Shown here: positions 1 through 64,000 of the stretch, one piece after another | Numbering within the stretch: position 1 is the stretch's first letter | Layout of the letters: every line of letters starts with the position of its first letter | NCBI GenBank assembly: GCA_030265395.1 | Contig: JARFYF010000104.1 | Location: 45,887,429 to 45,951,428, forward strand | Length of the DNA stretch: 64,000 nt | Reading direction: 5' to 3' | Origin: Rhina ancylostomus | Taxonomy: Eukaryota | Position numbers and translations under genes: made by a program | The notes under the pieces: generated by a model | What the model saw: only the letters and a program-made list of their open reading frames with translations | The model's database searches: none | What the model was told of the DNA's origin: nothing

Positions 1-264
1 TAGTGGTGGAAGGGAACCCCTGTTTACTGAAAAAAAGAGGACATCTCAGATGTCCTGGAATGGAAAGCCTCATCATGGGAACAGATGCGGCGGAGGCAGA
101 GGAACTGAGAGGAAGGGATAGCTTCCTTGCAAGTGACAGGATGGGAAGAGGTGTAGTCAACATAGCTGTGGGAGTCAGTGGGTTTGTAAAAGATGTTTGT
201 GGTTAACCTGTCTTTGGAGATGGAGACAGAGAGATCTAGAAAGGGGAAAGAGGTGTCGGAGAGA
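1..264 (-). mobile_element. Penelope-like element, RT C-terminal fragment
   Basis: Minus frame PFLDLSVSISKDRLTTNIFYKPTDSHSYVDYTSSHP..CKEAIPSSQFLCLRRICS matches the Penelope RT thumb pattern (FLD..YxKPT..YxSxHP). Confidence 0.85.
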
Positions 265-1003
265 GGAAACAACCCCAGGTTGTCCAATCTCTCCTTATAG
301 CGCATGCCCTCTTATCCAGGTAGCATCCTGGTAAACCTCTTCTGCACCTTCTCCATAGCCTCCACGTCCTTCCTATAATGGGGTGAACAGAATTGAATGC
401 AATAGTCCAGATGCAGCGAAACCAGAGTTTTATAAAGCTGCAATGTAACTTACTGACTTCTGAACTCAATGCCTCGATTAGTAAAGGCAAGCGTGCCATA
501 TCCCTTCTTTACTACCCTATCAACTCGTGTGGCTACTTTCAAGGAGCTATGGACTTGGACCCATAGATCCTTCTGTACATTAACACTGTCAAGGGTCCTC
601 CCATTAACTGTGTACTTTTCCTTTACATTTGATCTCCCAAAGTGCAACATTTCAACTTTCCTGGATTAAACTTCATCTGTCATTTCTCCACCCATATCTG
701 CAACTAATCTATAGCCCTCTGCATCCTTTGGCAATCTGCTATACTATCCACAATGCCACCAACCTTTGTGTCATCTGCAAACTTACCAACCCGCCATCCC
801 TGTGTTCATCCAAGTCATTTATATAAATCACAAACAGCGGGGGTCCCAGTACAGATCCCTGCGGACCTCCAGCCAGAATAAGACCCATTGATCACTACCC
901 CCTGGCAAGCCAATTCTGAATCCAAACGGTCAAGTCACCATGGATCCTATACATCTCAATCTTCTGGATGAGCCTCCCATGAGGGACCATGTCGAATGCC
1001 TTA
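262..1003 (-). mobile_element. CR1 LINE, 3' RT fragment
   Basis: Minus frames KAFDMVPHGRL, LHFGRSN..YTVNG, HSSLKVATRVDRVVKK and YKERLDNLGLF are CR1 ORF2 motifs; frameshifted. Confidence 0.85.
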
Positions 1004-2089
1004 TGAAGTAAATTTCCTATTTCATACTTTCCATTTTCTCCTTGATTACACATTACTTTTTAAAAACGTCCTTTACTGTGAAAAACAAAAAAATATTTGT
1101 TTAAAATTTCTGCCATTTTTTAAAATCTGCCATTATTAATTCCCGTCTTAGCTTTATAAGATCCAATATTGATTTTTGCTATTTTCTTCTTTTTCACCTA
1201 TTGCCTAAACTCTTACAATCACTTTTTAAAAATATATTTGTTGCTAGTGTATTCTCATATTTTCTAACTCTTTATCAATTTTTAGTTACACTTTGCTGTT
1301 TTCTAAAATGTACCCAATCCTCTGACCTGCTTGTATTGTTTGCAACTTATAATCTTATCCTTTACATAGCCATGGGTGGATCACTTTTTCCATGAAGTAT
1401 AAATGTATATTCACTGAAATATTCTTTAAATTTCTGTCACTGCTTACCTACCATCTTATGTGTAATTCAATTTCACAATATACTTTGGCCAATATTCAAT
1501 ATCCTCTTGAAACCTCCAACCCTCTGACCTGTAAGATCCTGTAACAATTTGAACCTAACTCAGCTAATAATCTAGATGTTGTTATCTTTGTAGCTCTGCT
1601 TGGTAATTTAAACCACAGCTACTCATGCTCCATTAACAGAATCTCACTCCTAGTCTATGTAATTCTTTGTTTCCTATATGCACCAGAACATCTGATCATC
1701 CCCTCTCCACTGCAAACTTCTCTCCAGCCATGAGGAGATGCCCTTGCCACAAGACAATGACCAAGCAACAATGCTGGAGGATTACACGACAGCAGGGTGT
1801 ACATTACCCTGACTATATGCTTCCTGACCAAACACACATTCCTTTTCACGGCTCCCTCCTGAACTGGTCTATTGTCTGATTGTCTATCCTCATAAACAGT
1901 CTTTGTTCACACCCTTATAGGGTCCCTTATCTTATAGCTTAAGATTTTAAAATCTTATAGTTTAAAATTTATCTTAAACTATTTTCTTGTAAAGGAATAA
2001 CTTATTTAATATTGAACTGAAAACTAATTCCATTCAGAAATAAAGAAACCATTACCTCAAGCTCTTAATTGTGGTTATCTATGATTTAA

Positions 2090-2792
2090 GATAATGATGA
2101 AAGATTTTGGTGTTCGGAGGAACTTGGATCTCCTTGTACATGAATCACTGACAGTTAATGTGCAGGTAGAGCAAGCAAATAGGAAGGCAAATTACGTTCT
2201 GGCCTTCACTGTAAGTCAATATGAATACAAGAGTTTCTTGCTGCAGTTGTATGTATTTGGACGATCTGGAATTTTGTGTACAGATCTCATCTCCCTACCT
2301 AAGGAAGGATACATTTGCAATGGAGAGGGTGCAATGAAGGTTCACTGTATTGATTCCTGAAAATGCAGGTTTGTCTTACCAGGAGAGATTAGTGAGAGTA
2401 GATTTTTTCTCTTCTGAAGGATGATCCCATTAAAATGTGCAAAATCCTTATGCGATTTGACAGGACAGAGATGGAGTTGACATTTACCTGGGTTGACATT
2501 AGTAGAGTTTGAACCTCAATGTAAGAGTTGGCCATTTAGGGTAGAGGTAAGAATTTCTTCACCCTATAGTGAAGAAATCTGTACACTGACTTCAGGATTG
2601 TGGGAGTTCTGTTGCTGTGTATTTTCAAGACAGGGATCAAAACATGTTTAAATGTTAGGGGAATTGAGGGATGTGGTGCTTGGTACATGAAGGAGGCGCT
2701 GAGGAAGAAGATCAGCTGTGGACATTGAATGGAAGAGCATGCATAAGATGCCAAATTGCCTGATCCTGCTTCTGTTTCATATATTCATATTC
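2090..2792 (+). mobile_element. Decayed CR1 LINE 3' end
   Basis: RNLDLLVHESLTVNVQVEQANRKAN remnant followed by a CR1-type 3' UTR and tail. Confidence 0.7.
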
Positions 2793-4322
2793 TAATCAGG
2801 TGCAAGTTGTGCTTACTACAGTAATGAGCTATGCTGCGAGAAACAAATGTCACTGCATAAAAGCCGCAACATGAAGAGAGAAAACTCATCAAAAGTCGTA
2901 TTGAAGGTTCATTACTTTTTCTATTTGTCTCAAAATATAAATTTTATACTACTGCCTCAAAGTTTTCGGTAGATTATTTTTTTATGGAAGTCTAGAAATT
3001 CAATTATGTAACACAAGGTTTTACGTGCTGCACAATTGATTTGAAGCTGAAAATGGATCACAAGATTTCTAATTTATTGCATTTATCATTTGCTTCTGTG
3101 CAAAACTTGTCAAAGTACTGAGGTTGCTGGGTATGTAATAGGGATGACAATCAGCATGCAATGCGCATTTATACTTGCAGCCAAGGGACTGCAATGTGAG
3201 TGGCTCTGAAGAACCTGTCTGGACCTCAAATGGCAAAGTAGGCTCTGATGGAAGGCCTGGATATTGAGAGTTAAATGGTTGTCAGCACTTACCTTAACTG
3301 TTGTTGGGAAGTTCACTATTAAAACTAGCCATGGAATACCCACTGATCGACTAGATGTTACCATTGTTTATGTGTATCCTTCTTTCTTGGGACAGAGATG
3401 TGGCAAAGAGTGCCTGACTGCTATTATCCTCCTCCTTGGTGTCTTCCTCTGATACCACAATGCCTAAGCATCTGTAGGAGACCTGGAATGCTTCCTTCCA
3501 CCTTTCTGTTTCAAGCACTGAAACCCATGACTTGAAGCACAGTTCCTGTTGAGAACTCTCATAAGTCTGTGTTTCCCATTTGGCTTTTGACAATGTGCAT
3601 AGTTAGCAAATCATGTTGCAAAGAAATTTCAAGAATTACAAGTGCATATCATTCTTGTAAGAATAATCACACTCCTGTGACCTTGTAAGAAACTAGCATG
3701 TGCATCAATATTTTAGAATTCAAAATGATGTACAATAGAATTTCAGTTGCATGATTTTCAGCATTTTATTGGAAATACCAAACAAAACTAATTATGAAAT
3801 CTGCACATCATTGATGTGGATTGTGATAAACAGTCCATGGTACTGTGTATACATCATTAAAAATGGCCAGCATCAGTACACCAGAAAACAGTAGCACCTT
3901 GTTATAATAAAACCCTAGAACGGATTTAACATTCTCGAATGCTGAATGGATTAAACCCTAACAGGATCTGCTCTTGTATTTTGTCAGCCTGCTTTCAAAA
4001 GATTATCATAATGACCCTGTTGTGTAAACTTTACCAGGGAAGTGAATGTCATCTGCCAATATAATTTGATAAACTACAGGTTTGTTTCCTTTTGCACTTG
4101 ATAAAATCACAGTCCTGGAGGTAAAAATGTAAAATAAAAAAATGGCATAAATCCAGTTTCGATTCACTACTGTTGCATTTGCAATTGACATGCATGAGGC
4201 TACTTCTAAACAACTTTGCTTGTAGGGATCTGAAATAATAAAGCTATGTTTTTAGATTTCTGATGGTAAGTTGTACTTTTTAAATTTAAGAATGGCAGGT
4301 TGCTGGGGGAAGGGAAAGGTAG

Positions 4323-4761
4323 TGTTGGATTCAACTGTTTTTAATTCACTTTTTAACATGTATAGTGTTTAATACACCTCAAGTGGCTGCACAAGGAATG
4401 GCCGCTTGCTAGCTTATTGGTTCATCCATCAGGTGAATATGTGATTTTTTCATTGGCTGGTTTGGCCACAAGTATCTAATAGGTTTCCTGATTGGACTAC
4501 TGTTAGCTAAAGAGCATCTCTTATCTCAGGTATAAAAGGTGTTGTCTTTTGTTAATCTCTCTCTCTGGCTCTTCCTTCCCCCTGGCCTGAGCTCACATAT
4601 TGTTCCCTTTGTCTTGGCTCACCAAAGCCAGTGCCATGTACTATGTGACTCTTTCTTTGTTTTAAACTTTTCAATAAAACTTTGCAAAGCACCAAGTTGT
4701 TTTCAACTCATTCCTAGACTCCTGAAAGAACCTGTGAATTTGAAAATAACCGGATCCAACA
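4323..4761 (+). mobile_element. Solo LTR (439 bp)
   Basis: TGTTGGAT...ATCCAACA termini; 4-bp TSD GTAG (4319-4322 / 4762-4765); three ATTGG boxes; TATAAAA 4531-4537; AATAAA 4673-4678. Confidence 0.8.
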
Positions 4762-6009
4762 GTAGTGAGACTAATTAGTTAGCTCTTCAACATTGTTGGA
4801 TCAGGCTCAGTGAGATGATGGGTTCCTTCTGTGCCACTGCATTTCCTCAACTCCATGAATCAAAGCTTCTCTTGAACCAGCTATTCAGCTGCTCAGTTCA
4901 ACAGATTGCAAATTTACTGCAGACTGGGCAAGAATGTCTAGTCCTGATAGAACTTTATTCCATGGAATTTAGTCAAGATGAGCACCATCATCCAACTTTG
5001 CTGCTGGGCTAAGAATGGAGCTTCCATGTAAATACATTTATTAAAAAAATCTCAAGGTTAAATAAATGGAACAACTTCATAATGCTAAGGAAAGAAAGCT
5101 CAGCCTGAACATTAGGCTTGAGCACTGGATAGTAGTCATACAATGGTCACTATAACATAAGAGATATTACATAAGTAATTAAAGTTCATGGTCTACTTAA
5201 TTATTTTAGTATCAGAATTTTGAGCATATGGTTAAACAAAATCAGAGGTCATTGAGACCTTAGTGAATACAGACTCACTAATTCAGTTATTAATTTTTCA
5301 TTCATCTTCGCACCAATCAGAGACACAGCAGCCAACTGCAGGTGTTGAGGACAGACCACAATCTATTCATGAAAACAGTGATTAGAACTAATATCTTCTT
5401 GATTCTGAGTTCTGCCCTTAGTAGGCAGTGCAGCTATGTCAAGTGGCATGTGAAGTCTGTGTAGGTGTAATCTCTGGAACAGTGAACTAACTAAAACTGA
5501 CACACTTTGCAAGTGCAACTTGCTTCCTCTTTCTATTTCTATTTTATCTCTCTCTTAATTCAGGGCTTCTTCTTTTTATTTTCTTTTTCTGTATTTGATT
5601 TAACTCCACACTTGTCCTCATTCAATTCCTTTTTCAGATTTTAAATTTAAAGGTTTAAAGTGATTTCCCAACCTTTATTCAAGTCTGAGAAGATGGCTGC
5701 CTTTGTGCAGCAGACCACGCCGTAGAGCAGAAGCTGCTGCCATGACTGTGACGTGCTTCAATTCAGCAAGGTCTGTCTCAATAAAAAGTAGCAGCTAAGA
5801 GGCAAAAGTATCTATCAGTTAAGTTGTTAGACCACAGAACCATGTAAACAAAAGGAATCAGAAATAATTTCAGTAAACAGGATTGGATTGCTATAAATGG
5901 AATGTTTAAGACAAAGACTGAAGCATGGTGATTTGTAATGGTCGGCGGTTAGGGGACCTAGTTAGCGGTGAAAATTTTGTCATATCAAAGTATTTGTGGG
6001 TAATGATCT

Positions 6010-6350
6010 GGGCATCACTTGTCAAGGTCAGTCCATTTATTACTCACTGGTAATTGCCCTTGAACTGAATGACTTGTTGGACCATTTCAGACTTAGCCAT
6101 TGACAGGTCTGGAGTAGCATATAGGTCAGACAAAGCAATGATGGCAAAATTCCTCTCCGCTAGCATATTAGTGAACAATTAGTGAATGGTGAACAATCCA
6201 GTAATTTTGCAGTCATGTAGTTTTTTAGTTCCCAATTATTAACACAGCCTAAATTCCTCAGCTGTCAGGGTGGCTTTGGAAATCAGGTATTTGAATTATT
6301 AATCCAGACCTCCAATTTATTAGTTTGGTCATTTAACTGCTGTATCATCA
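6010..6350 (-). mobile_element. Decayed SINE-like repeat sharing its tail with the LINE at 16.8-17.4 kb
   Basis: Reverse complement carries the GGGCAATT...AATAAATG tail also seen near 17400, 23520 and 27580; a related copy lies at about 31800-32070. Confidence 0.45.
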
Positions 6351-9300
6351 CTGAAACCTAGGTACCAATACTGGGCTTGAGCCCATGACCTTCTGACTCA
6401 GAGGTGAGACATACCAACTGAACAAACTTGAAATCCCAAAGTGACATTTTCAATGGAGGAAGATTAACAAAATAACATGTAATAAATGAAAATCAAAAAA
6501 CTGCAGATGCTGAAAGTTTGAAATAAAAATGAAGATGCCAGAAACATGAAGGATCTCCAGTCTGAAACATTGACTCTGTTAATCTCTCCACAGATGCTGC
6601 CTGACCTGCTTACTGTTTCAGCAGTTTCTGATTTTGGTATTGCCATTGGTTTATTATTGTCACTTGTACCAAGGTACAGTGAAAAACTTGTCTTGCATAC
6701 CGATCATNNNNNNNNNNNNNNNNNNNNNNNNNNNNNNNNNNNNNNNNNNNNNNNNNNNNNNNNNNNNNNNNNNNNNNNNNNNNNNNNNNNNNNNNNNNNN
6801 NNNNNNNTGTGAGGACTGGGATATGATTTTGCAGAGATATCAAAGTGTGATTTTGATAAGAGTAAACCAGAGGAGAAATTAAACTTTGACTACTAGTTCT
6901 AATTGGTGTACCTAGCCCCTGTGCATTCAGCTCTTCTAAAGACAATGAAGCAATGAAGTATTCTGTAGAGAGATTGAGGGTGTTTGTGGGCTGGGTGGGT
7001 ATCAGCTGGGTTCTGCATTTCAGTTTTTTTTAAAAGAAAAATGCATAGTTGGAGTACTTTGGTAGCTGTGGAAAGGCACTATGTAAATGCAGATTTTCTT
7101 TTCCTTCCTTTTTGTTTTTGATGAAATAGGGCCAGTCACTTATGCAGAAGCCTCATTTCCCTTTTTCACTGTCAGTTTGGATTTCACCATAACTTCTAAG
7201 CACGTCTTCTCAGTGGCTGGTTTAAACAGATCTGATCTACATACAGATCAAGCCCATCAAGCTTAACATAAAGCCTCAATAAACCAAACCTACAGCACTA
7301 TCACACATTCTGGATCACACAAGATCATAGAATCCCTGCAGTTAATCCTGACATTCGGTATCTCTTAGTCCATGTTTCATCTCCTAACTGTCAGGGGTTG
7401 TTAGTCACTCTTTCCATGCTAGTTCCTTGAATACAGTCAGGGGCCAGCTTTATTAAAACTAGTTCAGGGATTATGCAATTAGAATAATCAATATGAATCC
7501 TGATGTACAGCTGGCAGTAACTTGGTCTACAGTGGCAGCAGAACTGTTATCATTACAAAGGCGCTTAAAGCTTCAGGCTTGCTAATCTCCAAACACTGAG
7601 TACAAAAATGATTTTATTGATACCTTTCCACAATGCATTTTGGAAAAGGGCAGTTGGCTTAAAAATGAATTTGTTCATGTAATATTTTGGCAGCTAGATA
7701 TGTGTTCCCTTATTACAAAAAAAGGAGTAGGGATGGATCTGTTTAAATAGTCCAACTAATTCAAACCTAAGTATGGACAGTCTTCAAGATCAGAAAAGAT
7801 CATAAAATCTCTGCAGGTAATCACAATAAGCTGTTTCTCTTTAAGTTAATATTTTATTTCTAACTAATGAGGTAGGAGGTTTGGAACGAAAGGATGGGAG
7901 TTTGTTTTGAAGCTAAATATTTGTTCACACAACTTCAAGCAAAACTGTGCTCAACTCAGAGTACAGCAGTTTTGAATACTTTTCTAGGTGATTTAGCACT
8001 CATTGGGAAATTCATTATTTTTCCAAGTGGGACTTTCAGATTCCCCAGCACTTCTATTTCCAGTCTAAAACTATCCCAAAGGTGCTCAGCCATTGTCTTA
8101 GAAAAAAAATAATGCACTTTTTAATGTCCAAATTGCACACTAAAAGCTATTTCAGAAGCTCTGAACTATTTATTACCAGTAGAAGTCTCACTTATTGGAT
8201 ACTGGACCGTGTACTACCTGTTGTGATTCCCCTAATGTATGTGTCATTTCCCCATTGTATGTAATCAGTGGGCACTGTGCTCAATGATTATTTACTGACT
8301 GATAATTGGATTACACATTCACAACTCAAGACCTTCTAATTTTCCTCTCAACCAGATAAGGAGTACATTAGGCTGAAAGTAGAGATTCGTGCATGAGTGT
8401 AAGTGACCCTGTGGGATATTGTTTCTTATATTTGATACATCCAATCAGTTACTCCAATGTATTAAAAATCTCTTTGCCTGGAGCCCTGAACACAGACTGA
8501 AACAGCCATGTACTGATAGCTCAGGCCACTGATGCCTTGATCTTTGACTTAAAGCTGCTGCGGCCCAAGTGGACTTGGGGCTACAGGCAGCACAGAATGC
8601 AATTGCCCTCCTCTGTGTCGGGGAAGGGGTACCTCTGAGGCACATATGCAGTCAATCCCTCTTCTTGCACATCCCGCACCTCCACCCCATTTCTCCTCGT
8701 CTCTGTCAGAAAGCTTTGTTATGGCATTGGCTCACTCGAGTTGGGGTTTAAAGGGAGAAAACTGTGAGAATGCTTTCTTAAAGCAAAGATGTTCCACTTG
8801 GATGATTTTTTTTTGTTGACTGCCAGCCACTTTGGCTGTTTGTGCCATGCAGTAAGTACCTTCAAAGCACTGTGTAAGTGAGAAATCCAACGCCAAGGCA
8901 ATGACATCAAAACAGTAGTGCAACATGCAAAATTTGTCTGCAGTGAGAGTTTCGTCTTAATTGGTCCAAAAAAACCCAGTTCTTATTTCCTCGCAGAACA
9001 ACCAGATCTAACCACATCTGTTTCCCCTGAAACTATGCAATTTCAAGGCCAGCACTCAAACTGCTTGCTTTGTTTTTATTGGGATCTGTGACCTCCTGCA
9101 ACCTCAAACAGAATTCCATACATGTGCCTGGACTGTTTTGTCCGTCGAGGTCAGACTCTTGGCCCCTCTTAGCTTCTTGGCACAGAAGAGATGAGGCCTN
9201 NNNNNNNNNNNNNNNNNNNNNNNNNNNNNNNNNNNNNNNNNNNNNNNNNNNNNNNNNNNNNNNNTGCTTCTATTTTCTTATGTTTTTATATTCCTCCTGA

Positions 9301-9795
9301 CCTCAGGTTCACTCGAGGCTGCTGGTGCTGACCTCGGCTGCAGCTCTCAGTCTGCTGCTCACTGTTCCATTACAGACATCACCCAACGTCTATACACAAG
9401 GAGAGGAGACCTCATCTATTTTACTTTCATCTCAAGGAGAAGTCAAAGAAGACATGGGCATTCACTTGCATTGTAGGCTTCCCCACAGTGCAAGCATTCA
9501 TGGATAGTATTCAAGTCATCACAGGTCCTCCCTAGCAATATCCTACCGGAAACCCCTGCTTGTTGCCCTGGAGATCCTCCATGACCCTTTTGCACAAAGG
9601 ATACATCTCCTGCAGCAACATATTTTACATACCTCTTTGGATCCCTCTGACAGTGTGAGAGTACCCTGCCATCAATCTTTTCCACCACTAATGCACCATG
9701 AAGTCACTCAGTAGCAACACTCCCCCACTGCTGGAAGAGTGTTACTTGTGCAGTGGTGTATCCCTTTAAAAGTTAGCTGCAAAGATCATGCATGC

Positions 9796-10050
9796 AGGCT
9801 AACAGTTGAGAGAATTTGTAACATGTCAAAAGAAATTTGGCATGTCCCCTTTGACCCTCACCATTTTTTAAATCGATGCACCATAGAAAGCATCCTATCC
9901 AAATACATCACAGCTTGGTATGGCAACTGCTTTGTCTGGGACTGCAAGAAACTGCAGAGAGTTGTGGACACAGCTGACCACATCACAGAAACCAGCCTCC
10001 CCTCCATGGACTCTGTCTACACTTCTTGCTGCCTCGGTAAAGTAGCCAAC
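9796..10050 (+). mobile_element. Rex1/Babar LINE 3' fragment
   Basis: RCTIESILSKYITAWYGNC..DCKKLQRVVDTA..IT..SLPS is the typical Rex1 post-RT motif. Confidence 0.85.
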
Positions 10051-10299
10051 ATGTACAGCAGAGTTCTTGATGACACAACTTTATAGAGCAAAGAACAAGG
10101 AAGCCCAGTGCTGAATATACAAGCCTAGAGGCAGAAAAGGTGTGGTTGGAAGGTTCAGTAGCTCCTCCAATGATTTCAAAGCAAATAATTAGTCACTAGA
10201 TTCGTATAAATGCTGAAGGGTACACTAAATCAACAATGGAAGCAGTTTGAGGGAAATGTGCTAAACAAGCCTATTCTAAACAAGGCAACTCCTGGCTAC

Positions 10300-10722
10300 A
10301 AACATAAGAACAAAAGGAGCAGGCACAGGAGTCAGCCAATTACCCCCTCGAGTCTGTTCTGACATTCAAGAAGATTATGCCTAATCCAATCTTGGCCTCA
10401 ACATCACCTTCCTGCTCTCTAGCCAGACCCTTTGACTTCCTTACCCTTCAAATATCTAGCGATCTCCTTGAATATATTCAATGACCTCTTCCATATCACT
10501 CTGAGCTAGAAAATTCCAAGGAGATTCCAAGAAAATTCCAAGAATTCGAAATTCGTTCTCAGAGAAGAAATCCTTCCTCCTCCCTGTCTGAAATAGGTGC
10601 ACATTTGTTCAGAGACTACAGTCCCTAGTTCTAGATACCCTTACTAGGCGAAGCACCCTCTCAGCATCCATCCTGTCAATCCTCCTCGGAATCTTATATG
10701 TTCAATGAGATAACCTCTCACT
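10300..10722 (-). mobile_element. CR1 LINE 3' end
   Basis: Begins with the reverse CR1 tail (ACATAAGAAC..AGGAGCAGG) followed by CR1 3' sequence. Confidence 0.7.
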
Positions 10723-13689
10723 TCAGGGCTCAGATGTACTCAAGAAAGAGAATCCTAATGGATGGAATATGCCTAGAGACTAGCTTCAGAAAGCAGGCTT
10801 GCTGCCTTTCCAATTTCTGAAAGGAAGCACCTTGAATATACAGCAATCAATAAGTGATATACTTTGAGTGGGAGCTCCTGTTAGTAGGGAACATACACTT
10901 TGAATCAAAATGCCTTCATGATACACATTGGTAAATGTACCAGAAAATAAATTCTGAGTTGCATGCACACATACCACAGCACAACTCAATAAATATGGAA
11001 ACAATTTTAGCAGCTTTTGCACTCTGTCATGTTCTGTTGTGAAGAAAATAAAACATCAGATGTTCGCAAGTTAACAATTGCAGCTGCTGTGTTTAAAAAT
11101 GGAACAAGTAAAGCTAATAGCAATTCATTGAATACAAGTGTATGTGGGTGACGAAAGTGTTTTTTTTGCAGGATTCACTGAAGGAAATGGGGGATCGGTT
11201 ATTTCCCCAGCCTTAAGCTCCTCACAACTGCTTCTTACCTGCTATCAATGTGTGGCCTTTTCCAGTGCAGCATTGTCCAGCAACTAGCTATTTAGTGCAA
11301 GTTTTCTGTTAGCACATTGTAGAAACTTGTTGATATTGCTACACCTTTTAAGCATAGCTTCAGCAAACTTAAAGCCTGTTTAGTGAGGGTTCATATATTT
11401 TCTTTCCACGTGGATCGGATGCCCGGCAAAGGATTCCCCAGATATGCTCTGACGGTGCNNNNNNNNNNNNNNNNNNNNNNNNNNNNNNNNNNNNNNNNNN
11501 NNNNNNNNNNNNNNNNNNNNNNNNNNNNNNNNNNNNNNNNNNNNNNNNNNNNNNNNNNGCAAGCCATCCTTTAATCATCAAGATTATGTAATAATTGATT
11601 GTCTCAGAATGAAAGCCAGATAGGAATTAAGGATTGAGATTCAGCAAAATAGAAATTCATCCGAAGTGAAGGTACATGCCACAAAATTGGATTAGAAAAC
11701 ATACATTACCATCTCTTTCTACATGTGAATCACACATAAAATGCAAAATTTGCCTGTTTTGAAATATTTGTGCCTACTTCTGGCAGTACAGGGCACTTTG
11801 TGCCTTGATTTGCCCGAACACGTGTCGTTTCCTTGTCATGTCTTCCTCACATGATAAGATCATTAATGAATGCAAGAGTTAGGTGGGTGTGTGTCCTGCC
11901 ATGGAGATGCCTCTTTAATAGAGCTCGATCTCTTCACATGTCAACCTGTGAAAGATGTAACAGCTAATCCCATAGATCAGGTACGACCCCTCAAAAACCT
12001 GAATTTGGTGCTTTGTGCACAATGCGTTTAGTGTACAAAATAAGGATGAATTCCAATATCTAGCCTTAAAGGGGAATTGTAGTAGTATATGAACATTTCC
12101 CTATGCTTCTGAAGTTCATTTCCATGACAATCGTATTTCACATGTGGCGTTCAATTCATATTTAACAGAGGGTGAACTTCCTGTTTGCTGTGTTTACTTG
12201 TGGGTTTTGTAAGGGATTGGATGAATGGATATTGTAATTTGGACTAATGGATATTGTTTAGCTTATTTTATTGATTTATAATGATAAAAACAAATTATTG
12301 TAGACTTTATATGTTCCTGCGTCCAGAGGCAGTAGTTGTCAGGTCTTCGCAACATCTGAAGAATTAACTCCAAAACTCAATTTTTAAAACTCTGTTCATC
12401 TTGATCAAGTGAGAATCGCTACATTTCTAAATCCCTACTTCTGTAATAACTTCAATTTAAATAACAACCACATTCCAAGCCTTCACCTCAACTGAGCTGC
12501 CAATCAAATTGTTCACCTCGAGACAGTTACATCTTTACAAAGGCTTTACAGCTGATTCCTGTAAACTAAGAATGTTTGGTTCTTGTATCTGTGCTTAATT
12601 GTGCAGTCTCATTGCTGAGNNNNNNNNNNATTGTCGACTTTCTTTACTGCTATTTCCAAGCTACTTGGCATACTCAGAACAAGGCACAGTCTGAAAAAGG
12701 AAATAGACAATAACAAAACCGCCACAATTGCTATATCCCAAATGTGGATGTGAACCAGGACATGTGTCCCAGGAGTTAATCGTGGGCAAATTTCTGTAAA
12801 ATACCACAGCCATGTATACATATGCACACAATTAAGTTTAGAATTAATCTTTTGTAGTTGGGATGATTTGGTTTTTTTTTCCATATATGGCTTGTGGATT
12901 TGAACAGAAACTAGAAACTCATTAATTCACATTGGCCTTTAGGGTTGACTGAGTAAGGGAACAAATTACATGTAGCATTGTTTAGCTTCTATTATATTGT
13001 AGGAGATGTCAACAGGCCTGTTGACATCTTTTCATTGCCACACTGCAACAACACTGCCAAGACAGCCTTGCAATAAGAAATGCAACAATGGGGCAGAATG
13101 GAACTTGATGTTTTCTCGGAAGTATCTTACTTCTGGGGGTTCAGGGTTACACCTTCTAGGGTCTTAATGAAACATCTCAGACAATTTATGTGATCAGTGA
13201 AGCATAAAGGTAAGCCTTCCTTGATAGTTCACAGATTGTTTCAATTTTTATAAAGTGAAAAATTGCATTTATTTTTCTGTTCACCCACTGCTTAAGGACA
13301 TTTCAGATATCAAAGGTTTGGTGCAACACAATGAAAGAATTATTTTCTTGATGGTGTTTGAGAATTTGAGGCCATACCAAAACAACACTGACTGAATTCC
13401 CTCTTTGGTAACTTTCAATTGCCATTGCATCCAACAGATAGAAGTAAACTGTTAAAAAATACAATATTAATCCATGTTTTCTGATTGGGCACATTACATC
13501 GATTCTTTGTTGGAATAATTGGCTTTTCTATTTTGAGATGCTATAACACTGTTGGGGTAAATGTATAAATATCTTCACATTTATGGTCAATACCATTCTG
13601 TGTTCTTGGGCTGAAAATATAAATGCTTCAGCTGGAGTCCTGAGGAATGAAGATGACTTCAGTTATCCTCTCAAAACATAATGCTTACA

Positions 13690-14010
13690 AATTAATTTCT
13701 TTTTATTGACAGGAGGTTTCCTATGCACAAGAAAGAAAAGGAAGGGTTTGCCAGCCAGATGATACACAGCAATTTCCCACAACAACCATGATCAGGGAAC
13801 CTGTTTTAGTCATACTTGAAGGATAAATATTGGCCAAAACATTTGGAAGATTTCTTTTTGAATCATGCATTGGTATCTCTCAGCCTTGAACGAAGGGTCA
13901 CACATCCAGTAATGTGCTCCAGTGTTGGCCTAAATTGTTTGCTCATGATTCTGCCTTGGATTTAGATCCATTCATTGAGATGATAAAGAATGGTTCTATC
14001 CACTGATCCA
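13690..14010 (-). mobile_element. Decayed Deu-SINE (SacSINE1-like)
   Basis: GGATAAATATTGGCCA motif shared with the copy at 36.5 kb; reverse complement of the Deu domain. Confidence 0.45.
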
Positions 14011-16194
14011 AGGCTGAGAGTTGAGACCAGGGTCAATCTTCACAGATGTTGCCTTCTGATATGGGTTCTAGTCATCACCAGGGGAGCACATACAAAACAT
14101 GCAATGCTTCTAATACCCAGCACTGGCCACTGCACTGCTATTAAATGGACACCCACAACACCTTGTTATATATGATTCACCGTTCTTTGGCAAATATACA
14201 TTACAAATCTCTTTTACTCTCAATAATTCAAGGTCTGACATAATGTGATTTGATTTTTCCAATCACATTCCACAGTTTGAATCTTGTATTGTTTTCATAA
14301 TTGAAACTGAATAAAGATAGTCAAATGTCTTTAATGATCCAATTTGAGACATCCACATCCTTGGATAAAAATTAAACATAATTGAATAATCTGTTAACAT
14401 TTCATCAATTTACTCTGGCCTACATCATAACAGAATTTAGTTCCTAGAAATATTTAAACTGCAGTCATAACAACAATGCCCTTCTATTGAGGGGAAAAGC
14501 ACCTGGAGCCATATAATCCACTATCTAGTGTGGAGATTGTACCAAGGCCACATAAGTAATGGGCTGAAGTACATGGTGGCCTAAAGAATGAGGGAAACCT
14601 GAACCCCAAGGGCTCTTTGTAAGGTACAGATGAGTTCTTCTGGGCCACAAGGAAACAGAATAAACTTGCTCATATTTCTGCACACCCTTCAGCTTCTGTC
14701 TTTGTTTATCATTTGGCTGGCCTGCAGATATAGCCACAACACCTCCCTAGGCCCAGGCCACTGACTGTTCAGCCTGGTGATGTCATGAATATTTGAAAGA
14801 GTCCAGTGTCTTTTGGCAGGTGTCCCTGTTGAAGACAGTTCTCATGTTCTCAATATGGTAAGTGATTTGTTCTTGCTCATTCATGTACACTTTGCTGAGA
14901 ATATTTAACATTTATTTTGGTTGTCATTTTCCCTCTCTACTCTGAAGATTCTATCTTTACTGGAGAACAAATCCCCATGATCCAAATGTTTGAAACATAA
15001 CTCAAAAGCAAGATATTAAGAATGCTGAAAGTCTGAAATAGAAAATCCTGGGATACTCAGCACACCGGATAGTATCCATGTAGAGACAGTGTTAATGTTT
15101 CAGATTGATAGCCTTTTGTCCCTTTTAATACATGTGGGCCTTCACAGCAGCCAAACAACAGTACTGATACTCACCTTTTTACATCAACCAGAGTTGAACA
15201 CACTAGATTGTAATCAGCAGCAGTAATTATGAGCAACTATTCCAACACTTGTCATTTATCTCTTAGCCCAGTAGCATTCAGAACACTTAGGAAAATCTTA
15301 ACACAACCCTCATCTTGCATCTATCCACCAGAGTTAGAGACCTTTTCACTGAGGCACAATGCAAAGCTGGTGAGTTGGCCTTGGCAAGATCCTGGAGTGT
15401 GGATGAACCACCCTTGAGCAGTGGGCAGACTGAAAGGTGCTGCATTACCTGCCTCTCACTGTGGTCAGTTATTCTAGCATTGCCCCAGTTCACCACATTG
15501 GATCTTGACTGGCCATCTTGGGTGACTTAAATGTTTCCAATTGTTTAATTCCCGTGTTTCCCTAACCCCACCCAGTAGCTGCTCATCCTCCCTATCCCCA
15601 AGCTGATACCTTTGTCAAGGTCTGAGGGTCATGTTTGACACAGCACTTCATGGGTCTTGTCAGGATTAATCTTGGCTAAAGTCAGCAAATTTAGCCCAGG
15701 CAATGAATAGCCTGATCTAATCTATGAGATCAGGCCAAGCTTTCACCCACCAGAATTTTGATTAGGGCCCAAACCAAGCAGTTTAAATTTAGTTCAACAG
15801 TGCAACATTTTTCTTCTAATTGAATACATACTCATTCATTAATTGAGCCTAGCATATTTAAACACTTTGGGAGGAACAAAGGGAAGTGAACCCATTGTGG
15901 AAAATTGAAAGAATTTTTACCCAAACATACCTTTCAAGTTGGACTTATGTCTTACCACCCCACTATCTCCACAAGCTTTGTAAACCCATGCTAGAATGAA
16001 GTTTAAGCACTTACTTCATTTGAATTTTATAATGTTCACATGCCTCATCTGATAACCACTGACTGTGAACGAGGGACTTCAACTCTATCATTTTTAATTA
16101 TTTTCCACTTCTGTTGATAGAGCAAAGTGATTTGCATGCATAAACTGAGCACTATGATTAGCTGAAGCACATGATCTTTCTTCTGTTTTCATTG

Positions 16195-16335
16195 GGCATG
16201 TGGCTGTGTATGCATGTGTATGTGCACATGTATGTATACACATGTCTGTGTGTGCATGCATCTGTGCACATGTACATTGTGTGAATTGGTGCTGTGTGTA
16301 TCTAAGTGTATGTGTGTGCATGTACGTGTGTATCT
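16195..16335. repeat. Imperfect (TG/CA/TA)n microsatellite
   Basis: About 140 bp of mostly alternating purine-pyrimidine sequence. Confidence 0.85.
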
Positions 16336-16819
16336 GCAGTCAGCTGGAGAGAATATTAGAATTCATTATACAAACTACAATCTGTTCACATTCCTATTTT
16401 TGGCTTTTGTAATACACAAAGTCTGTTTGAATCTTGCAGGTTGACTTATCCAGTCTTCTTATCCTTCTGACTTACCCTTCAGTGACCTTTAACCCCAGCA
16501 GTGGTATCCCGCACTGACAAATAATTCCACTTAATGAATGTGGCTCAGTTGAGAACAGCTACCAAACATGCTTTACTGTCTATGAATATAAGGGTAGCTC
16601 AGTTATCCTCAGGGACTTGGTTTAGGCTGCCAAAAATCCTTTGGCCTGTTATTGTAGGTATAGGGTTAGAGTACTGATGACGCAATCGTCTTTTTAAAAT
16701 TCTGGCACTTGCTTTAAAGTGATTTCATGTCAATGCCAATTCTCTCAAAGACCCACTCCAATGTCCAAAATTACTTTCAACTAACTTGTTTCATGTTCCT
16801 TTTTCACATTTGTATTGCT

Positions 16820-17410
16820 ATGAGCAGAACCAAGTGAGAGTCTAACCATTTGCCCTGGACATTTAATGGTGTTACCATCACCAAATCCTCTCCCCCCACC
16901 CAACCACTATCCCAGGGAGTCATGATTTGCCAGAAACTCAACCAACTAAACCAAATCAGAAGCTGGTTAAACTGATGAGTGATTCACCTCCTTACACCTA
17001 AGTGCTGTTCCACCATCTGCAAAGTAGAAATCAGGAGCTGATAGAATTCTCTCCTCTTGCCAGGATGAGTACAATAACCACCAAGTCTGAAGCTCTACAG
17101 CATCCAGAAACAAGCAGTGTTCTTGATTGATACCACATCTGCCTCCCTAAACAATCATCCAGGTTGCTGCATTAGCATCTCCTAAACCCTTGGTTTCTAC
17201 CATCAGAGGACAAGGGCAGCAAGTAAATGGGAATACCACCACTTGCAGGTTCTCCTCCATCCTGATTTGGTAACATTTTGCTAGTCCTTCATTTATTGAT
17301 GGGTCTCAAACCTGNNNNNCTCTCTAACAGCACTGTGGGAATACATTCATGAGTGAGACTTCTGTGGTTCAGGAAGGCAGGTCATCTACACCCTCTTAAG
17401 GGCAATTGAT
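16820..17410 (+). mobile_element. Decayed L2/CR1-supergroup LINE 3' fragment
   Basis: Broken remnants resembling NHLPxTFNGVTIT, HLLTP..STIxK and EFSPLA, followed by a CTAACAGCACTGTGGG..GGGCAATT tail. Confidence 0.55.
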
Positions 17411-17779
17411 AGAATAGTCTCCTCTAATCTCTCTTAACTCATAAGAACCCATATGGCCCTGGAAACCTATCCACTTTAATGTTCTTCCAGAGCCAATATA
17501 CCTCCTTGATATCAACATGCTCTAGACTATCCACATCCCCTCCATGATCTCACTATGCTCCATGTGTTTCTCTTTGGTGAATACCAATGCCAAGTATTCA
17601 TTTAGTACCTTTCCCATTTCCTCTGGCTCTAGGCATAAATTCCTTCCTTTGTCCTTAGTGGTCATACCCTCTCCCAAGTTACTCTCTTGCATATATAAAA
17701 TGTTTTGAGATTCTTTAATGTCCCTTGTCAAGGACATTTCATGGCCCAGTTTTACATCTCCTGGTTCTCTATTTCTCCC

Positions 17780-18112
17780 AGTCATTCTCTCTTCCATCAA
17801 GAGAAAGATACAAAAGCTTGAAAACACACACCACCAGGCTCAAGGGCAGCTTCCATCCTGCTGTTATAAGACTTTTGAACAGACCTGTTGTATGATAGAG
17901 TCTGAATCTCTCAATCTACCTCATTGTGGCCCTTGTAGCTTAGTCATCAACTTGCACTGCACTTTCTCTGCAGCTGTAAAGGCAATACTATGTTCTGCAT
18001 TCTGTTATTGTTTTTCCTTTTGCACTTATTGTTTGGCATGACTTGTATGGATGACATGCAGAGTGACACTTTTCAGTATCTTGGTACATGTGACAATTAT
18101 AAACCAATTACC
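17780..18112 (+). mobile_element. Rex1/Babar 3' end
   Basis: Ends GGTACATGTGACAATTATAAACCAATTACC, matching the tail of the Rex1 element at 42545. Confidence 0.7.
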
Positions 18113-18467
18113 CTGTTTGATTTCAGCTTCCTAAACATTGCATAAGCTTCCTTATCTGTTATGTCTAAGTTTGCAATATCTCTTATCATCAAAGGTTTCC
18201 AAACCTTGCCATCCTTCATCATGCAAGGATATTAGTCCTGAATTCTGACCAGGTGGTCTTTAATCAACTCCCACATATCAGATGCAGACTTACCCAACAG
18301 CAGCCATTCCCAGTCTACTCTGCCCAGCTCATGCCTAATACTGCTGTAATAAGTCTTTCCCCAACTTAACAGTTTCCCCCAAGGTCCAGTCTTATCCTTA
18401 TCCAGCACTACCTGAAAACTTATGGAGTTATGATCACTGCTCTCAAAATGGAAATCCAATCACCTGG

Positions 18468-20293
18468 TGTTGTGAAACAGGTTCAAGGTCTCAGACACAA
18501 GAACTCTGAACACAGTCTTAGAGATAAATGATTTATTTACAGAAGACAAACACAGGGAAAGGGTAACAGGAATAACATACACAGTTGATAGCAAGCATGG
18601 GAAAAATCACAATGGGAGTAAAATACACACACACAACAAACTGGCTACAATCAAGGAAAAACAATACAATGCCCACCACCCCTTGACTCTGCAAGCACAG
18701 CTCTATGCTACCAGGTATACTAACTAAGATGCTCCCTACCCTTAAACAATGCACATCTCACCAATGATCTCTCCAGCACCATTTCACAGTGCTCAGCCTG
18801 GAGCAAAGCAGGGTGAATCCCTCAGAGATAAAGTGGCCCAGCCAAGCCCATGCGGCACTCTTTATAGTGCTGGAGGGCTGGGGGATCCAGCCCAGATAAT
18901 TTAAAAAGGCCAATGGCCAGGTGTGTACTGATGGATGGGGCGGGACTAAACCTTGATTGGCAGTGGTGTGTCTTCCAACCAGGTAGGGGCAGTGTTGTCA
19001 TGTCACAGCCATGACCCTCCACAATATAATCCACCCCTTGGAAGTCACACCACTCACCAATCATTACATGGAGATAACTATTTCTAAGCCTAAAACTATA
19101 TGTCAGTATACAGTCCTAGTGAAAGGCAGATGTGCTCTTGATAACCTGGCAAGCATAGCATAATATACAGACAACAATAATAATGAGAACGAGAGCAGTT
19201 ACTCAGTGGATGACCGTTGCCCACCATACCCCCCCAAGAGACCCAAACGGCCACCAGTTTCCCCATGAGGTGTCATGCTGGAGGAGCTGGTTCCTTGCTT
19301 TTTGAATTTTAGCCACTGTACTGAATGAGAGTGGCCAAGTGGGTGCTGTTCCTTGACTCATCAGGGATAAATGTGCAGCACTTCTTACCAATCACTGCAC
19401 AGGTACCACAATCAGCAGCAAAGTAGGTAATCCAAGGCCATTTGATTCTTCAGGGTGACCATCCTGACTGCCGTCAGCTCTGCTGCCATCCGCATCAGGG
19501 CCTCTTCGGTGTGCTGCGGCGCCACTGCTGTTGTGCTGGCCAGCACCTCAAGCACACTGGGCATCTGGATTACCTCACGGGCCAATCAGGCCATGCCATA
19601 TGTGGGAAAGGCTATCATCCAAAACCTCTCCACCTCCGTAATACTCCTCTTGTTCCAGTGGCCACTGTATGCCAGGTGCTCCCCAAGATCATCTAGAGCG
19701 TGGATATAGGGCACCACAAACGCTGGAAAGCAGCAGTCATACCAGCTCATGGGAAGCCGTGGGGAGGCACGGTGGCCTCAAATCCAGTGGGTCCCACTCA
19801 AAGTCCAGGGATCCCCCAGCTTAGCGGCACCATCGGCAGTGGTCACTGGCATACCCGGGTACCAGTCTCACTCGCAGTCACTGTGACCAATTGAAAGGTT
19901 GGGACTGTGCTGATTTGGGAGCCTGCACCAGCATCCCTTAGGTCTGCTCACCAGCTGTGAAGTGACCTTGAAAGTCAGGATTCAGGTGGAGGTCAAATTG
20001 TAGGGAGGGAAATACCATTTCCTGAAACACCCACCCCATCGGGGATCGNNNNNNNNNNNNNNNNNNNNNNNNNNNNNNNNNNNNNNNNNNNNNNNNNNNN
20101 NNNNNNNNNNNNNNNNNNNNNNNNNNNNNNNNNNNNNNNNNNNNNNNNTGTCGTGCTGGAGGGCTGGGGGATCCAGCCCAGGTAAATTAAAAAGGCCAAT
20201 GGCCAGGTGTATACTGATGGATTGGCAGTGGTGTGTCTTCCGACCAGGTTGGGGCAGTGTTGTCATGTGACAGCCACGACCCTCCACAATACA
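18468..20293 (-). mobile_element. Endogenous retrovirus: 5' LTR (partial), gap, env, 3' LTR
   Basis: LTR copies at 18468-19028 and 20149-20293 are similar over about 140 bp; TG..CA outer termini; 5-bp TSD CCTGG (18463-18467 / 20294-20298); purine-rich GGGGTGGAT precedes the 3' LTR. Confidence 0.9.
19130..20048 (-). pseudogene. env: Gamma-type retroviral env (SU C-terminus and TM), disrupted
   Basis: Minus-strand GTHWI*GHRASPRLPMSWYDCC..WNKR/SITEVERFWMIAFPTYG..VTLKNQMALDYLL-AADCGTCAVIGKKCCTFIPD..ALVLIIIVVCILC gives a furin-like site, ISD, CX6CC and TM anchor, with stops and frameshifts. Confidence 0.9.
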
Positions 20294-21153
20294 CCTGGCC
20301 AAGCTCATTTCTGAATACATGGTACGTGACCCCTTCCTTGGTTGGATTATTGACTGTATCAAGAAAACCTTCCTAGGTGCAGCTAACAAATTCTGCCCCA
20401 TCAAAGCCTTTGGCATTAAGGGAGCCCCAGTCGACATTGTGGAAATTAAAGTCACTCACTAAAACTACCCTGTTTTTCTAACCTTCCATAATCTGCCTAC
20501 ATTATCTATTTTTCTGTCTTCCACTGGCCTGTGGGAGGACTATAGTATAACTCCATCAGAGGGATTGCACCTTTCTTTTTCCTCAACTCTACCCATATTG
20601 CCTCACTGATGGACCCTCCAGGGTGTCCTCTCTAAGTGGTGCTGTGACATTCTCCCTGATCAGTAGTGCAACTCCCCTGCCTCAATTACATCTNNNNNNN
20701 NNNNNNNNNNNNNNNNNNNNNNNNNNNNNNNNNNNNNNNNNNNNNNNNNNNNNNNNNNNNNNNNNNNNNNNNNNNNNNNNNNNNNNNNNNNNNNNNNNNN
20801 NNNNNNNNNNNNNNNNNNNNNNNNNNNNNNNNNNNNNNNNNNNNNNNNNNNNNNNNNNNNNNNNNNNNNNNNNNNNNNNNNNNNNNNNNNNNNNNNNNNN
20901 NNNNNNNNNNNNNNNNNNNNNNNNNNNNNNNNNNNNNNNNNNNNNNNNNNNNNNNNNNNNNNNNNNNNNNNNNNNNNNNNNNNNNNNNNNNNNNNNNNNN
21001 NNNNNNNNNNNNNNNNNNNNNNNNNNNNNNNNNNNNNNNNNNNNNNNNNNNNNNNNNNNNNNNNNNNNNNNNNNNNNNNNNNNNNNNNNNNNNNNNNNNN
21101 NNNNNNNNNNNNNNNNNNNNNNNNNNNNNNNNNNNNNNNNNNNNNNNNNNNNN

Positions 21154-21441
21154 TATCTTTATTAGTCACATGTACATCGAAACACACAGTGAAATGCATC
21201 TTTTGTGTAGAATGTTCTGGGGGCAGCCCGCAAGTGTCACCACGCTTCCGGCGCCAACATAGCAAGTCCATAACTTCCTAATCTGTACATTTTTGGAATG
21301 TGGAAGGAAACCAGAGCACCTGGAGGAAACCCAGGTAGTCACAGGGAGAATGTACAAACTCCTTACAGACAACAGCGGGAATTGAACTCATGTCGCTGGT
21401 GCTGTAATACATTACATTAACTACTACACTACCGTGCCTGC
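21154..21441 (-). mobile_element. V-SINE with Rex1-like 3' tail
   Basis: tRNA-derived head GGCAGGCACGGTAGTGTAG; V-domain GGAGTTTGTACATTCTCCCTGTGAC..GGTTTCCT; tail TTTCACTGT..GTACATGTGACTAATAAA. Confidence 0.85.
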
Positions 21442-23607
21442 CATCTTCCGTCTTCCTCTAGCAAGTTCGTGCTGTGAGATATAAATAAGGCATTTCAAAC
21501 TTAGCCTGGATATCAGTAGCAAACATGGTAGCTCATGTTGATCACAAAATCTGGGCAAATAAATTCTACACATTTTAGAATTTTCCACCCAACATTGTTT
21601 CACAAATTTAACAAAGCCTTAATGCCTTAAATGAATAAAATATCCCTGGGATTTAATCAAATGAAAATGGAGACCACGTCAAAGGAGATCATGGGAGGGT
21701 TGCCTGAAGGCTCAGTGAAAGAACTGGATTCCTAGAAAAGAGAAACAAAGGACTGCAGATACTGGAATCTAGATGAAAAAAACAAGATGATGGAGGAGCT
21801 CAGCAGACTAGGCAGCATCCGCAGAGAAAAATCAATGCTGCCTGGCCTGCTGGATTCCTAGAAAAGTTTGAAATAATGGAGAATCAGAGAGTTTCAGTGA
21901 GAGAATTACATAGATAACTGAAGGCAGTGCTGCAAATGGACTTTGTAATGGAGGGAATGTGAGCAGAGTCAAGCACCATGTCACCATTCCAAACATTCTG
22001 CTGCATGCTAAGGCAATGAGATGATGGAAGAGGTTGGATCGATGTCAATAATGCAGATTTTATGATGAGAGAATAAAGAAGAAGTCATCTCAGTTCTCAT
22101 TGTTTAATAAGAGGAGTAATTGATTATCAGACTGGTGGTAGTACAACATGAAGGGAAGAGAAGGGTTTAAAAAGAGAGTGGGTTGATAGGCTTTCAATAA
22201 AGTGTTTTAAGAAAGACAGACCAGCAATATTATAAGGGCTTAAGCAAACACTGCTTTATAGCTAACAAAGTTTGTTTTTCGATGTAACCAGAGGGCAAGA
22301 TAGAAAATGTCAATCTACACATAGCATGCTCCCAACAATCATCTTTACTTGTCCATATCGAAAGCACTGCAGTTGCAAGCTTATCAAAAAAAAATTAGTA
22401 AGTGCTGGTAATAAATACACAATAGATCAGTGACCATCTCAGTAGAGAGAAACAGAGTTAATGTGTCAGGTTGATGATCTTTCTTTAATAAATATTTTTT
22501 TAATATGTGATATAATTTATGTTTGTTATGTTTTTTCTTGTGAATGTTGTGTATTTGACACTATGTGCCTGTGATGTTGCTGTAAGTAAGCTTTTATATG
22601 TGCATTTAAGTACTTGTGTATATGACAATAAACTTGACTTTGACTTTGACTGTAATGTAGAATGGGGGATAAGTATCATCCAGGGCTTGCAAGTTCTTCT
22701 TTAAAGTGGTTGAATTTGGATCTTTTACCTCATCCCAGACACAAGTGGAGATTTCAATTAACATAAGGCATTACCTCCAACAATACAGGACTCAGGCTGT
22801 ACAGTACTGGAGCATAGCCCAAGACAAGTGTGCTAAATCCTCAAAGGGGGAATTCAAGATATAACCTTCCATCTCAAAGTCAAGAGCACTGCCAATTGAG
22901 GAACAGTTGACAGTGCCACTCAAAGTCAAAAAAATGTCCCTGAAGCACTTCTGGCTATTATTGATTTCTGGAAGGATATTTACAATTGTGAAAACAAAAC
23001 CCAGGAACAAATATGAAAAATCTTGTGAACATTTTGCAAAATCAAATTGTTTCTAAATGCATTTTAGATGACTATCAACAAAGTGATCCCTCTGAGTCCT
23101 TGAAAATTCTAAAAAAACCTTCCCCTGAAACCGCTGCCTCAATTATGACTTGGCTAATTGGATTGTCTTGAAGCGTTGAATCACTTGAAAGGACATACAG
23201 TAATTAATTCTGATTTCTATTCATAATCAGCTAGAAGACAGAAAATTACAATGTTTAATTTAATATACCTGACTGGACTGCTGAGTAAACTATAGACACA
23301 TTTTAAATATCTTACATTTCATGTTACCATGATATGATTACAATGCCTAGCCCATATAGCAATTCAGAAATCTTTTCAGTTTTGTGCAAAGAACATATAT
23401 TGCAAGCTATCTTCCAAAATTAGTCTTGAAATTAACTGTTGGATACCACATGGACCTTTCCCACCTGGATTGCAGTGGTTCAAAAAAGTTTATTATTGCC
23501 TTCTCAAGGGTAAAGAACTGTGGGCAATTAATAACACCTTTGCTATTGGTGTCCGTGTCTTGTGACCAAATTTGAAAGAAAATGTTCAGCTTTCAGTTAA
23601 ATAAATA

Positions 23608-23945
23608 TAGCACAGTGGCCTTGCAGGTAGTCCATCTGTCTCACAACTCCAGTGACCTGGGTTCAATCCTGACCTTTGGTGCTGTCTGTGCTGAATTAAC
23701 ATATTCTCCCTGAGATTGTGTGGATTTCCCCTGGGTGCTCTGGATTCCTTCCACAATCCAAATATGTGTGGGTTGGTAAGCATAATCCCTAGTGCAGGTA
23801 AACTGTAGGAGACTTGGGTGGAGTTGATTTTCAGGTGGGAAAGAATAGGTTATAGTGAAATAAACGGGGTAATGGAATTGTTGGGATTTCTCTGAGAGCT
23901 GGCATAGACATGATGGGCTGAATATCCTTCATCAATGTCATTATG
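23608..23945 (+). mobile_element. HE1-like V-SINE with CR1-type tail
   Basis: GACCTGGGTTCAATCCTGACC B-box, V-domain ATTCTCCC..GGGTGCTCTGG, and tail GATGGGCTGAAT. Confidence 0.75.
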
Positions 23946-25289
23946 AAATCTGATTCATAAATACATTAGCCCAGGAGACAAGCAAGGGAGAAGAAATAAA
24001 CGTGACAACTTCTGAACCAGAGACCAAGGTGCTGAAATACTACTGCTAATTAGATATTTTAAGACCGTCTAGTCATTCCAGGAGGGATTCAGCTTCTCTC
24101 CTCAACAAATCTGAGACTGTAAATGCCAGCAGAAAGCCATTGGGGAAGGCGGAATTAATTGGAACAGTCCCAGTGGGAATTGTTCTTCCTGTTGAATGCT
24201 TCCTTCTGTTTCAGACACGAAGGGACTCAGCTTGATCAGGGTTGACAGGCCAAGCAATCCGGATCTAGTCTATCTGATCTATCTTGAGAGAGATGAAGAG
24301 TTTTGATGTGTTCTGTAAATGAAGATTAATGACTAATTGATTGGGCAGGAAACACCATAATCAGGGCCAAAGGGCATTCTCTATTAACATTTCCCATTAA
24401 ATGCAGGGCATGATTCCATGAAAGTTTTCTGTTACTGTACAGATATGGTGAACACCACATTGTGAATCTTAATATTAGGAATGTATAATGTAATGTCTTA
24501 GATGATGTTGAATAACCCAGAGGGATTAACAGAGATCAGATATTATATATACATTTCCCTGGAACCTGGATTTGTAATGCACAAAACCCCTGTTAAAGTT
24601 CCTGCAAATTGGGTCCCTCACAATAATAATGAAATGGCCAAAAGATATGTGAAATGGCATTAAGGTGTTTCATACTTAGAAATGCACTAAACTGGCACCT
24701 GCACAATTCCTGACACATCAAGTTTAATGGAATACACCTTCCAACATTTACATCAGAGAAGGGCAGTCAGACACCAGAAGTTGCTGCTGTGGAGAGGGAG
24801 GCTGCAGGGCAGAGGGGGTGTGCCCCTGAACTCAGTGAAAGAGATTTGGCAATCTCATTGATGGGGTACCTGCCAGGAAAAAGATCCTGGATGCCAAAGG
24901 CCAGCAGAACTGTTGGGGCCAACATGGGAAGAGCCTGGCTGGAGGTGAGTCCTGCCATCACCTCTAGCTGTTTCCACCCAATCAAACAATGCAGAAGGAA
25001 CTATTCCCTCACAAAGAATATCAACTTGAGCACCCAGCACTGTAAACTGTTGTAGTCAGCTATTTCAGTAATTAGATCGAGGCTTCGTTCATTTTTGGTT
25101 AACACAGGTTGGTCCTGCAATAGAGGATGGGGGACTATTATGTGTTATCCAAGTTCTCTTAGCTGATCGATATTGTTGGTGCTAAAGATCAGAGCGAGGA
25201 GGGTAATGTTGTCTGTAATGGGGGGGACATGATTTGACAAGCACTTTATGAAAACTGTCTCACTGAGGGAGTATTTTAAACCTATACAA

Positions 25290-25690
25290 TTAATGGCTTC
25301 CTCCTCTCCCCTGCCAGAAGATGAGGTTGTTGCTATCCTGCTGGGCCTTCCTCCACCTCCCCCGCGCCCCCCACCCCCCCAACCTGGCTCATCTTGGTCC
25401 TCCTGCTGTTTACCATGCATCTCCTATCCCTCAGGCTCTGGGTCTCCCTGCTGCTCTTCCTCTGGCACCAGCTGCTGTCTTTGGAAAGTGACAGCGCTCA
25501 GAAACTGTAGCTGGCGGAGCCATGGAAGTAGAGGAGAGTCCTATTCCTTCTGGATCTATCCCCTCAAGTCATGCCAACCATAAAAATGCCCAGCAGTTAC
25601 ATCTTCCTGAAGATAATAATGGGGGGGGCATTCACCATCAGGAAAAGCTTCTGATGATTCACAGATATTTAGCAATGGAAATGATAACCT
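25290..25690 (-). mobile_element. Possible decayed PIF/Harbinger transposase remnant
   Basis: Broken frames read GYH..IC-(D)HQKLFLMVNA followed by an E/Q-rich tail, resembling RKGxHSxNVQxxCD and the acidic C-terminus; needs several frameshifts. Confidence 0.3.
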
Positions 25691-26664
25691 NNNNTAAGTA
25701 GTTATTAATAAAGTAGATTTTAACACTTATACATGTCTCGGTGTGTTTCTTTTGTTGCTGGTTCATAACAGATACCACCTGTTCTTCAGTGAAATCATTG
25801 GAGGTGAATTATTTTCTCCACAAATACAGTGCCCAGGTGAGTTCTTTGATATAACCAAGCAGGAAACATGGCAGAGATCTGTTTGAACAGATCCTGTGGC
25901 AAGAAAGGTGAGTCAACATAACTTTAGTTTCCAGAGGCTAAATCAGTCATTAAACTGTGACCAAAGCTGTTGCCACATGATGTTGTATATCAGAGTGAAG
26001 AGAGCTTAGAAAACCTAGGCCCATGAAATAGTTCATCAAGGAGTTTCAGGTAGGAAGTGGTACCTCCAATGATTTTGTGGTTTTTGTTTTTCATACATGA
26101 CAAGTTTTTGTTTCCTGTTCCCACACATTATTTGTCCAGTCATTGTCATGACTGAAGCTTTCAGCAATGAATGCTGCCAGCACTATCACTTTGAGGGCAC
26201 TTATTGTATGAATATCTCAGGAGTCAGTTGCTGGAGAAAGCATTCCCTGTTCATAGTATTCTGTGGACTGCACAGTAACTGAGGTTGCCTAGTCAGCAGG
26301 GCAACTGTTAAATCACGATGAATGCAGTAGAATGCTCTGATGTTTTTTATTTTACTGAGACTGTTCAATGATGGTCATAGGTTCAATTTGAATCATTAAG
26401 TGTAAAACTGAACCTTATGCAAATCTGGGAGTCTTTAGATGTGCACATGGCAAAGAAAAAATTTCAGATCTGTTAACAGGATTAGAAGCACTTTGACCAA
26501 TTTCACAGTTGGTGCTATTTTATACAGAAAAATCACTAGAGCAGCCTAACCCAGGTTAAACCTGTTTTCTGTGTGATTTGAGCTTAAGACGCTGCAGCTA
26601 ATTGATCCAGTATCTTGGCACTTGTCATGTAAGTGTCTACAACACAAATAAGTCAAATTGATTC

Positions 26665-27370
26665 TGTAGCGGCCAGCTATGATGAATAAAGACACAAGAC
26701 GATGGTTTGAAGTCACAGGGTTGAATAAATGACCAGGGCGCGCCGCCCCTTTAATACTCACAGTTCCCGTGCTGACATCACGTGTGGATCAAGTGACCTT
26801 CCCGTGCGTAGGCTTTCCTAGCCCAACGAAGAAGGAGTGCCCCGCGCCATCTTGGATCGGGGCCTCCGATGACGCTCGCAACTGCGGNNNNNNNNNNNNN
26901 NNNNNNNNNNNNNNNNNNNNNNNNNNNNNNNNNNNNNNNNNNNNNNNNNNNNNNNNNNNNNNNNNNNNNNNNNNNNNNNNNNNNNNNAAGGCTGGTCACC
27001 ACGTAGTAATGCTTGGTGTTGTCCCTGGTGATCTGGCGAATCTGAAATTGGGCCTCGGCCTGGTCAAACTAGACACGCTTGGTCCAAAAACGTTTGGACC
27101 CATTGGGGTCACCAATGTAGCAGCTAGGTACGATGAATAAAGATATGAGACGATGGTTTGAAGTCAAAGGGTCGAATAAATGACGGGGGCGCATTGCCCC
27201 TTTAATACACACAGTTCCTGCGCTGACATCACACGCAGGTCATGTGACCTTCCTGCGCATGGGCTTTCTAGCCCAACGAAGAAGAAGGAGTGCCCCGTGC
27301 TATCTTGGATCGGGGTCTCTGACAACATTTGCGGTAACGGGAGCCGGTTTGATAACGGTAAGTCGCTACA
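26665..27370 (-). mobile_element. Gypsy LTR retrotransposon (internal part mostly in a gap)
   Basis: Two similar LTR copies (from 26665, cut by the gap; 27116-27370); outer termini TGTAGC..GCTACA; TSD ATTC; PBS TGGTGACCCC resembling tRNA-Trp (27101-27114); gag start FDQAEAQFQIRQITRDNTKHYYVVTSL. Confidence 0.9.
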
Positions 27371-28082
27371 ATTCCATCAGTTTCATTTGCAAAGCTTGCA
27401 CTGCAGTAGCATGTTAAGGTTTTGTCAACAACATGTCACAATCCATTGAAATACCATCACTTGCAAGCATTCCTTCTTTGTCAATGGATCTAAACCGGGG
27501 AACTCTCTACCCAATCACACCATGGAAGCATTGCAGGAGCTGGAAAAGGTGGCCCACCAACTACCCTCTCAAGAGCAATTATGGATGGGCAATAAAGAGG
27601 AATGAAATCTAATTCAGAAAATAAATAAAAAGGATATGTTCAGCAGGTTATAACATGGCATTGAAATGATGCACATTGTTTTATATGCAAACATTTCAGT
27701 GATGTTTCTGATATTTGTATGTAAGTATCAAAAGATAACAGAGCAGTTTATGCCAATTTGTGTCATGTACAAAATTTTCAGTTGCAGAACCATTTTCAGC
27801 CATATGCTGCTACCCAATATGATACTCTTGCACATTGGCATCTCTTTGCACAAAATAACACTATTATGTAGTTGGCCACATAAGCTCCACTCTTAAAAAC
27901 ACTTAAAGCCATGCTCTTTGTTTAGCTGACTGTCAAATCTGCTGAATACGTTGGATGTTTCTGAAAATCCCTGTCTCTTAAGAACTGTTTAAAAAATGAA
28001 ATTATTTGAGAGAATTTTAAACATTATTAAAAGTTACAACAGAAAGCAAGATTGAATATGCTAACATTGAAAACAAACTCAC

Positions 28083-28273
28083 CTCAGGTTGAGGTTCAAC
28101 TGGTGAACGTCCAAGTTTAAGTACAGGGGAATTGCAGCATTCATGCTCCATTGGGGGACCCAGGAAGAGAGTTCTATGAGAAAATACTGAGTTGTAACTT
28201 GCTGGGAAAGGCTTGCAGTTATACATGGAATTCTGGTACTTCTTTGCATTTCTTGTTCCAGCATTGGAGTGCA
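28083..28273 (-). CDS. Candidate internal exon of an unidentified host gene
   Basis: Polypyrimidine acceptor TTCTTCACTGTTTATTTTCCAAG and consensus donor GAG|GTGAGT; 191 nt with two open frames; no repeat recognised. Confidence 0.3.
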
Positions 28274-29099
28274 CTTGGAAAATAAACAGTGAAGAATGGC
28301 CACCTTGATCACGGCTTCCACAACTGTGTGGCAGAGAAATAAAAGATTTTTCTATTGGAAGAGAAATATAACAAAAATATGGTTGTGGTTTCTGATTTGA
28401 CAGATGTCTGATATCTTATTGATTCTTGTGAATGCCAAGCCTGTGCTAATCAATTTAGACAATTCTATTGAGCACTATTGGAGTAATTAATTATGTTTTT
28501 GAGGAGACCTACATTCTCTTCATTTAGTAGATAATTATATGTTTCAAAGACTTTAGTACAAATAGCTTTTTTTGTTGTTGGAGTCAAACAATTATTACAA
28601 AGTATTTGAAGTAGTCAAATCTAAATTTACTCCATCAATAGGTGACTGTCTACCAATTACAATGGAGCTTTGGCGGCTTCTGTTCACTGCTTGTAACCAT
28701 GGAGTTCTTTGAGAATTAAATCTCATTGATCACAGAAAACACCTCTAAGCTGTGAATTTTCTGTTCTCACTCTCTTCTCTTCATTAAGTGAAAATGGTTC
28801 TGTCTTTGCTCCTCTTCATTGCTCAAAATCTTGTATCACCTTTGCCAACTCACTCATGGGACTAAATTTCATAAACCTATACAATGAAGCTTAGACTTTC
28901 CATTGAACTCAAGGAAACTACATCCGGTTAGCTGCTACTTCTGATGGGGATGAATTTATTTGTGCACAATGGCACTGCCTCATCATAGCCATCATCTGAT
29001 ATGTCAGAGGAAGTATATTATTTCTGCTTGTTAAAGCTACAAGATTATTAATGAATGGGTGTGTTGGGACCATCATCTGACCAGTAACTGTTCATTGTC

Positions 29100-29665
29100 G
29101 GCTGAAGGTCATATTCTCACCTCTAAGTCAGAGGGTTAAGGCTTCATCTCAGAGGNNNNNNNNNNNNNNNNNNNNNNNNNNNNNNNNNNNNNNNNNNNNN
29201 NNNNNNNNNNNNNNNNNNNNNNNNNNNNNNNNNNNNNNNNNNNNNNNNNNNNNNNAGAGGGTTAAGGCTTCATCTCAGAGGGTCAAGCAAAAATATTTAA
29301 GCTGGTACTCCTGTGCAGTACTATGAGAGAGCTGTGTTATAGAAAATGCCATTTTGTGAATGATTCCATGAAGGTGACAGCTCTTCTGCTCACCCAAGTG
29401 GATGTAAAACATTCCTTGAAGATGTGTGGGGTGTTCCCCTGCTGTTCTGAACTTTATGTAATGCTTAACCAACATTATACAAAATAAAATAGATGACCTG
29501 GTTATTATCAAATTGCTCCTTGTGAGAGATCTTGTACTGAACATTGGCTGGCAAGTTCCCAACACTTTATAACAATAATTAATCTCAACAGCATTTCATT
29601 GACTCTATGGAATTTGGTGATACTCCAAGGTGCTGAATAAAGATATATAGTGCAACTCCTTCTTT
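29100..29665 (+). mobile_element. Deu-SINE (SacSINE1-like)
   Basis: CTCACCTCTAAGTCAGAGG head; Deu-like ACTCCTGTGCAGTACT..GTGGATGTAAA; tail AATAAAGATATATAGTGCAA. Confidence 0.6.
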
Positions 29666-32281
29666 TAGCATCCAGGGTTGTTGACTTAAAGTGGAAGCTT
29701 GGCCTTTTAAAATGTGGTGGACTACCTTGCATTATTTATAATGGAGTCATTGGGTTTTCGGTGGTGATGCAGGTGCTAAGGTTGATGGCAAAGCTCTTCT
29801 ACAGTTATGCTTGCCAAAATCACGCAATTTATTAAAGCAAGAACTTCCCTTGTTTGTGCAGCTCATTATCAAGACAGACAAAACTTTTATTAACTTGCTG
29901 GCAAAGCTGCAGCACAGTTTAAGTCCAGCCATCTAATATTGTCTATTACCAACAATTGTATTTGTTACTCTAAGTACAAAGGAACTTTGGAAACTGCCAG
30001 GTCTTTTCTGCTATTTTGGGGTAAGTCCCAGATACAAGAGCTGACATCCTTTTCCCAGATAGTGAATGGCAGTGTGAATTTCTTTCCATCTGGAGGGTAT
30101 TGGCACTTCATACTCATAAAAGTGGGAGTAGGAGTATTTCCTGTTTGGATTAGAGATGACATCAAATGAAAGGCTTACCTCAAAGTTCATTCTTGCTTGA
30201 TGCTAATAAAAATGCTATCCGGATATATCAAATGGCTATTCTCTTACTCAGAAAGTTATTCTATTATAATCAATAAAATGAAGGCAGTATAGAATATGCT
30301 GACATGACGGTATAGTTCACCAAGCACTAATGCCATGCATGAGGGTTTTATTTCTAGGTGAGTTTATTAATAGATAATATTTGGTCCCTGTGAGTCCTGA
30401 GCTGGTTTTAATTGCTTGAGCAGCACTGGCTTGGATTTTTCCAGTGCAGTTTGTTCTTCCATCAGTCCCAAACTATTTGTGCCCCTCCCATACTACTAGA
30501 CAGCTCTGGGAAGAGCCTTGGGGGTAGGGTTGGTGGTGGCTGTGAAAGAATAGTGGACATCTTCGTCATAATGCTCTGACCCTTCTGGAATGGGACAGGA
30601 AAGATGGAGTAGCTGGCATTTTCCGGTGCATTAATGTTGCATGTTTGCACGATCAGAGAAAGGAAAATATAATCTAAAATAATCCCTGTGTCAAGCATTA
30701 GGATAATAGTGCATTGCTAATAATATTCTAAATGGTGAGGGCAGGCACAAGCATTAGGATTAGTTATGCACTATTATCCTGATGCGTGTGCCTGCCCTAC
30801 AGTATCAACAAATGTGTTACTGTGTCCTAGGTCCGATTTAACATTCCCTGGTGTAATGATGGACTTCATCAAAGGCTCCAATCACTCTCTTTCCCCCATC
30901 CTTCATCATCAACTTCTTACCATCCCAACTTTTTCTCACTCTTTCCTTGTTAGAGTACAGCTTCACTTTGAAAGAAAGATTAAGGAGAAAATTTGCAAGA
31001 GCTGCTCTTTTGTATTTGAATAGACAGAAACAATTATATCACAAATAAATTTAGTGAAAACAGTGGCACAGGTAGAGGGTGTTCCATAAGTAGGAGTGAA
31101 TGCTTCACAGGCTTCTCATTTCAATTCTGTTTTTACAATTCCTTATCACGTATACCGAGTTCTTATTTGCATTAAAATATTCGAAGATGGCGTGCATCAC
31201 TGAACAGTAAATCCAATCTAAATGTAATTCTGCTAACTGCTTCAGTCACCAGCTATTTGTAAACTGTGGTTCCTTTCAATCATCAGGTGAATCAAATCTT
31301 TTCTGAATAAATAACTAGAAATGTTAGTTGTCATTCAGGATGATTTAGATTTTTGAGGCGATTGGACCAATAGGTGCCGCATGCAGCTTAATGTGGATAG
31401 GTAAGAATAATCAGTTTGGGAGCAAAATATTAAATGAGACTGCATGAATTATGTGCAACAGTTGTACAATAAAGTTAATAGGTTTCAGTGGATCCATTTA
31501 TGAAGTCATCAGTACAGTGTTTGGATGCCAGAACAGAAAAGGCAAATGGGTGATTTTAGCAGAGAACATAGATGAAATGAAAAACTTGGTTGCTGTTCAT
31601 ACTGATAGTCAGATCCTATTTATAGCATTCAGTCTGTCATAGAAGCAATGTCATTTTCTTAATGTTTCCATGCCTAGAAGGTATGGTGAAGTTGGATATA
31701 AGGTCATTCGGGTACGAGGTCAAGTTAAGAAACATTTTGTTTTGTGTGGTTAAGGTTTGGTTATAGCTTGGTCAGACTTGTCCATCCCCAATGCTTCTTG
31801 AACTAAGTGGTATATACAGTAAAATCCTTTCAGAGAGCAGCTATTCAACTGCATTTTCCTGGGTCTGGAGTCAGATATACACCAGACAAGTTGAGGGCAA
31901 CAGATTTGTTTCCCTAAAGGATATTAATGAAGCAGTTGGATGTTTATGATAATTCCATAGTTCCAGATTTATTCAATTACTTCATTTCCAATTCCCCGGT
32001 TGCCTTGATAAGATTCTTGCCTACAGTCCTCTGAAAATTGGTCCAGTAACTTAACTTCAATGTTACCGTTCTCTATACTCCAAAGAGGAATTCAAGCTAG
32101 TTAAGTTTGAGTTTTTCAAGATCACGATGAGAATTGGTAAAATTGAAGCATATAAACTGTTGACTAGGACAGAAAATAAATTCATCAGGAGGCAAAAATC
32201 CATAACAGAATGAAGTTAAAAGTAAGCCAATTGAAACCATCTTCCCCAATGCCTGAGAGAGTTATAGATAAAGCCACATGA

Positions 32282-32411
32282 TGTCACAACATTGAGTAGG
32301 GAGCAAGCTCGCAGAAAACCCAAATGCAGCACACTGACACAAAACTGGAGTCAGGATACTTCCTCAGGACAAACACAGGCAGTGACTGGAAGGAATCTTA
32401 CCTCAGAGATC
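32282..32411. mobile_element. LTR fragment of the TGTCA..TGACA family
   Basis: Similar to 35522-35609; cut by an N gap. Confidence 0.7.
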
Positions 32412-34797
32412 NNNNNNNNNNNNNNNNNNNNNNNNNNNNNNNNNNNNNNNNNNNNNNNNNNNNNNNNNNNNNNNNNNNNNNNNNNNNNNNNNNNNNNNNN
32501 NNNNNNNNNNNNNNNNNNNNNNNNNNNNNNNNNNNNNNNNNNNNNNNNNNNNNNNNNNNNNNNNNNNNNNNNNNNNNNNNNNNNNNNNNNNNNNNNNNNN
32601 NNNNNNNNNNNNNNNNNNNNNNNNNNNNNNNNNNNNNNNNNNNNNNNNNNNNNNNNNNNNNNNNNNNNNNNNNNNNNNNNNNNNNNNNNNNNNNNNNNNN
32701 NNNNNNNNNNNNNNNNNNNNNNNNNNNNNNNNNNNNNNNNNNNNNNNNNNNNNNNNNNNNNNNNNNNNNNNNNNNNNNNNNNNNNNNNNNNNNNNNNNNN
32801 NNNNNNNNNNNNNNNNNNNNNNNNNNNNNNNNNNNNNNNNNNNNNNNNNNNNNNNNNNNNNNNNNNNNNNNNNNNNNNCCCTCTGACTTTGCTTGATTCA
32901 CCTTTGGACAGATCTCCCAGGTCACAGGAAACCTGGCAGCTGAAGCGTTTGTGGACAACTTTATGGAAGGAGACAGGTGCTTTCAAAGAGTGCTTGTTGG
33001 CCAGAGGAGCAACAGGTCTTTCCTGATACCCCCAATCTTGGGCCACGGGTTCCCTTTCATTAACACATTACACCCCTTCAAGGAATTTTGCTTTTGAGGA
33101 TCAGGCACTCCTTGCAATTGGAACCACCCCATAGTTTGGCCATACCTCACCACTTGGGGCTTGCCCCTGCTCTAAGAAGCTTTTGAAACCAACCTATCTG
33201 CTTGTTGCCACTTCGGAATATACGTTACCCTCTCATGCCTTGATTACTACCCACACCTCTGCTTATGTACCTCTGTTACTCTCATTCGCTCTCTGCAGAA
33301 GGTATCTGGTTCACTGTGTATCTACGTTTTTCTTCCAATTCCAAGTGCCAATATGATTTAACTATCAGAGTTTGAGGGGGTATATAGCAGTGTACTGAAA
33401 AACAGCAAGAAATGGGTCAACTATGAGGACAACTTGAATAGCTTTGCAGATTATACGCATGAAAGAGAAAGGTGCTTAAAAATTTATAGCATGTTATTTC
33501 CACTTGCTGGACTCGTACTGAGCTGGAATTAATACTCAGCTCATCTTCCTACTTAACTAAGTCAGTTAAACTGCTGAATCCCTTATGTCTCACATCCTGC
33601 CCCTTCTTTCAGGTCCTTTTGAAATCAGCCTCATCATCTGGTTGCTGCTTCTGGATACAGCTTGCCTTCTCAGTTACACTTTCCAATATCGATTCCCTTC
33701 CAATACCCAACCTGCACTTGCGCCCTCATCCCCAATTTTCACTCCAACAAACACCCACCCACCATGACCCTCTCCACCCCCAACACCTGTCAAGCATCTG
33801 AAACATCTCCAACATTTCTCATGAATATAAAATCAAACAGGAATCAAAATAAGATGGTTTAATATTTACATGCATAAATGAAGCTGTTGAGTGTCTAATG
33901 AGCTCACTATGATTCATAGTATCACTTAAAAGTTTATGAGGCTCTGTAAATGGCTCCCTTTAAACTGTCTCTTGCTTCAAATACATAATATATAGAACTC
34001 CTTCTCAGTTGTTCCTGCCTGGTTACTATTGCATATTGCCTACTTTTCCAGTAACTAATCACACAGCAACTGCAGCAGATTGCTATGTTTTTTTTCTGCT
34101 GCTGATTATTTATACTCTTCATAGAAATGCAAATTCAGTTCTTTATTCAGAATGTGGTTGTTCATTGAAATTTTGCTTGGTTATCATGCATCACACATTC
34201 CTTCACATGTTTCAATCCATCAGATAGGTACCTCAGACGAAAGAAGCAATGCACTTGTGACAAAGGGAAGAGCTGCATGCCAGTCTCCTTTAGTTACATC
34301 TTTCTTAAACTGAATTAACTTGATATAGTGAGGCTCTACTATGGGAAATCATATGATTCAGTAACAGACTCTGAAATAGTGAGCCCCCCCCCAATAGATT
34401 TGTCATCCATAAATAAAGCACTGCAGGAATCAGCTAATGTCATGCATCAAAGACTTTTAAGAACTGCTGCTGATCTTGTGAATGATGCTTAGAAATTCAG
34501 TGATAGAGCTTTTATTTGATGGTTCAGATAGCTTGGAGAGTGTAACTGTGACAGTCTTTTTTATATGCTTTTCTTCATTCCAAGAAGGCAACACTCAATA
34601 TATAAACTGTATGGCCACATTCATTCAGCTATATCTCAACACTCAGCCCATTCAATTGGAGAAAGCAATGCCTAACCTGTTATCCTTACATATCTTAGCG
34701 GAGCAAATCGGTAGGTGATATGGAGCAAGAATCCCCCAGCAGCTTCGCCACTCCCTGACCATGAACACTGCAACTACAAATTGTATTGGAACAACAC

Positions 34798-35512
34798 GTA
34801 GAAACAGAGAAGGTAAGAGTAGGAGCAGGCCATTCAGCCCTTTGTGCCTGTTCTACCAGTCAACACAATCATGCCTGATTCTCCTCTTCAGAATGCTGTT
34901 CCCCTTTTCCCTGTATCCTTTGATATTAAGAAATATATCCATTTCCTCCTTGAATATGTTTAATGACTTGGCCTCCACTAGTAAAGAATCACAGAGGTTC
35001 ACCACTGTATCGGTGAAGAAATTTGTCCTGATCTTTGTTCCAAATGACATATCCTGTATCATGAGGCTATGACCCTGCTTCTGAACTCTCCAGCCATCAG
35101 GATCGTTCTTTCTGTATCTAGTCTTGTGATCCCATTAGATTCTTATAAGCTTCGATGAGATCCATTCTTGTTCTTCCATAGTCCCAATTGACCTAATCTC
35201 TTTTCATATATCTGTCCTGCCATCTCAGGAATCAGTCTAGTACATCTTTGTTGCAGTCCCTCCATGCTAGAACATCCATCCTCAGACAAAGAGACCAAAA
35301 CAGCACATAAAGCTCCAGAACGGGTCTCACTGAAACCATGTACAGCTGCAGTAAGACATTCTTGCTCCTGTACTCAAATCATCTCAGAATGAAAGCCAAC
35401 ATACTATTTTCCTTCCAATGCACCCAAACACCTGCTTTCACTGACAGGTGCAGAAGGATAGGAGGGTCTCACTGAACTTTCCCTTTTCCCCAATATATCG
35501 CCACTCAGCTAA
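34798..35512 (-). mobile_element. CR1 LINE 3' end
   Basis: Minus frame FGTKIRTNFFTDTVVNL..VEAKSLNIFKEEMDIFL is the CR1 ORF2 C-terminus. Confidence 0.8.
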
Positions 35513-35521
35513 TAATAAAAC

Positions 35522-35998
35522 TGTCACAGTGTTGAGCAAAGAGCAAGCTCACATAGAACCCAAATGAAGAACATTGGTACAAGACTGGAGTCAGGATCCT
35601 ACCTCAGGACNNNNNNNNNNNNNNNNNNNNNNNNNNNNNNNNNNNNNNNNNNNNNNNNNNNNNNNNNNNNNNNNNNNNNNNNNNNNNNNNNNNNNNNNNN
35701 NNNNNNNNNNCGATCTGAGGAGGAGTCTCAACACAAACGGGATATCCACAGAGGAACAGAGACAGAGAAAGCAGGACTGCTCTAGAGTTGACCACTCTAA
35801 GCAGCCAGGAGCCAAAGTACATCCAAAGGTTAACCAATACTCTGGCAACTAGTGCTAGAGAAACCCAGGTACTTATGCTAGGCCCCTACTGGGGCTTAGG
35901 TGTGTGTCATTATGCAAACAGTCAAGCATGGAATCCATGTGCTGTACAAGAAGGCATCAAAAGAGCCACATTGAGGGGCAGTACCCGGAACCATGACA
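35522..35998. mobile_element. LTR of the TGTCA..TGACA family (solo or collapsed element)
   Basis: TGTCA..TGACA termini; 4-bp TSD AAAC; internal N gap; similar to the copies at 32282 and 50829. Confidence 0.75.
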
Positions 35999-36324
35999 AA
36001 ACCTTTCTATTTTTAGAACAAATTTAGGGAGATGTCCCAGGATACTTCACAACTTGCAGGAGAGCCTGTTCTAGTTGGACCATTGTGATCCACTCCCAAA
36101 GCGTCAGCTGACAGGAGTCCTGAGGGGATTTTAAACCTCGGAGCCAGACATCATGCTGAAACTGTTAAGATATCTGAGATAAATTGACTCGGCCTGAGGA
36201 CTAAAACTGTGGGCCCTTCTCAAATCTGTTGGATCAGCTCCCTACCCAATTATCAGCAGTATCTATAATTCACAATTTCAAATCAGTTAATCTGTTGTAT
36301 CATACAGTTTTTTTAAATGTAAAG

Positions 36325-36680
36325 ACTGGCATTTATATAGAGTTTTCTTAACTCAGGATGCCCCATTGCTTTTACTGCAATGAAATATTTGTCAAATATA
36401 ATTATTACCATAATGTAGGAAATATGATATTCAATATATGGACAATAAACTCCCATGCATAGCAATGATCAATCGGTCCATTTATCAGTTTTGCTGTGGG
36501 ATAAATATTGGCCAGGATACTGCAGAAAACAATTGTGTCGTGGAATCTTTTCTTTCCCTCCAAGGAAGCAGACAGTCCATGGTTACAGCTGGCAGCTGAA
36601 TGACAGCATCTGCAACAGTGTGGCCTTGCCTTAGTGTGGCACTAGATTTTGTGGTCAAGTTCCAGGCTAGCTTGATAGGA
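36325..36680 (-). mobile_element. Deu-SINE (SacSINE1-like)
   Basis: GGGATAAATATTGGCCAGGA, with the reverse tail GGCATTTATATAG. Confidence 0.6.
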
Positions 36681-37384
36681 GGTTCCCTGAGGTTTCTCAC
36701 TGAGGACATGAGCACAGTCCTTTAATGTCCATTCACATTCTGCCCTCGACATGGGACAACAATAGATGGAATATATTTTCTTGAGTATGAAGTTTGAGTG
36801 TCCTCCTTAAAGTGGCAGTGAGCACCAAAGTGTGAGACGTGGCAGAGATCAGTAGCAGCAGCTTGGAATGATCCCACACTTGCAAGCACAGAATGATCAT
36901 GACTCTGTCCTCTATGGATGAAGCAGTTCAGTCACATACAAGGCACTGTATGTGAGGTCACAGACTTTAGTGAAGACTGTCTTGGTGATGCTTAGTCAGT
37001 GCAGTCATTGCTGATCAGATATGTCTGGTTAGGAGCATAAGTCCTCGTAACCTTTAGGTAGATAACATCCAAATGGACAATTCCTTTTCTGCCTTCTCCC
37101 ATATAGACATTCCTGGCTGTGATACATTCAATGTCTATGGTCCAACCTAATGCTATCTATAAAGAGAAGTGTTGGAGATAAGTAAATCCCCATTGGAAGT
37201 TGATTTTGACTACAGAAAAGATGTTTAAATCGCAAGGTGTCTCTGTGTTAAATGTGAGCAGTGAGCAGAGAAAGAAGTGAATTTCCTTGGATCAGTACTG
37301 TGATTAGAATAGAGTACTATGGATTAGCTTGACAAGAAATACACTTTGAGTGTTGGCCCTTTAAACAGCATGGCGTCAATGAGT

Positions 37385-38520
37385 AAAATGCAAAACAAAA
37401 ATGTTGGAAATACTCAACAGGTCAGATAGCATCTGTAGAAAGAGAAACAGAGTTCTTGTTTTAGGTTGAAGATCCATCCTCAGAAATGGAATAAAGAGAA
37501 AACAAGTTAGTTTTACTTAGGAAAGGGATGGATAGGACAAAGAGGATATTTCTGAGTGGGTGAGGCCAGGGTTGTCATGGAGATAAATTATTAAGGTCCT
37601 TTGTTCAATGGGTTAATTGGGACAATTACAGAGAAAGAAAATGAACAAAAGCTATGATATGAAAGTGGTTAGAGAGTGAGAATGTAGTCAAATAATCAAG
37701 AAAAGGTGTGACATGTTCAACAGGTGAGGCTGTGCTCATGGAGAGAGTAGAACTGAGCCTCTCTCACAGATGGATGACTTATGGCAGAAGTGTCCCATTC
37801 TAATGCAGACAGAGAATGCAAGTTACCTGAAGCTGCAGAATTTGATGTTGAGTAAAAGTTGGCAATTCTGTGGGCAAACAATAACTGTTGAATTTTAGAG
37901 TGAAGTGAAAATCACGCTGAAGTTGAAAATTGGATGTTGCATTATTATTGATATCACTTGGGAGTGTTTTATGCCAGAACCACATTTCAAGTGCTGAAGA
38001 AGCTTCTGCTGAAAAGATGAGGGTAGAATTTTCCACTGTGCAGGAAAAGAGCAAGAAATGGGTACAGCATTGCTCTGCTCCTGTTTAAGTCTGCTTTTAA
38101 CTGAAAACCATGTGTATCCGAGCACTTTGAGGTGGAATTTCTAGGCCAGAGTGTTTATGAAATGGATGGAGGATATTCCTATCCTGACCTTTCAGGCATG
38201 TCTTCCAGCTCTGTACTTCACAAATTCTACATATTTTTGTCTATGTTCTCACTTTCAAAGTGCTCCCACTCACTCATTGACCAAATGGCCTTGCTTACAG
38301 CTTTATTTTTCCGGTCACCTTGGTTTTACCCTATCAGAGTCACCCCCNNNNNNNNNNNNNNNNNNNNNNNNNNNNNNNNNNNNNNNNNNNNNNNNNNNGT
38401 CTCCTTCCCAGTTCTGACAGAGAGCCTTTGACCTGAAACGTTAACCCAGATTGTCTTCCACAGGTGCAGCCTTCCCTACTGAGTATTACCAGCATTTTAT
38501 TTTAGACTTACAGCCTTTAT
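37385..38520. mobile_element. Decayed Penelope terminal-repeat fragments in both orientations
   Basis: GGAAATACTCAACAGGTCAG..AGCATCTGT and the reverse-type GACCTGAAACGTTAAC..CTGAGTATTACCAGCATT; related pieces near 6500, 15030, 21750, 41950 and 52040. Confidence 0.55.
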
Positions 38521-40269
38521 TTTCACTTACTTGAGGATTTTAACAGTGTAGGCTCAATAGCAAAACAGGTGTGGTTTCCCAGACCGATCATTAACCAATT
38601 CCAAAATTGGGAAATCATTAATTTGAAACTGGGAGATCGATAACCAACTTTGAAGGAGAATCATTAGCCAAGGACAGTGAGAAATGACTAATCAACTTCG
38701 CTTGGAAATAATTAAGATATTCAGAGGAAGAGAAGTATTTAAGCAGATATTGAAAATCAAAGCAGTTAAAAGAAAGATGGGAAATCCTGAACAGAGCACT
38801 CAAAAACATTCACTGGAGACAAGTCAAGATAAATTGGTGCTGAATCACACCATAAAAGGAAGAGCAGTTGAAAAGGCATGTGCCAGAGATTGATATCCCA
38901 TGGAGAATGGCACTGCCAGGGAAGTCCAGGTTACACCAGGATCCAGCAAACAGCTGTTTGACAGCAGATGTGGGGAGCCTCCCTTTGGGGCTCACCAGAG
39001 GAAGGGTGGATTTCCCACATCCCTACCACCTGGAGGACTCAAGTGAGGAGTGGGATTAGGAGCCTTTCAGGAAAAGGCTGAGGCAGATTCACATTGAGGC
39101 GGTGAGCCAGGATCGAGCGCAGGAGGTGACCAAGGGCGTGAAAGAGTCCAGCTTTAAGGTCTCTCAGCATATTGTGTGGAACCAGAGGACTATGATGTCC
39201 ATGACCTCCATTCTGGAGGCCTTGAGCACAGCCTTACAAATGCTCAGCATTAATCCTCTCACACAGTGACTACTGGTTCAGGTGGCAGTTGCTGTGGAGG
39301 TACAGGCAGAGGCCACAATTAATCTATCTCTATAGTCGGATCCTCATTCTACATACTTGCATGTCTACTTTCTGCCACACAGAAGCAGCTCGGAGCTCTT
39401 CAGGGACAGCAATACATCACCAGGGAGCAGCTTAATGTCCTCATCGAGCAAGAGATAATGCTCATGAGCAGGTCCCTGCTCTCAATGGACACAGGAATAC
39501 TTCCCATGAGCAGTTTGCTGTACTCCAGAGCAAAAGGTGCACTACATATCAGCAGGAGTTGTTATCCCTGAACAGAGAGATGATGCATAACAGTTGATTA
39601 GCTCCTTCATCAGTAGAAAGAAGTTGCATGTGAGCCATTGGCTCTCCTACTGGAGTAGGGCCATGACTGGAAGGAACTGATCCTTCCATTGCAAGACCAG
39701 AGATATCCCTCCCTACATTCTATGCACAAATAAACACTAACCATTTCTATTGATGTAAAGTTTTGTTGCCACTTTAGCAATATTGAAATGCATTCTAATT
39801 TTGTGCAACAAATTAATTCTTAATTGTGCAGAGAAATGTCACACTGGTATGGCAGCTGCTGATATCACTGTGTACCCTGCTATTGCTACACATAGGTAGG
39901 TTGGTAAGTCACGCATGTCGTGAATATGCTCAAGCTTAAGCTTGACTGAAATCACTTTCCTCTTAAGTTGATGACAATCTTTTATTTCTTCTCCCCTCAT
40001 GTTCTGCTCTTACAAACATTACCATGATCAACTGTGAATGAGGGATGCCTAAGAAAGGCAGTGGACTATGGCTTGTAAGACTGGATGGAAAATCTGCTCT
40101 TCTGTATTCCTTTTCCATGAACATCAAAACCTCCCCACCCCCCAATCTCCCCCATTATGCAGGTGACTGANNNNNNNNNNNNNNNNNNNNNNNNNNNNNN
40201 NNNNNNNNNNNNNNNNNNNNNNNNNNNNNNNNNNNNNNNNNNNNNNNNNNNNNNNNNNNNNNNNNNNNN

Positions 40270-41615
40270 NACTAATCAAGCTAATGATGCTTAATTCTTC
40301 TGCCTGCACATGGTCCATATCCCTCCATTCTCTGCATATTCAGGTGCCTATCGAAGAGTCTCTTAAACACCCCTCTTAACTGACTGGCTCCTTATTTGCA
40401 GCTATATCTCCTTGTTCATGACTACCTCACCAGTGGAAACATTTCAACACCTCCTTAGGATCTTATATGTTTGAATAAGGAATACAAAATATTCTTCTAA
40501 ACTCCAGGGAATTCAGATCCAAACTGCTCACCTCTCTTGATAGGGCAACCATATCCTTCTAGGAATTGGCCTGATGAATCAACTTTGGATCTGCCTCCAG
40601 AGCTACTATATCATTTTTAAGGAGGCAGGTCCAAACATGAGGGATAAGGGGATTAGTAAAACTAAAGAGACTGAAGGCAAACAAGTGACCACATCCAAAT
40701 GACCAAATGTTTTAAAGAAAGTGGCTGCAGCCATTAGTCGAGATCCAGGAAGATAATAACAGATTGGAAAACTGCAAATGTGACTCTTAAACTGGATATA
40801 AATAGGTTGAGTAAGTGGGCGAAAACTTGTCAAATGGAGGTGAACTTGGGAAAGCATGAGGTTATGCCCTGAGGAATCTAAAGGCAGGCTGTTATCTCAG
40901 TAGAGAAAGCTTACAGAGGAGTAAAGTACAAAGGGATCCAAATGTTCTGTGAATGAATTGCAAAATGTTAGGAGGCAGGTGCATTGAATGGCATATTGAT
41001 CTTTATTACAAGAGGATTGGAGTTTAGAAATAGGGAAGTATTGTTACAATTGTACAGGATCCTGGTGTAACCACACTTGGAGCACTGCAGTTTTAATCCC
41101 CTTATTTAAAAAGTATGCACTTTCATTGGAGGCAGTTCAAAAGGGATTCATTTGGCTAATTCCTGGAATGAGGGTTGTCCTATCACATGTAGCTAAATAT
41201 TCTTTGGAGTATAGAATATTGAGGGGGTGATCTTATTGAAATATGTAGGACAGGATAGAAATAAAAATATTTCCATTAGTGAAAGAATTTTGAATGAGGG
41301 AACATGGAGGTGAGGCCTGGGGCAGATCAGCATAATCATATTGAATGGTGGGGAAAACTTGAGGGGCCGAGCAGCTTTAGAAACATAGAAATATAGAAAA
41401 ACTACAGCACAATTCAGGCCCTTCGGCCCTCAAAGCTGTGCCGAGCCTGTCCCTAGCCTAGAAATTACTGCGCCTACCCATAGCCCTCTATTTTACTTAG
41501 CTCCATGTACCTATCTAACAGTCTCTTGAAAGACCCTATCGTATCTGCCTCCACCACCATTTCCGGCAGCCCATTCCATTCCATCCACTCAATACTCTCC
41601 GCACTCACTACTCTC
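40270..41615. mobile_element. Cluster of CR1 3' fragments
   Basis: Minus-strand pieces at 40270-40630 and 41378-41615 (tail TAGAAACATAGAAA); plus-strand piece at 40780-41370. Confidence 0.7.
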
Positions 41616-42544
41616 GTTAAAGGATGTTAATTTTCAGGAAAAGAATTGTTGCAGGGATTGATGCAGAAGTTTAGTGGAATTTAGATAGGGTTCTTTTTAG
41701 AACCGGAATTGTTCCTTCAAGAATACAACTAACAGAACCTTATTGCCTTCTCCCTTGAAAAACTATGAAATTTAATTTTGGGGTGAGACTTGCAATATTA
41801 CACAGAATATGAGGATTATCTTAGAACAAATATACCCTTTGGAAAAAGAAGTTTTCAAATTTCCCTTTTTTTAAAAACCCCTCAATCTGAAACAGACAAA
41901 GCAGACACCACCTTCAAAGATAACAGAGCAATATTCAGGAGATGCGAGAAATTAGAAAATAGAAACAGAGAAAGCTGGAAATGGTCAGTCAGGCGGCATC
42001 TGTGGAAAGAGAATCTTAGTTATCTGCAGGTTGATGACCTTCCATCAGAACTGAGAAAAAGTTTTAAACTACAGAGAAGGGACTGGTGGAGAGAACAAAG
42101 GAAATTACCATGGTAGAGACCAAGAGTGACTGAGTGACACAAATGGTTGTGGTGCTGCCAGCTGAGGTAGGGTGGTGAAGCTTGTTAACCACAGCTGACC
42201 TTTCTGAAGGAGATGACGACGAAGAAAATCAGAGAAGAAGAGGAAAAGGGAAATTTAAAATGATCACAGAAAATGATGATGCTGAAGCTATGAGTTATAA
42301 AACACCAGAAGTTGAACATATCAATGTTATAAGTGGAAAATGCTGGAAATACTCAGCAGAGCAGGTCATTCTGAATACATCTGAAAAGGTTGGTTATCTG
42401 AATTATTTAATTCCATATCTTTTGGAGGAGACCATATATTGAGCACTAAAAGCACTATAATAAGTTGGAAGAAGAGCAAGTGAATTACTGTTTTACCTGG
42501 AAGGAATGTTTGATTCCCTCAACCAAATCACTGATAAAGATTTA

Positions 42545-44572
42545 CTTGGTATTGGTATTGGTTTATTGTTGTCACTTGTATCAAGCTACAGTGAAAAACT
42601 TGACTTGCATACCATTCATACGGAGCAATTCATTACATAGTGCCGTGGGGTCTATGTGGTTGGACCAGGAGAGTCATTTGGTGATGTTCACTCCCATGAA
42701 CTTGAAGCTCTCAACCCTCTCAACCTCAGCACCATTGATGTAGATAGGTGCTTGTAGACCGCCCCCTTTCCTGAAGTCAATGACCAGCTCTTTTGTTTTG
42801 TTGACATTAAGGGAAAGGTTGTTGTTATGACACCATGTCACCAAGCTCTCTATCTCCTTCCTGTACTCCGACACATCATTATTTGAGCCGTGGCCCACTA
42901 CGTTGGTATCTTCTGCAAACTTGTAGATGGAGTTGGAGTAGAATCTGGCCACACAGTCATGAGTGTATAGGGAGTAGAGTAGAGGGCTGAGGATGCAGCC
43001 TTGTGGGGCACCAGTGTTGAGAATAATTGTGCCTATCCTTACTAATTGTGGTCTGTTGGGCAGAAAGTCAAGGATCCAGTTACAGAGGAAGGTGTTGAGT
43101 CCCAGGCCTAGGAGTTTGGAGATGAATTTCCTTGGAATGATGGTAATGAAGCTGAGCTGTAGTCAATAAATAATAGTCTACGTCAGAGCCTTTAATGTTC
43201 AGATGCTCCTGAGATGGATGTAGGGCTAGGGAGATGGAACCCACTGTAGACCTGTTACGGCAGTAGGAGAATTGCAGTGGGTCAAGGTTGTCTGGGAGGC
43301 TGGAGTTAATGTGTGCCATGACCAGCTCTTCGAAGTACTTCATGATGGCAGTCATTAAGGCACGTTACCTTATTTTTCTTAGGTACTGGGATGATAGTGG
43401 TCTTCTTAAAGTAGGTGGGACCTTAGATTGAAGCAGGGAGAGGTTAAAAACATCTGTGTACCCCCACCAGCTGATCTGCACAGGATATAACAACAAGGCC
43501 AGGGACACCATCTGGGACAGATGCTTTCCCCAGGTTCACTCTCCGAAAGACTGAACTGACATCCGCAACAATGACCATGGGTTCAGGTGCATTGGAGGCT
43601 GTTGGGATGGGTGGTGACATTCCAATCCCCTTCTGTTGAAAATGTGTATAGAATGCATTAAGCTCATCAGGAAGGGATGTGCTGTTGCCGGTGATGCTGC
43701 CTGACTTTGTTTTGTAGCCCATTATAACATGTAAGCCCTACCACAATTGATGGCTGGTCTGCGACTTGACTTTGGACTAGTATTGTCTCTTGGCATCTCT
43801 GATAGTTTAACAGAGGTCGTATCTTGATTTCTTGTATAGTTCAGAGTTACCTGATTTGAACAGCGCAGTCCTGGACTTCAGTAAGGAGTGCACCTCTCGA
43901 ATTATCCATGGTTTCCAGTTTGGGAACACCTGGATTGACCTCTTTGGTACATATTCATCGAGGTTGGCTGCTTAGTCTTTGAACATGGACCAGTCTAATG
44001 ATTCAAAGCAGTTGCGTAGAAGCTTATCAATTTACTTAGACCAGCACCATATGAATTTCTGTACTGGATCCTCACATTTCAGTTTCTGTTTGTATGCAGA
44101 GAGAAGAAGCACAGACTGGTGGTCTGATTTACCAAAGTGTGGGCTGGGGCTGGCTTGGTAGGCACCTTTGATGGTTGTGCAGCAATAGTCAAGGGTGTTT
44201 GGAGCCCTGGTGAGCCAGGAGATGTACCGGTAGTATTTTGGTAACACATTCTTGAAGTTAGCCTGGTTGAAGTCACTGGCAATGATGAAGAGGGCGTTGG
44301 AGTATCCAATTTCAAGGCTGTTGATAATGGAGTGTAGTTCATTGAGTGCAGTCATCATATCCACCTAGGGTGGGAGGTAGACTGCTGTCAAGACAGCTAA
44401 AGTGAACTCCCGTGGCAGGTAGTATAGGCAGCACTTCACTATTAGATATATCAAGTCAGGTGAGCAGGAACTCACCAGGACCAGGACATCCGAACACCAT
44501 GAGGAGTTGATTAGGAAGCAGACCCCTCTGCCACTTGCTTTATCCGAGGACGCAGTATTGTGTATCCAATGC
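42545..44572 (-). mobile_element. Rex1/Babar LINE (endonuclease + RT), disrupted
   Basis: GRGVCFLINSSWC; ASDFNQAN..TLDYC..FGKSDH (APE); MKYFEELV..LDPLQFSY; YKFAEDT; [18 protein letters not shown]; (CAATAC)n tail. Confidence 0.92.
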
Positions 44573-45639
44573 AACTACAAGAGGTTAAGCTGGTCAGTTA
44601 ACCTCTGTGGCAGCAAACCTTTTCCAGGCAATAGTCAAGGGTTAACAAATAATCAATACTTGGAGAAGTTTGAATGGATAGGAGAACTAACATTGAACAG
44701 TTAAAGGCAAATTGTGTTTGACTAACCTGGCTGAAGTTTTTAATAAGATAGCAGAGAAGGTGGAATTATGTTTTCTGTATGGATCTTTAGAATGCCTTTT
44801 ATGAAGTCCCACACCAGAGGGTGTTGAGCATAATTGAAGCCTTTGGAATAAACTGGAATAAATAGCAATGTGAATTAGCAACCATTCTAGCATATAAATC
44901 ATTGCTTTTAGGCAGGAAAAAGTTCCACACGGGTGCTACCTGGATTTCTCAATGCACATTAATGACTTGATTTAGGTATTCAGGACAAAGTTTCAAACTT
45001 TGCAGAAGCTGCTCCTCATCATGGGTGATTCAAGTACCAAAGGATCCAAATTTAAAATGATGGACCAAAAATTCAGGAGGTGGGCTGTGAGGAGAAGCTT
45101 TCTTACATAAAATCCTCATCCTCTGGATCTCAGTGGTTGGAAGAAAGTCATTCAGGTTTACAAAAGGGAATTGACAAGGGGAAATGATTAGAAAAGCAAT
45201 GGGAAAAGAACAGGGAAATAGGACTGATGGGATAGATCTACAGAGAGACAGGGTAGGCTTGATGGTGTGTATCGTCTCCTTTAGTGCCGGAATGATTCTA
45301 TTATTCTATGATTTTGTTCAATATTTCACAGTTCATCTGCAAGAAAATATATGTCAGAAGAGTGGCTAATGTAACATTCAGATAACTGCAGTTGATTTAA
45401 CATCTGTATTAAGGAAAACTGCCGACTGTTTAAATTAAAGATGAAAACCTAGAAATTGGATTTCACTCTTCACTGGTGCACAAAACAGGTGCTGTGTATG
45501 GTGCTAACACGCAACCAGGTACCCTGCAAAAATCTGTAAAATTGGGCCCAAGTATGTTAGAAGCAGTGTTATGGGAGTTAGTACACAAATCATGCTTTAA
45601 AACAGGACCCATGCCATTCCTGCCATGAACTGTATGACG

Positions 45640-45925
45640 AGGCAGAATGGTGCCGGTAGTAGAGTTTCTGTCTCACAGCTCCAGTGGCCTCTGGTGTTGT
45701 CTGTGTGGAGTTTGCACCTTTTCTGACCACTTTGGGTTTTCTCCCAAAGGTATTCTGGTTGGTAGGTTAATTGGCTATTGTAAATTGCCCCTGCTGTTTT
45801 GGTGAGTGGTAAAATCTGGGAATACGCAGAGAATAAAATATGATTCATGTAAAACCATTATAAATGGGTCCATAAGGTCATNNNNNNNNNNNNNNNNNNN
45901 NNACCCTGCTTCCTTGCTGTAGGAC
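45640..45925 (+). mobile_element. HE1-like V-SINE
   Basis: GTCTGTGTGGAGTTTGCAC V-domain and TAAATTGCCCCT. Confidence 0.7.
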
Positions 45926-47379
45926 TCTCTCAGTTCATAGCTGCTGCATCATCATTGCTGGGAAGTGAGTCAGTCCTTAGAGAACTCCCACTCTGGCAGC
46001 TATAAAGCAGCTACATGAGCAACTGTAACAGAAGCGAGGATGAATGTGGACAAGGACAGACAAAGTGTCTTTCTGTGTGTCTGGATTCCCCATGTGATAG
46101 TCAGCCCTGGTTGACTCCTGTGCTACGAGTCACTCCACACTGCTGCGAGGTATGGGCAGATCAAGGGGCAAGTGGTGATACTGTGCTTTTTCTATCTACT
46201 TGGCAATGAATGAATGGAGCACCACTCATGCTACTTCCATTATCCTGAGGTTGAGGTTGGTGGATACTATATATATGATATCAATGTCATAGTGCAGTCA
46301 AGTTAACTGACACCTTATGGCCGGTGCACTCCTGGTTTTACTGTGAGTTATTGACAAACAATTTGGGTTGCCCCAGAAGCTCTGATTTCTGTCAGCTATG
46401 GAGGAAAAGTTCAGTGTATGACCTGTAATGTCATCGTCTCATTTCCCAATGGATGAACTTTCATCAGAACATGAGAAATAGAAGCAGAAGTGGACCATTC
46501 AGCCCCTCATGTCTGCTCTGCCACTCAATTGTATCATGGATGATCTTTTAGCTCAGCACCATTTTCCTGCATTAACCTTATGTCCCTCGATCCCTTTAAC
46601 ATCCAACGATCTATCAATATCATTGCCATAGAAATTTGCTCTTCTGATGTCTTGAAGGAATGTTTTGCTCTTGTTTTGCTGACATTTGTCCCAAACCTTC
46701 CTTATTTTATATTACAAAAACTCAACACTAACAACTTGTTGATGCAACCCTCCCCAACAAATGCTTAGACTTCACCATCTTCAGAATGTTTACCTGTAAG
46801 TCTGTGAACTCTTCCCTCTGGAAATATTTGATATTCAACCATTAACACAACAAAAATTCTTTAAGGAAAATCTTGAGCTGAACAGCATTCCGAAAGGTTA
46901 ATGAATGGACTTTACTCTGATGATGATTCCGATACTTACCATTTTCAAAGGCTATTGGGCACAGAACCAGCCAGACTAGCACCATCTTTGTCAAGGGTTA
47001 CACCTCAAGGGTGCAAGGAAGAGCCCAGTGAGTTAACTTCCAACTCCTTCCTGTTTGTTTTTGTATGAAGAGTTTCTTTACCATTACATCTCAGCTCAAA
47101 ACTGTCTTACAAGTTCATTATAGAGCCCCTCAGTTTAACACTGCATGTTAAGATGGATGTTGCGGTCAGTTTTTAGTTGCTGTTGCTTTATCATGAGTTA
47201 AGGAGCACCCTGGTGACTGACTACAGTTTATCCAGCATATATTTGATATAAGTATAAAGAAAAACTAAATATATTTGATATTCAGGACTTTCCGGTGAGT
47301 TTCACTTATCAAGAACCTAAAAAAGACACATTTGCAAATTGTGAGTTAATTGGCTGATAAGCTAGTTAACATCAGCCAA

Positions 47380-50300
47380 TAAAACAAAGCTAGGGTCATT
47401 TGGAGTTGCCATTTTGAGAGGGGCTGATGGTTGTCTAAGTGTGGGCTTTGGTGAGCAGCACTAAGATATGATGATTGTAGATTCTTATATTTTTCCTCAG
47501 CGCTTTTTTTTTATCATGGCTGGTGAGCTCAGACCTTTGTCATGCTCCTTCTGTGTAATTTGGGAGCTCAGAGTGGCTGCCAGTGTCCAGATGACTGTGT
47601 GCAGGAAGTGTGTCCAACTGCAGCTCCTGACAGACTATATGATGCAACTAAGAGCTGCACATGGATTCACTTTGGAGCATCTGTGATGCTGAGAATGTTG
47701 TGGATAACATATTTAGTGGTTGGTCAATCTGCAGTTTAATGGCCTAAGGTATAGGTAACCAGCAAGTGGAGCTATAGCAGAAAGGTAGTGCAGGATTCCC
47801 CTGTGGTTATTCCTTCCAAAGCAGATATACTGCTTTGGATATTGTTGGGGGAGATGGCTCATCAGGAGAAGGCAGCAATAGCCAGGATTATGGCCTTGTG
47901 AGTGCCTCTGCTGTACAGGAGGGCAGGAAAAAGAGTGGCAGAGCTACAGTGGTAGGCAATTCCATGGTGAGGGGCATAGACAGGAGCTTCTGTGGCTGGA
48001 AGTGGCATTCCTTGGTGCAAGGGTCAGGGATATCTCGGAGCAATTGCTGGGCATTCTAAAAGGGAGGGTGACCAGCCAGCTGTCCTGGTGCGTGTAGGTA
48101 CCAATGATACAGAAAAAAAGTGGAATGTGGTCCTACAAGCTGAATTTAGGGAGCTAGGAGATAAATTAAAATGTAGCACCTCAAAGGTAATAATCTCAGG
48201 ATTACTACCTGTGCCATGTACTAGTCAGAGTAGGAATAGCAGCATAATTGGGATAAATATGTGGCTGGGGCAGTGGTGCAGGAGGGAGGGTTTCAAACTC
48301 CTGGGGTACTGGAACCTGTACTTGGGGAGGTGGGACCAGTACAAACCAAATGGTCTACACCTGGGCAAGACTGGTATCAACGTCCTAGGGGCGATTGTTT
48401 GCTTGTATTGGGGAGGGTTTAAACTAATATGGCAGGGGATGGGAATCCATACAGAAAGACAGAGGGAAGCAAAGCAGAGACCAAAATGAAAGTTAGAAAA
48501 GAGAAGTAAGATTAGAGTACAGAAAAGTCAAATGCAAAGGACATAAAGATTACTGAGATTCTAAAAGGGCAATGAATGTAAAGGTACTTCATCTAAATGT
48601 CTGTACTATTTGAAGCAAGACCAGTAAACTTGTGGCACAATCTGTACAAAGTGGTATGATTTGGTGGCCGTTGCTGGAAAGTGGTTGCAGGGTGGAGATG
48701 AGTGGGAATTAAATATCCAAGGGTATTGGGTAATGTGGAAGGATAGGCAGGTAAGGGAGGTGGGGTAGTGCTCTTATCTGAGGATGAGATCAGGGTGATA
48801 GTGAGATGTTACAAGATCTAACGAGCAGAATACTAAATCCATCTGGTTAGAGGTTAGGAATAGTAAAGGGAAAAGGTCACTAGCGTGAGTTTTCTATCGG
48901 CCACCAAATAACATTACAGTGTCACAGGCAATAAATCAAGAAATATCGGATCCATGTAAGGCAATTGTCATGGAGGGCTTTAACTTCCACATAGATTGGG
49001 CGAATCAAGTTGGTTGAGGCTGTCTTGAGCAGGACTTTGCAGAATATGTGTGACAGCTTTCTTAAACAACATGTTACTGAACCTACAAGAAAAACTGTTG
49101 TCTTAGATCTGGTCCTGTACAATGAGACAGATAAAATTAACAATCTTGTAATTAGGGATGCTCTTGGAAAGAATAATCACAGTATGAGAAATTCTATCAT
49201 ACAAATGGAGGGTATAATAGTTTGATCTAAAACCAATGTATTATGCCTAAACAAGGAAGGCTACAATGAGGGAGGAGTTGGCTAGTGTAGACTGAGAACA
49301 TAGGCTACGTGGGGGGATGGTTGAGGGACAGTGGAAGATTTTCAAAGATTTTTTCAGTGCTCAACAGAAGTCTATTCCAGTTAAAAGAAAGGACCGTAAG
49401 GGTGGGGAGAGCCAACCTTGGATAAGGAAGAAAACAAAGGAAAGCATCAAACTGAAAGCTCATGCATTCAAAGTTGCCAAGAGTAGCGGGAAACTGAAAG
49501 ATTGAGTAAACTTTAAAAAGTAACAAAGAACCACCAAGCGAGCAATGAGGAAAAGGAAGATAAATTATGAAAGTAAACTAGCACAAATATTAAAAAAGAT
49601 ATTATAGAAGCTTTTACTTTTATAAAGCAGAAAAGAGTGGCTAAAGTGAATGTTGGTCCCTTGGAAAAATGAGAAAGGGGAATTAATATTGGGTAATGTG
49701 GAAATGGCTGAGGCTTTGATTGAATACATTTCATTGGTCTTCATGGTGGAGGACACATCTAACATGCCAAAGAGATGTTGTGGATGCAATGGTGGGTGAA
49801 AACCTTGATACAATCTGTATCACTAAAGAGGTAGTGCTGAGCAAACTAGTGGGCCTAAAGGTAGACAAATCCCTTGGTCCTGATGGGATGCATCCCAGGG
49901 TACTGAAAGAAATGATGGAAGTTATAATAGAGGCATTTGTAATAATTTGCCAAAATTCTCTGGACTCTGGGCAGGTCCTGGCAGATTGGAAGATAGTGAA
50001 TGTCACGCTACTTTAACAAGAAGGCTGTAGGCAAATAGCAGGTAACTCTAGGCCAGTTAGCTTAATGCCTGTTGTCGGGAAAATGCTTGAAGCTATCATT
50101 AAGGAAGAAATAATGAGACATCTGGATAGAAATAGTTCCTTCAGACAAACAGAGAGCGTGGATTCAGGAAGGGCAGGTCCTGTTTGACAAACTGGTGTTC
50201 TTTGAGGATATATTGAGTGCAGTGGATAAAGGGAACAGGTGGATGTTTATTTGGATTTCCAGAAAGTGGGCAATAAAGTGCTGCATAAAAGATGTATCCA

Positions 50301-50728
50301 TAAGATAAGGATGCATGCAGTTGGTGGTAATGTACTAGCATAGGTAGAGAATTGCTTAACCAATAGTAGGCAGGGAGTTGGGATAAATGGGTGTTTCTCT
50401 GGTTGGCAATCAGTGGTGAGTGGCATGCTGCAGGGGTCAGTGATAGGCCTGCAACTGCTCACAATATACATTTCCAATTTGGAAGTGGGGACTGAGTGTA
50501 GTGTATGTAAATTTAGTGGAAAAGCATTGTGCAGAGGATGCAGAAATATAGATGGGTTAAATGAGTGGGCAAAGGTCTGGCAGATGGAGTACAATGTTGG
50601 TAGATATAATGCCATCCACTTTAGAAGGAAAAAAGATCAGATTATTTAAATGGTGAAAGATTGCAGCATGCCGTTGTGCAGAGGGTCTTGAGTGCTTGTA
50701 CATGAATTGCAAAAGGTTGGTTTCATTG
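47380..50728 (+). mobile_element. Near full-length CR1 LINE with ORF1 (Zn finger + SGNH esterase) and ORF2, disrupted
   Basis: ORF1 CSFC..CRKC, VVGNSMVRG, VGTND and PNGLHL; ORF2 FYRPP, LDLVL.NE, KSLGPDGMHPRVLKE, QGSVIG and WAKVWQMEYN. Confidence 0.92.
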
Positions 50729-50828
50729 NNNNNNNNNNNNNNNNNNNNNNNNNNNNNNNNNNNNNNNNNNNNNNNNNNNNNNNNNNNNNNNNNNNNNNNN
50801 NNNNNNNNNNNNNNNNNNNNNNNNNNNN

Positions 50829-50995
50829 GACCAATACTCTGGCAACTAGTGCTAGAGAAACCCAGGTACTTATGCTAGGCCCCAGATGGGGCTCAGGTGT
50901 GTGTCGTTATGCAATCAGTCAAGCATGGAATCCATGTGCTGTACAACAAGGCATCAAAGGAGCCAAATTGAGGGCCAGTACTCAGAACCATGACA
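50829..50995. mobile_element. LTR fragment of the TGTCA..TGACA family
   Basis: Highly similar to 35834-35998; ends CCATGACA. Confidence 0.75.
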
Positions 50996-52537
50996 GAGTT
51001 TTAGAGATTTTTGCTTCTTGTTACAGTATAATTAGCTTTGGAAGTCCCTAGTAACACAGTGATTGTTTTGAATAAGTATTAACTGTAATACGAAATACAG
51101 TGCATTTTGCAAAATGGTTCACATTAGGATTTAGAAATTTCAATAACAGAGGTTGACCCCGTTAATTCTATGGATTTGCTATTGTTGAATTGCTTTCTTT
51201 GTAAAATAAAACATTGGGAGGAAGCATCATTACTGGTCTGTCTTTCATTTTAATCAATAACTTTGCAAATGATGAAATCTTTAAAATTCTGGAGGCCACA
51301 AAAATCACCTTGTTGGAGAGAACATTGCCAACTGACCTTAATCTGCATTTACACCATGCATAACAGGGTCATTGAAAAAAGTCATGTAAAACAAGTGTCA
51401 CTGGTATGGTGGTTGGAATATTGGACTAGTTAATTAGTTTAGTTGAAACAGTGATATTAACCTGATATAGAGCTTACAGCAATGTAGTCATTATTAATTT
51501 ATGAATGCATACTTCTCATATTGCTGTTTTACTTCTTTAATAGTGAGAGACTGGGATCGTGGATTTGCCTATCCATGTATACAAATTGCTTAAGTCTAGT
51601 AGAATGATACAAAGAATTATCAAAGTGGCTAATTCACTATTGACCTTTATTTCAAAGAAATTTTGGATCTGTAAGGAGCAAATGGTCTTGCAGTTATGCA
51701 GAGTGCTGGCAGATTCTTACCTGAGTAAAGCGAATCAGTTTTGGACAGTGGACCTCAGAAATGATGAAGGAGACACAGTGTGGAATCATCAAAATGTCCT
51801 GTATTCTCTTGAGTTTAGACATGCTCAAATGTTAAAGCAATTTCATAAGTCTGATAAAAAAAGGTTCACGAGTCTGCCTGTGAGAGATAATCTTCAGACC
51901 ATTTTGACCAACTGTCATCTTCATCTGAATGACCTGCAACCCTCCTCCTTCTCATGTAATCTGTAGATGACAAGAGCAATGCACAGGTTACAGGAGATTC
52001 CTAACCAGCCACACCTTTTGCCAGCTGCAACTTCCACATGAAGGGTCTTGACCTGAAATGTCGACTGTCCATTTCTTTCTATAGATGCTGCTTGACCCGC
52101 TGAGTTCCTCCAGCAGTTTGGGTGTTGCTCTATGTTCCAGCATCTGCAAACTCTTTTGTCTCCCAGTGGAGTCTACTGGCCAGAACCTTCTTTTTCTCAC
52201 CCTTCCTGACAAAGAAATTGGAACTTTGGGCTTTGATTTCATGGCAGCCTGTGATAAGCTGACCCACTGACATAATAACAAAGAACATGGGGGTGTGGCA
52301 CAGTTGTGGTGGAGTGATCCTTGGACAAGTAAGACTGAAGTAACAAATGGGAAAATTCCCTTTGATGCAATTGATAATCCTTTCTCTTGGAGTTCAATGA
52401 GCAACAATGGGCCAGTGTGCAGGCAGCTTTAACCTGTAATGGGCATGCTATCCACAACTGGCTGTATCCATCTCCAAGGTTAGGGAACCAATGTTACCAG
52501 AAATGTGAGGAGGGGTTTAGGCTCCTTACAGAAAACC

Positions 52538-52900
52538 AAGACTGACACTCCACTGCAGTACCAAGAGGGTGCTACACAGTCAGAAATGCTATCTTTCAGA
52601 AATGACATTAAATCCGGGCTCTGTTTTCCCTCTCAGGGAGACTTAAAACATCCCATGAAGGAGAACTGGAGGGCTTGTGTCTGGTGGCCCGGCCAGTAAT
52701 TATCCAACAATCAATGCTTTTAAAGAAAAAAGGTAACAATCACGATGCTATTTCTGGGATCTTGCTGTGCAAAAGTTGTCTGCCATGTTTCCTGCAACAC
52801 AACAGTGACTACACGTGTGAAATATTCTTCATTAACTGGGAAGTGCTTTGGGACATCTTAAAGGAATGTGTAAGATACTATCAAAATGCAAACTTTTCTT
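52538..52900 (+). mobile_element. Deu-SINE (SacSINE1-like)
   Basis: CTGACACTCCACTGCAGTAC..CCCTCTCAGG..GGGATCTTGCTGTGC..AAATGCAA tail. Confidence 0.7.
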
Positions 52901-53919
52901 TTTCCCCCATAGCTTGCTTCAACAGGCTGAAAAAGAAAACATCAGTGCGTGAATGAAGTGAATACAGAGAGGCTGTATTCAGACTGAACTCAATGGAACC
53001 AAACAAATTTAAAAAAGCATATTTTAGTGATCTAGATTTACTTTTGGTTGTATCAATTAATAGGCCTCTTGTCAGCCTTTGATATTTAAAATTAAGCAGA
53101 TCTTTCACGATGATTTTTTCATTATGTTTCAGAATTAGATTTAGATACTCAGCTTAACTTATGCCTGGTGTTTGAGTAAACTAATAATCCGATGAAAGTC
53201 ATGTCATTTGGTGCAAAACTATTCAGACAGTGATAATGCAAGTAATTTGCAGATAATGCATTTTTATTTCTCTCAATATGACCACAAAGGCCAAGGAAAT
53301 GAATTAACATTTCATTAGGTTCCAAACAGGATTTAAATTGTTCACCTCGTAACTTGCAAGAAGGTAATATGATATTTATATTAGAAACTTGCAACCTTAC
53401 TGTTGGTATTGAGGAATACACACTTTTCTACTGATATCATTTTCAACGATTCCAAGAATGGCAAAGGCCACCTCCAAGCTTTTATATGTGTAATTATTTC
53501 CAAGTGAGAGGTCTCTGCTGGCATTTGCACTTCCTTGGGTGCTTTGAGAGGATTTTCAGAGGGCTGGAATACCAAAACATTCATCTTCAGTTGTATAAGC
53601 TAAGCATATGATATAGGTAAGTATCCTTGAATTCTGCTTCTGAAATTTGGTTCCACGAGGTCAATGGAAACTAATTTTAGCAGCAGAGTTAGAGATACAT
53701 ATGGCACAGTCCTACACATTAAGCACAGTTGCTGATTTTGCTGTTATTCTAACTATTCCAGGGTGTTAGACAAAGACCATTCAGTTCTTAGGACTTTTGT
53801 TTAGTTTGTGGCTAATGTATACCTATATTGATTACATTTGCTGTCTTGACCAATTTTGTTTCCAGAGGCAAAGTTCAAACTTGCCATGTTCATCTTTGAG
53901 CCCTTTGCAGCATCAATGG

Positions 53920-54011
53920 ACCTTGTATTCCATTGAGGAATGAACCTAGTGTTCCATTGAGAAATAGACCTTGCATTCCATTGAAGAATGAACCTTGTAT
54001 TGCATTGAGGA
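53920..54011. repeat. 24-bp tandem repeat, about 4 copies
   Basis: ACCTTGTATTCCATTGAGGAATGA / ACCTAGTGTTCCATTGAGAAATAG / ACCTTGCATTCCATTGAAGAATGA / ACCTTGTATTGCATTGAGGA. Confidence 0.9.
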
Positions 54012-54936
54012 CTGCTGCAAAAGTTTGGCCTCTGTTGGCAGCAGTGATATTCACTGATGTCAAGATGGACATGTCAACTGTTACAATGAAAAAAACAATG
54101 ACACCATCCTTTCAAAAAATTTCCTGAAAAAGATGCTAGATCTTTTATGATATTTAAGAAACAAGTTGTGGTTTTTAACTAAGAGCATCTCTGACACTCC
54201 CAGGTAGTTCCTAAATTGGAAATTGCTGGTTTAAGATGATTGCAAGTAGTTACAAATAAAATACTGACATCAACTCTTAACATCTTGGTGAAGGCATCAC
54301 CTTTTAAACTCTCCTGAAATTTTCAGAATTTAGAAAACTTATATTTAAGCAAAGTTACAACTGACTAGACAGAATTTCCAAGTATCAACATTATTTAAAT
54401 GTATGTCCCTAAAAATGTATTGAACTCTATTCCTTTTAATGGCTCATGGATCAGTTGGGACCTTTTGGCATTTTGGTGGTTTTCAGCCACACTCATCCCT
54501 TTGCACCAGGAGCATTGCTTCCGAGGGAATACATTTCCTTTTTCTTTAAAAGCCCTGCAATCTCCAAGAGGATTGAATCACATAAAACAAGAATTGATAC
54601 TCACTAGATGCAAGGGTTAAGAAAAGTTCATCCGTCTCAATGATTGACATGTTTTATGGGTGAGAACACCCAGGGCTGAGTCTTACCTGATAGATGGACA
54701 ATTCTGAATAGAAGCACTCTGGCCCAATTTGCCTATAATTTTCCTGTAATTCACTTTGAATGTAACTAATATTAACCCCTCCGTCCAACTGTTTATGGCA
54801 GCAGAGAAGAAATCTACATTACCTTGAACAGCAAATGTCTGATCTAGATAAGTTCTTCGTTGACCTACACTGAAAGTGAGTGTAACAGTATCAGTGTATA
54901 ACAATGACTTCATGGTGGCTATTTGTTAAGACAAGA

Positions 54937-55220
54937 CATCTTTATTAGTCCATCGAAACACACAGTGAAATGCATCTTTTGTGTAGAGTGTTCTGGGGGC
55001 AGCCCACAAGTGTCGCCACACTGCCGGTGCCAACATAGCATGCCCACAACTTCCTAACCCATATATCTTGGGAATGTGGGAGAAAACTGGATCACCTGGA
55101 GGAAACCTATGCAGTCACAGGGAGAAAGTACAAGCTCCTTACAGACAGTGGCTGGAATTGAATCTGGGTCGCTGGCACTGCATTAGAGTTATGCTAACTG
55201 CTACACTACTGTGCCTGCCC
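54937..55220 (-). mobile_element. V-SINE with Rex1-like 3' tail
   Basis: Collinear with 21154-21441. Confidence 0.85.
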
Positions 55221-56090
55221 TTAGGAATAGTAAAGGGAAAAAATAACTGGTGGGAGTTGTCTATAGGCCACCAAATAATAACATTACCGTGGCACAGGCA
55301 ATAAACCAAGAAATAGATGTAGCAGAGGAATCGGAGAGTCTACAGATAGATATAGAGTGGTTAAGTGAGTGGGCAAGGGTCTGGCAGATGGAATACGATT
55401 TTGGTAAATGCGAGGTCATCCATTTCGGAAGGAAATATAGAAGACCAGATTATTATTTAAATGGTGAAAGATTGCAGCACGCTGTTGTGCAGAGGGACTC
55501 GGGAGTGCTTGTCCATGAATTGCAAAAGTTTATTTCAACTGTACAGGGTACTGGTGAGGCTGCACCTGGAGCACTGCATGCAGTTCTAGTCTCCTTACTT
55601 GAGGAAAGATATACAGGCTTTGGAGGCAGTGCAGAGGAGGTTCACCAAGTTGATTCTGGAGATGAGGGGGTTAGCCTATGAGGAGAGTTTGAGTTGCCTG
55701 GGACTCGATGGACTTCAGAAGAATGAGAGGAAATCCTGTAGAAACATATAAAATTATGAAAGGATAGATAAGATAGAGGCAGGGAAATTGTTTCCATTGG
55801 TGAGACTAGAACTAGGGGACATAGTCTAGATTTGGGACAGATGAGGAGAATGCTTTTCCCAGAGTAGTGAATCCAAGGTATTCTCTGCCAAGGGAAGCAG
55901 TAGAGGCTACTTCATTAAATGTATTTAAAACATGGTTAGATTTTTGCATAGTAGGGGAATTGAGGATTATGGGGAAAAGGCAGGTCGGTGGTGCTGAGTC
56001 CATGGTCAGATCAACCATGATCTTATTGAATGGTGGAACAGGGTCAATGGGCCATATGGTCTACTCATGCTCCTTTGTGTTCTTGTGTAA
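55221..56090 (+). mobile_element. Internally deleted CR1 LINE
   Basis: GVVYRPPNNN (endonuclease) is joined directly to LQIDIEWLSEWARVWQMEY (late RT), followed by the CR1 3' end. Confidence 0.88.
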
Positions 56091-56319
56091 GATCTCGGGT
56101 GAATTTGTATGCATAAGTGTGCATCTCATTCAGACATGATATGACAGGCTTTTCCAAGAAGTACAACTTTAAAATTTACAATCATTTTAATTACAAATGT
56201 GTGACAGTTGTCACTGAAGAAGTAATGGGTAATAAAATATTATAATTCACTGTAGGTAATGTATTTCCAGTGAATTAATGATTTGATAATCTAATTACAA
56301 AATAAGTGAAATAACACAT

Positions 56320-57290
56320 TTAAAATTTGAAGGTGCAAAATTCAGAACAGTTCCCCAAACCTCAGTGATGTCTCCATAATTGTACAATTTCTCTCAGCAG
56401 CTCTTAAATTAATTCCCAGAGTGTGCAGTTGGAATGGAGTACTGTACTCGTTTTCCTGTTTGTTCACATATGGCTTGTAAACCTTTACAAGTGAAGGAAT
56501 ATCCTTTGTCTGCATGTAAACAGGCAGGACTTCCAGCATGCAGGAATATTGAGATCTGGGGTGTTGTGACGGGAGCGGTCTCTCTACATGTAGTGAGAAC
56601 TAACCACATATATCATGTACAAAGATCAACTATCACAAGAATATACTTATTTGGTTTCTGATTAAGGTGGGCTGCCTTGAAGTGCTGGAAATGGGCCTAC
56701 ATAATCAACTTGCCACACCTGCATCGGTGCCTTTGGCTTTATTTGTCTCTTTGGAGGTGGTCTTGTAACTTCTTTATTATAGGCCAGACATTCTTTACAA
56801 TTTGCAATTTACAATCAATCAACATACAAGGCCACCAGTATAAATGGCTAATTTTGCGCGAGTGGCTCGTCTGCCACCATGATCGTGTCCAAATCTTTGG
56901 GCTTCTCAAATCAGATCTTCCTGCTTATTAGCAGGAGGTGTTTGCTGCTTGTCTTTTCTAGGGCACCTTGCCTTCACCATCAGCCTTGTATGCTACTAAA
57001 CCCAATTCCAAAGGATTTCCAACACAGTAAAATACAAGAGTACTCTTGGAACATCATCCTGTTTTTTTTTAATTTGTTGCTGACTTACTACCATAACCTT
57101 GGCCTCCCTTACAGTAGCAATGTCCATCCCAGCAGCTTGCTTTGCTTGTTCATTGGCTAATTTATTACTATAGCTGTGCAAGTGACCTGCAGTATGTCCC
57201 AGGATGTGAAACACTTGTACTAACGGCTGAGTCAATAATAATTTGGTCTTCCACATGGACAAGTGTGAAAGAGGTTTCCCTCCATGCTCA
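56320..57290 (-). pseudogene. pol: Foamy-virus-like pol: RNase H C-terminus + integrase
   Basis: GKPLSHLSMWK..HILGH..HSYSNKLANEQA (RNase H); PPANKQEDLI*EA..HDHGGRRATRAKLA-LYWWPCMLID..CKECL..N (Zn-binding domain); WQVDYVGPFP; YILVIVDLCT*YMWL; LHADKGYSFT..YSIP. Confidence 0.85.
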
Positions 57291-57484
57291 ATTTGAGGAG
57301 CATCAAATGTATTCTGTATTTCTGTTATACTATCGATGTGTTCATAATATTGACCAGCATTTGCCTGAGCAGTTACTACAACCAGGATGTCAGCTATTTA
57401 TAGTATTAGGTGGTGTGCCATAGCACTTATTGAGCATGCTCTACATTGGACAACTGCTAATTAATATTAACTATCAATACTCGT

Positions 57485-57502
57485 GCTCCACATTGGGCGA
57501 CA
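57485..57502 (-). promoter_or_regulatory. Primer binding site, tRNA-Lys1,2 type
   Basis: TGTCGCCCAATGTGGAGC versus canonical TGGCGCCCAACGTGGGGC (15/18), 2 nt after the LTR-terminal CA. Confidence 0.8.
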
Positions 57503-57504
57503 TC

Positions 57505-58277
57505 TGTGATGTTGAGTGTAACCATTCTAGAGCCCTAAACTTGAGCTAAGAACTCGAGTCTTGTTAAAGATGGCTCAGTACCCTCACTTTAGGGAGAATA
57601 TATTGCATCAGCCTATTGTACAAAGACTAATTATTTAACAACTTTAGTCTCTTTTCTGAAGGGGTTCAGCTGTCAATAATCACTATTTCAGGTGGTGGGC
57701 CCCCCACCCTCCCAAACAAGGAGGAGATACTTCCAGCTAACAAAGCAAATTAAAGCCCATTATTTTATTTTAAATGGACCACATTTATTTTGAGGAGTAA
57801 TTAATAACAACGTAATTCTACAAAGTATTTCCAAACACAAGTAAAATTCTTACAAACTAGAGAAACATACCAATGAGTTGCAGACAAATGTGTCGTTCGT
57901 CACAGAAAGAAGAGGTCCTCCTCGGGTTGAGGCTCATAAGTGAACTCCATCGNNNNNNNNNNNNNATCTCTAACTCTTCTCCACCCTTATTGCCTTCCAA
58001 TGTTTATATTTTTTCACAGTTATCTAGTGATGACCTCATCTGCATGTGATGTTTTCACAACTGGATTGATCGGGTCAGATGGCAGGAGGGTTGGGTTAAC
58101 TCTGTTACGTCAACAATGGCTTCCTGAGCCTGGACAGTGTTGTTTCTCAAGAGGATGGGTAAATAGTACTTGTTAAAGATTAACAGTAAACATCCTGAGT
58201 CTTAGACAGTTTCTTCTACTGTGCTAAAAAGCTGAGTTTAGCAAAAAGCTTTCTGAACTTGGTGAATATCAATCACA
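57505..58277 (-). mobile_element. 5' LTR of the foamy-like provirus (distal boundary uncertain)
   Basis: Ends ..ATCACA next to the PBS; TATAAA 58008-58003; AATAAA 57789-57784; possible TGTGAT start at 58277; R-U5 homologue at 59956-60316. Confidence 0.65.
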
Positions 58278-58619
58278 AGGCATACAGCACTGGCTTTCTG
58301 ATTGCTCTGATGTATTAACCCCAGTGACATACAAAACTTATGGACTATGCAGAATATCCTAGATAAATTCCTATTCAGGCTTAGAAATTTCTGTTGTATT
58401 GTGCACAATTCATACATGCAATCTAATATGTTTTCTCTCTTAAATATATTAAAGATGATTTACTATATAGATCCACAATGTTCCTTCTGTGTCCTTGTGA
58501 TTTTTTTTTCCCCTCCCCTGTGACCAGGTATAGCACAGGTCACTAATGCAACAACACAACATCATGGAGCATGCAGCGAAGAGGGAATTTGGCACCTCTT
58601 TAAGCAAACTGAATGAACA

Positions 58620-59640
58620 GTTAAGAATTTCTTTTATTCCAAAATAAACTTTATTCATAATAAAAGGCAAACTATATACAATATAAAACAGTGCAAGCCA
58701 CTACATTCTTGTACAGATCATTCATTAGTGTCACCTTTTAACATAAGAAACAGCACCGATGCCACATGTGTGGCTCCCTAGGGGCTACCCGGTCATGTAT
58801 TTGCAATATTTAGGGGCTTTCTTGCCTGACTCCACCCCTACCTCTCCAGTGGCAGAAGAACCCTAAACTGTAGTCCTTCCCCACTGAGACCTTGTGTTGG
58901 CTGCACCCAGCTTCAGTGCATCCCTCAGCACGTACTCCTGCGGCCTGGAATGTGCCAGTCAGCAGCATTTCCCTACGGACATCTCGCAGTGCTGGAAGAC
59001 CAATAAGTTTTGTGCAGACCAAAGGACATCTTTCACTGAGTTGATGACCTTCCAGCAGCTGTTGATGTCTGTGTGTCCCTGGGAACAGCCTGTAGATCAG
59101 AGAATCCTCTGTTATGCAGCTGCTGGGGATGAACCGTGACAAGGACCCTTGCATCTTTTGCCACAACTTCCTCGCAAACTCACAGCCCACAAAGAGNNNN
59201 NNNNNNNNNNNNNNNNNNNNNNNNNNNNNNNNNNNNNNNNNNNNNNNNNNNNNNNNNNNNNNNNNNNNNNNNNNNNNNNNNNNNNNNNNNNNNNNNAGCA
59301 CAGGTTTGGTCCAGGTGGATCACCTGTCCCAGAGCAGACTTGACCCTGTTGACGATGGCCTTGGACAGGATCTTATAATCCACATTCAGTAGTGAGGTAG
59401 GTGTCCAATTTCTGATATCCATCCTCTCCCCCTACTGCTTGTGGATGAAGAGTTAAGAATTAACTCTCTAGTCCTTGCACTGTTAAGTGTTATCCAGACT
59501 GGTTGAGTTGACATTGTATTCCAGTAATAAGAAACAGGTAGTGGGCAGGGTCTGGGGTCAGGCTTGATGTAGGCAGAGACTTTGCACAGGACTTGTTGAT
59601 GGGGGCTGTGGGCAGAGCCACCACAAACTCCAGCGCATAA
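58620..59640 (-). mobile_element. L1-Tx1 LINE fragment
   Basis: DIRNWTPTSLLNVDYKILSKAIVNRVKSALGQVIHLDQTCA; C-terminal LFVGCEFARKLW; AATAAA-containing tail. Confidence 0.88.
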
Positions 59641-59955
59641 CAATATCCAAGAACATCACAGGCTCAAATGGTTAAATGATAATTAAATATAAAATCTGTA
59701 GATGCTGAAAATCTAAAATAAAAATGGAAAATACTGGTGCTGGGGATTATTCTGGGGTTATGAAATTGTGGATAGCAGGTGTTAAAATGAGACTGTAGAA
59801 CCAATCTTCAGGAAATAAAACCTATTCACAATTTTAACCTTAAATGATGTTTTAGGGGCATTGAAACCAATCATAGAAAAAAAATGACTGGGGTATTACA
59901 GAAAGAAGACCTTGAATTCATTCCTCAGCTGTTAGTTTTTGCAATGGACAACTTG

Positions 59956-60316
59956 TTTGTCTGCAACTTGTTGGTATGACTTTTCAGCTTGTAAGAATTG
60001 TACTTATTTTGGAAATCCTTTGTAAGTTGCAAGTTGTTGTTAAGAATTACTTATCAGAATTAAACGCATCTCACTTAAAATAGAACTGTTTAAATTGCTT
60101 CATTAGTTGGAAGCATCTTCTCCTTGGTGGAAGGAGGGACCCACTGTTTGAAAGTGATTATTGACAGTTGGACCTTTCCACAGAGAGTAAAGTAGTGAAG
60201 TAAACTAGTCCTTGAAATGTAGGTTGATACAGTATAATTTCCCTATAGAGAGCATACTTGTAGATGGAACTTAATCTTAAGTGTAGAGCTCTTGGACAGA
60301 ACATAGGTTTCCCACA
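59956..60316 (+). mobile_element. Second (inverted) copy of the foamy-like LTR R-U5
   Basis: Collinear with the reverse complement of 57888-57505; ends CCCACA; no PBS follows. Confidence 0.75.
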
Positions 60317-61199
60317 TTCCTTTTGTTATCATTGGGTTCACTGGAAAATGTTCCACTACAGTACAATATCTAAAAGTGAATTAAAAGTGTGTGTGAGTAT
60401 TTACAGCAGTAATATCCAATAGTCCAGAAAGTCTGGCACAAGCATCACAAGTTTTGAGGATGCCCCCCTATTATGGGGGGGTTAACTGTAATTGGCTTAT
60501 AGTAAACAAGCAAGGAAGTTGTGCTGAAGTTTCATTAAAACCAGATGGGTGCCAATTATAGACCATGAAGAATGTCAAAACCTTGTGATTGGTCTTCAAA
60601 TTCAGAAGAAAGTTGCAATTACAAAGCCAGCAATCTAAAACTTTGGTTATATGGAGGATCTGCAGAGATGTTCTCCTTCGATTTGGGTAAATGGAAAGCA
60701 GAATTGACTTGTGTGCAAATTCTAGAAGGGCTTGACAGGGTAAATAAAGAGTAAGTAACCAGATTTAAAATGATTTCCAAATTGATTTGAGTTAAAAAGA
60801 GGAGAAAAGAATAGCAATGAATTCTTTGGTAAGCACTGCCTGAGACGGTGACGGAAGCATAGTGTTGTATGTCTTCTGACTTTAGCCTTGCTTCTGGCAA
60901 AGCAGTGTGCACATGACTGCTTAGCAGAGCATGGATCAAGTTGCACGTTGTTGAGCACAAACCATCTCTCCAAATAGGGAAGCCAAACTGCACATTGAAA
61001 AGACTCCAAATGCTCAGTGGGTTATGCAACATCTATGGAGAGACCCAATGTTTCACATCAGAGCTTTTTCAGCTTGTTACGCTTGTCCAATGTAGCTCAA
61101 CAGAGCTTTGGGAAACAGTTACCACTCCTTCCAACTGGGTTCTTTATAGTCTTCTAAATGCAACACTAAGTTCATTGGCATTAAGAAGCAAAAGTCGCA

Positions 61200-63360
61200 A
61201 AGTATTGAAAATAATGAATGGGGAAATAGGGGACATATTAAGGTAGCTAAATCATCAGGATCAGTTAAGATATCTCTCAGGTTCTAAAAAGAAAGCAGCA
61301 GAGTCTACCTGTAACTTTTCAATGTCCTTTAGTTGCAGGCCTGGAGCCAGAGGACTGGAAAGTTGCTAGCATGAAAATATTTAGGAAGTGAAAAGGACTA
61401 ACCATGTGACTACAGAAAAGTTGGTCTAATTTCAGTGAGGGGGAATTATTGGAAAACTTCTGAGACAGAGCAAAAAATATCATTTTGGAAGCACAGGCTA
61501 ACCAGTGGCAGATGGTATGGGTTTGGTAAGAATAGATTATGTCTGAATAACTGAGTTGAATTTTTTGAGTTGACCAGGAGGGACAATGAGATTAGATCAT
61601 TTAATGTTGTAAGCATGGATTTTTGTAAGCCATTTGACAAGATCTCATGAAGATATTAAAATGAATCAAAAGGCAAGTTAGGTTAGGACTTTGTTCAGAG
61701 ATAAAGGGTAATTGGGTAATTGTCAATTGGTGGTGAAATATCTGGTGGGTTGTGTACAGTGTGTTTCCACAGGGAACAATACTTGGCCCTTGATTTTTGT
61801 GGTTACATAAATGGTTTGTACTAATTTATAGACTAATTTAAAAAGAAATGCTGATTTCAAAATTGGCAGTGAGTTGATATTGAGAAAGTTATTGGCTCAA
61901 GAAGATATTAATGGACTGAATAGATTGGCACAACAGTGGCAAATGTACTTAACAAACAGGACAACTGAACTGAAGAACAGAGAAACTATTACCTGTATTA
62001 AAATAATAGAACGATCTTGGAGTAGATAATATGGTTATCTACTTTACAGGTAGATAATGTGGTTAAGAAGGCAGACAGATATTTTCCTTGATTGACCAAG
62101 GTGTCAGGAAGAAGCAGCTACAATCAAGGGTTATAGTGTGGTAGCCATTTAATTCAAATAGCATCCAGCCTTCAAACTGTTTTCAAATGTAACATATCAG
62201 TCTTGAAATTACAAGGACAGCTGTGTATACAAACAACACTCTGTAAAGAGAGCAGGCTACCAACTCACAGCAGAAGGCCACTTAAGATGTATGGATGTAA
62301 ACTGACATGACTGTGATATACAGACAATAGGGCTATCTTAGGCCTGCATCAGACCTAGAATCAGACATCATGAGCTGAGATATTTTGCACTGTTATAACA
62401 GATCATGGAAGATTTCTGACTGGCTATTTTGCCACTTAGAACACCAAATGTGATCATAATACCCAGAGAGTCATTCACAATGCTGTGATAGATTTTCTGT
62501 CTCTAAAGCTTTTAGATCATCTGAACTATTTTGTTCTAACAAAGGTGTTTAAATATTCAGAATTGGTCTTGTCAGCTAAGATGTGTAATTCTATGGAACC
62601 ATTTAACCACACCCAAAATATTGAAGTGAACTATGCAATTATAATTAATGAAATTGTATGTGAACCTGTAACTTTGTGTTCAAAGTGTATAAAAGTTCAG
62701 AGTATAAAAGCTCAGTGGACTTTGAGTTTAGAGAGATTCTAGCACAAGATCTTCCCATCAATCTCCCCTGCATGACTCCTTGTGCTGAATAAATACCTGT
62801 TACATCTACAGTTTTGGTCTCTGTGGCTCATTCAGTCACAACATAAGGCATAAAACACAAGAGCAGGAGGTCATGCTAAAAATGTATAAGAGTGGTTAGA
62901 TCACAGCCAGAGTACTGTGTACCGTTAAGTTCACTGCACCAACAGATGTGATTGCACATCTGCAATGGTGCAAAAGAAATTCATGAGGACATTGCCAGAA
63001 ATGGAAAATTATTGCTCTGTACTGTCTAGGTTGAGGTAGTTTTCTTTTAAACAAAGGGAACTGAATGGAGATTTGTCTGCAGTGTGTGAACCAGGGGGAA
63101 CCAATTTAAGTTAACTGGTGGAAAGACTTGGAGGTTGAGAAAATACAATTTCACTCCAAGAGTGATGAGAATCTGGAACTTGCTTCCTGAAAGGGTGATG
63201 GAGGCAGAAATCTTCATTGCATTGCACAAGAAGAACCATTTCATGCAAGGTGATGGACCAACAGCTGTGGAATGGAATTATTCTAGAGATCTTGTTGATC
63301 CAACATGAAGACAATGGGCTAAATGGTCTCCTCCAGTGCCATAAATCTCCATGATGCTGT
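61200..63360 (+). mobile_element. Old CR1 RT and 3' fragments, split by an LTR
   Basis: MDFCKPFDKI and PQGTILGP remnants; CR1 3' end at about 63000-63355. Confidence 0.65.
62102..62843 (+). mobile_element. Solo LTR (742 bp)
   Basis: TG..CA termini inside CR1; near-TSD CAAGG/TAAGG; TATAAAA at 62688 and 62703; AATAAA 62788-62793. Confidence 0.65.
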
Positions 63361-63739
63361 GGCTTCTAGCATTCACATTATTTTTGCTTTTATATCAATC
63401 ATGTCATGCAAATGTTCAAAATGTCCTCCTAAGGAACCAATCAGAATTCTAGTTTGGCACACTTGCATTGCATAAAAGATGTAGGTAAATTACTCTGACC
63501 GCTTTAGTTTGTTTACCTATTAACTTTGTTGAATTCAGTGCACTACAATGGTTATCATTTTGTGAAGCTAACCACAAGCTGTGCTACTCAAACAGTGACT
63601 TTTATACATTTGAGTTCTAAATGTATTCTCTCCATTTGACACTGCTGTACAATAATGTGCACACCATTATTTACACACAAGCCTCACTGATTTTTGACAG
63701 CAAAATTCTGGTTTATTCTTATTGTTGGTAATTACAGGA

Positions 63740-64000
63740 AAATCTTTAAATAGCACCTTCCATTACCTCGGGTGTCCCAAGGAGCTTTAAAAACAATGAG
63801 GCATTTTCAGGTGTAGGTACTGTTATAACAGAAAACCCTGCAGTCAGTGTGTACTCTGCAAGTTCCCACAAATGGCGGTGCAATAACCATCACTGTTTTT
63901 GAGGCACCATGCTCCAGAGATAATACCACCTTCCTCTTAGAAATGCAATGGAATCTTTATGTCTACTTAAGAGGAAAGTGGCATCACTTGCAATGTATTA
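63740..64000 (-). mobile_element. Deu-SINE (SacSINE1-like)
   Basis: Reverse complement resembles the 3' half of the 52538 copy (GTGTCCCAA..GCAAGTTCCCACAAA..GGAATCTTT). Confidence 0.55.

Follow-up and report, generated by a model that had tools for sequence, protein, structure and literature searches.

A truncated provirus between host flanks

The window (the whole stretch of 64,000 nucleotides that was analysed) carries on its minus strand an LTR, a tRNA-Lys-type primer-binding site, the beginning of gag, the end of RNase H and a frameshifted part of integrase (Table 1). The LTR aligned over its full length with both LTRs of a sister copy, C119, at 72-73% identity, and the homology of all sisters ends at its outer edge, at 58,277-58,283. 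The primer site, of the tRNA-Lys1,2 type used by foamy viruses, matches the foamy virus genomes L068 and L069 at 14 of 18 letters; sisters reach up to 17 of 18. Both elements had been called in the original prediction and were recovered; the RNase H and integrase motifs that it quoted were also present, scattered over three frames. Foamy proteins were the top PDB matches of both enzyme pieces, weakly for the RNase H end (E 0.06) and more clearly for integrase (E 1e-5 vs 0.05 for HIV-1). A frameshift-aware alignment, proposed earlier as a check, gave scores of 193 and 156 against two foamy Pol proteins, far above the shuffled maxima of 45 and 43 (25 shuffles each). The earlier reading had overlooked that gag, protease and reverse transcriptase (RT) are deleted, just 46 gag codons standing before the RNase H end. 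A contig of run X1 spans the deletion junction, dA, without any difference, and the X1 contig 56,015-56,647 spans the 3' break; X1 could be the sample from which the assembly itself was made.

Table 1. Features of the locus (positions in the window)
Feature	Position	Strand	Remarks
5' LTR, 773 bp	57505..58277	-	ends TGTGAT...ATCACA; 13 N at 57,953-57,965
Primer-binding site, tRNA-Lys type	57485..57502	-	two bases past the LTR
gag start, first 46 codons, one in-frame stop	57283..57421	-	same peptide begins gag in undeleted sisters
Deletion junction dA	57282..57283	-	~3.7 kb absent: gag, protease, RT, most of RNase H
RNase H, C-terminal end	57125..57282	-	PDB top matches foamy RNase H; aligns with foamy Pol
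Frameshifted integrase: N-terminal part plus the initial two thirds of the core	56424..57100	-	Pfam rve E 1.5e-5; remaining core lost
3' break, provirus/host junction	56423..56424	-	sister homology ends at this base; env and 3' LTR missing
Second, separate partial LTR, other subfamily of the family	59896..60303	+	79-81% identical to the C52b and C54a 3' LTRs; 72% to window LTR
Single-copy host flank, outside the element	52900..54930	.	tandem repeat, four units of 24 bp, at 53,915-54,011
High-copy repeats, outside the element	54927..56062	.	54,927-55,219 SINE-like and 55,220-56,062 LINE-like (putative classes, by motif); recur in many fetched loci; very deep in contigs

The provirus had been predicted to run down to 52,900 and to end in env-like remnants. 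Its LTR-to-integrase part stood, but its extent did not: the element stops at 56,424. The stretch 52,900-54,930 is 93-97% identical in organisms B, C and E, as is other flanking DNA, and is single-copy except for one 60-90 bp repeat. It gave no Pfam match in three minus frames and no translated match against 23 sister copies. Its frameshift-aware scores against foamy Env (31-45) were like those of shuffled DNA (maxima 43-56), whereas sister env scored 105 and 132. A candidate env in this stretch was rejected, since Pfam, PDB, Atlas, tblastn with sisters and with foamy Env, a foamy Env profile (16 of its 18 rows lacking the Env C-terminus) and the frameshift-aware score all failed to support it. 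Thus, a single decayed yet complete provirus reaching from 58,277 to ~52,900, env included, is scarcely credible. The tandem repeat does encode an amphipathic G/F/N/Q-rich stretch that by eye resembles the end of foamy Env, and one foamy Env score had a z of 2.9, equal to the shuffled maximum; however, the 3' LTR that such a provirus should have is missing, and the family's real env was picked up by the very tests that found nothing here.

Scanning 100 of the 352 longest stop-to-stop frames of the window for a host gene yielded only two LINE-type matches, and Rfam and tRNA scans gave no match. No RNA data set was listed as carrying the locus, a result that has no bearing on expression. An alpha-globin exon of the genome matched PDB 1cg5/1cg8 at 90.6 bits, compared with 58.6 for the next single-domain chain; 1CG8 is a stingray haemoglobin (PMC6279032), which makes a ray the likely host and supports the cartilaginous host named in the original prediction. 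The window copy likely has no present function; taken alone, the locus is a dead fragment, an ordinary copy.

The search for orthologous loci, also proposed earlier, was successful: contigs of organisms B, C and E bridge the junction between the LTR and the 5' flank. The insertion is old because three other organisms, with flanks 3-7% different, share this junction. It would have occurred before organisms A and E split, with neutral decay thereafter, and such an orthologous insertion is a possible calibration point. Contigs of organisms D and E depart from the window at 56,410 and 56,425. The 3' half may have been lost later, as judged from two contigs whose unaligned ends are not shown.

The family and its foamy identity

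The pol piece had 51 candidates, 40 of which were scored and gave 67 matches; the LTR had about 600 (621, 40 of them scored), and 35 sister copies were fetched. The sisters hold foamy Gag, RT, integrase and Env domains, every one of them broken. The Gag central domain PF20672 reached 35.1 bits in sister C67 (cut-off 30), with an E of 5e-6 to a foamy Gag; the integrase SH3 domain PF18103 reached 28.4 bits, above the Pfam cut-off; and the Env domain PF03408, absent from the window, reached 44.9 and 33 bits (cut-off 27). The Env leader residues W10 and W13 are both present in 7 of 15 copies. Moreover, a sister RT reading frame matched foamy viruses at E 1e-29, compared with 3e-11 for Ty3 and 8e-7 for HIV.

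In RT trees with gamma, epsilon-like, beta/delta, snakehead-like and Gypsy-like comparators, the family joined the foamy viruses with supports of 98/96 (first tree, in which two family rows crossed out-of-frame stretches) and 99 (second tree, built from single-frame pieces), emerging as sister to the foamy clade and not within it. The integrase tree, another check suggested beforehand, grouped two window pieces with the family and foamy viruses (support 91). The trees are free of fish, shark, FLERV, ERV-L/S and lokiretrovirus sequences, and no named fish, shark, ERV-L/S or lokiretrovirus Pol turned up in the homologue searches. In an AU test on short RT pieces, a grouping with one snakehead-like genome, the proxy for the ERV-L/ERV-S/snakehead group (clade Huo), was rejected (p 0.040); a grouping with Gypsy gave p 0.056. 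The foamy-like identity proposed in the original prediction is therefore borne out by the RT and integrase trees and by the foamy Gag and Env domains of the sisters.

The family clusters with foamy viruses in RT, apart from the other retroviral rows tested, as foamy-like ERVs do (FLERV, clade Tu). It departs from clade Huo, whose Pol groups with snakehead retrovirus and whose env is missing or of class I type, both in the AU test against the proxy genome and in having a PF03408 Env, and from lokiretroviruses, whose Env is like paramyxovirus F (PF00523) and unlike retroviral Env (PMC7947760), in that its Env aligns to foamy Env. The free RT and integrase trees separate it from Ty3/Gypsy, the AU test doing so only at p 0.056. 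A Gypsy, ERV-L/S-like or lokiretrovirus origin, with a resemblance to foamy viruses in pol only, is very improbable for the family. Such an element would account for the gag-pol junction, which is of the ERV-S/snakehead/gamma type (see below); the RNase H of lokiretroviruses is known to cluster with that of foamy viruses (PMC7947760), the trees carry no ERV-L/S or lokiretrovirus rows, and the AU test gave p 0.056 against Gypsy. It would not account for foamy-specific Gag and Env profiles above cut-off, the W10/W13 leader, the Lys primer site or the two sets of trees.

Among nine sisters, the GGGTG motif stands at the border of the polypurine tract (PPT) and LTR in three, two bases upstream in three, and is absent in three. 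A 4-bp target duplication was exact in one of four testable sisters, had one mismatch in another and was missing in two. About 2 kb lie between env and LTR in C59 and others; the Bel1 and Bel2 proteins of two foamy genomes found no match in the family at E 0.01. Purine runs occur in integrase, with no clear copy of the 3' tract. With mammalian foamy viruses and the coelacanth CoeEFV, the family shares RT, integrase, the Gag central domain, a PF03408 Env with W10/W13 (the CoeEFV Env also matches PF03408, PMC3386198), the Lys primer site, GGGTG at the PPT/LTR border, env right after integrase and the ~2 kb between env and LTR. Unlike them, it has gag and protease in one frame, no Pol start codon, no Bel1/Bel2 match and an amplification to hundreds of candidate LTRs. 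CmiFLERV of the elephant shark, ERV-Spuma.0-Sca of the catshark and elements of ray-finned fish have in common with it a foamy-like pol and a fish host. Foamy-like fish ERVs also carry the Lys primer site and the GGGTG motif (PMC5210030), and the catshark element groups with those of ray-finned fish (PMC10699275). In C. milii pol alone was detected, and fish Gag and Env were not alignable to the mammalian proteins (PMC5512871); in contrast, Gag and Env of the present family can be aligned with the mammalian foamy proteins, and its pol and env have no additional genes between them. The family preserves, in fossil form, an early foamy-type virus whose Env and Gag are alignable.

The suggestion that the locus represents a new deep lineage is doubtful. 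An endogenous foamy virus named CFEFV has reportedly been found in sharks and rays. The title of its 2023 publication (Wang, Chen, Cui; J Virol 97:e0181622) describes such a virus from cartilaginous fish as "rooting to vertebrate counterparts", and the position named in that title is the one that the family takes in our trees. Because foamy ERVs of sharks and rays have already been published, the lineage is, as far as a title can tell, probably not new.

The gag-protease junction

In the sisters, gag and protease share one frame and are separated by one codon, TAG in 5 and CAG in 4 of 12 copies, lying 26 codons before the protease aspartate. The majority-filled lengths (507, 300 and 570 nt) are all multiples of three. 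From the border codon up to the protease motif, none of the 12 copies has an in-frame ATG; three foamy genomes do have one. Foamy viruses make Pol from its own start codon, in a frame different from gag (PMC8278194), and the family has no such start. Four genomes of gamma- and epsilonretroviruses and snakehead retrovirus carry an in-frame stop, placed 27-40 codons ahead of the protease aspartate, and XtERV-S likewise has an in-frame stop before protease (PMC8278194); unlike all of these, the family is foamy-type in RT, integrase, Gag and Env. No consistent structure followed the border codon in the 12 copies (z -2.0 to 0.9). As read from the sister sequences, these data suggest that the virus likely made its enzymes by stop-codon readthrough, unlike living foamy viruses. 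If the single-frame junction holds, separate Pol expression, a foamy hallmark, would postdate foamy Gag and Env, which would order a long-open step in retrovirus evolution.

Shared deletions and proposed non-autonomous forms

Deletions in the family are nested, affecting the accessory region, then env, then gag-protease-RT, and several junctions recur between records: dA in 7, dB in 3, and the env deletions E1, E2, E3 and E4 in 7, 7, 3 and 3. The 7 dA records represent at least 6 loci, at least 5 of them besides the window. Could dA be a splice product? This was rejected: of 17 undeleted copies, one has a GT just past the 5' breakpoint, and the 3' AG is missing from most. E1 has GT..AG ends but also 7 nt of homology, leaving a splice origin ambiguous; dB and the accessory deletion show microhomology, and in E3 and E4 neither feature is clear.

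A deletion that postdated the insertion, or that recurred at a fragile spot, would mean that the window copy arrived through reinfection as a full virus and bears no trace of a non-autonomous element. We consider this unlikely. Recurrence keeps some weight because the dA copies are not monophyletic in the DNA tree, where they take 3 changes. This tree is an unresolved star with tips of 0.05-0.17; it omits 11 of the 32 rows that had hits, owing to short coverage or large inserts, and the dA copies C52c, C54b, C2377 and C112a are among those omitted. The 3' breakpoints of dA also spread by up to ~25 nt across the 7 records, that of the window lying ~16 nt beyond the one in C7b, C52a and C52c, and several further gag-pol deletions each occur once only. 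Against it, 6 records have their 5' breakpoints within ~3 nt of one another, with a guiding homology of only 2 nt; C7b, C52a and C52c have both E1 and the accessory deletion in common as well, and the two of these copies that were measured are 4.4-4.5 kb long; and the dA flanks are unrelated, as seen in the 5' flanks of 8 copies.

With a probability of about 0.8, we favour the reading that this locus preserves the 5' third of a copy, dead and internally deleted, from a foamy-type ERV family. The family likely multiplied within germ cells, riding on enzymes that env-less sisters supplied. A ray ancestor would have acquired an infectious foamy-type virus in its germ line, and env-less variants would have gone on copying themselves within cells; foamy capsids without Env cannot bud yet can re-integrate (PMC3185757). 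One such variant may also have lost gag-protease-RT through a template switch, the remaining cis-acting parts (LTRs, primer site, gag start, 3' pol and PPT) being copied in trans. From the example of its sisters, we infer that the window copy was env-less at insertion. The deleted subfamilies provide a natural map of the cis requirements of such a genome.

The E2 env-less subfamily arose by exact removal of one GT..AG intron, which may be a new observation and which pins the position of an ancient viral intron. More broadly, and tentatively, we propose a basal foamy-type virus of rays in which Gag, RT, integrase and Env were foamy but gag-pol was expressed in gamma/epsilon style via amber readthrough, the separate spliced pol message of living foamy viruses arising later, and which gave rise in the germ line to env-less, spliced and non-autonomous forms always keeping the 3' pol block; it is a possibility that we would put at somewhat below even. 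No report of such a combination was found in the literature searched, a search that did not extend to the text of the CFEFV paper. The traits that may be new are the one-frame gag-protease without a Pol start, the intron-removal subfamily and the sparing of 3' pol.

Every amplified deletion leaves intact the 3' pol block, which in foamy viruses holds a packaging signal. Whether that signal may act as a wall was examined in 10 large deletions beginning in gag: nine stop before integrase (p 5e-6 for uniform ends, p 0.15 when observed lengths are resampled), and the junctions of two integrase-less copies occur nowhere else. If it is true that deleted forms always kept this block, the two-part foamy packaging signal would date to the shark/bony-fish split. 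By keeping the 5' leader and 3' pol, dA resembles minimal foamy vectors with CAS-I plus CAS-II (PMC5035957, PMC3185757), and E2, lacking exactly one GT..AG intron, resembles simian foamy delta-tas, which lacks the bet intron (PMC12945018). Unlike delta-tas and the vectors, the forms described here are fixed and amplified in the germ line, the E2 intron takes most of env, and the deletion in the window is not a splice.

Identity of the window fragment

The window locus holds a genuine remnant of a foamy-type family, old and gutted. As the original prediction had it, an LTR is followed on the minus strand by a primer-binding site, and the RNase H and integrase motifs that it quoted are present, spread over three frames. 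The closest solved structures to both domains were foamy proteins in a PDB search, and frameshift-aware scores of the window pol reached 193 and 156 against two foamy Pol proteins (shuffled maxima, 45 and 43). The gag reading runs for 46 codons (139 nt) and is then joined directly to the RNase H end, with ~3.7 kb gone (deletion dA). This junction and the 3' break were both bridged, with zero differences, by contigs of sequencing run X1, perhaps the assembly's own sample.

Env-like remnants had also been proposed; in the stretch concerned, 52,900-54,930, every env test was negative. No Pfam family was found in this interval, a PDB search matched nothing notable, and a translated comparison with 23 sister copies gave zero matches. 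Its foamy Env scores were 31-45, against shuffled maxima of 43-56, and sister env scored 105 and 132 in the same test. The interval is single-copy, diverges in other organisms as ordinary flank does, and owes its env-like look to a 24-bp tandem repeat. The RT and GDSL-like fragments elsewhere in the window are presumably typical LINE remains.

Features of the window copy and its neighbourhood
Feature	Position	Strand	Remark
5' LTR, 773 bp	58,277-57,505	minus	ends TGTGAT...ATCACA
Primer-binding site	two bases past the LTR	minus	14/18 letters as in two foamy virus genomes from IMG/VR
Near-palindrome, 45-50 bp	56,987-57,039		integrase N-terminal coding part
3' limit of homology to sisters	56,424		within integrase core
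Tandem repeat, 24-bp unit, four copies	53,915-54,011		
Partial LTR of the family's other subfamily	59,896-60,303	plus	opposite in strand to the element and 1.6 kb away
RT fragment	42,677-43,162	minus	RVT_1, E 2e-13
GDSL-like fragment	47,980-48,486	plus	

The family and its placement

The host is likely a ray, judging from one alpha-globin exon of the source genome (2.2 Gb): it matched chain 1cg5/1cg8 at 90.6 bits, with 58.6 for the next single-domain chain, and 1CG8 is from stingray (PMC6279032). In this genome, the window pol piece gave 51 candidates, of which the 40 scored yielded 67 matches, and the LTR gave 621 candidates, 40 of these scored. We retrieved 35 sister copies, all broken, plus 17 loci covering the gag/protease border. 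Pooled, the sisters hold gag, protease, RT, RNase H, integrase and env, followed by ~2 kb of further sequence up to the 3' LTR. Three foamy-specific profiles scored above cut-off: Env PF03408, Gag central PF20672 and integrase SH3 PF18103. The Env leader tryptophans at positions 10 and 13, essential in foamy viruses according to excerpts of PMC3185757, occur in 7 of 15 copies, and a sister RT frame matched foamy RT at E 1e-29 (Ty3, 3e-11; HIV, 8e-7).

Trees comprised 12 or 8 foamy rows plus gamma, epsilon-like, beta/delta, one snakehead-like and Gypsy-like rows, without fish, shark, ERV-L/S or lokiretrovirus rows; foamy Pol names were confirmed, and some genus labels were assigned from length and motifs. 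The family was sister to foamy viruses in the RT trees (98/96 and 99) and in an integrase tree that included two window pieces (91). AU tests on short RT pieces gave p 0.040 for the family with the snakehead-like row and p 0.056 with Gypsy. The family resembles foamy viruses in Gag, RT, integrase and Env; it was kept out of Spumaretrovirinae because a test for separate Pol expression came out negative. A 10.3-kb Logan contig encodes a 1,156-aa Pol (P0001) whose RT is 62-66% identical to that of named foamy viruses; in one tree it fell outside those of mammals, and it possibly represents an undescribed non-mammalian foamy virus.

A new deep lineage had been suggested. Its foamy type was borne out by the RT and integrase trees and its newness is doubtful: the family probably belongs to the cartilaginous-fish foamy lineage already published, with variant traits worth checking. 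The 2023 paper on cartilaginous fish endogenous foamy viruses and its supplements may already include this family and its gag-pol junction. In the accessible parts of earlier reports, pol alone was detected in C. milii, fish Gag and Env being not alignable to mammalian ones (PMC5512871), and a screen of 12 chondrichthyans including three batoids placed a catshark element near teleost ones (PMC10699275). The labels readable for clade Tu of foamy-like elements in the PMC6001957 tree figure include no skate or whale shark element, and one skate label was retrievable overall. In the foamy-like ERV literature as available to us, we found neither readthrough-type gag-pol nor amplified non-autonomous forms; defining features of the compared groups follow excerpts of PMC5210030, PMC3386198, PMC7947760 and PMC4422223.

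The gag-protease border

Counted over majority-filled alignment columns, 507 nt separate the Gag central domain from the Gag C-terminal motif (7 copies), 300 nt that motif from the protease motif (9 copies) and 570 nt the latter from RT (8 copies). A single frame thus spaced runs from the Gag central domain through RT, with many shared stops in the other two frames. The border codon, lost with its region in the window copy, lies ~29 codons downstream of a p3-like cleavage motif and 26 upstream of the protease aspartate. In 12 copies (L207-L218) it reads TAG (5), CAG (4), TTG, TGG and AAC (one each), and neutral change from TAG to CAG or the reverse accounts for neither state (p ~0.005 each). 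An ATG after this codon was found in none of the 12, whereas foamy Pol has its own ATG, both as a rule (PMC8278194, in part) and in three genomes examined. Gamma, epsilon-like and snakehead-like genomes carry TAG 27-40 codons ahead of the protease aspartate, and the family is likewise in-frame. Judged from sequence, readthrough or fusion is the likeliest reading, at roughly 65%. Alternatively, the codon would be a splice acceptor fed by an upstream ATG exon, and TAG and CAG both match YAG. Besides the border at which we favour readthrough or fusion, a second slot with frequent stops sits inside protease; there we infer a CpG decay pattern.

Shared deletions, spread and age

The dA 5' breakpoint is common to seven records (the window, C7b, C52a, C52c, C54b, C2377 and C112a), with C54b and C2377, 96.5% identical, perhaps one locus. 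A comparison of 5' flanks in 8 copies showed no relationship among them. A splice product was rejected as the origin of dA; its junction has 2 nt of homology. Three dA sisters, two of which were measured at 4.4-4.5 kb in total length, also have an env and an accessory-region deletion in common; the order is nested, because other copies with these same two deletions still keep gag-pol. In a DNA tree of 21 copies, dA copies lie within an unresolved star and form no clade, so dA may have arisen recurrently.

All seven multi-locus deletion classes spare the ~1.5 kb block from RNase H end to integrase end, through which most copies were found. In a leader-only search set, 10 large deletions begin in gag, and 9 of them stop before integrase (p 5e-6 or 0.15, depending on the null); the junctions of two copies without integrase were each seen once. 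We regard a packaging-signal constraint as no more than a lead. The parts left in dA are the LTR, the primer site, the first 139 nt of gag and 3' pol, in the same order as the foamy cis-acting parts CAS-I and CAS-II (excerpt of PMC5035957). The near-palindrome, a candidate RNA hairpin within the retained block, has a reverse-strand match in many sisters.

The env deletion E2 is an exact intron removal at seven loci (C54, C94 (two), C1, C52, C104 and C112; e.g. L029, L033, L043), with donor AG|GTAA in 6 undeleted copies and acceptor TTTTTATAG in all 3 copies readable there. A clade (97/94) unites the five E2 copies tested with one gapped copy; delta-tas proviruses show a like removal (PMC12945018, in part). 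Foamy capsids without Env cannot bud yet can re-integrate in the producing cell (PMC3185757, in part), and therefore an env-less copy with gag-pol could act as an intracellular master, on which copies with cis elements only would ride.

Contigs of three other organisms (B, C and E) cross the LTR/flank junction at 58,277, reaching 57-104 letters into the LTR, and the flanks in these organisms diverge from the window by 2.9%, 2.6% and 6.8%, summed over the flank contigs listed; a single contig of organism D gives 6.1%. Contigs of D and E depart from the window at 56,410 and 56,425, leaving 132 and 120 letters unaligned, a pattern suggesting that the 3' loss postdates insertion. In the 8 sisters whose LTR pairs offer 300 sites or more, K2P between the two LTRs is 0.11-0.22, or 1.5-3 times the distance between the window's organism and E. 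At an assumed 0.5e-9 per site and year (PMC10699275, in part), the locus would be at least ~70 Myr old and the family 105-220 Myr; at an assumed 2.2e-10 (PMC4422223, in part), 160 and 240-500 Myr.

One rearranged sister (C104:46,765,000-46,781,000; L047, L048) has env and accessory pieces upstream of RNase H-integrase. At C69:16,938,000-16,954,000 (L199, L200), the junction of env deletion E4 is present twice, 4.4 kb apart, as either a local duplication or a nested copy.
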